A stretch of 34,954 nucleotides of DNA from a virus. Its lineage: Duplodnaviria; Caudoviricetes. Every line of letters starts with the position of its first letter. Positions within the stretch are counted from its first letter, which is position 1. The notes below the pieces were generated by a model, which worked only from the letters and a program-made list of their open reading frames with translations, made no database searches and was not told where the DNA came from. The stretch covers positions 1-34,954 of the IMG/VR virus record IMGVR_UViG_3300028585_000512. One strand, given 5' to 3'. A program made the translations under genes and the position numbers. Below are positions 1-34,954 of this stretch, one piece after another.

Positions 1-540
1 TTGGACTCACTACTAACGGCCGACGAGCCATTCTGGATAACCCCACAGCCTTACCTCGACCTACAACCGCGTGACAGCGAAGGACGTGGCACTACCGCCC
101 AGACCACAGCCCGCAGGCTCAAGACGCTGGAACTCTACGCCAACCTCAGTTCGGCGCAGGCCATCACCCGGTTCATCACGGAACTGGGCTACAGTATCAC
201 CACCGCGAAGGAAGACCTGAGCTGGGCCAAGGCGCGTTGGGCAGAGATGCAGGACTCGGACGAAACTGCCTACGACATCATCCGGCGCCACAGCAATAAG
301 TACTATGAGTGGAGCCAAGCTGCCGAGCAGCAGGGTGAGGTGAAGCTGGCAGCAGATATGCTGGGGCGCATTGAGCGCCTACGTGGGCTGCACACACCAA
401 ATACGCTGGTGCAGGTCAACAACGGTTTCGTGCAGAATAACACCACCAACACCCAAGTGAACTACAACTTAGATGCCCTATCACTTGAGGAGCAGCTGAA
501 TCTTCACTCGTTAGTGGCCAAAACATCGCTCCCGATGTAA
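1..540 (+). CDS. Putative terminase small subunit (start uncertain at window edge)
   Basis: Helical ~180-aa ORF directly abutting terL. N-rich C-terminal tail 'LERLRGL...NYNLDALSLEEQ'-type, typical of TerS. Confidence 0.6.
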   Translation: MDSLLTADEPFWITPQPYLDLQPRDSEGRGTTAQTTARRLKTLELYANLSSAQAITRFITELGYSITTAKEDLSWAKARWAEMQDSDETAYDIIRRHSNKYYEWSQAAEQQGEVKLAADMLGRIERLRGLHTPNTLVQVNNGFVQNNTTNTQVNYNLDALSLEEQLNLHSLVAKTSLPM

Positions 541-1986
541 TTGAACTTCCCTCCCCTACTCGACATCGAGCGGGCTATCTACCAACGTAGCTACTACCAC
601 TTCTTCAAACAGGCCTACGCCGTCCTTCACCCCGGCGAGAGCTACAGCGATAACTGGCACATCAAGGCCTTTTGCGACCTGCTACAGGCCGAGGCCGAGC
701 GCATCCAACGCGGCGAAACCAAGGATAGGGACTTAATCGTCAATACCCCGTTCCGTTCGGCGAAATCGCTGATATTCTCCGTAATGTTCAACGCCTGGGT
801 GTGGTCTATCTGGCCCCAGGCGAAGTTTATCGGCGTCAGCTATAGTAGTGCGCTCGCCCTAGAACTGGGTGTCCGCACGCGCGACCTAATTAACTCGGAG
901 TGGTACCAGGAGCGGTGGGGCCACCAGTACCAGCTGGCAGCCGACACGAACCAGAAGGGCTTCTACAAGACCGATAAGGGCGGCTTCCGCAAGTCGGTGG
1001 GTACCGGTGGCCAGATACTCGGTTCGGGCGCCGACTTCATCGTGCTTGATGACGCCCAAGACCCTCAGTTGGCAGCCAGTGCGACCGAGCGGCAGAACAC
1101 GATTGACTTCTACCGGCACACGCTCTACTCGCGCCTCAACCAACTCGACATCGGCATCCGCGTCAACGTGCAGCAGCGGCTACACGACGAGGACCTGTCG
1201 GGCTACCTGCTGAAGCATAACCCCACCAACTACCGGCACATTTGCGTCCCGGCGGTGCTGACTGACGATCTGCAACCGAAGGCGTGGGCCAGCAACTACG
1301 TTGATAAGCTGTTTTGGCCTGACCGGTTCACCTACCCGGTATTGCAGGACTACCAGGCCACGATGGGCGCGATGGCTTACGCCAACCAGCTCATGCAAAA
1401 GCCGATGCCGGCTGAGGGTGGGATGCTGAAGAAGCAGTGGTTTCAGGTAGTCACCCAGCAACAATTCGAGTTGCTGACCCGAGGCACAACGCCGGTATGG
1501 GATTTCGACCTCGACACGGCTTACACGGCCAAGGCACAAAACGACCCTTCCGCCTACCTCGTCTCAACTTTGGTTGACAATGTTCTATACATAAGGTGTG
1601 CGGGCGAAGTGCGCCTGGAGGCACCTGAACTACTGCGGTTCATCTCGAAGCTGGCCGAAGAAAACGACTACAGTGAGCACAGCCGCCTCTTCATTGAACC
1701 CAAGGCATCGGGCAAAACGATAGTGCAGCTGATTCGCTCGGGTACCAACCTCAATGTGGTGGAAGCCCCAGCTCCCGCAGTGGACAAGGTGACCAGGGTT
1801 GCAGCAGCGACTCCCTTCGTGGAAAGCCTACGCGTGGTGTTACTAAGAGGCTCTTGGAACGAGTCGTTTATAACCCAGTGCACGGGCTTTCCCAACGCCC
1901 CGCACGACGACATGGTGGACTGCCTCACACAGCGCATCGCCCGCCTACAGGCCCAGCCTACAAAAAGAGAGAATTATGTCTACTAA
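541..1986 (+). CDS. terL: Terminase large subunit
   Basis: Walker A variant PFRSAKS, Walker B FIVLDD, QQRLHxxDL coupling motif, RNase H-like nuclease acidic residues (DLDTAY, NDPSA, FPNAPHDDMVD). Confidence 0.95.
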   Translation: MNFPPLLDIERAIYQRSYYHFFKQAYAVLHPGESYSDNWHIKAFCDLLQAEAERIQRGETKDRDLIVNTPFRSAKSLIFSVMFNAWVWSIWPQAKFIGVSYSSALALELGVRTRDLINSEWYQERWGHQYQLAADTNQKGFYKTDKGGFRKSVGTGGQILGSGADFIVLDDAQDPQLAASATERQNTIDFYRHTLYSRLNQLDIGIRVNVQQRLHDEDLSGYLLKHNPTNYRHICVPAVLTDDLQPKAWASNYVDKLFWPDRFTYPVLQDYQATMGAMAYANQLMQKPMPAEGGMLKKQWFQVVTQQQFELLTRGTTPVWDFDLDTAYTAKAQNDPSAYLVSTLVDNVLYIRCAGEVRLEAPELLRFISKLAEENDYSEHSRLFIEPKASGKTIVQLIRSGTNLNVVEAPAPAVDKVTRVAAATPFVESLRVVLLRGSWNESFITQCTGFPNAPHDDMVDCLTQRIARLQAQPTKRENYVY

Positions 1987-3317
1987 TGCCTAACCTTTTC
2001 GGCAGTCTGTTCACGACTAAGGAAGCAACTGCTACCCTGGAAACCAAGGAATTTGTCGGTACCGACTACCTGGGCCGCACCAATCCGGTAGAGATGCTCG
2101 GCGGTATCCCCATCACGTACCAGGGCCTAAATAAGGACAGCGTACTGCGGGACGGCTACTCCGCCAACGCCGTCGCCTACAGCATCATCAGCTACATCCT
2201 CACGACGGGCAAGACCACGAAGTGGGGCGTATACGGCCTCACGAGTGGCGACAAGGTGGCTCAGTCGCTACCTCAGCATCCCTTGGCCTCAATACTCTAC
2301 CGGCCCAATCCTAAGCAGAGCTGGTCGGAGTTCAAGGAGGAGGCGCTGGGCCAGTACCTGTTGACTGGCAATGCCTTCATCTGGAAGAACGCTACCACCC
2401 GCGGCAAGGTCCAAGAACTGTACGTGCTGCCCTATCACACAGAGGTAATTGGCGGCGGCCTCTTCCAAGAGGTGACTAGTTACCGGGTGACCAAGGCGAA
2501 TGGCAGCTACGATACGTTTGCCGCAAAGGACGTGCTACACCTTAAGGCCTGGAATCCCGAGAACGGGCGCTACGGCCTCTCCCCTATCACAGCTGGCTAC
2601 AAGTTGGTGACTTCGGCCAACTCCGGCCTAGACCTGCGCATCAAGCAATTCCAGAACCAAGGGGTGGCCGGTATCCTCTACCACGACGCCGGCACTGGGC
2701 CGGATGCAACGCCGCCCTTAACACCGGAAAAGGTGGCTAGCCTAACGGCCAAGATTCGCAACTGGTTTGCACCGAAATCAGCGTACACCATCCCCTTTAC
2801 GGGTGCTAAGCTCGGCTACGTGAAGCTGGGGCTCTCGGCAGTTGACCTAGACGTACTGCAAGCGCTGGACGCCGACCGCAATGCGATTGCCGACCTATAT
2901 CACTTCCCCGCGCACCTGCTAAATGGCGGTGACTCGGCCACGTTCAATAATGTCAGTGAGGCACGCAAGGCACTGTGGAGCAGCTGCATCCTGCCCCTTG
3001 AGTCGATGCTGCGCGACGGCCTCAATCACTGGCTGGGCCTGCTCTATGGTGACGCAGCCTACATCGAGTTCGATGTGAGCCATATCGATGAGCTACAGGA
3101 GGACAAGAAGCAGAAGGCCGAATGGATTAACCTGTGCGCCTTCCTGACCATCAACGAGAAGCGGGAAGCGCTAGGCTTCGGGGAGATTGAGGGCGGCGAT
3201 GGCTTTCTGTTACCAAAAGGCACAGTCTACAGCAAAGAATTCAAGGAAACCCCTGCTTTTACTGCCACAGGCACTACTCCTGACACCGGCGAAAATGAGG
3301 CTGCACTGGCTGCCTAA
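1986..3317 (+). CDS. HK97-family portal protein
   Basis: LYRPNPKQS, LLTGNAF, VLHLK...YGLSPI, IADLYHFPAHLL, TINEKREALG motifs. True start is the ATG at 1986, which overlaps the terL stop (TAATG). Confidence 0.95.
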   Translation: MPNLFGSLFTTKEATATLETKEFVGTDYLGRTNPVEMLGGIPITYQGLNKDSVLRDGYSANAVAYSIISYILTTGKTTKWGVYGLTSGDKVAQSLPQHPLASILYRPNPKQSWSEFKEEALGQYLLTGNAFIWKNATTRGKVQELYVLPYHTEVIGGGLFQEVTSYRVTKANGSYDTFAAKDVLHLKAWNPENGRYGLSPITAGYKLVTSANSGLDLRIKQFQNQGVAGILYHDAGTGPDATPPLTPEKVASLTAKIRNWFAPKSAYTIPFTGAKLGYVKLGLSAVDLDVLQALDADRNAIADLYHFPAHLLNGGDSATFNNVSEARKALWSSCILPLESMLRDGLNHWLGLLYGDAAYIEFDVSHIDELQEDKKQKAEWINLCAFLTINEKREALGFGEIEGGDGFLLPKGTVYSKEFKETPAFTATGTTPDTGENEAALAA

Positions 3318-3344
3318 TGTGTAAAAAACGGCGCGCAAATCCGC

Positions 3345-3352
3345 CATACATA
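3345..3352 (+). promoter_or_regulatory. YATAMATA motif (putative late promoter) upstream of the protease gene
   Basis: ccgcCATACATAg, 51 nt before the start codon; one of eight intergenic copies on the + strand. Confidence 0.7.
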
Positions 3353-3402
3353 GTAGGAATAACGGCTCAAGGAGCTGCCAGAAATACGCCCACCGCTTTT
3401 GC

Positions 3403-4137
3403 ATGCGTCGGTTTGAGTACAAAACATCCGGTCTAACCCTTGAACTGAAGGATGTCAGCGCGTCAAAGCGTGAGGTGGTCTTCTACGCTGCCGCATTCAA
3501 CTCGGTAGACTCCCATAATGACATTATCCTGCTTGGCGCCTTTACCAAGACGCTGGCTGAGAATAAGCACCGCATCAAGTGGTTTAAGAACCACGACAAA
3601 AACCAGATTATCGGCTCCCTCAAGGATGCGGTGGAGGATAGCCACGGCCTGCTGGTAACGGCCAAGGCGGCCAACACCCCACTAGGTGATGAAACCCTAG
3701 CGCTTGAGGCAGATGGTGTGTACGAACACAGCATCGGCTTCCAAACCATCCTAAAGGATGTGAACGCCAAGGGTAACCAGGTGCTCAAGCAGCTGCGGCT
3801 GTGGGAGGTCACCTCCACGGCCCACGGTAGCAACGAGCATACGCCCACGATGGGATTCAAGTCGCTACTTGACCTTTCCCCAAACGAACAAACCCAGCTG
3901 ATTCAGCAGCTCCACGAGCGGTCTGAGAAGCTTCAGAAAAGCCTGCGCTCGGGCAATCTAGACGATGAAAAGAGCCTGCTTCTAGCAATGGAAGCCATTC
4001 AAATACAGCAAGGATACGCTGACCTACTCGAAAAAGCACTTACCCCCCAGGAGCCGGCACCCGCCACCCCGCAGGTGGAGGTTGAGCCGCCCCTGACAGT
4101 AAAGGCCATCCGCGATGTATTCGAAAAATACAAATAG
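3403..4137 (+). CDS. HK97-family prohead maturation protease
   Basis: YAAAFNSVDSHNDII..GAF, NHD (catalytic His), SIGF (catalytic Ser), LWEVTS. Lies between portal and capsid. Confidence 0.93.
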   Translation: MRRFEYKTSGLTLELKDVSASKREVVFYAAAFNSVDSHNDIILLGAFTKTLAENKHRIKWFKNHDKNQIIGSLKDAVEDSHGLLVTAKAANTPLGDETLALEADGVYEHSIGFQTILKDVNAKGNQVLKQLRLWEVTSTAHGSNEHTPTMGFKSLLDLSPNEQTQLIQQLHERSEKLQKSLRSGNLDDEKSLLLAMEAIQIQQGYADLLEKALTPQEPAPATPQVEVEPPLTVKAIRDVFEKYK

Positions 4138-4152
4138 TGCCCACACGTTTAA

Positions 4153-5304
4153 ATGTCTGCTACTAATGAGCAAGTACTCAACGTAATCGAAACCAACGCG
4201 CTCGAGACCAAGTCGAAGATCAGCGCGCTTGAAACCAAGGCTATCGCTGACCTGGCCAAACTCCAGGAGCAGTTCGACGCGCTCGAAGCAAAGGCCAACC
4301 GGGTTGGCCTGGGCGGTGCCGAGGTGGAAACCAAGAGCGCCTTCCTGGCTGCGGTGGAAACCAAGGCTGCTGATTTGGGCAACCTGAGCGAAGTAAAGTC
4401 GGTGACCATCCCCCTCAGCACCAAAGCGGCGGTGGACATGTTCGCGGCTGCCGGTGCCAACTTCATTGGTAAGACCGACCTCGGCTACCAGGCCAATCCC
4501 ACCAAGCCCACGAGCATTTCCAGCATCGTGTCGGGTGGCCAGATTAATACGCCTTCTATCAGCTACGTCCGCGTGACCGGCTATGAGGGCGGCCCGCAAA
4601 TGGTGGCGGAAGGTACCAAGAAGCCTAACTTCAGCCTCACCACCGAGTCCATTGACGCTTCGGTTAAGAAGATTGCCGTCACGGCCAAGTTCTCGGAAGA
4701 GGCTACCAAGGATGCCACCACGTTCGTCAGCCTCGTGCAGTCGGAGATGGTGCGCCTGCACAACGAGTTCCTGGATTACCAGTCGCTCATGGGCTCGGGC
4801 ACTGGCAATGACCTGCAAGGCATCTACCCGCTGGCTAAGCCGTTCAACGCAGGCTACTTCGCGGGCAAGGTATCGAACGCGCAGAAGATTGACGTTATCC
4901 GCGTCGCCATCGCGCAGGCCCGCATCGCCCTCTTCACGCCTACCCACGTCGTGATGAATCCGAGCGACGTAGCTGACCTGGAGTTGCAGAAGGATAGCAC
5001 CGGCAACTACATGCTGCCCACCATCTACTCGGGCCAGCTGCCTTCCATCGGCCGCGTACAAATCGTGGAGTTGGATGACATGCCTCAGGGCCAGTTCGTA
5101 GTCGGTGCGTTCAACCGCGGCGCCAAGCTCTACACCCGGGATGGGTTGACCATGCGCGTGTACGACCAGAACGAGGACGACGCGCTGAAGAACATGGTGC
5201 TCGTGGTGCTTGAGTCGCGTCATGTCCAGCTGGTTAACCGCCCGGAAGCCTTCATCAAGGGCTCTTTTGCCACGGCCATCACTGCGCTGAATAAAGCTGC
5301 CTAA
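4153..5304 (+). CDS. HK97-fold major capsid protein with N-terminal delta domain
   Basis: Coiled-coil N-terminus, VAEGTKKP, GSGTGNDLQGI, VMNPSD...KDSTGNY, KNMVLVVLESR. Confidence 0.95.
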   Translation: MSATNEQVLNVIETNALETKSKISALETKAIADLAKLQEQFDALEAKANRVGLGGAEVETKSAFLAAVETKAADLGNLSEVKSVTIPLSTKAAVDMFAAAGANFIGKTDLGYQANPTKPTSISSIVSGGQINTPSISYVRVTGYEGGPQMVAEGTKKPNFSLTTESIDASVKKIAVTAKFSEEATKDATTFVSLVQSEMVRLHNEFLDYQSLMGSGTGNDLQGIYPLAKPFNAGYFAGKVSNAQKIDVIRVAIAQARIALFTPTHVVMNPSDVADLELQKDSTGNYMLPTIYSGQLPSIGRVQIVELDDMPQGQFVVGAFNRGAKLYTRDGLTMRVYDQNEDDALKNMVLVVLESRHVQLVNRPEAFIKGSFATAITALNKAA

Positions 5305-5312
5305 TCTAGCGG

Positions 5313-5516
5313 ATGGCGCTAGTAACTGCAACGACCGCATTTCTCCTTAACCGGGAAATGTGGTCAACCGGAGACTGCAAGGAGGTAGCGCCAAACGTTG
5401 CCGCCGAGCTACTTCGGGCTGAACTCGTGGTATTGAGTGATGCAGTGGAGGCCTCGGAAGCCCAGCTCCAATTGGCTAGGCCCACCCGAAGGACTAAGAA
5501 GCTGAAAGCTAAATAA
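5313..5516 (+). CDS. Small head-associated hypothetical protein
   Basis: 67-aa ORF right after the capsid gene with a basic C-terminus, followed by a terminator. Confidence 0.6.
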   Translation: MALVTATTAFLLNREMWSTGDCKEVAPNVAAELLRAELVVLSDAVEASEAQLQLARPTRRTKKLKAK

Positions 5517-5533
5517 CCCGCACATCTGTAATT

Positions 5534-5576
5534 GGGGGTTCTTCCTTCACTTAGGTGAAGTCAGAACCCCCTTTTT
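5534..5576 (+). terminator. Rho-independent terminator after the capsid operon
   Basis: GGGGGTTCT..CTTCAC/GTGAAG..AGAACCCCC stem followed by TTTTT. Confidence 0.8.
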
Positions 5577-5592
5577 AATGCTTTATCGTCCG

Positions 5593-5600
5593 CATAAATA
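5593..5600 (+). promoter_or_regulatory. YATAMATA motif upstream of the head-tail connector gene
   Basis: ccgCATAAATAg directly after a terminator. Confidence 0.65.
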
Positions 5601-5627
5601 GCATAAGAAAAACGACTGTCTACCCAC

Positions 5628-6104
5628 ATGGCTGAACCCATCTCGCTCACCCTTTTCAAGCAACACCTGCGCGTGACCAGTGACCAGGAAGACGAGTTGC
5701 TGGCCGTGTACCTCGGAGCGGCGCGCCAGTACGCGGAAAAGCACACCGGCCGGTACTTTGTAGACCAAGTGGTTACGAACACGTACCCCGCTAATCAGAA
5801 CTGCCCCATTCCAGCCGCCAGCATTGTCAGTATCAGTGGCTTCTATGACACCGTAGAGGCAGCTAGTGATGCCTACAACTACTTCAACGAGTACCGTAAG
5901 GGCACTATCATCAGCCGGGAATACCCGATTGATTGGGAAAGCCTGCCCACGTATACCGTAAGCTACAACGTGGTGGCTGAACCCGCGCCACTAGATGTAC
6001 TAAACGATATTCTGAAGCTAGCTGCCGAGTTCTACGAGAACCGGGAGGCCGTCGTGCGTGGCGTGGCCTATCAAATCCTGTTCGCGGACTACCGCGCTGT
6101 TTAA
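5628..6104 (+). CDS. Head-tail connector protein (HK97 gp6-like)
   Basis: KQHLRV...EDELL..YLGAARQYAEKHTGR at the N-terminus and ILKLAAEFYENRE at the C-terminus. Confidence 0.9.
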   Translation: MAEPISLTLFKQHLRVTSDQEDELLAVYLGAARQYAEKHTGRYFVDQVVTNTYPANQNCPIPAASIVSISGFYDTVEAASDAYNYFNEYRKGTIISREYPIDWESLPTYTVSYNVVAEPAPLDVLNDILKLAAEFYENREAVVRGVAYQILFADYRAV

Positions 6105-6433
6105 TGGCACAGGCGGGTACTTTTCGCGAACGTGTAACCATCTACACACCTGGCTCAACCGTTGACGATGGGCTGGGCGGCTGGTTGCCCGTAGGCGCTG
6201 AGGCTTCTTTTGAGACCTGGGCAGGGGTGACGCAATACCAGGCGCAGCCGGTGCCCAACGACGAGGGCAAATTTGTCATCAAGCAGAAGCACCGCATCGT
6301 CATTCGGTACGTGAACGCGCCCAACGTGCAGTACACCAACCGCGTGGTGTGGAATGGTACAAGCATCACGGTGCAGAGCGTGGTGATTGACCCGCGAAAA
6401 ACGACGATTACCCTACACGGCTATGGCGACTAA
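6104..6433 (+). CDS. Head closure / head-tail adaptor (SPP1 gp16-like)
   Basis: RERVTIY...DDGLGG..TWAGV, IVIRY, RVVWNG motifs and position. Confidence 0.85.
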   Translation: MAQAGTFRERVTIYTPGSTVDDGLGGWLPVGAEASFETWAGVTQYQAQPVPNDEGKFVIKQKHRIVIRYVNAPNVQYTNRVVWNGTSITVQSVVIDPRKTTITLHGYGD

Positions 6434-6770
6434 CTCTATAGAAGCACAATTGAGCCGAATAGTGGCGCAGATGAAAGCCTACGAGCAGCAGGTACACCAG
6501 GCACTAGCCGAAACGCTGGAAACCCACGCCCAGCAAGTAGCCGACGATGCAAAAGCACTGGCCCCAGTGGATACCGGCACGCTACGGGACAGTATTGAGG
6601 TGGTAAAAACCGACGAGTTGCACTATCAGGTGGTAGCCACGGCACCCTATGCAGCCGAAGTGGAACTGGGCACCTCACGCCAAGCCGCCGAACCCTTCCT
6701 GTTTCCTGCGTTTGAGGCCACCCGCAACGACTTACAGCAAGAACTGGCTAAGGCCTTAAAAAACGCCTAG
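6423..6770 (+). CDS. HK97 gp10-like tail component
   Basis: APVDTGTLRDSI, YAAEVELGTSRQAAEPFLFPA. Likely start is the ATG at 6423. Confidence 0.9.
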   Translation: MATNSIEAQLSRIVAQMKAYEQQVHQALAETLETHAQQVADDAKALAPVDTGTLRDSIEVVKTDELHYQVVATAPYAAEVELGTSRQAAEPFLFPAFEATRNDLQQELAKALKNA

Positions 6771-6777
6771 TAATGCT

Positions 6778-7560
6778 TTGCTCGACCCTCAATACCAAAT
6801 AATCAAGGCTGTTTTAACCGCTCTGAATGGTCTCGCGCTACCTGTTCATACCACCATCCCGCTTAAGGACACGAAGGGCAACCCCATTGACGAGTACGTG
6901 CTCATCAGCCAGCCTACGCTGAACCTCGGCAGTGGCAGTGCAGCCTGCTTAACCTGGGATGCCACCCTGATGCTCTCGGTTTACACCAAGTTTCCGCGTA
7001 GCGCAGTGTCGGTGATACCGGCACTCACCGTCAGCGGGGAGATAATGAACCAGCTGCTGGGCCAGCGCCTCGACCTAGGCACATTCTCCATGTCACCGCT
7101 AGAGCTACAGCGCCTTAGCTTGCCTCAGCGCTACGACGACCTCAACGTGTACGTGCAGGACAACCTACGCCTGCGCTTTGAAGTCTATGCTGAGCCCTCC
7201 GTCACAGAGCCCGTGGGCAAGCAGCTTAACGAGTACACGCCCGCTGAGATCCGCGCTGGCTACGGCCTCCTAAGCGAGCTACAGGCCCTCATCTGCCAGG
7301 TGCCTGACACTAGTACGGAATTGACGTTTATCTTTTTACCGAACTCGCAAGACAGCTACTCCGTGGTATTGGGCAGCGGTAAGAACCCTAGCTACATAAC
7401 CGGCTACGAGGTAGCGGACGGCAGCGCCGAAGTACGTGTAAATGGTACGTTAGTGATGCCGGGCACCACGGTAGGCAGCGCCGGTCAGGTGCTGGAAGTG
7501 ACCCGTACCATGGGCAGCCCAACGGTCACACTCACCGATAAATCCGCCGCTACCGTGTAA
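6778..7560 (+). CDS. Tail terminator-like protein with extra C-terminal domain
   Basis: Position after the gp10-like gene. N-terminal ~135 aa have a terminator-like pattern (YVLISQ..LSVYTK..LRFEV); there is a ~120-aa extension. Confidence 0.6.
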   Translation: MLDPQYQIIKAVLTALNGLALPVHTTIPLKDTKGNPIDEYVLISQPTLNLGSGSAACLTWDATLMLSVYTKFPRSAVSVIPALTVSGEIMNQLLGQRLDLGTFSMSPLELQRLSLPQRYDDLNVYVQDNLRLRFEVYAEPSVTEPVGKQLNEYTPAEIRAGYGLLSELQALICQVPDTSTELTFIFLPNSQDSYSVVLGSGKNPSYITGYEVADGSAEVRVNGTLVMPGTTVGSAGQVLEVTRTMGSPTVTLTDKSAATV

Positions 7561-8318
7561 TGAGAAAGCTCGTTTACTACGTACCCACGGCGGTGCATCG
7601 CGACGCGGACGTGCAGGCCTTTGTCACTGCTGCGGGTCTCACGAACGCCAGCCAGGCAGAAGCTATCAAAAATTTGGTCAGGGCGCTAAAGGAAGGCGGC
7701 ATTTGGGAAAGCATGACGGCGCTTTACCCAATGGTCGGCGGCACAGCCCGAGCGCACACGCTCAACCTAAGAGATGTAACCGCTTATCCGCTCTACTTCA
7801 GTTCCCGCGCCTCACACAGCAGATTGGGCATGGAACTGCTGGAAAATGGCTACGCAGCTACCGGCCTAGCCGTGACCGACGTGAGCAACTCCCACCTCTC
7901 CTACTACCTACACAATCCGACCACTACGGCGAACGATGTGGTGATAGGATCTTACGGCAACGAGGTCGAATACTACATCCAGTCCCACAACGCCAAGGCG
8001 GAATCAGTGTATGCCACCGGCTTGGGCTACGCGGTTTCCAACGCGGTACCCCGTGGACTCCTGCTCGGCTCTTCCACTAATAGCGGTGCAGGCGGCAGGC
8101 TTTATTGGAACGCGACCCTAGTTGCGGTGCAACCAGCCTACTCAAAGGCAGCGGCGCCTATCTACATAGGTGCCCTGAACAACGGCGGGACAGCCACCAA
8201 CGGCACCACGGCCACCTGTTCGCTAGCCAGCATCGGCACCTACCTCACGGCCGAACAAGTCTCCGCGTTCTACGCGGCGGTGCAAGACTACCAGGCAGCC
8301 CTGGGCCGGGCCGTGTAA
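7560..8318 (+). CDS. Hypothetical virion protein, possible lectin/LamG-like beta-sandwich
   Basis: Translationally coupled (TAATG). N-terminal DADVQAFVTAAG...LK..GIW..M.ALYPMVGG, then beta-rich region with LYWNA..., IYIGALN. Confidence 0.55.
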   Translation: MRKLVYYVPTAVHRDADVQAFVTAAGLTNASQAEAIKNLVRALKEGGIWESMTALYPMVGGTARAHTLNLRDVTAYPLYFSSRASHSRLGMELLENGYAATGLAVTDVSNSHLSYYLHNPTTTANDVVIGSYGNEVEYYIQSHNAKAESVYATGLGYAVSNAVPRGLLLGSSTNSGAGGRLYWNATLVAVQPAYSKAAAPIYIGALNNGGTATNGTTATCSLASIGTYLTAEQVSAFYAAVQDYQAALGRAV

Positions 8319-8360
8319 CCAAAGGCTTCAAGGGTAGCTAAAACAGCCCTTCTACTCCGC

Positions 8361-8368
8361 CATACATA
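8361..8368 (+). promoter_or_regulatory. YATAMATA motif upstream of the major tail gene
   Basis: ccgcCATACATAcg. Confidence 0.7.
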
Positions 8369-8427
8369 CGGAGATAGCCATCCGGCCCACGGGGTCACTG
8401 GCAAACAAAAATTGCCCCACCAACTAA

Positions 8428-8841
8428 GTGGCAAACAAGATAAATGCAAAGGACGTTGTCGTGAAATTCAACGACAAGGTCATCGGCTGCGTGCAATCGG
8501 CTAGCTTCAGCATCGACGTAGACATGGACGAGGCTACCTGCCAGGACTCCAATGGCGCAAAAGAATACACTGCTGGCCAGACCTCGTGGAAGGGTTCTAT
8601 CGGTGCTTTGTACCGGGAGCTAACGGCAGCCGAGCAGGCAACCGGCGTATCGTTCGACGACGCATTCGACGCCATTGAGGCCGGCGCTCCTGTAACGCTG
8701 GTATTCTCCAAGAAAACCGGCGGCAGCCTCTACACCGGCACGGCCTTCGTGTCGAGCCTCAAGTGGGACCAGCCCGAAAAAGGCAACGTGACCTGGTCGG
8801 CAGACTTCCAGGGCTCGGGCGCGCTGGTGAAAACCGTTTAA
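8428..8841 (+). CDS. Major tail tube protein
   Basis: IGCVQSASFSI..D.TCQDS.GAKEY..G..SW, YTGTAFVSSL, TWSADFQGSGAL, typical of siphophage tube proteins. Confidence 0.88.
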   Translation: MANKINAKDVVVKFNDKVIGCVQSASFSIDVDMDEATCQDSNGAKEYTAGQTSWKGSIGALYRELTAAEQATGVSFDDAFDAIEAGAPVTLVFSKKTGGSLYTGTAFVSSLKWDQPEKGNVTWSADFQGSGALVKTV

Positions 8842-8861
8842 GCACCCGCCAAAATCCAAGC

Positions 8862-8899
8862 AACCCAAGCAGCGCCCGTTGCTTGGGTTTCGCTTTTTT
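8862..8899 (+). terminator. Rho-independent terminator
   Basis: AACCCAAGCA/TGCTTGGGTT stem with a T-rich tail. Confidence 0.7.
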
Positions 8900-8915
8900 A
8901 GGCCATCCGATGCGC

Positions 8916-8923
8916 CATACATA
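8916..8923 (+). promoter_or_regulatory. YATAMATA motif upstream of the tail chaperone gene
   Basis: gcgcCATACATAg after a terminator. Confidence 0.7.
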
Positions 8924-8960
8924 GGATACGAAGCACCCCCAAAATAGCCTCAGTAACCCC

Positions 8961-9314
8961 ATGAAGAACAACGCTTTCGGCACAATGGTAATCGGCGACA
9001 AAGCCCGACCCTACCACGTCAACGGCACCCGCCAGACCAAGATGTTCACCGACACGCTCGGTATCGAGCTAGACGAGTACTGGCGAAAAATGAGCGAGTT
9101 CGCTTCTGGCCTACCCATGACCAACTCGCTGCTGGCCATTACTTACGTGTGGTCAGCACTCTACGCGGGCGCCATTAAGGAATACCGCGCCTGCGACTTC
9201 ACCTACGACGATGTGGTAGACTGGGTAGAGGATATGGAGGGCGACGAGGCAGCAGCTGAGTTCCTGAAACCCTTCCAAGCCTTGCAGGTGATCGTGGAGC
9301 AAAAAAAAAGCTAG
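8961..9314 (+). CDS. Tail assembly chaperone (lambda gpG-like)
   Basis: Lies between tube and tape measure genes and ends in an A9 slippery run. Confidence 0.85.
   Translation: MKNNAFGTMVIGDKARPYHVNGTRQTKMFTDTLGIELDEYWRKMSEFASGLPMTNSLLAITYVWSALYAGAIKEYRACDFTYDDVVDWVEDMEGDEAAAEFLKPFQALQVIVEQKKS
9301..9310 (+). other. Programmed -1 ribosomal frameshift site (A AAA AAA)
   Basis: CAA AAA AAA AGC TAG. The -1 frame from 9308 (AAG CTA GCT GAT TGG...) is open and in frame with the 9401-9700 ORF. Confidence 0.85.
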
Positions 9315-9700
9315 CTGATTGGCTAGCCCAGCGGCACCCGCTACCTGAGGCCACCGGCACCGCGAGCACGTCAATCCATCCTCCCCAGGTATGGTTTGAC
9401 GTGCTCTTCTTTGCGTTCGGGGAGATGGGCATAAGCCAAGAGGAGTTTTACGATTTGACCTGGGACGTGTGGGAGTACAAAGTGTGGCACTACCGCATCC
9501 AACTGGCCCGTAGGCAGGAACCCTTTCGTGACCTCCAGGCCCAGCTACACAACATGCTAGCGGAAAAGAACGAAAAGCTCCCTCCCCACGAAATCATGTG
9601 GCTACTTACCGATCGCTTTGCAGCCCACCCCAACCCGCAAGCGGAGTTAGGCGCAAGCAAAGCCCTCTGGGAGCGGCTCAAGGCGCAGGGTAGATTCTAA
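9308..9700 (+). CDS. gpT-like C-terminal part of the frameshifted tail chaperone (G-T fusion)
   Basis: Open -1 frame with the GISQEEFYDLTW motif typical of gpT-like segments. Confidence 0.8.
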   Translation, partial: KLADWLAQRHPLPEATGTASTSIHPPQVWFDVLFFAFGEMGISQEEFYDLTWDVWEYKVWHYRIQLARRQEPFRDLQAQLHNMLAEKNEKLPPHEIMWLLTDRFAAHPNPQAELGASKALWERLKAQGRF

Positions 9701-9702
9701 GC

Positions 9703-9734
9703 AAAAGGCTCACCAACTGCTGGTGGGCCTTTTT
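9703..9734 (+). terminator. Rho-independent terminator
   Basis: AAAAGGCTCACCA/TGGTGGGCCTTTTT. Confidence 0.8.
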
Positions 9735-9772
9735 CATGCTCCATACCGCCGATTTCTACTGGTGCACAGCGC

Positions 9773-9780
9773 TATACATA
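9773..9780 (+). promoter_or_regulatory. YATAMATA motif upstream of the tape measure gene
   Basis: gcgcTATACATAa after a terminator. Confidence 0.65.
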
Positions 9781-9826
9781 AACCACGCATCGGCTCGGCC
9801 GACGAAAAAAGTAGACCGCTACTTTT

Positions 9827-12800
9827 TTGGATCTCTCCACCTTAAATGTCATATTCGGCGCTGACGACAGCGCCCTGGTTCGCGGCATCCAGAGTGCCAT
9901 CACGCAACTAGGCAGCTACGCCCGTGCCGCGCAAGACGTAGCTAACCAGGCGGGCAATAGTTTAGACGATTTTGCCAGCCGCGCTGGGGCAGCCGGCCGT
10001 AAGGCTGCCAACGACCTGGCGGCGGGCTTCTCATCCGCCAACGGCCAACTCAAAGCTTCCTTCGATGCCCTCGACGCCCAGCAGAAGCAGCTAGAAGCTG
10101 GTTACGGCCGACTGGGCACAGCCATAAAATCAGCCGGTGCGGGCCTGACCACTTACGTCACTGTACCCCTACTGGCCGGTGGGGCTACTGCCGTCAAGAC
10201 GTTCGCCGATTTTGAGAAGCTCCAGCTTGGCCTGGAAACCATCTCAAAGCAAGACCTGGCACTGAAAGGCATCACGGGGCTGGAAGCGGCAGCGAAAGCG
10301 GCTACGTTAGCCAAAGACCGCTTTGCTGAACTGGCTGAGGTAGCTAAGGCGCCAGGCATCGGGCTAGAACAGGCTGTGAAGGGCGACATTCGGCTGCGCT
10401 CAGTAGGCCTCAGCGCTGACCTAGCTAAGCGCTCGCTCGTGGAGTTTGCTAACGCCATCGCGAAGTCAGGCGGTGATGCAACCCAGCTCGACCAGCTCAC
10501 TGTGCAGCTCGGACAACTCGGGGCCAGCGCCAAGCTCACTGCGGCCGACCTTAAGCCCATCCTGAACGCGGCGCCCTCGGTAGCTGTACAGCTTCAGAAG
10601 CTTTACGGCACAGTTAGCGCCTCGGAGATCCAGAAGCAACTCGCCGCGCAAGGCCAGAGTACGAAGGACTTCATCAATACGCTGGTCACGGAGCTAGCCA
10701 AGTCTGAGCGCGCCACAGGTGGCCTGGGCAATTCGTTCGATAACCTCGGCAACGCGGTGCAGGCCAGCCTGGCCATCGTTGGGGCCAGCCTCGCTAAGAG
10801 CCTCAACCTCCAAGCCGTAGTCGATAAGATTGCAAACGGCATTGAGTCGCTGGGCAACTCCTTCGCCAGCCTTTCGCCCACCACGCAAAAGGTCATTCTT
10901 GGCTTTGCCGGGGTGGCCGCAGCAGCCGGGCCTATTCTGGTCGCAGTAGGTGCCATTGTAGCAGCCATTCCTGCCGTTACCGCAGGCTTCTCCGCATTAG
11001 GTGTTACCTCGCTGGCTGCGCTTACCCCGCTGCTGCCTATTGCTGCTGCTGTAGCTGCTGCGGCCGTGCTGATTTACGAGAACTGGGACGCGCTGGTGAG
11101 CTACTTCAAGGGCCCCGGCGCGCAGGCTATTAACACGGTAGCAGAATCGTTTTCCGGTGTGCTTACGGCGGTTAAGAACGCCAGCGACGCCTATGACGAG
11201 CTAGCCTCTACGGTGAAGGGAGCGCTGGGTATTGTCGATTCAGCCACTAGCAAAAGCTCCGCCGCAGTAGACACCTCACTCGGCGGGCTCATATCGGCCA
11301 CCGGCATCTTCAAGGCACTGTTTGAGGAACTGACCACCGGCATCTCGTCCATTGCCGACACGTTCTCCAACACGGTAAACTTCATTGGCGACCTGCTGCA
11401 AGGCAACTTCAAGAAGGCGCTGGAAGATGCGGGGGCCAACGTGGAATCACTCTCGCGGCCCCTGCGTAGCATGCTGGGGTTGGTGGAGAACATCAACAAG
11501 AAGAGTTTGGGTGACTTCTTGAGCACGGAGGGCGCACAGAAGCAATTATGGGCACCTGGTGGCGAAGGTGACTTTGGCAACATGGACTTCTTTGATGATA
11601 AGAGCGCCAAGCAGTCAGGTGAAACACTAGATAAGCTGAAGGAGAAGCTAAAGGGCCTGCGGGAGGAGTTGGGCAAGACCACCACCAACACGACGGAGTT
11701 TTTCAACCTGAAAAAGCAGTCCGCCGACCTTGACGCCTACATCAAAAAGATGGAGGATACGGGTAAAGCGGCCAAAAAAGCGGCCGATGCTATTGCAAAG
11801 GCATTCCAGGATGCGCAGAACAAGCTAGCCGGTATTGACTTCCGCGTGAACGTGGGTGCCGAGAGCCAGTTTGATGGGGCCACGGGCAAGGTAAAGGTGC
11901 TCTCTGACGCCATCGAAAAGCTATCCAGCCTCCCCGGCGGCAACGGCAGCGCCTACATGGTGAAGTTATTGGCCCAACTCGATACGGCCAAGGATGGCGT
12001 CACCAAACTATTGAACAGCATCAAGTTCAAGCCTTCGAACACAGCCATCGACTTCGACATCAACGGCGACACCATCGTCAAGATTCAGAAGGAGCTGACC
12101 GAAGCCAACTTAAAAGCCAAGGTGGAGTTTGAGTACGACCGCGACCCGGCCAAGTTTGCGGCGGCACTAGCGCAAAACCAGCAGGCAGCAATCCAGCAGC
12201 TAGCCGACAACAAGATTTCGGTTAGTACCAACGATACGACCAAGAACATCGCGGGTACCGCGCCTGCCCTGGCTAAAAATGCGTTCGATGCCAGCTCCCT
12301 CCAGACTTATACCCAGGCCATGAAGGAGTTGAACAGCACCCAGGGCGCGTTTGGCGCGGGCTTCAACGCGGCGGCCGAGAAGATGCAGGTAACATCGGCC
12401 CGGCTACGTGACCTCATCGCGCTTGGGCAGCAGGGCACACCTGCATTTGCTCAGCTCACGGCCGAGCTAAAGCAACTCAAGATGGCGGCCGATTGGAGCG
12501 ACATCGTGAACTCGGCTGCCGATGGGCTCAAGGGGCTGCTCGTAGATGCTGCCACCACGGTAGCTGATAACCTGGCCGACATAGCGGTGGGTAATGCCAG
12601 CGCTGAAGATGGTTTCGCACAACTCTTTTCGGGCGTGCTTGCCTCGATTGGCGGCTTCTTGCAGCAACTCGGTGCCCAGCTCGTGACCTATGGCCTACTC
12701 AACCTGGCCTTCACCACGCTGGCCAGTAACCCCCTGACCGCGCCCGCAGCCATTGCCATTGGCCTAGCGGCCATCGCGGCCGGGGCCGTGTTCAAGGCCA

Positions 12801-13012
12801 TCTCCAAGAAGGTATCGCCTAGCGCCGGGGCCAGCTCGGGTAGCTCCGGTGGAGCTAGTACGGGTGCCAGTTCGGGTTCCTCCGCCTCGGCCACCAAGAA
12901 CAGTACTATTAGGGTTGAAGTCACTTTCGCCCCGGTCGAACTGCGGGCTGACGGCCCCACGCTACGCTCGGTGATGACAGTTGATGCATACCGTCTGGTG
13001 AATACCAAGTAA
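9827..13012 (+). CDS. Tail tape measure protein
   Basis: 1061-aa Ala/Gly-rich helical protein with LTTYVTVPL, hydrophobic stretches and IYENWD; follows the chaperone. Confidence 0.93.
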   Translation: MDLSTLNVIFGADDSALVRGIQSAITQLGSYARAAQDVANQAGNSLDDFASRAGAAGRKAANDLAAGFSSANGQLKASFDALDAQQKQLEAGYGRLGTAIKSAGAGLTTYVTVPLLAGGATAVKTFADFEKLQLGLETISKQDLALKGITGLEAAAKAATLAKDRFAELAEVAKAPGIGLEQAVKGDIRLRSVGLSADLAKRSLVEFANAIAKSGGDATQLDQLTVQLGQLGASAKLTAADLKPILNAAPSVAVQLQKLYGTVSASEIQKQLAAQGQSTKDFINTLVTELAKSERATGGLGNSFDNLGNAVQASLAIVGASLAKSLNLQAVVDKIANGIESLGNSFASLSPTTQKVILGFAGVAAAAGPILVAVGAIVAAIPAVTAGFSALGVTSLAALTPLLPIAAAVAAAAVLIYENWDALVSYFKGPGAQAINTVAESFSGVLTAVKNASDAYDELASTVKGALGIVDSATSKSSAAVDTSLGGLISATGIFKALFEELTTGISSIADTFSNTVNFIGDLLQGNFKKALEDAGANVESLSRPLRSMLGLVENINKKSLGDFLSTEGAQKQLWAPGGEGDFGNMDFFDDKSAKQSGETLDKLKEKLKGLREELGKTTTNTTEFFNLKKQSADLDAYIKKMEDTGKAAKKAADAIAKAFQDAQNKLAGIDFRVNVGAESQFDGATGKVKVLSDAIEKLSSLPGGNGSAYMVKLLAQLDTAKDGVTKLLNSIKFKPSNTAIDFDINGDTIVKIQKELTEANLKAKVEFEYDRDPAKFAAALAQNQQAAIQQLADNKISVSTNDTTKNIAGTAPALAKNAFDASSLQTYTQAMKELNSTQGAFGAGFNAAAEKMQVTSARLRDLIALGQQGTPAFAQLTAELKQLKMAADWSDIVNSAADGLKGLLVDAATTVADNLADIAVGNASAEDGFAQLFSGVLASIGGFLQQLGAQLVTYGLLNLAFTTLASNPLTAPAAIAIGLAAIAAGAVFKAISKKVSPSAGASSGSSGGASTGASSGSSASATKNSTIRVEVTFAPVELRADGPTLRSVMTVDAYRLVNTK

Positions 13013-13031
13013 GCACTTGCGACACCTAAAG

Positions 13032-13066
13032 AAGCCCTTGTTTCCACCGAGAAGCAAGGGCTTTTT
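13032..13066 (+). terminator. Rho-independent terminator
   Basis: AAGCCCTTG..TTC/GAAGCAAGGGCTTTTT. Confidence 0.8.
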
Positions 13067-13083
13067 GCTGCGCCTTACCCAGC

Positions 13084-13091
13084 CATACATA
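13084..13091 (+). promoter_or_regulatory. YATAMATA motif upstream of the tail tip gene
   Basis: cagcCATACATAg after a terminator. Confidence 0.7.
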
Positions 13092-13112
13092 GGTATAAAA
13101 AACCCTTACAGT

Positions 13113-16100
13113 ATGGCAAAGACATTAGTACGCACCTATTGCGTGAACACCGCCAACGGCGATTTTGAGCAGCACAACCTCTACTACAACACGGGTATTC
13201 TACCGGCTGATTATACCGCTAGTCCCCTAACCAACGAGACGGTACTAGCCGCGACGTGCAGCGCCTACTCGATAGCGGACGGTACCGTGCTCGAAACCTA
13301 CTGCGCCTTGGATAACAGCGGCAAGGGGGTGCGGCGCACCGTTACGTCCTCCGCAGCTTCCTTAAGTGCCTATGTACTAAACGACACCCCAGACGTAGCC
13401 TGTAACGGGGCGTGCGACCTACTCGTCACCTATCAGGGCAGCAGCCCCACCACAACGACCAAGACGGATGATGGCACTATCACCATCGAGGCAAGCACCA
13501 GCTACCCACCAGTAACCGTGTACATCGCGGGCCTGGGCAGCAATGGCTTCCCTACAACGACCACCGTTTTCAACAAGGGCTCCTTCCCAGAAACGGCCCA
13601 GTACGTTTACAAGAATGTACCAGCGGGCAGCTACTCGGCCATCCTACAGGACGCCGGCAACTGCTCACGCGCTACCGGCACCCTCGTGGTGGAGAAGGGC
13701 AACGCACCTGGGACGGGCGGCGTCGGGAATGCCAGCAACGCTAGGTGGTTCAAATATGAGCTGTTCTACGACTTCAGCAATGTGAACATCTTCACCCAGG
13801 CACCGAAGCTGCGCGGCTACGCATGGGACCCGAGCACCAAACAGGCCTACTACACGACGCCTTACGTCCCGGTATTTGGTAACTACTCCAACCATTTGGA
13901 TTACCAGAAAGGCGAGATAGTGCAGCTCTACGAACGGCAGCTGTTCTTCACGGGCTTCAAGGGCTACTACATGGCCAAGTCTGATATGACCTTGGCCGCG
14001 TTCCCAGGTGGGGTACCCGCGCCTAGCAACACGGACTATTGGACTAGATTGGATCCACCGTACGGGGGCAACTTCGGCACGACGCGGTTCTTTGCCTCGT
14101 CTACGGTTCGTACGGAGTCCTTCAAGCAGGCCCCGACGCCACCGGACGCCAACACCTCGTATTTCTACAACGAGGGCGAGGTGATGCGCTATGACTGGAC
14201 TGGTTTCTACCGCACCAAGAAGTACATGAACTCGCGCAGCTTCCCCAATGGCAAATTCCCCGAGCCCACGGTTGGTGCATCCAACGAGTACTGGGAGAAG
14301 GTGGAAGGGTATGATTTCTTCTACTTTGCGGCTGATGAACTCGACATCATCGACCAGTACATGATTGGCACGTTGAACCGCCGCGTGCGCTTCCATGCGT
14401 GGAACCCGGAGCAGCTGTACTTCACTCCGAGTACGTCGAATTACTTCTCGAACAAGGACAACGACTTCGTCATGTTCGACGACAGCACCCCCACGGTGGA
14501 AACTGGTCTAGGCGACCTGAAGGTAATCGACATCATCAAGAATGATGTTGATTACCAAGGTGCCGAGAACGGCAGCGTCTGGGTACAGGCCGAGACGCCT
14601 AGCCCACCCGTACGCTACCACCTGCGCAACGGGGTGCGACCGGGCTACGTGCAGGATAACCTGACCGGCATCTACGAAAACCTACACCCCGGCGCTTACG
14701 TGGTGGACATTTACGATGCCAAGGATAGGTACGTGAGCGCGGAGTTTACTATCGAAGACCACTATGGCCTACGCTGGCAACTCAAGTTTGACGACCCGCG
14801 CAACACCCCGCTGGAGCTGCGCATCTTCGAGCGCGATTGGCAAGGCGGCGTAACGGCTACCATCGGCACCGAGGCACCTGTGATGCACTACTGGGACGAT
14901 GGCGACCCCACGGGTAAATCGCTCACCGACATCGCGGGTTCAGGACTGGACTTCAACGTCTACACCACCGTGGCCCAGGAGTTCGTGGACACGGCTACCC
15001 GCGACGACCGCAGCCACCGAGTCGATTATTACCGCAACGGCAACTTAGAATTTCGCGGCTACCTCAACCCCGGGTTATACCGGGAGAAGATGCTGGGCCC
15101 TGGCCAACCAGTCACGCTCACCGCCACCTGCGGGCTGGCCCAGCTCAGCGATACCAAGTGGGTAAACCACCTGCGTGAGCGCCAGGAGGCCCGCACCAAT
15201 ATGCTTTCAGTAGTCCTCAAGTGTCTGAGCTTTTGCGACCTCAACCTGCCGGTGTGGTGCGGCCTAAATCTGCGCGATAAGCTAATGGCAGCTTCGGCTG
15301 ACCCACTCGCTGAGGCGTACATTCACCGCAACGTCTTCCACAAAAAAGACGGTAAGGTCATCGCCGACGAGGACATCATCGACTGCCGCACCGTGCTGGC
15401 CGGGGTACTGCGCGGCTTCAACGCCCACCTGACCCAAGCGGCGGGCTGCTGGAAAATCATCAGCCTCAGCGAGGTATACGACGAGTATGCCGTACGGGTG
15501 TGGTCGCCGGCGGGCGTACTGCAAACCGGCGTCGATACCACGCCCACGCCTGTGCGCATCCTACCACCCACCGATGCTACCGGGGCCAACGAACTCTACT
15601 GGATTGGAGCCAACCAAGACCGCACCACCGTGCCGCCTGCCATCTACGCCAAAGCTACCGTAGGGCTTCAACTGGAAAAGACCCTGCTACGCAACGGCGA
15701 CTTCGTAGACTGGGACGCGGCTAACAAACGCCCGCTATATTGGACGGTGGAGGGCGCAACTACCACCATCACGCGGGCCAAGGGTGAAAAGGCAAAGGAA
15801 TACGCGGTGCAATTCGCTGGCTATGGCCTCTTCCTAGTCCCCAGCGGCGGCCTGCTTTCGCCACCCGCGCCCCACCTGACCGGCCAGGACGAAGACAGCC
15901 TGGTGCTCAAGTTCAAAGCCAAGCTGGATCATACCACCACGAACCCGGCTGACCTAACAGCCACGCTCTATTTCCAAGTGGTATGCGACGGCCAAGACTA
16001 TGGAAAGCCACTAGCGGCCGAGGTGAGTACCAAGGATAACTGGAAAGAGCAGACCCTGTACCTGCCTACGGGCTTGCCTGGGACTTCCGTGCGGATTCGG

Positions 16101-16766
16101 GTGCTACCACCCGTCGCAACTGACGCGGCCTCCACCAAGACGACCCTGCGCCTGAACAGCGTAGGATTAGCCATTCAACCCAACCTAGTTGATTGGACGG
16201 ATACCACGACTGACTTTTTCGTAGCTACAAATCTGGTGGTGCAGACCGGCGTGGTGTTGGATGAGGTGGAATTAGTGGTCGCCGACCTGCCGCTGTTACC
16301 TGACGCAAATGGCGTGGCACGACCACCCAAGAAGATGGATGTTTACGCCTGGCGGCATGCTATTTCTCTTAGAGATTATAGTGCCACCACGCGCTGGTCG
16401 CGGCCGGGTTACCCAACTGGCGCGCCTTACCTCGACAACACGGCTCAAGACCGGATGGCTCTGTACCAGGTAGCGGCTACGGTGCTAACCGGCGAGGTGA
16501 AAGGCCCCGGCATCAACGTGATTCGGGCTGGGCAATTGCTCGACGCGCCGGCCGACGTAGAAGGCCGGTTCATTGTCCTGAACTGCTCCGTAAACGAGCG
16601 CCTGGGTACCGCCCGTATCACGGCCCGCAAGCTGGCCGACGGCTACTTCGGTGTGGTGATGCCCAACGTACCAAACCACGCTCGTGTCGCCAACAAGCAC
16701 AGCAAAAAGGGCTACCGAATAAGCTTTACAAATGCCACCAAGGGCTACCGCGTAGCCCACAAGTAG
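13113..16766 (+). CDS. Large tail tip/hub protein with SprB-like and carbohydrate-binding-like modules
   Basis: Follows the tape measure gene. Two SprB-like repeats (GTITIEA..PP..NVPAGSY...DAGNC; GSVWVQA..PP..NLHPGAY.V...DAK) and two Y-x-x-G-E/D-x-V...P...YW modules. Start is the ATG at 13113, after the terminator. Confidence 0.75.
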   Translation: MAKTLVRTYCVNTANGDFEQHNLYYNTGILPADYTASPLTNETVLAATCSAYSIADGTVLETYCALDNSGKGVRRTVTSSAASLSAYVLNDTPDVACNGACDLLVTYQGSSPTTTTKTDDGTITIEASTSYPPVTVYIAGLGSNGFPTTTTVFNKGSFPETAQYVYKNVPAGSYSAILQDAGNCSRATGTLVVEKGNAPGTGGVGNASNARWFKYELFYDFSNVNIFTQAPKLRGYAWDPSTKQAYYTTPYVPVFGNYSNHLDYQKGEIVQLYERQLFFTGFKGYYMAKSDMTLAAFPGGVPAPSNTDYWTRLDPPYGGNFGTTRFFASSTVRTESFKQAPTPPDANTSYFYNEGEVMRYDWTGFYRTKKYMNSRSFPNGKFPEPTVGASNEYWEKVEGYDFFYFAADELDIIDQYMIGTLNRRVRFHAWNPEQLYFTPSTSNYFSNKDNDFVMFDDSTPTVETGLGDLKVIDIIKNDVDYQGAENGSVWVQAETPSPPVRYHLRNGVRPGYVQDNLTGIYENLHPGAYVVDIYDAKDRYVSAEFTIEDHYGLRWQLKFDDPRNTPLELRIFERDWQGGVTATIGTEAPVMHYWDDGDPTGKSLTDIAGSGLDFNVYTTVAQEFVDTATRDDRSHRVDYYRNGNLEFRGYLNPGLYREKMLGPGQPVTLTATCGLAQLSDTKWVNHLRERQEARTNMLSVVLKCLSFCDLNLPVWCGLNLRDKLMAASADPLAEAYIHRNVFHKKDGKVIADEDIIDCRTVLAGVLRGFNAHLTQAAGCWKIISLSEVYDEYAVRVWSPAGVLQTGVDTTPTPVRILPPTDATGANELYWIGANQDRTTVPPAIYAKATVGLQLEKTLLRNGDFVDWDAANKRPLYWTVEGATTTITRAKGEKAKEYAVQFAGYGLFLVPSGGLLSPPAPHLTGQDEDSLVLKFKAKLDHTTTNPADLTATLYFQVVCDGQDYGKPLAAEVSTKDNWKEQTLYLPTGLPGTSVRIRVLPPVATDAASTKTTLRLNSVGLAIQPNLVDWTDTTTDFFVATNLVVQTGVVLDEVELVVADLPLLPDANGVARPPKKMDVYAWRHAISLRDYSATTRWSRPGYPTGAPYLDNTAQDRMALYQVAATVLTGEVKGPGINVIRAGQLLDAPADVEGRFIVLNCSVNERLGTARITARKLADGYFGVVMPNVPNHARVANKHSKKGYRISFTNATKGYRVAHK

Positions 16767-16771
16767 CCCGA

Positions 16772-16801
16772 AAAAAGGCCGCTCGACCGAGCGGCCTTTT
16801 T
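16772..16801 (+). terminator. Rho-independent terminator (potentially bidirectional)
   Basis: AAAAAGGCCGCTCG/CGAGCGGCCTTTTT. Confidence 0.85.
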
Positions 16802-16817
16802 AGGCCTTACGCAGAAC

Positions 16818-16825
16818 CATACATA
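16818..16825 (+). promoter_or_regulatory. YATAMATA motif upstream of the tail fibre gene
   Basis: gaacCATACATAg after a terminator. Confidence 0.7.
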
Positions 16826-16857
16826 GTGAAGCCCCCAAAATATCGCGGCTTCTCTTC

Positions 16858-19572
16858 ATGCCCATTACGCTCACCGAGTACAACATAAATGACCTAGACT
16901 CCCTACCCAACCGGGCAGACCTAGTCACTAAATTTCTGGAAGTAGCTGACGCAAACGGCAAGACGAACAACAAGGTCAGCTTTGTCGATTTTGCCCAAGA
17001 AATAATCAATAGCGCCCCAGGCGGCAACAACAGCAAGAGCCTCTACAAGACGGCGCGTACCTACGATACCACCGACCCCAACTACGTACCAGGCTTCCCG
17101 ACACTAGTAGGGCTGAACGCCGACTTCCTGGCCGGGGGCGCGCTTTGCTGGGTGGAGTTCCCGCAGCCCAGCCGCGAGTACCGGCTTATGTACGACCCCA
17201 ACGGCCCGGTGCGCGCCTACACCAGCGGCGAGTTCGTTGGACAGAAGCTCAACTACCGTTGGATAGAGAAGACAGAAGCCGACCAACTGATAGCCGGGTT
17301 TGCCGACTTCAATCCCTTTACCTCCGAATACAAGCAAGGCGACTCGGTGAAGTTCAAGCTCGCTGGCATCATCCGGCTGTTCTCGGCACGCCAGAAGCTC
17401 ACGAAGTCCTCATGGCCTACCAACCTCATCCCCGAGCCAACGGGCTCCGCCACGGACGCGAATTGGACTGAAATCAGCGCCCAGTCCTCCCCCAACGACT
17501 CGACCGGCGGCCAGATAGCCTGCCGCTTCCGCTTCATCGCCGAGAGCCAGGTCGACCCCTACGGCGGCGATTCGCTTGAGGCCGTCACCTTGCGCAATAA
17601 TAACCTCTACACCAACCGTACGGCCACCGTGGAACTTGGTCCTAATGCTGGCACCTACCGGGTGGTGTACGAGCCCACGAGCCCCGAGTTTTTCGCCTAC
17701 GTGGACGGCTCCCTATCAGGCGGCAAGAACCCCTGTAAGTGGGCGCTGGTCGAGGAGGCCAAGCCGGCCGTTACCCCGTGGGTGGCCGGGCCGCAAAAGG
17801 CCAACAGCCTGGTGCTGTACAACGGAAATGTCTACCGAGTTAAAAGCGACATTACCAATGGCCAGTCCGCTCCCGCAGGCAATACGCAGTACTACCAGCC
17901 CATTGGCCAGGATGGCAACGCGGCTCAACTGGTAGGCGGCAATAGCTTTCAGGACGCGCAATTCTTCCAGGGCAACGGGGCCAGCATCACGTTGGACAGC
18001 GGCACCATCTTCGCAACTGCTGACAACGATGTGGCCAGCACTATCATCACGCCGGGCCAAGTGGCGCTCTACAGCAACGGCAACCGCCAAGGCCGCATCA
18101 GTGCCACCAACTCAGCGCTAGTTCTGGAGGGATCCAACGTGCAGGTAGCGCAAGACCCTACCCAGCCGCTGGGCGTGGCCACTAAAGGCTACGTGGACGC
18201 AGCTAATGCGTTAGCGAACGCGGATGCTGCCCGAGCAAACAGCCGCCTCGACACGCTAGTGGAAAACGCGCCCCAGGCACTCAACACGCTCAAGGAGATT
18301 TCTGACCAGCTCACAGCAGACGAGCAGGGAACCGCCGCCATCTTGGCCACCCAACAGCAGCACACCCAGCAACTCGCCGACGTGCTGACGCTCAGCACCA
18401 CCCAGATAGCAACTGGTGCCAAGACGTTCACCCAACCGCTTACCATTGGCACAACTAGCGGCTCGAACTCGTTGAACGTGTGGTCTAACTCGTCGGATAC
18501 CAATGTGTTTATCGCTAGCTTACTGGCACCAAATGTACGCGACAACGTCTTCCTTACCATTGGTAGCCAATCCGGTTCAAATGGGCAAAGCGCGCTGTTT
18601 GGTTTTAGCCGGGAAAACGGTATACCGGCTGCCTTCTTTACCAATTATGGTCGCCCAGCATCGGATTTCAAAATCCTCGGCACGAACGGCAATATTGGTA
18701 TGGGTACCACCAGTCCTAGCGAACGCCTGGAGGTAAACGGCAACGTAAAGGCAACCAAGTTCATCGGTGATGGCTCACAGTTGGCCAACCTGCCGACAAC
18801 GCCGGTGGAACAGAACCTAACGTCTAATTCTACCACCGCTGCCCCTTCTGTTGCAGCGGTGGTAGCATCCTACAGGAACAACCTCACTGCTATTAGTCGT
18901 GACGCAAACCAGACGCTGGACGCGCGTCAGGGAAAGGTGTTGGACGACAAAATAGCCGCCGTAAACAACAATATACGCCCTACAGTGGCCATCATGGACC
19001 CGTTCGCGCAGACCACGTTCCAGCAGGGTTACTACTACGTGTACAACGACATCCTGTGGCTGCGCACGGGTGCTACGGTGTCTGATAGCGCCAGCAATGT
19101 GCTCTACGTCGGGTCTCCCGGCTGGAAGGACACGCTGGGGTACAATATCTACGACGGCCTGATTAGCTACGGTGACCGCTCACTGAGCAATGACTCCCGC
19201 TGGGTGAAATACCAGGTGGGCGTGTCTAACCAACGGGCCATTAAGGGGCAGATCTGGTACCTGAACGGCAACGCATACCGCTACATCAACAACGTAAGTT
19301 CCATCGGCGTCGCTCAGATCATCTCTGGCCCTGACGAGTTTGCTAACCAAACGCTGTGGGAGAACGTCATCGGCGGCGGCGTGGTACCACAGAACCTCAA
19401 AAACATAGTCCGCAATGGCACATTCACCAATGGTGAATTGCAGGGCACACAGCCGCAAAACTCTGTAAGCAACGCCAAGTTCACCGACGCGAACTATAGG
19501 TACGAGTACACCTACGCCGCAGCCGACACAAACGGCACCCAATTCGTGTGGGTACGAACGCAAAAAGCCTAA
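16858..19572 (+). CDS. Tail fibre / receptor-binding protein
   Basis: Fibre motifs ATKGYVD, APQALNTLKEI and GNIGMGTTSPSERLEVNG; several CBM5/12-like aromatic modules. Confidence 0.75.
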   Translation: MPITLTEYNINDLDSLPNRADLVTKFLEVADANGKTNNKVSFVDFAQEIINSAPGGNNSKSLYKTARTYDTTDPNYVPGFPTLVGLNADFLAGGALCWVEFPQPSREYRLMYDPNGPVRAYTSGEFVGQKLNYRWIEKTEADQLIAGFADFNPFTSEYKQGDSVKFKLAGIIRLFSARQKLTKSSWPTNLIPEPTGSATDANWTEISAQSSPNDSTGGQIACRFRFIAESQVDPYGGDSLEAVTLRNNNLYTNRTATVELGPNAGTYRVVYEPTSPEFFAYVDGSLSGGKNPCKWALVEEAKPAVTPWVAGPQKANSLVLYNGNVYRVKSDITNGQSAPAGNTQYYQPIGQDGNAAQLVGGNSFQDAQFFQGNGASITLDSGTIFATADNDVASTIITPGQVALYSNGNRQGRISATNSALVLEGSNVQVAQDPTQPLGVATKGYVDAANALANADAARANSRLDTLVENAPQALNTLKEISDQLTADEQGTAAILATQQQHTQQLADVLTLSTTQIATGAKTFTQPLTIGTTSGSNSLNVWSNSSDTNVFIASLLAPNVRDNVFLTIGSQSGSNGQSALFGFSRENGIPAAFFTNYGRPASDFKILGTNGNIGMGTTSPSERLEVNGNVKATKFIGDGSQLANLPTTPVEQNLTSNSTTAAPSVAAVVASYRNNLTAISRDANQTLDARQGKVLDDKIAAVNNNIRPTVAIMDPFAQTTFQQGYYYVYNDILWLRTGATVSDSASNVLYVGSPGWKDTLGYNIYDGLISYGDRSLSNDSRWVKYQVGVSNQRAIKGQIWYLNGNAYRYINNVSSIGVAQIISGPDEFANQTLWENVIGGGVVPQNLKNIVRNGTFTNGELQGTQPQNSVSNAKFTDANYRYEYTYAAADTNGTQFVWVRTQKA

Positions 19573-19578
19573 TCAAAC

Positions 19579-19620
19579 CCAGCACTCTCTCGGCGTTCTC
19601 GTCGGCAGGGTGCTGGATTT
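19579..19620 (+). terminator. Probable terminator hairpin
   Basis: CCAGCACTC.../...GGGTGCTGG followed by ATTT; imperfect. Confidence 0.5.
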
Positions 19621-19638
19621 AACCGGCTTTCCCAGCCC

Positions 19639-19646
19639 CATAAATA
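19639..19646 (+). promoter_or_regulatory. YATAMATA motif upstream of the lysis cassette
   Basis: gcccCATAAATAa after a hairpin. Confidence 0.65.
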
Positions 19647-19697
19647 AGGGCAGATACTACGCGGGGTTCCTGCGCCAAAAACTGGTCGCATGACCCA

Positions 19698-20108
19698 GTG
19701 GAAATTAAAATAATCCGTGACACCTTCACCAAGGAAAGCACAATAGGCAAGCTATACCTTGATGGGCACTACTTCGCCAATACATTAGAAGACGTGGTGC
19801 GCCTGCGCGGCGTAAAGGTGCAAGACAAAACTGCTATCCCAGCCGGGCATTACCGCGTCATCTGGAACAAGAGCACCCGCTTCTCGCGCAAGGCGGGCCG
19901 CGATGTGTTCATGCCGCTGATTCTGGACATTCCCGGCTTTGCAGGTGTACACATCCACTCGGGCAATGGCCCGGCCGACACGGATGGCTGTGTTTTGGTG
20001 GGTTACGACAGGCACGTTAACAGCATTAGCCGTAGCCGCGACGCAATTGCTGCGCTCTACCCCCTAATTCAGGGGAGCAAAACCGCCATCTGGCTGACCA
20101 TAAGCTAA
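19698..20108 (+). CDS. Putative endolysin, DUF5675 / L,D-transpeptidase-like
   Basis: STIGKLY...TLED...TAIPAG.Y...HIHSGN...TDGCVLVG (His/Cys motif); first gene of the lysis cassette. Confidence 0.8.
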   Translation: MEIKIIRDTFTKESTIGKLYLDGHYFANTLEDVVRLRGVKVQDKTAIPAGHYRVIWNKSTRFSRKAGRDVFMPLILDIPGFAGVHIHSGNGPADTDGCVLVGYDRHVNSISRSRDAIAALYPLIQGSKTAIWLTIS

Positions 20109-20737
20109 TGGAAAGACAATCCACGTTCTTCTCGCTCATTGGTTACTGCAACCCCAAAGACCTGCTGCTGACGGTTTTTGGCAAGTCTATAATCGTCAAT
20201 CTCCTAGCCACTGTTCAGGTAGTCGCCGTGGCGGTAGCAGGCTTCATTTACAACGAGCCCGCCGCCATCGTGCTACTGCTGGCTTTCGCTACCGTTGACT
20301 TGGTGACTGGCACCATCAAGGCGGCCAAGCTCAAGACGCTCAGCAGCAACAAATGGCAGCGCACATTTTGGAAGGTGCTGGTGCAGTTGCTAGTGATTTG
20401 CGGCACCTACCAGTTGGGCAAGCTTGGTGGCGTACTGGGGTTTGCCTTTCAGTACATCCCCAACATTGCACTACTTTCCTTCATCTCGCGGGAGTTTCTC
20501 TCGATTATCGAAAACGTGAACATCATCGATTCGAGCATTATTCCGGACAAGTTCACGCAATACATACAGGGAATGTCGGACATCGACAAAACGCTGGCGG
20601 CCTACGCGAAGAAGCTCACCGGCTCCGGCACTGAGGGCACCCCCGTGCTCGAGATACCTACCGCTGTGACGGCGGAGGCTAAACCAATCGACCAACCTAC
20701 CTGTGCAGATGAAGAAGCTTGCGGACCTACTGTTTAA
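20108..20737 (+). CDS. Holin (phage holin 4 / TcdE-like)
   Basis: Several TM segments, DLVTG..KA.....SS, and E.LSIIEN motif. Confidence 0.85.
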   Translation: MERQSTFFSLIGYCNPKDLLLTVFGKSIIVNLLATVQVVAVAVAGFIYNEPAAIVLLLAFATVDLVTGTIKAAKLKTLSSNKWQRTFWKVLVQLLVICGTYQLGKLGGVLGFAFQYIPNIALLSFISREFLSIIENVNIIDSSIIPDKFTQYIQGMSDIDKTLAAYAKKLTGSGTEGTPVLEIPTAVTAEAKPIDQPTCADEEACGPTV

Positions 20738-20933
20738 TAGCCAAGTATTCATGGTGCCCATCGCGGCACTCTATATTCTAGCTGGCGGCTGGACAGCTGC
20801 TTACGGCGAGTATTTTGGCTTACCCCACTATGGTTACTACGCGGTAGTAGGCCTTACACTTGGAGCCATAAGCGTGGCTTACATGGTAGTGAATTACCTC
20901 GCCCTAAAAAAGAGAAGCACTACCGATGCTTAG
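20709..20933 (+). CDS. Small two-TM membrane protein (lysis accessory)
   Basis: Two hydrophobic segments and a basic C-terminus; overlaps both neighbouring genes. Confidence 0.65.
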   Translation: MKKLADLLFNSQVFMVPIAALYILAGGWTAAYGEYFGLPHYGYYAVVGLTLGAISVAYMVVNYLALKKRSTTDA

Positions 20934-21495
20934 CCGTACTTGGTCTGTATTACTAGGACTGTTTTTGTCCATGTGCTTGCTTTCGCTTTGCTTAGTCAAA
21001 TGTGACTACAGCCCCAGCCTCTCTCCAGGTAAAACGGCCGTATCGTGGCTCAAACCTGGAGCAAACGAGCCCATTCACGACACAGTGGCTACCACTAAGA
21101 TTGTCGAGAAGGTGATCGTGCAGAGGCTCTACGTACCCCGTGTCGATACCGTGCGTGATACGTTGCGGATAGAAGTCCCTCATTATTACGTGCAGACGAG
21201 GTATATCAAGGTAGTCGCTAAGGCTGACTCAGCCGGGCTTACCATCGATTCACTAACGCTGCCCAATACTAAGAGTATCATTGCCTTTCACGATAAGAAG
21301 GGCACCGTGACGTTGGACGTGCAGAACAGTAATCCCTACTTCAAAACTGCCGATGTAAAAGGCTTTACCTACCATATTCCGATTCTATCGCGCCTGTCTT
21401 ATGGCCCTTACGTGGGCGTTGGCATAGCCCCCAGCGGCACAGTTACGCCTGTTCTGGGTATTGGCGTGATGTTCAACATCGCGAAAAAACGTTGA
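20926..21495 (+). CDS. Putative spanin-like envelope protein
   Basis: N-terminal hydrophobic anchor with Cys, periplasmic DT(V/L)-rich linker and C-terminal amphipathic beta-hairpin (YGPYVGVG...GIGVMFNI); last gene of the lysis cassette. Confidence 0.6.
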   Translation: MLSRTWSVLLGLFLSMCLLSLCLVKCDYSPSLSPGKTAVSWLKPGANEPIHDTVATTKIVEKVIVQRLYVPRVDTVRDTLRIEVPHYYVQTRYIKVVAKADSAGLTIDSLTLPNTKSIIAFHDKKGTVTLDVQNSNPYFKTADVKGFTYHIPILSRLSYGPYVGVGIAPSGTVTPVLGIGVMFNIAKKR

Positions 21496-21534
21496 GCCTA
21501 TGTTGCGGTAGGCGTTGGAAAGAGGGCTCAATAA

Positions 21535-21563
21535 AAAAGCCAGTCCGATTAGGACTGGCTTTT
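21535..21563. terminator. Bidirectional terminator between lysis cassette and HNH gene
   Basis: AAAAGCCAGTCC/GGACTGGCTTTT between convergent genes. Confidence 0.85.
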
Positions 21564-22043
21564 GTCTTTAAGAGCAAGCAGATAAGCAGTTCTTGCGGCC
21601 ACTGCTTCTTCTTGGGTGCGGTACAAGCCCACGTAGGTGCATTTGGCGTGGCCTACCTGGACTTGTACCCGATACCGGTTTCCCACTGGGTACACGCCCA
21701 CGGGATGGCCTTGCGCAACGCGTTTGTTGTTGGCCACGTTGACGGCGTTTGTCACGTACCGCAAGTTGCTATAGTGGTTATCGTGCTGGTTTCGGTTTAT
21801 GTGGTCAACGAATAGGCCTTCGGGACGAGGTTCCAGAAACGCTTCTGCCACCAGTAGGTGGGTGCGAATCATGCGGTACTTACCGTCCGCCCGTTTGACG
21901 CCGTAGGCGTAGTACTCCCGTATCCGCTGGGACACAAGCACTTTGCCGCTGGGCCCGATGGCCGTGCCGTCTGCGGCTATCCAGATGTTAGCGTACTTGT
22001 CCGAGCTGCGGTATTCAACTCCATTGATCGTGGTAGTGACCAT
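21549..22043 (-). CDS. HNH homing endonuclease with C-terminal AP2-like domain
   Basis: THLLVAEAFL, VDHINRNQHDNHYSNLRYVT..VN, then GV...RYRVQV...YVGLY.T.EEA..AR. Likely start 22043 (alternative 22088). Confidence 0.88.
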   Translation of the reverse strand: MVTTTINGVEYRSSDKYANIWIAADGTAIGPSGKVLVSQRIREYYAYGVKRADGKYRMIRTHLLVAEAFLEPRPEGLFVDHINRNQHDNHYSNLRYVTNAVNVANNKRVAQGHPVGVYPVGNRYRVQVQVGHAKCTYVGLYRTQEEAVAARTAYLLALKDKSQS

Positions 22044-22243
22044 GCTGCACACTCCACTGGTCGGTTTTATACACAGTTGGAGGTACATTATTTATATCGA
22101 TAATGTACTCCTACTATAGCGTGAATGCACTATTTTCGCTACCAAACAGCTATCGTTTGCGGGGTCAAGAAGTAGAGGCTGCCACGGCATCTAATAAAAT
22201 ATTTATGCATCTATCTTCACATGGTATTCAACCCCTATCCACC

Positions 22244-22396
22244 ATGTCAAAACGCGAACGCCGCTTCCTCGAGAAAATGACCGCCGACCTGCTCAAGCTC
22301 CACCTGCGCGGCGAGATAACCGATCTGACTCTTAGAGTCGCACAAGAGTCGGTTAGCTACTCGCACACCAAGCCGGGCGCGAAACCGGCTCAGTAG
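22244..22396 (+). CDS. Small hypothetical protein
   Basis: 50-aa ORF (MSKRERRF...) with phage-like codon usage after an AT-rich leader. Confidence 0.45.
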   Translation: MSKRERRFLEKMTADLLKLHLRGEITDLTLRVAQESVSYSHTKPGAKPAQ

Positions 22397-22426
22397 CTCG
22401 GTTGGGCTTCGATTGCCTCATGAACC

Positions 22427-22511
22427 ACCTCTTATAAGAGTATTTCAAAAGTGTTTCGCTTTCATAGATTTGCACTACCTTCGTGAGAAGACACACGAAC
22501 CTCTTATAAGA
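22427..22511 (+). promoter_or_regulatory. Promoter flanked by two palindromic operator-like sites
   Basis: ACCTCTTATAAGA at 22427-22439 and 22499-22511 (core palindrome TCTTATAAGA). Bacteroidota -7 element TAGATTTG at 22465 (alternative TACCTTCG at 22476) lies between them. Confidence 0.65.
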
Positions 22512-22512
22512 A

Positions 22513-22773
22513 ATGGCCAAGGAAGTCACTTACACCAGTACATCCATCAGCAAAACCCACCTTGCCCTCATCAACGAGATGAAGCAGTACGTGGCTGATA
22601 CCTACAACGTAAACGTAACCAGCCAGCAAATCAACGATTTTGCCATAGATCTGCTGAGAGCACAACGTGATAAGCTCAAGGAATTGGCCGACGCGCAGGT
22701 GGTAGACCCCGACGTGCGGGCCTATCTCAGGATGCAGGAAAAACTTCGAGCTGCCGGAAAGCTGCCCAAGTAA
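22513..22773 (+). CDS. Putative ribbon-helix-helix-like transcriptional regulator
   Basis: Alternating beta strand (YTSTSIS) followed by two helices; paralogous to 31714-32130. Confidence 0.55.
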   Translation: MAKEVTYTSTSISKTHLALINEMKQYVADTYNVNVTSQQINDFAIDLLRAQRDKLKELADAQVVDPDVRAYLRMQEKLRAAGKLPK

Positions 22774-22788
22774 TTAGTCGTCAACTAC

Positions 22789-22842
22789 TTTAAAAGAAAA
22801 TGCCCCATACTTCTTAAGAAGTATGGGGCATTTTCTTTTAAA
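22789..22842. repeat. Perfect 54-bp palindrome (probable strong terminator or cruciform)
   Basis: TTTAAAAGAAAATGCCCCATACTTCTT|AAGAAGTATGGGGCATTTTCTTTTAAA. Confidence 0.9.
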
Positions 22843-23246
22843 TCTTTTTGGAATTTCAAAAATAATATGCCATCTTTACATCATGAAAGCACAACTTTAA
22901 GGCTTTCTAGATCATCTGAGAGTTTAGGGTTTCATGGTAAACGCCTCCAACGGGGAGGTGCGGCACCCTATTGCCTTCACTTTACATCAATCGCAACCGT
23001 CGTTTTGGGGCTGACACCCCCAGTTTACACAATCCTCAATCGGAGGGCTGGCTGACTTTGACATCGTGGGTAATGGTTGACAATCTTGGTAATAGAGTTT
23101 ACCAAGACCGAGTCCATAAAGAATACTTGATAAGTGTGGGCGCCCAATGCTCGAACATAAAACACCCACACCATCAAGCACTTAAGCATCTAGCATACGC
23201 CAGATGCCATCAACTTAATAGCTCCGTGAAAGGAGTGCATAAAGTT

Positions 23247-23609
23247 ATGAACAACCTTGGAAAAGGAAGTAGCAATGCTACTAAAACGTCGGATACGATT
23301 CCGACAAACGTTCTCGCTACGCTGTCTGAGCCTGGAGGCTTCCAGTATGACGCTCGTGAGAAAGTCAGTTTGCCGTTGATGAAAAAGGGCCTTATTGTAG
23401 GTTCCTTGCTCGTCAACAATTCCGACTTTGTCAGCGAGGTTGGCGACAATGATGTGAGCCTAGTACTAAAGCAGCCAGGCTGGGCGAAGCCTCGTTTGGC
23501 TTGCTTCAGCTATGAGGGTTTTATCCAATGGATGGCTATCCATAAACTGGAATCAGTGCATGATGAGGGCTTTCTGGCAGCAGCCACAAAGCTGGTCTCT
23601 CCGGACTAG
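23247..23609 (+). CDS. Hypothetical protein (start uncertain; ORF open from 22971)
   Basis: Open frame in a lower-GC segment; no recognisable motif. Confidence 0.45.
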   Translation: MNNLGKGSSNATKTSDTIPTNVLATLSEPGGFQYDAREKVSLPLMKKGLIVGSLLVNNSDFVSEVGDNDVSLVLKQPGWAKPRLACFSYEGFIQWMAIHKLESVHDEGFLAAATKLVSPD

Positions 23610-23685
23610 TCAAGCGCGCTACCCCGCAACAATGCGGGGCAGCGCCAAAGGCTGGCCTCAAAATCATGTAACCTCAATCCTGTTT

Positions 23686-24693
23686 ATGACTAACCTATCT
23701 AAGGAACAGCCGCAATCAATACTAGATGTATTAATTGCGAAACCCCAGCAAGTCCTGACTCTTGCTGCCGTATACGTCGAGTATCTGAAACCCCAGACGG
23801 AGCCGGAAAAGCCCAGCCTAGATGGTGAGGCGGAAGATTACGACGACTACGAAGATTACGACGAACCCAGCTCAGGTTTGGCTAACTGGGTTGAGCCGGT
23901 AAAACCGTCTGCCTACGTGCCGGGTACCAACCCGAACCAGTTGCGGGAGCCTTTGGCTGACATGTTGCGGCTCACCGAGCGTGAAGCGGCCAACCTAGCG
24001 CTGAAGCTCTTCAAGGGCGTGCGGCCAGCTGACGAGCAGCATAACGAGCAGACGGAGCGCAAGCATATTTTCCGCACGCAAACCGCGAATGGCCTGCGCG
24101 AAAGCTTCGTTAACGGCATGAGCTTTTACTCGCGTGCCGACTTGATAAGCTATGCCAAGCGCATCTGCGCAACCTACGAGCCTTACGAGGTGCTGGGCGG
24201 GGTCAATGCCGCTTTTTTCCGCGAGGCGATGCACCAAGCCGGCTACGTTGACCGCAATACCGACGGGGTAGTGTTTTTTGCTCCATTCAAGACCAAATTC
24301 ACTGAAAGTGTGCTGTGCTTTATGGGTATCGATAAGCAGCCCACCGCTGAGTTCCTGGACGTAGTGATGCGGCGCGTACCGGCTGCATCGGTCGACCCTG
24401 CTAAGGTGCCGCAAGCTTTTTACTACGGCAAGCGGCGTACCTCTTCAAAGGAGGAGCGCAATCAAGCGAAGCAGTCGAAGCAGGAGGAGTACAAGGAACA
24501 TCTGGCGTGGCGTGCGGCCAATGCGGCGAAGGTTAAGTCCTATCGCCTGCTGCTCGACATGGGATTTGACCCGCTGGAGAAGGTAAACGGGCCACAAGTC
24601 GGGGCTCATCCGGTCTCCACGGATAATTCGCTTAGGGCCAGCGAAACGTTTGACGAGAACTTCTTTGATGACATAGAAGACGACATCGCCTAG
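23686..24693 (+). CDS. Hypothetical early protein, possibly DNA-binding or replication related
   Basis: 335-aa ORF with strong coding bias, acidic DYDDYEDYDE tract and acidic C-terminus. Confidence 0.7.
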   Translation: MTNLSKEQPQSILDVLIAKPQQVLTLAAVYVEYLKPQTEPEKPSLDGEAEDYDDYEDYDEPSSGLANWVEPVKPSAYVPGTNPNQLREPLADMLRLTEREAANLALKLFKGVRPADEQHNEQTERKHIFRTQTANGLRESFVNGMSFYSRADLISYAKRICATYEPYEVLGGVNAAFFREAMHQAGYVDRNTDGVVFFAPFKTKFTESVLCFMGIDKQPTAEFLDVVMRRVPAASVDPAKVPQAFYYGKRRTSSKEERNQAKQSKQEEYKEHLAWRAANAAKVKSYRLLLDMGFDPLEKVNGPQVGAHPVSTDNSLRASETFDENFFDDIEDDIA

Positions 24694-24752
24694 TAATCAA
24701 CCGAGACCGCGAGGTACGTGAAAAACACCTCCGGTTTCACATCGTTTTTCAA

Positions 24753-25353
24753 TATGGAGAATCTGACTGACCCCGCGCTCATCTGGAAAGACCGCGAATG
24801 GGCCGATATGCCGGGCTTCGAGGGCCTGTACAAAATTTCCGACCACGGGGACGTATGGTGCTGCACTTCCTGCTGCCCGGCACTAACCCACGGTGACCGC
24901 AAGGGCGGGCTGACCGTACGCCTCATCCGCCAAGGCCGCATCTACTGGCCTACCATCCAGGACGCAGTGGCCAAAACCTTCGTAGCCAACCCCGACCCGA
25001 TTAGCCTCACCTATGTTGGGCACCTGAACGGGCAGCGCAAAGACAACCGGGCCGCAAATCTCGTCTGGATGCGCAAGAACCAGCTCACGCTACAATTGCT
25101 TGAAAAGACGGCGGCGGGAAAGCTCGACCGCCCACACCGAGTGCATCTTGAGGCAGAAGATGTGCTGCGTATGCGGGAAATGCACGCAACAGGCGTAGAC
25201 GTTGGCGTGCTGGCAATTGAGTTCAGCACGAGTAGCGCTAACGTGCGCAGCATCATCAAACGCGAGTCTTGGTGGCATCTGCCCGAAGATGCCAAATCAG
25301 GCCAAGTGCTAAGCATTTTTGGCAACGATGCTCCTAAATCGGAGGTGGCGTAG
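24753..25353 (+). CDS. NUMOD4 + HNH-like + C-terminal HTH protein
   Basis: EWADMPGFEGLYKISDHG (NUMOD4), HLNGQRKDNRAANLVW (HNH), LEAEDVLRMR...LAIEF...VRSIIKRESW (HTH). Confidence 0.85.
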
Positions 25354-25419
25354 GCCAGTGCCTATTCAACGTTAGCTGGCGTCACTAGCAGTACCCGAGC
25401 GCATGGGCGCAAAATGCAG

Positions 25420-25449
25420 AAGGCCATCCCAAATCGGGGTGGCCTTTTT
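25420..25449 (+). terminator. Rho-independent terminator
   Basis: AAGGCCATCCC/GGGGTGGCCTTTTT. Confidence 0.8.
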
Positions 25450-25684
25450 GCTTTAAGTGGAGGCTGGTCGAAGTGGCTCAGGTTCCTGGCTGCTCCGCGC
25501 CGGAGCCACCCCTCGAAATGTCTTCGCCGACAGCGTAAGGCGCAAGCTAACCTAGGCTGACAAAGCCCGTGGCAGCCAAGGTTGTCGCCCGCTAAGCGGG
25601 TGGCCGATGTGTCGACCGAAAGGTTCGTGGTCAAAAGCGGGGCTGAGTTGCCGGTAAGGCCAGCCAAGGTGAGCAAAAGCCCTT

Positions 25685-25716
25685 ATTACACTAATGTTAT
25701 GTATTATACAATTAGC
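25685..25716 (+). repeat. 32-bp direct repeat, copy 1
   Basis: ATTACACTAATGTTATGTATTATACAATTAGC; 31/32 identical to 27544-27575. Confidence 0.9.
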
Positions 25717-25802
25717 TCGAAAATAATTGCAAGTAACTGGGCTTTAGGCAGGACAGAGGATCAATTGCATAGTATATAATTAAAACAACCGCAACCGCAA
25801 AC

Positions 25803-25988
25803 ATGGACAAGGTCAAAGGCCCAGGCCGCCCCAAGCAGTACGATACGAAGACGCTGATTCTCTCGATAACCATCCCGGCAAGCCTGCTCGAAGCCATCGA
25901 TGCCACGCTACCCGAAGGCAAGAAACGCAGCCCGGCTATCGTAGCGTTGCTAGCACAGGCTCTGAACCACGACGTATCGGCTAAGTAA
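25803..25988 (+). CDS. CopG/RHH-like regulator with N-terminal GRPK motif
   Basis: GPGRPKQY then SITIPASLLEAID...RSPAIVALLAQAL; coupled to the next gene by TAATG. Confidence 0.75.
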   Translation: MDKVKGPGRPKQYDTKTLILSITIPASLLEAIDATLPEGKKRSPAIVALLAQALNHDVSAK

Positions 25989-27544
25989 TGACGACGGCCT
26001 ACTTCACCCTCAAGCAGGAGCTACTGCGGCCCAAACTTGAAGAGTTGCTGCCTAACCCCGACCACGTCAGCAAGGCCATGCTTTTTGCCCAGTGGTTGCG
26101 GCCAGTGTATGGGATGCGAAAGGATTTCTTGCCCGATGGCTACTACAACGTGGAAGCCAAGCGGCTGGAAAAGCTATTCGGCCGCGATTACGCCGACCTG
26201 CGTAACGCCCTACTCGGCTCAAATGGCATAGCCGATGTGTACAACAACGGCATGTATTTCAGTGCGAAGACTAAGAACAGCAGCAATCAACTGATAAAAT
26301 CGAAGGATAATTACGCGATGGCTTACAAGCTTAAAGAAGAATACCTGACGCAGTGTGATACGCTGCTGGCCGAGGTCAAAGTACCCCACGCCGACAAGGT
26401 AGCTAAGTACATAAAAAAAGACCTCGACAAGCGGACTCAGGAATTCGATGCTCGGTGTAAGCGTCTGGCCCTAACCCAGATGACGCGGCGCATCTGCCGC
26501 AACCTCGACAACGAGCGGGCATGGCAGGACGCCAGCGTACTTGAGCAGCGAGGCCAGGTATTCATAAACCGCGGTAAGCAAGTGCAATTGGCCACGCTCG
26601 TCAATCGGCTCGACTGGCTGGTAGAGGGGAACTTCTACGGCAATAGCCAAGATGATAACGGCCGCAAGCACGACCCACTTACCAATTCGTGGGAGCTTAT
26701 CAAACGCTACATGCGCATTGATGGCAAGCCAGTGGTAGAGATGGACTTCTCGAACAGCCAGTACTATTTTCTAGCCTTGCTTATCAAGTACCCTACCGAG
26801 TGCTACGCCGTCCTTACCGAGCAAGCCAAAGACGATAAGGACGCCGTGCGCGAGGTACTGATGACCATGCGCGAGCTGCACGACGCCGAGCCGGTCGTGC
26901 AGGAGTTCTGCCGTCAGGCCTTAGCCGGTACCCTCTACGAATGGGCCGCAGCCCAGAGCAATTCCACCCGCGACAGCATCAAGCGGCATTTCCAAGCTGC
27001 TTTCATGTCAGAAACCAGCGAATGCTTAGTGGCTAAGCGGAAGCTGAAATTCATCAAGCCTCTGCTCGACGTGCTAGGCAAGCTGAACGGCCCCAGCGAA
27101 GAGGATAACGCCTACTGGTATAAAGTGGCCGAGGCCAACGAGGACTTGTCGTACAAGCTGCGCAAGAAAATGCGCGAGTCAGTCTATAAGCCCATGAAAC
27201 GCAACTATGTAAGTCAATTGCTACAGCGATTCGAGAGCCGCATGATAGTCGATAGAATCTCGATGGCTGCGGTGGACTACTGTGCCGACCCCTTCCAGTC
27301 GGTGCACGATTCCTTCCTGTCCAGCGCGGCCGACCAGGCTACGCTCAAGGAATTGACGGAACTGAAGTTTGACGAGTTGGGCATCTTGGCCGAAGACCAG
27401 CCCAAAATTAAGACCAAGCAGTTCGAGCCCGGCTACGTGTTCGACGCCACGACAGAGGAGCTGGCCAACGTGCCCAAACACTACGTGACCCAAGAAGAGG
27501 CTCGGGTGCTTATAAAGGACCTTCAGCACAAGGTGCAGGCTTAA
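25988..27544 (+). CDS. Compact PolA/T7-RNA-polymerase superfamily nucleic acid polymerase
   Basis: Ordered motifs DDNGRKH (~26651), VEMDFSNSQ (motif A, ~26744), RDSIKRHF (motif B, ~26969), LLQRFES and SVHDSF (motif C, ~27305). Confidence 0.72.
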   Translation: MTTAYFTLKQELLRPKLEELLPNPDHVSKAMLFAQWLRPVYGMRKDFLPDGYYNVEAKRLEKLFGRDYADLRNALLGSNGIADVYNNGMYFSAKTKNSSNQLIKSKDNYAMAYKLKEEYLTQCDTLLAEVKVPHADKVAKYIKKDLDKRTQEFDARCKRLALTQMTRRICRNLDNERAWQDASVLEQRGQVFINRGKQVQLATLVNRLDWLVEGNFYGNSQDDNGRKHDPLTNSWELIKRYMRIDGKPVVEMDFSNSQYYFLALLIKYPTECYAVLTEQAKDDKDAVREVLMTMRELHDAEPVVQEFCRQALAGTLYEWAAAQSNSTRDSIKRHFQAAFMSETSECLVAKRKLKFIKPLLDVLGKLNGPSEEDNAYWYKVAEANEDLSYKLRKKMRESVYKPMKRNYVSQLLQRFESRMIVDRISMAAVDYCADPFQSVHDSFLSSAADQATLKELTELKFDELGILAEDQPKIKTKQFEPGYVFDATTEELANVPKHYVTQEEARVLIKDLQHKVQA

Positions 27545-27575
27545 TTACACTAATGTTCTGTATTATACAATTAGC
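27544..27575 (+). repeat. 32-bp direct repeat, copy 2
   Basis: ATTACACTAATGTTCTGTATTATACAATTAGC, starting at the last base of the polymerase stop codon. Confidence 0.9.
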
Positions 27576-27639
27576 ATTGGTAATAGCTTGACTAATCGAT
27601 GATTGTATCATACAAAAGCTATTAAACAAGCCTATTCAA

Positions 27640-27876
27640 ATGAAAACAACCAACACACTCGCTCATATGCTGGTCAACGCTCAAAAGTGCTTAGTAGCCG
27701 TGCACAGCCATCCGGTAGCCAATAAGGAACGGGCTGATTTCCAGTTGGAGGCTGCTTACCATGTGGTGCATACGCTGGTTGAACAACTGCCCACCGAAGA
27801 ACCCTATGGGTTTGTACTCAATGGCGAGTTTCATGATATGAGCGAAGACGATGACGACCACTATCTGGGGATTTAA
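27640..27876 (+). CDS. Hypothetical protein
   Basis: 78-aa ORF with an A-rich Bacteroidota-type initiation region and acidic C-terminus. Confidence 0.6.
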   Translation: MKTTNTLAHMLVNAQKCLVAVHSHPVANKERADFQLEAAYHVVHTLVEQLPTEEPYGFVLNGEFHDMSEDDDDHYLGI

Positions 27877-27889
27877 ACCCTAAACCAAC

Positions 27890-28189
27890 ATGATGAAAGA
27901 CCCACGCCTAGAACAGTTTGAAAGCTTTGATGATGCTGATAACTGGGCAGCCAACCTGCCGATACCACCGTGCCCCGAGCCCAAGCCAGAACCCAAAGAA
28001 GAGAAAATCGACCCACGAGTGAAGCGCATGACGCAGGAGCAGTTCGACCTCTACGAGAAGGTCAAGCACATCCCCGAGAAGCGCGTTAGGATGCTGTTGC
28101 GGCCAGCGGAGACCTTGGCCGCATACAAAGCCTATCTGGCCCAAAAGGCCCAAAAAGAAATAGGCTCACTGGATGAAACGGCCGCTTAG
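27890..28189 (+). CDS. Hypothetical protein
   Basis: 99-aa ORF with PEPKPEPK linker and good codon bias. Confidence 0.65.
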   Translation: MMKDPRLEQFESFDDADNWAANLPIPPCPEPKPEPKEEKIDPRVKRMTQEQFDLYEKVKHIPEKRVRMLLRPAETLAAYKAYLAQKAQKEIGSLDETAA

Positions 28190-28402
28190 CACCCCACTTG
28201 ACCAAAAGACCCAGAAAACGGTTTGCTTTCAAACCACAACGCAACAAGTATTTGAAATAGTGGCAGTTAATTGTAGACAAGCCTGGTTTAACACGCTATA
28301 ATTGCATCACCAATCAATTACTCAGCCTGCCTAACCAGCAGGCTGAGTAATCGGGAGGCTAACCTAAAAGAATAGGCCTTACGAGTCCTAGCCCTCAGTA
28401 TC

Positions 28403-29515
28403 ATGTCAAGTTCAAACTACGGCCACAATCATTATTTCTTCAAAGGCAAACAAATGACCTTAAGAAAAATAGTTGGCTTAATTCACCCTAACGCCACTGA
28501 AACGGATGCGGGTAAATATTATACCCGGTATTTCCAGCGTATGGCCCGCGGCCTTTCATTAGATGAGGCGTTTGCCTTAGGCACTGGGCCGCTTCAGTCG
28601 CGCCCGCGGCTTGCTAAAAAAGAGGCAACGCCTCCCACCCAGCCATTAGTACCTACCTTACCCGTGGCACCAGAACCAGTTGAGGAAATTGAAATCCCAG
28701 AGGTAGAAGAAGTGCTTGAAGCAGAGCAGGAGCAATCCGAATACGAGCGAGCCCTGGCCTACGCTAGCACCGTGCAAGTTTGCTTCCGTAAGTACCAAGG
28801 CGCGTCGTTGGCGGGTGTGCTAGAAACGGAGCCGTCTTACATCGAATGGATGCGCCGTAAGCTCATTGACAATGCAGACGAGAAGGGTCTGAAAACGCTA
28901 TACGGCATCAATAAGCTGTACAACGATTACCCCACCGTGCAGGCCTACATTGAGCGGGCTACGGAAGAGTATTTAACCAAACTAAACGCTAGCTGTACGG
29001 TACCAGCATCCACCACCTTAGGAGACAATAAAAAGCTGCAAGGCTTATTAATAATTGACAACTCGCAATTGTCGGCAACCACTGTCAAAGAGGCAACTGA
29101 GCTTGAATCGCCTACCCTAAATTTGGACGGTTACTCATTCCAGGAGTTGGAAGAAATGCAGGCTTTGCTAGCTGAGGAAAAGGAAGCACTGCGGGAAGAG
29201 CAGTCGGCGCTAGACAAGCGCCGGCCAGTCATCACCAAACGGCTGTTATCGGTGCACCAAGAAGCACAGCAAATAGAGGAAAAGTTGGCGGCGCTACGCC
29301 CTAAAGCTCCTGCCGTATCCGACCACGCTCTTGTTCGGTATCTCGAACGCGTTATGGGCATGGACGTGGACAAACTACGCGATGCCGTTGTGGGTGGCGA
29401 AAACTGCAAATGGTTGTTCGACTACCAGACCCATGGTGCTGGTCGGTACGTGGTCGGCGATACGCACCGGGTTTGCATTCAGAATAACACGGTTGTTACG
29501 GTGATACCTCGCTAA
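28403..29515 (+). CDS. Multidomain protein: HTH-like + F(R/G)KYxG domain + coiled coil + SDHAxxRYxER C-terminal domain
   Basis: YFFKGKQMTL...RGLSLDEA; FRKYQG.SL..V....PSYIEW; heptad coiled coil; VSDHALVRYLERV...VVTVI. Confidence 0.65.
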   Translation: MSSSNYGHNHYFFKGKQMTLRKIVGLIHPNATETDAGKYYTRYFQRMARGLSLDEAFALGTGPLQSRPRLAKKEATPPTQPLVPTLPVAPEPVEEIEIPEVEEVLEAEQEQSEYERALAYASTVQVCFRKYQGASLAGVLETEPSYIEWMRRKLIDNADEKGLKTLYGINKLYNDYPTVQAYIERATEEYLTKLNASCTVPASTTLGDNKKLQGLLIIDNSQLSATTVKEATELESPTLNLDGYSFQELEEMQALLAEEKEALREEQSALDKRRPVITKRLLSVHQEAQQIEEKLAALRPKAPAVSDHALVRYLERVMGMDVDKLRDAVVGGENCKWLFDYQTHGAGRYVVGDTHRVCIQNNTVVTVIPR

Positions 29516-29532
29516 GTACACGTTGAAACAAA

Positions 29533-29561
29533 AAAAGCCACACGCAAAACGTGTGGCTTTT
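29533..29561. terminator. Rho-independent terminator (bidirectional)
   Basis: AAAAGCCACACG/CGTGTGGCTTTT. Confidence 0.85.
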
Positions 29562-30132
29562 CGAATGTAATCCAATGTCCTTGTTACTAATTATACCGCA
29601 CCCCTGCGCGAAAGTCCTGGCAAGCACCTCACCGAATACAGCGTGGCAGACCACCTCAAGGCTCCCCTACCCGCCCATGCCTAATGTAGCCGTGGCCGAC
29701 GGCATACTTCATGGCGTAACGACCACACAGGCCTTTTACAATGGCCAACTGCGTCTTACAGCAACCTGGTATTGGCGCACATAATCTAAAGTTGTTGATT
29801 ACGGGCGGTGACTTTATCAAAGTTGACCGGCTCAAGGCGAATTTTACTACTGATTCACTGAGCTTTATGCCCCATGCTCACGTGGGCAACTCGTACTAAT
29901 CTGGCTAGCTTTCCGCACTATTCACTAAGGGGATATACGCAAAAAAAACGTATAGCTCAAACTCGTATCAGCCTCATTACTACGAAAAACGGCCAGGGGG
30001 CCTCATTTTCAGGCTATGTCGAGAAATTCTAAAGTTTTCATTTGGAAGAACAAAACATGGGAACGTATTTGCCGAGGCAATTCATGCAGGGGAAACGTCC
30101 CCTCTCCCCCTAATCGAGGGGCAACGCTTGAC

Positions 30133-30237
30133 ATGAGTGCAAAAAAAGAGGGGGGCCAGCATCCGTTTGAACGCTGGCTCCCCCTGCTGAATTTGGTGGT
30201 TAATTTGGTCCGTATCTTCCACGACTGGTCCAAGTAA
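30133..30237 (+). CDS. Small amphipathic/hydrophobic peptide (type I toxin-like candidate)
   Basis: MSAKKEGGQHPFERWLPLLNLVVNLVRIFHDWSK, preceded by a hairpin and followed by a terminator. Confidence 0.45.
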   Translation: MSAKKEGGQHPFERWLPLLNLVVNLVRIFHDWSK

Positions 30238-30256
30238 ATCACCCATTGTTCCACCT

Positions 30257-30288
30257 GAGTCCCCCGCCTTGCAGGGCGGGGGCTCTTT
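30257..30288 (+). terminator. Rho-independent terminator
   Basis: GAG.CCCCCGCC/GGCGGGGGCTCTTT. Confidence 0.7.
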
Positions 30289-30645
30289 ATGTGAAGTGGG
30301 CGAAAGGTAGAAGGCAGATAGCAGAAACTACGCAAATTCTGGGTACAATTAAGATTATTCGTGGTAAAGTAATATTAATTCGGCAGCCCGAATGTGTTAA
30401 GACGCCAATAGGCTCTTAGACCCATTTGCGGGCAGCGGCAGCATCCTCCATATAGCAGGGAGTAACCTGCGGTGAGGTGCTACCAGCTCAGCACGCAAGC
30501 CCATATCAGCTTTTGCTGATGGTTTAAGAAGTGCTAGGTCAGAAAATATTTTGGCTTTAATACCGCTCAGGGCAGGACTAATTTGCACTGCGACAGTATA
30601 CTACCTGAAGCTGATGTTTTCAAGCCGTTGGTTCGTTTCATAAGG

Positions 30646-30686
30646 AAGCCCCTCACACTCGTTAGCGGAGTGTGAGGGGCTTTTTT
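30646..30686. terminator. Terminator hairpin downstream of ardA
   Basis: AAGCCCCTCACACTC/GAGTGTGAGGGGCTTTTTT; the T-tract is on the + strand. Confidence 0.75.
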
Positions 30687-30701
30687 GTGAAACAGCCTGA
30701 G

Positions 30702-31283
30702 CTAGCTTCGGAACACGAAGCCGTCGTCGCACCACACGTCACCTGAGAGCATGATGTCGCGGCCCATCGACTTGAAATCTATGTAATTGACAACGCTCTT
30801 GGGTATCTCGTCCTTGCTGTGGCATTCCCAGAAAGTGGTTTCAGCGTAGTCTTCCATCACCTTTTCGTCGTCATGGTGGTAGCCCTCGCCATAGCGGCCC
30901 AAGTATCGGCCTTCGAATTGGTTAGCGTCGTCGCCATTGTTAATGAACAACTCGTAGGCTTCACGCCGCTCATCATCCATCTCAGCCACGGCTTCAATCC
31001 AAGCATAAACGACGTTGAAATCCATCGACTCGGAGTAGAGGCGTTCGGGGAAGTTCTCGTAATCATGCGCCGCCCATTCCTCGCGCTGTTGGCCGAAGGG
31101 CAACGGGTAAAGCTTATCGTAAGTCTTGAGCATGGCCTGCACATCGGCCAGTAGCTCAGCGGCATCATCGTAGTCGCAAAACGCAAACCAACGGCCCAGC
31201 AAGTCGCCGTTATTGTAGTCACTCAGCGAGGCCACGTACACGCGCGGGGTCGTATCTTCGGGTAATTCTTCTTGGCTTTTCAC
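30702..31283 (-). CDS. ardA: Antirestriction protein ArdA
   Basis: RVYVASLSDYNNG.L.GRW, EEWAAHDYE, YIDFKSMGRD; highly acidic DNA mimic. Confidence 0.92.
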   Translation of the reverse strand: MKSQEELPEDTTPRVYVASLSDYNNGDLLGRWFAFCDYDDAAELLADVQAMLKTYDKLYPLPFGQQREEWAAHDYENFPERLYSESMDFNVVYAWIEAVAEMDDERREAYELFINNGDDANQFEGRYLGRYGEGYHHDDEKVMEDYAETTFWECHSKDEIPKSVVNYIDFKSMGRDIMLSGDVWCDDGFVFRS

Positions 31284-31340
31284 GGGTTGGGATGGGTTGT
31301 TTAGAGGCCACTAGCTTTGCAGAGCCGGTGGCCTCATTTA

Positions 31341-31697
31341 TTATTCGCAAAGAGTCAGCGTGACCACAGTGCCCAGTAACTGGTCGTGGTCGGCCTCAGG
31401 GTCGAGTTGTACGCCGGTCAGGCGCGTGAACTCGGCCATTGCTAGGGTATTGATTTTGCCCTCAGCGTCGAACACCGAGTAGATGCCGTAGCCGTGGCCG
31501 CAGGCCAGCACGTCTACCAGCGTGGGGCAACACTTGAGCAACTCGGCTATCCGATGGAGTTTGGGCGTGATGGTGCCGCCGGTCACTACGGCGGCGAACT
31601 GGGGCGAGCATGCCTTCATGGGCTGCTTGCCGGGAACGAACAAGGTGATTCTCACGGGTTGGGCACTGAGAGAGCCCTTGGCAGTTGCAGCTACCAA
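31341..31697 (-). CDS. Hypothetical protein
   Basis: ORF co-oriented between the RHH-like gene and ardA; start uncertain. Confidence 0.55.
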   Translation of the reverse strand: MVAATAKGSLSAQPVRITLFVPGKQPMKACSPQFAAVVTGGTITPKLHRIAELLKCCPTLVDVLACGHGYGIYSVFDAEGKINTLAMAEFTRLTGVQLDPEADHDQLLGTVVTLTLCE

Positions 31698-31713
31698 GGG
31701 CTCCGGTTGCAGA

Positions 31714-32130
31714 TTAAGCTTCGTTCTCAGGCTGTTCCAATTTGGCCTTCAATGCCTCGAAGGCTTTCAAATCCTTGGCACGCTGCTTCTCGCTGGCGCC
31801 AGCAACCAGCTTCTTCAGGAAAGCCTCCATATTCCCGGCCTCAGCCAAGCAATCGAGCGCGGCAGCCAGAATGGTCTGGTTGCTCACGTTCAGCTTACGC
31901 GTTTCCTTGATGTTGTTCTTGAAGGCATTGAGGCGTTCCAAGTCGGCTTTGTCGATGGCAGTTTGCGAGTAGCCGCGCTCACGTTTCTTCGCTTCCTCGG
32001 TGCTGGCAACTTCAGCGGCTTCTTCAGTAGTAACCTCGCTGGTGACTTCTACCACTTGTTCGATTGTAGGTTCGGCAGCTGCTGCTTCAATGGCAGCTGC
32101 GGGCTGGTTCTTCTTGGCTTTGGTGGCCAT
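31714..32130 (-). CDS. Putative RHH-like regulator with acidic low-complexity N-terminus
   Basis: Core YSQTAIDKADL...QTILAAALDCL aligns without gaps to 22513-22773. Confidence 0.6.
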   Translation of the reverse strand: MATKAKKNQPAAAIEAAAAEPTIEQVVEVTSEVTTEEAAEVASTEEAKKRERGYSQTAIDKADLERLNAFKNNIKETRKLNVSNQTILAAALDCLAEAGNMEAFLKKLVAGASEKQRAKDLKAFEALKAKLEQPENEA

Positions 32131-32453
32131 ATTAGTTGGTGTCAGCAGGGATGATTTTGCTTGCTTGACGATGTAAAGGTGCGCGGCATTCGCGGCACCA
32201 CTACTATTATTGATGGTATTTTACTAAAAATTTTAGCGTAAGATTGCGACCTTTTTTGCGGCCTCATTAAGACTCAAATAAGAAGACCGGACTGCTGAGC
32301 AAGCGTACTAGCTTAACCGCCTAGCTGGCCTCGATACGAGTCAGTTATAGCGTGCCGGTGGGCCTGCGCCGCCATGGTGGCAGCGGCCCTTGCCTAGGGT
32401 ATCAAATTATTCCTTGCTTTGCACCTTACTTTCGTCTCATCAATAGTGGCAGT

Positions 32454-33461
32454 ATGACTAGACACCTTAAACTAAAGACTATAACACGTCTCATAGCAAC
32501 AGCCAAAGGATTAGCTGACCGCACGGCAGGCGATGCTGATTTTATTGCTTGGCGAGAAGCCACTAGGTTAGCCTTATCTAAAATTTATGGCACCGACTCT
32601 TTACAGTATGATGCCTTTGCCAAAAAAGCATTTACCGTTACTGGGTTAATGCGCAACGCACACGAGGCTGATAAAGCACGCCGACGCCTTGCCGTATACA
32701 ACCGCGACTTAGAAGTTTCTATAAAGGCGCTAGAAGAGTATTTGGAAGAAGTCAAAGAAGAAGACCCATTCGAATCCATGGGTATGACACTTGTTGAAGA
32801 AAGCCCCGAAGCAGTCCCTATGCCCCAAACATTTAAAAAAGTATTTATCAGCCACGCCAGTGCTAATAAAAACATTGTAGGCGAGTTGATTGAAATACTG
32901 AAGCAGGTCGGCCTGCGGCACGGGCAGATATTCTGCACGTCGTTCCCGGAGTACAGCATACCGCTTGGAGTGAATTACCTCGACTGGTTGAAGAAAGAAC
33001 TCACCGAGAACTCGCTGGTGATTTTCGTGCTCAGCCACGAGTTTTACACAAGCCCGGTCTGTTTATCCGAGATGGGTGCCACCTGGGCGCTATCGAAGGA
33101 GCACGTACCCATCTTCGTGCCGCCGTTCACTTACGATGAGAGCAAAGGCCCCTTCCCGCTATCGCAGGGTATGATTGTGACTGAGAAGTTTAAATACAAC
33201 GAACTGGCCAACATGGTCGAGCGGCTGTTTGAGCTGCCGGCCCGTGGGGGTGATTGGGAGCGTAGCCGTGATACTATCATCACTCGCATTGAGGGCTGTG
33301 TTCACACTGGAATCGAAGCTAAAAGGGCAAAAGAACAAGCTGATGCAGAAGAGCGAGCTAGACCTTTTAAGGAGTTAAGCGAGATGATGCGAAAAAATGA
33401 AGCAAAACTGGCTTCGCAGGGTAGAACTCAGCAGCCAGGCATTCAACCATCGCGCCATTAA
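32454..33461 (+). CDS. TIR-domain protein (putative anti-phage cargo)
   Basis: KKVFISHAS, IFCTS, VIFVLS..FY.SPVCLSEMGA (catalytic-type Glu); helical N-terminal domain. Likely start 32454, after a TACTTTCG -7-like element. Confidence 0.85.
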   Translation: MTRHLKLKTITRLIATAKGLADRTAGDADFIAWREATRLALSKIYGTDSLQYDAFAKKAFTVTGLMRNAHEADKARRRLAVYNRDLEVSIKALEEYLEEVKEEDPFESMGMTLVEESPEAVPMPQTFKKVFISHASANKNIVGELIEILKQVGLRHGQIFCTSFPEYSIPLGVNYLDWLKKELTENSLVIFVLSHEFYTSPVCLSEMGATWALSKEHVPIFVPPFTYDESKGPFPLSQGMIVTEKFKYNELANMVERLFELPARGGDWERSRDTIITRIEGCVHTGIEAKRAKEQADAEERARPFKELSEMMRKNEAKLASQGRTQQPGIQPSRH

Positions 33462-33604
33462 GTATCTAATAATGGTGAGCAATACTTTTTTTTTAAACGA
33501 GCTCAAATGGGTTCCTACATGAAGACATGACTGCTGAAGAAGCTAATAGCTACCCTAGCAGTCAGGCCTCACCTAGCGAGCCAAAAGACTAGTAGAATCG
33601 CAAA

Positions 33605-34954
33605 TCAGCTACCGAATGCTTTGCCCATCTCCCCTGCTGCATTGCGGTTCACATCCGCGTACTGTAGCAGTTGCTCTAAGTTAGCGTGGCCTACCCAGCC
33701 CCTAAGCACCGCTACTGACACTCCTGATTCCAACGCGATATTGATGAAAGTCCGCCGGGCCGTGTGGGTAGTGACCAACTGCCACTTCTGCACCACCTCG
33801 GCCCGGCGCTCGGCACCCGACCACCGCACCCGTTCAACTACCTCGCGCATCGACGGCAACAGCTGTAGTAAAGTCTTAAGGTGCTCGTTGTACTTCTGAA
33901 TGGACACCTTCTTGATGCGCCGCTGGTACTTCTCCAGAATCGCCGCCGATAGTGGGTTAAGCGGAATCGTTACCCCCTCCCCTGTCTTCTGCGTCTCGAT
34001 GTGCACATGGTTATTGCGCACATGCGACGGGCCAAGGCGAACCAGGTCAGAGTAGCGCAGGCCGGTTGAGCAACCCAGCACGAATAAGTCGCGCACGTAT
34101 CCCACGCCAGGCATCCCTTCTATCTCCATTGACCATAGCGTATGCAGTTCCTCCTTTGATAAGGCTATCACGGTACGGGCGGTCACTTTCTTCTTATCGG
34201 AGAGGATGAATTTCTTGTACTTAATGTGCGGCATCAGGCCGTCATCGTCAAGTTGATTCAGCACTCGTTTCAGACTTTTGACTGCCTTACCGACCGAAGC
34301 ATTGAGGTAGTTCTTCTGCCCTATCAGGTAGGCCTGGAATCGCGTGAGGAGTGCCTTGTCAAAGTCCACTAGCAGTAGCACCCGCTTTTCGTGAGCCTGA
34401 AAAGCTTCGACATTAGCGTACAGCCCGTAAAAGGTCTTCATCGTGTTGTAAGCAAACACACCTCCGGTGGGAGGAATAGTAGCTGTGCGGTCTTCTCTTC
34501 GCAGTTTCTTATTCCGCGCCCTGATTTGCGCGTAGCTATACCCGCCGTTCTTACTCTGAATGAATTGGTCAAGGTAGTATAGGAAAGAGCACTCAATAGT
34601 AGCAGGCATTGCCGTAGGTGGCGTCACTGGTTCTGCCACTAAATCAATCGCTTGTTGCTTACGCACCTTATAGGCTTCCCGTACCAACGATACGGTTGGG
34701 TCAGTACCCTGTTTGCTGAGGCCCTCAGCAATGGCTTGCAACTCGGACGAGATGCGAGCAATAGCCGCATTAATCGTGGCTGCGTCGGGACAAGCTGCTT
34801 TGGCTTGGCCTGTACCTTCATTCCAGAGGTTCGGTTCTAGAAAGCACCCCGTGGTTACCCCAAACCACTCCCGACGATGGCTGTATTTTACCCCCACAGG
34901 CTGCGAGGTTTTCTTCACGTTGGCGATGCGTAAATACGCACTAGTCGTTGCCAT
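33605..34954 (-). CDS. int: Tyrosine recombinase / phage integrase (Bacteroidota type)
   Basis: Arm-binding N-terminus (TG......W), SAM-like core and catalytic residues TGLRYSD, QKTG, HTARRT, GH and Y. Confidence 0.95.
   Translation of the reverse strand: MATTSAYLRIANVKKTSQPVGVKYSHRREWFGVTTGCFLEPNLWNEGTGQAKAACPDAATINAAIARISSELQAIAEGLSKQGTDPTVSLVREAYKVRKQQAIDLVAEPVTPPTAMPATIECSFLYYLDQFIQSKNGGYSYAQIRARNKKLRREDRTATIPPTGGVFAYNTMKTFYGLYANVEAFQAHEKRVLLLVDFDKALLTRFQAYLIGQKNYLNASVGKAVKSLKRVLNQLDDDGLMPHIKYKKFILSDKKKVTARTVIALSKEELHTLWSMEIEGMPGVGYVRDLFVLGCSTGLRYSDLVRLGPSHVRNNHVHIETQKTGEGVTIPLNPLSAAILEKYQRRIKKVSIQKYNEHLKTLLQLLPSMREVVERVRWSGAERRAEVVQKWQLVTTHTARRTFINIALESGVSVAVLRGWVGHANLEQLLQYADVNRNAAGEMGKAFGS

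Follow-up and report, generated by a model that had tools for sequence, protein, structure and literature searches.

The 518-residue product of an open reading frame in the DNA analyzed here (IMG/VR record IMGVR_UViG_3300028585_000512, all 34,954 nucleotides; hereafter the window) belongs to an unnamed family of polymerases that is real, widespread and probably active. The protein is predicted to consist of a family-A palm and fingers core behind a winged-helix-like N-terminal domain. We tentatively suggest that it is a TV-Pol-like enzyme that binds DNA and makes the primers, probably of RNA, with which replication of its own element would start.

The reading frame is intact and contains, in the order given by the original prediction, the motifs DDNGRKH, EMDFSNSQ, RDSIKRHF, LLQRFES and SVHDSF (Table 1). 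A search of 1.84 billion proteins with the 518-residue query returned 127 relatives at E ≤ 0.001. The alignment comprised 113 sequences: the query, P0002 and 111 of the 127 hits, 16 hits, mostly short fragments, having been dropped. R226, D253, Y317, K332, E416, H440 and D441 were invariant in all 113, and this conservation, together with the number of relatives, argues that the five motifs did not arise by chance. The RNA polymerase (RNAP)-type DxxGR and HDS and the Gln at the steric gate, on which the prediction had relied, were borne out by the alignment. The lack of a YG pair in motif B is true of the query, which has MS in those columns, but not of the family, in which the first column is Phe in 80 and Tyr in 26 sequences and the second Ser in 59 and Gly in 25 (consensus RxxxKxxxFxxx[FY][SG]). 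LLQRFES probably corresponds to H784-S-Q-D787 of T7 RNAP, since the spacing to motif C is 28 residues in both proteins.

Table 1. Positions in the window of the polymerase gene, its parts and associated features.
Feature	Position	Strand	Remarks
39-nt direct repeat, upstream copy	25678..25716	+	TGTAT-T-ATACA palindrome at its center; probably an operator or binding site (predicted)
61-aa repressor-like protein	25803..25988	+	ribbon-helix-helix-like by eye; PHROG 4738 transcriptional repressor, E 3e-4
Polymerase gene, winged-helix + minimal family-A	25988..27544	+	518 aa, ATG start
N-terminal winged-helix-like domain, residues ≈9–126	26012..26365	+	predicted DNA binding; whole model matches winged-helix proteins at Z 5–6
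DDNGR motif, residues 222–226	26651..26665	+	invariant R226 (alignment)
Motif A, catalytic D253	26744..26761	+	D 113/113; Q258 at steric-gate position (D+5), Q 110/113
Motif B helix, RxxxK332xxxFxxxFMS (R328xxxK332)	26969..27010	+	K 113/113, R 87/113
LLQRFES, residues 411–417	27218..27238	+	Q413, invariant E416; probably where T7 RNAP has H784-S-Q-D787
Motif C His-Asp-Ser, residues 440–442	27305..27313	+	catalytic D441; H, D 113/113; S 100/113
39-nt direct repeat, downstream copy	27537..27575	+	90% identical; overlaps polymerase stop codon (repeat search)
Tyrosine integrase	33605..34954	-	Pfam; commonest neighbor of the family, 26/50 distinct loci

Family members are single chains of 390–520 residues, with megaphage members down to 387. 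No longer fused forms turned up in word-based protein searches, a weak kind of search that retrieved only three proteins. The query matched no named family in Pfam, PHROGs, NCBIfam or PADLOC, and tblastn with it against phages and plasmids gave no match. Pfam and NCBIfam hold no model for the family, members are annotated as hypothetical, and phrog_4756, of unknown function, matched 27 of the 98 members scanned.

An AlphaFold2 model of the protein (pLDDT 88.9, pTM 0.85) matched family-A polymerases over residues ≈150–481. The right-hand palm and fingers of superfamily A (the PolA/T7 RNAP fold), for which the original prediction had proposed a structural check, are present in the model, with the invariant motif A and motif C aspartates D253 and D441. 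As the prediction had also stated, there was no recognizable exonuclease domain, either in the model or among the structure matches. Of the structures picked with Foldseek, T7 DNA polymerase (DNAP) gave Z = 13.8 (rmsd 3.8, 262 residues aligned). In a wide structure search, the Z scores were 12.8 for Klenow, 12.6 for Pol theta, 12.0 for T7 DNAP, 10.9 for yeast mitochondrial RNAP, 8.7 for T7 RNAP and 7.5 for N4 RNAPII gp16, so that the modeled structure appears at least as near to DNA polymerases as to RNAPs.

The earlier description had missed the winged-helix-like domain formed by the N-terminal ≈120 residues. Folded alone, it reached a pLDDT of 83 and a best Z of 5.7, with many winged helices tied, including ORC2 and CodY, while Foldseek with the domain alone returned nothing significant. 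A Z of 5–6 for this predicted domain indicates a common fold, not a function. A specifically Rep-like domain was rejected on the same results.

The window, an HK97-type prophage, has gene ends as its limits: on one side a 179-aa ORF before the large terminase, on the other the start of the integrase. Pfam and PHROG identified terminase, HK97-type portal, protease and capsid, tail tube, tape measure, holin and tyrosine integrase genes, in agreement with the integrase-bearing siphophage originally described. The nearest named relatives of the 518-aa protein come from Rufibacter, Hymenobacter and Pontibacter, where they are annotated as hypothetical; a member of the Hymenobacteraceae is therefore the likely host. 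Pfam and PHROG found no initiator, primase, helicase or other polymerase in the window; given these limits, a replication gene could sit beyond the window. Upstream of the polymerase lie two overlapping orphan ORFs, 22971–23609 (212 aa) and 23512–24693 (393 aa), both on the plus strand and without a match in Pfam, PHROG or Atlas; the 393-aa ORF was considered as a hidden initiator and dropped, since profile searches gave no match. Between two early genes, at 22789–22842, the sequence forms a perfect palindrome of 54 nt, with two arms of 27 nt and without a loop, and locus L001 has a perfect 70-nt palindrome containing similar TTTAAAAGAA arms at 20696; a bidirectional terminator, a cruciform and a telomere-like site are candidate readings. 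Downstream of the polymerase, a 370-aa protein (28403–29515) carries an ExoX-like C-terminal motif, and at locus L003 an ExoX-like_C protein lies directly 3′ of the polymerase homologue. An ArdA anti-restriction gene (30702–31283, minus strand, E 8.5e-29) and a TIR_2-domain gene adjoining the integrase (32352–33461, plus strand) are likely a defense moron.

The stop codon of the repressor-like gene overlaps the start codon of the polymerase (TAATG). By eye, similar genes encoding 54–77 residues directly precede the polymerase in the window and at eight other loci (L001, L002, L003, L010, L062, L073, L088 and L090); only the window's copy had a profile match, while seven others were scanned without one, as was L003. 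The repressor–polymerase cassette is flanked by the two copies of a 39-nt repeat, the only long repeat in the window (three matches at up to three mismatches, 0.04 expected). The prophage in genome G147 has a perfect 22-nt repeat of different sequence, confined within that genome to the two equivalent places. Flanking repeats scoring at least 20 were found at 2 of 52 loci and in none of 600 cross-locus controls, and those scoring at least 16 at 5 of 52 and in 1 of 600; they are real but not family-wide. With each copy 65–90 nt upstream of a gene, the repeats are most simply read as operators; alternatively, they could be bound by the winged helix or be left over from cassette exchange. A phage-wide promoter was rejected because there are only two copies, in the window as in the G147 prophage. 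No long repeat was found ahead of the structural operons of either, although short or hairpin promoters would escape such a search. A Bacteroidetes SOS box (CTAA-N5-TTAG, as given in the available text of PMC8565304) was also rejected, the exact box occurring in the window only at 32224 and in none of 52 upstream flanks. The flanks of the family loci contained no conserved origin motif, and long palindromes were rejected as a family origin because they occur at scattered loci without a fixed position. A near-palindromic TTAAATAATTTAA motif is repeated around the plasmid copy described below (L049:18934, 21348, 21619 and 21684) and also occurs near L061 and L072.

The original prediction held that a single-subunit polymerase would be unusual in a temperate siphophage, and this has to be given up. 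The family had matches in 104 of 251 genomes of the Hymenobacteraceae, to which the relative G002 belongs, and in 21 of 301 genomes sampled across the Bacteroidota, with up to seven matches in some genomes; further members reside on a Hymenobacter plasmid of 35 kb (NZ_CP060788) and in six uncultured megaphage records. The settings are prophages, small integrase or resolvase islands, one plasmid and megaphages.

We examined 54 loci of about ±9 kb each (the window itself, 13 found by pattern searches and the best 40 of ≈200 genome matches), 50 of them distinct. A tyrosine integrase was present within ≈9 kb at 26 of the 50, a resolvase at 14 and either at 31. At L058, L059, L060 and L077, the genes run integrase–excisionase–polymerase; in small integrative elements, the slot after integrase and excisionase is the site of a primase or initiator. 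Restriction-modification, UmuC/UmuD/SRAP, HNH and defense genes were other recurrent neighbors. No D5 or DnaB helicase, DnaG or AEP primase or SSB was found among 175 scanned neighbors (85 cluster representatives and 90 more). Phage structural genes made up few of the neighbor clusters, and many carrier loci lacked phage late genes.

The head–tail module of the window is common to prophages in G002, G147 and G177. At a BLASTP cutoff of 1e-4, the polymerase copies of G147 and G177 did not match the query, whereas the head–tail genes of both prophages did match those of the window, a pattern that resembles a swapped replication module. The scanned non-structural ORFs of the G002 and G177 prophages included no replication gene. 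Three replicons carry an initiator besides the family member: the G147 prophage a Rep3-type gene (Rep3_N, E 2.5e-10), plasmid NZ_CP060788 its own annotated Rep, and contig G001:C15 a separate initiator and ParA. A primase working beside a separate initiator would still fit; a role as the sole plasmid Rep was rejected for NZ_CP060788, which carries its own. Contig G001:C15 (43 kb; L109/L110) combines phage genes with Rep, ParA, a resolvase and the family member and looks like a phage-plasmid. In the 595-kb megaphage LR756511 (L114:7992-10438), a 387-aa family member overlaps (ATGA) a gene for a 428-aa, Glu-gated PolA, a candidate pair of primase and DNA polymerase. A conserved PolA partner in megaphages was rejected, as it was present at only one of five megaphage loci.

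In motifs and profiles, the family leans towards the T7 and N4 RNAPs. The best PDB sequence matches of the family profile were mitochondrial RNAP and N4 RNAP2 (E ≈ 0.03). Among 98 members scanned, Pfam RNA_pol matched four and DNA_pol_A none, two PHROG RNA polymerase families matched five and four, and the sole DNA polymerase match in NCBIfam was marginal (one member, E 0.0099). When the profile was scored against seven references, N4 gp16 came first (16.6 bits), followed by MAP_030 of Ma-LMM01 (14.6), T7 DNAP (9.9) and T7 RNAP (7.6), each exceeding all 200 shuffles; divPolA2, N4 gp15 and the LR756511 PolA scored only at shuffle level. HHalign comparisons of the profile with the single T7 RNAP, T7 DNAP and N4 gp16 sequences were uninformative (probability 7–18). 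The steric-gate Glu, HDE and 3′-5′ exonuclease domain of PolA DNA polymerases are absent.

These results, together with the DxxGR and HDS motifs and a spacing from the Q motif to motif C identical to that of T7 RNAP, speak for a minimal, single-chain RNAP of the T7/N4 RNAPII lineage that would transcribe the genes of the element, with the N-terminal domain replacing the specificity loop in promoter recognition. This domain aligned with residues 25–123 of N4 RNAPII gp15 (Z = 5.0, rmsd 3.8, 88 aligned) as well as with any winged helix, which favors such an enzyme, although the score is tied with those of generic winged helices; the N4 mini-vRNAP aligned over residues 22–476 of the model (Z = 6.9, rmsd 8.0). 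Even so, we regard this explanation as doubtful. Between the Lys of motif B and the Q/H motif, the query has 81 residues, modeled as helical, and the family a median of 50 (range 44–86), compared to 153 in T7 RNAP, where the stretch holds the specificity loop; there is no room for such a loop in the family. The spacing from the Arg to motif A is 27 residues compared to 112, and both differences argue against a T7-type transcriptase. The structural resemblance to DNA polymerases, the restriction of the repeats to the cassette and the scarcity of structural genes among the neighbors weigh in the same direction, as does a sigma factor gene (E 5e-17) 2.6 kb downstream of the polymerase in the G003 prophage, which points to transcription by the host RNAP. 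The original prediction had offered either a minimal late-gene RNAP or a TV-Pol-like primase, and only the second survives as the best reading: a late-gene RNAP is very unlikely, given the missing specificity-loop insertion, the failure to find a repeated phage promoter and the many loci without late genes. It is similarly doubtful that the family represents the smallest single-chain RNAPs of the T7/N4 lineage (≈390 aa), with an N-terminal counterpart of N4 RNAPII in place of the specificity loop, both priming replication and transcribing on Bacteroidota prophages, islands and megaphages as a surviving link from Pol I to T7 RNAP. By combining features of Pol I with features of the T7/N4 RNAPs, the family does bear on the origin of single-subunit RNAPs.

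The residue at D+5 is Gln in 110 of 113 family members, compared to Gly in T7 RNAP (DGSCSG) and N4 gp16 (DATSSG). In the available part of a study of Klenow, fingers closing favored dTTP over rUTP by factors of ≈73 in the wildtype, ≈9 in E710Q and 1.6 in E710A, as calculated here from the K2 values of PMC3715850, Table 1 (for E710Q, 0.52 and 0.056), and E710Q was a slow mutator. Since E710Q still favors dTTP ≈9-fold, the Gln gate is weak and ambiguous evidence for RNA use. A dNTP-using primase-polymerase, or a gap-filling DNA polymerase, serving replication, recombination or repair of the element would agree with the T7 DNAP and Klenow structure matches, with a motif B that is Pol-I-like family-wide (Phe at the F762 column in 58/113), with the similar size of Gln and Glu and the discrimination retained by E710Q, and with CcPol-MP, which primes with dNTPs according to the accessible text of PMC7581432 and 10.1101/2022.12.02.518924. 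We nevertheless consider it unlikely: the Glu gate that CcPol keeps, in the same sources, is Gln in nearly all members, the corresponding Klenow mutant is a slow mutator, and the Pfam and NCBIfam scans gave DNA polymerase models almost nothing. A conflict or defense enzyme that makes a nucleic-acid product upon sensing DNA is improbable, for although genes of restriction-modification, SIR2, CBASS-type E1/E2/JAB and TIR systems often lie nearby and some genomes hold several family matches, the PADLOC matches do not extend across the family (three hits among 98 members, each to a single member), a fixed effector partner is absent, and defense cargo is normal in integrative elements.

Priming of element replication therefore remains our preferred, if tentative, reading. 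The winged-helix domain would bind a site in the DNA of its own prophage, and the minimal family-A core would start a short primer de novo, probably of RNA, which host replication proteins would extend. The small upstream repressor may regulate its own cassette at the flanking repeat, by analogy with copG-repB and ColE2 Rep. The intact frame, the conserved catalytic residues, the missing room for a specificity loop and the prophage and integrase–resolvase-island setting are directly supported, and the fold, the two-domain layout and the lack of an exonuclease domain are features of the model. A primer-making enzyme is favored by the invariant catalytic set with no exonuclease, by the lack of another Pfam- or PHROG-recognized replication gene in the window or the scanned G002 and G177 ORFs, by the nearby integrases and resolvases and the integrase–excisionase–polymerase order, and by the distant copies in G147 and G177 and the PolA overlap in LR756511. 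It is further favored by the TV-Pol primase prediction of Iyer, Abhiman and Aravind (PMC2579912) and by CcPol-MP, a proven primase in the available text on that enzyme. De novo initiation fits the RNAP-leaning motifs. The reading is weakened by the separate initiators in NZ_CP060788, G147 and G001:C15, by the lack of a helicase or SSB among the 175 neighbors, unlike D5-linked TV-Pols and CcPol-MP, and by the single PolA neighbor in megaphages, the missing origin motif and the rarity of long flanking repeats. If the protein is an origin-binding RNA primase, it would explain how many Bacteroidota prophages and islands without a recognizable replication gene replicate.

We found no study of this family, biochemical or otherwise, in the literature searched, which was that outside subscription journals, and the accessible text of a preprint on plasmid Rep proteins (10.1101/2024.09.03.610885) lists no PolA-type initiator. 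With the single-subunit RNAPs (N4 RNAPII, T7 and mitochondrial), the family shares DxxGR, RxxxK, HD[SC] and a Q/H-x-x-acidic motif. It differs in size, being one chain of 390–520 residues compared to 673 for N4 (two chains) and 883 for T7, and lacks two inserts, one separating the Arg from motif A and the other, the specificity loop, lying between motif B and the Q motif. The divPolA2 proteins of barbaviruses, as described in the available part of PMC11348598, resemble it in length (≈430 aa), in the lack of an exonuclease, in an uncharacterized N-terminal domain and in a suggested RNAP role, and they have the same 27-residue Arg-to-motif-A spacing; matches in BFVD included a barbavirus protein (E 1.7e-5, TM 0.22). 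However, the representative AUR84708 has Glu at D+5 and FDE, its profile score was reached by 127 of 200 shuffles, and its HHalign probability was 11.8. On these sequence comparisons with one representative, an identity with divPolA2 was rejected and the two are taken as separate families.

CcPol-MP of SCCmec is likewise a family-A domain that primes on an integrative element, but in the accessible portions of PMC7581432 and 10.1101/2022.12.02.518924 it has a Glu gate, uses dNTPs, requires an OB-fold partner and has an adjoining helicase, none of which was seen for the present family. As of 2020, CcPol was the only TV-Pol characterized, according to the available text of PMC7581432. The TV-Pols, predicted in 2008 to be primases as well as polymerases in an integrase or resolvase context (PMC2579912), come closest: they have 400–600 residues, a minimal family-A core without a nuclease domain and an extra N-terminal domain, they occur in integrase or resolvase islands, and Bacteroidetes are among their hosts. 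The present family has the hairpin Arg, the two Asp, RxxxK and the helical thumb, no nuclease fusion and a length in line with that of TV-Pols, and the neighborhood expected of a TV-Pol (lambda integrase, resolvase or transposase) was found at 31 of the 50 distinct loci. In Ma-LMM01, the family profile picked a single ORF, MAP_030, which lies beside transposases (E 4.7e-4, 0/200 shuffles), shares LLQRIE and a similar Arg-to-motif-A spacing, and which we infer to be the TV-Pol of the 2008 paper. Its match rests on the N-terminal domain and is weak (HHalign probability 4.9), and it differs in having His at the gate and HDG where the family has Gln and HDS. The N-terminal domain of TV-Pols was predicted to be all-helical (PMC2579912), whereas that of the present family is a predicted winged helix, with no D5 helicase. 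Membership among the TV-Pols is thus probable, though unproven, the one direct link being the weak N-terminal match to MAP_030. Since this kind of enzyme was already proposed in 2008, the value of the family lies in a tractable test case rather than a new class: an origin-binding RNA primase would put the TV-Pol primase prediction to the test on a Gln-gated, partner-free enzyme.
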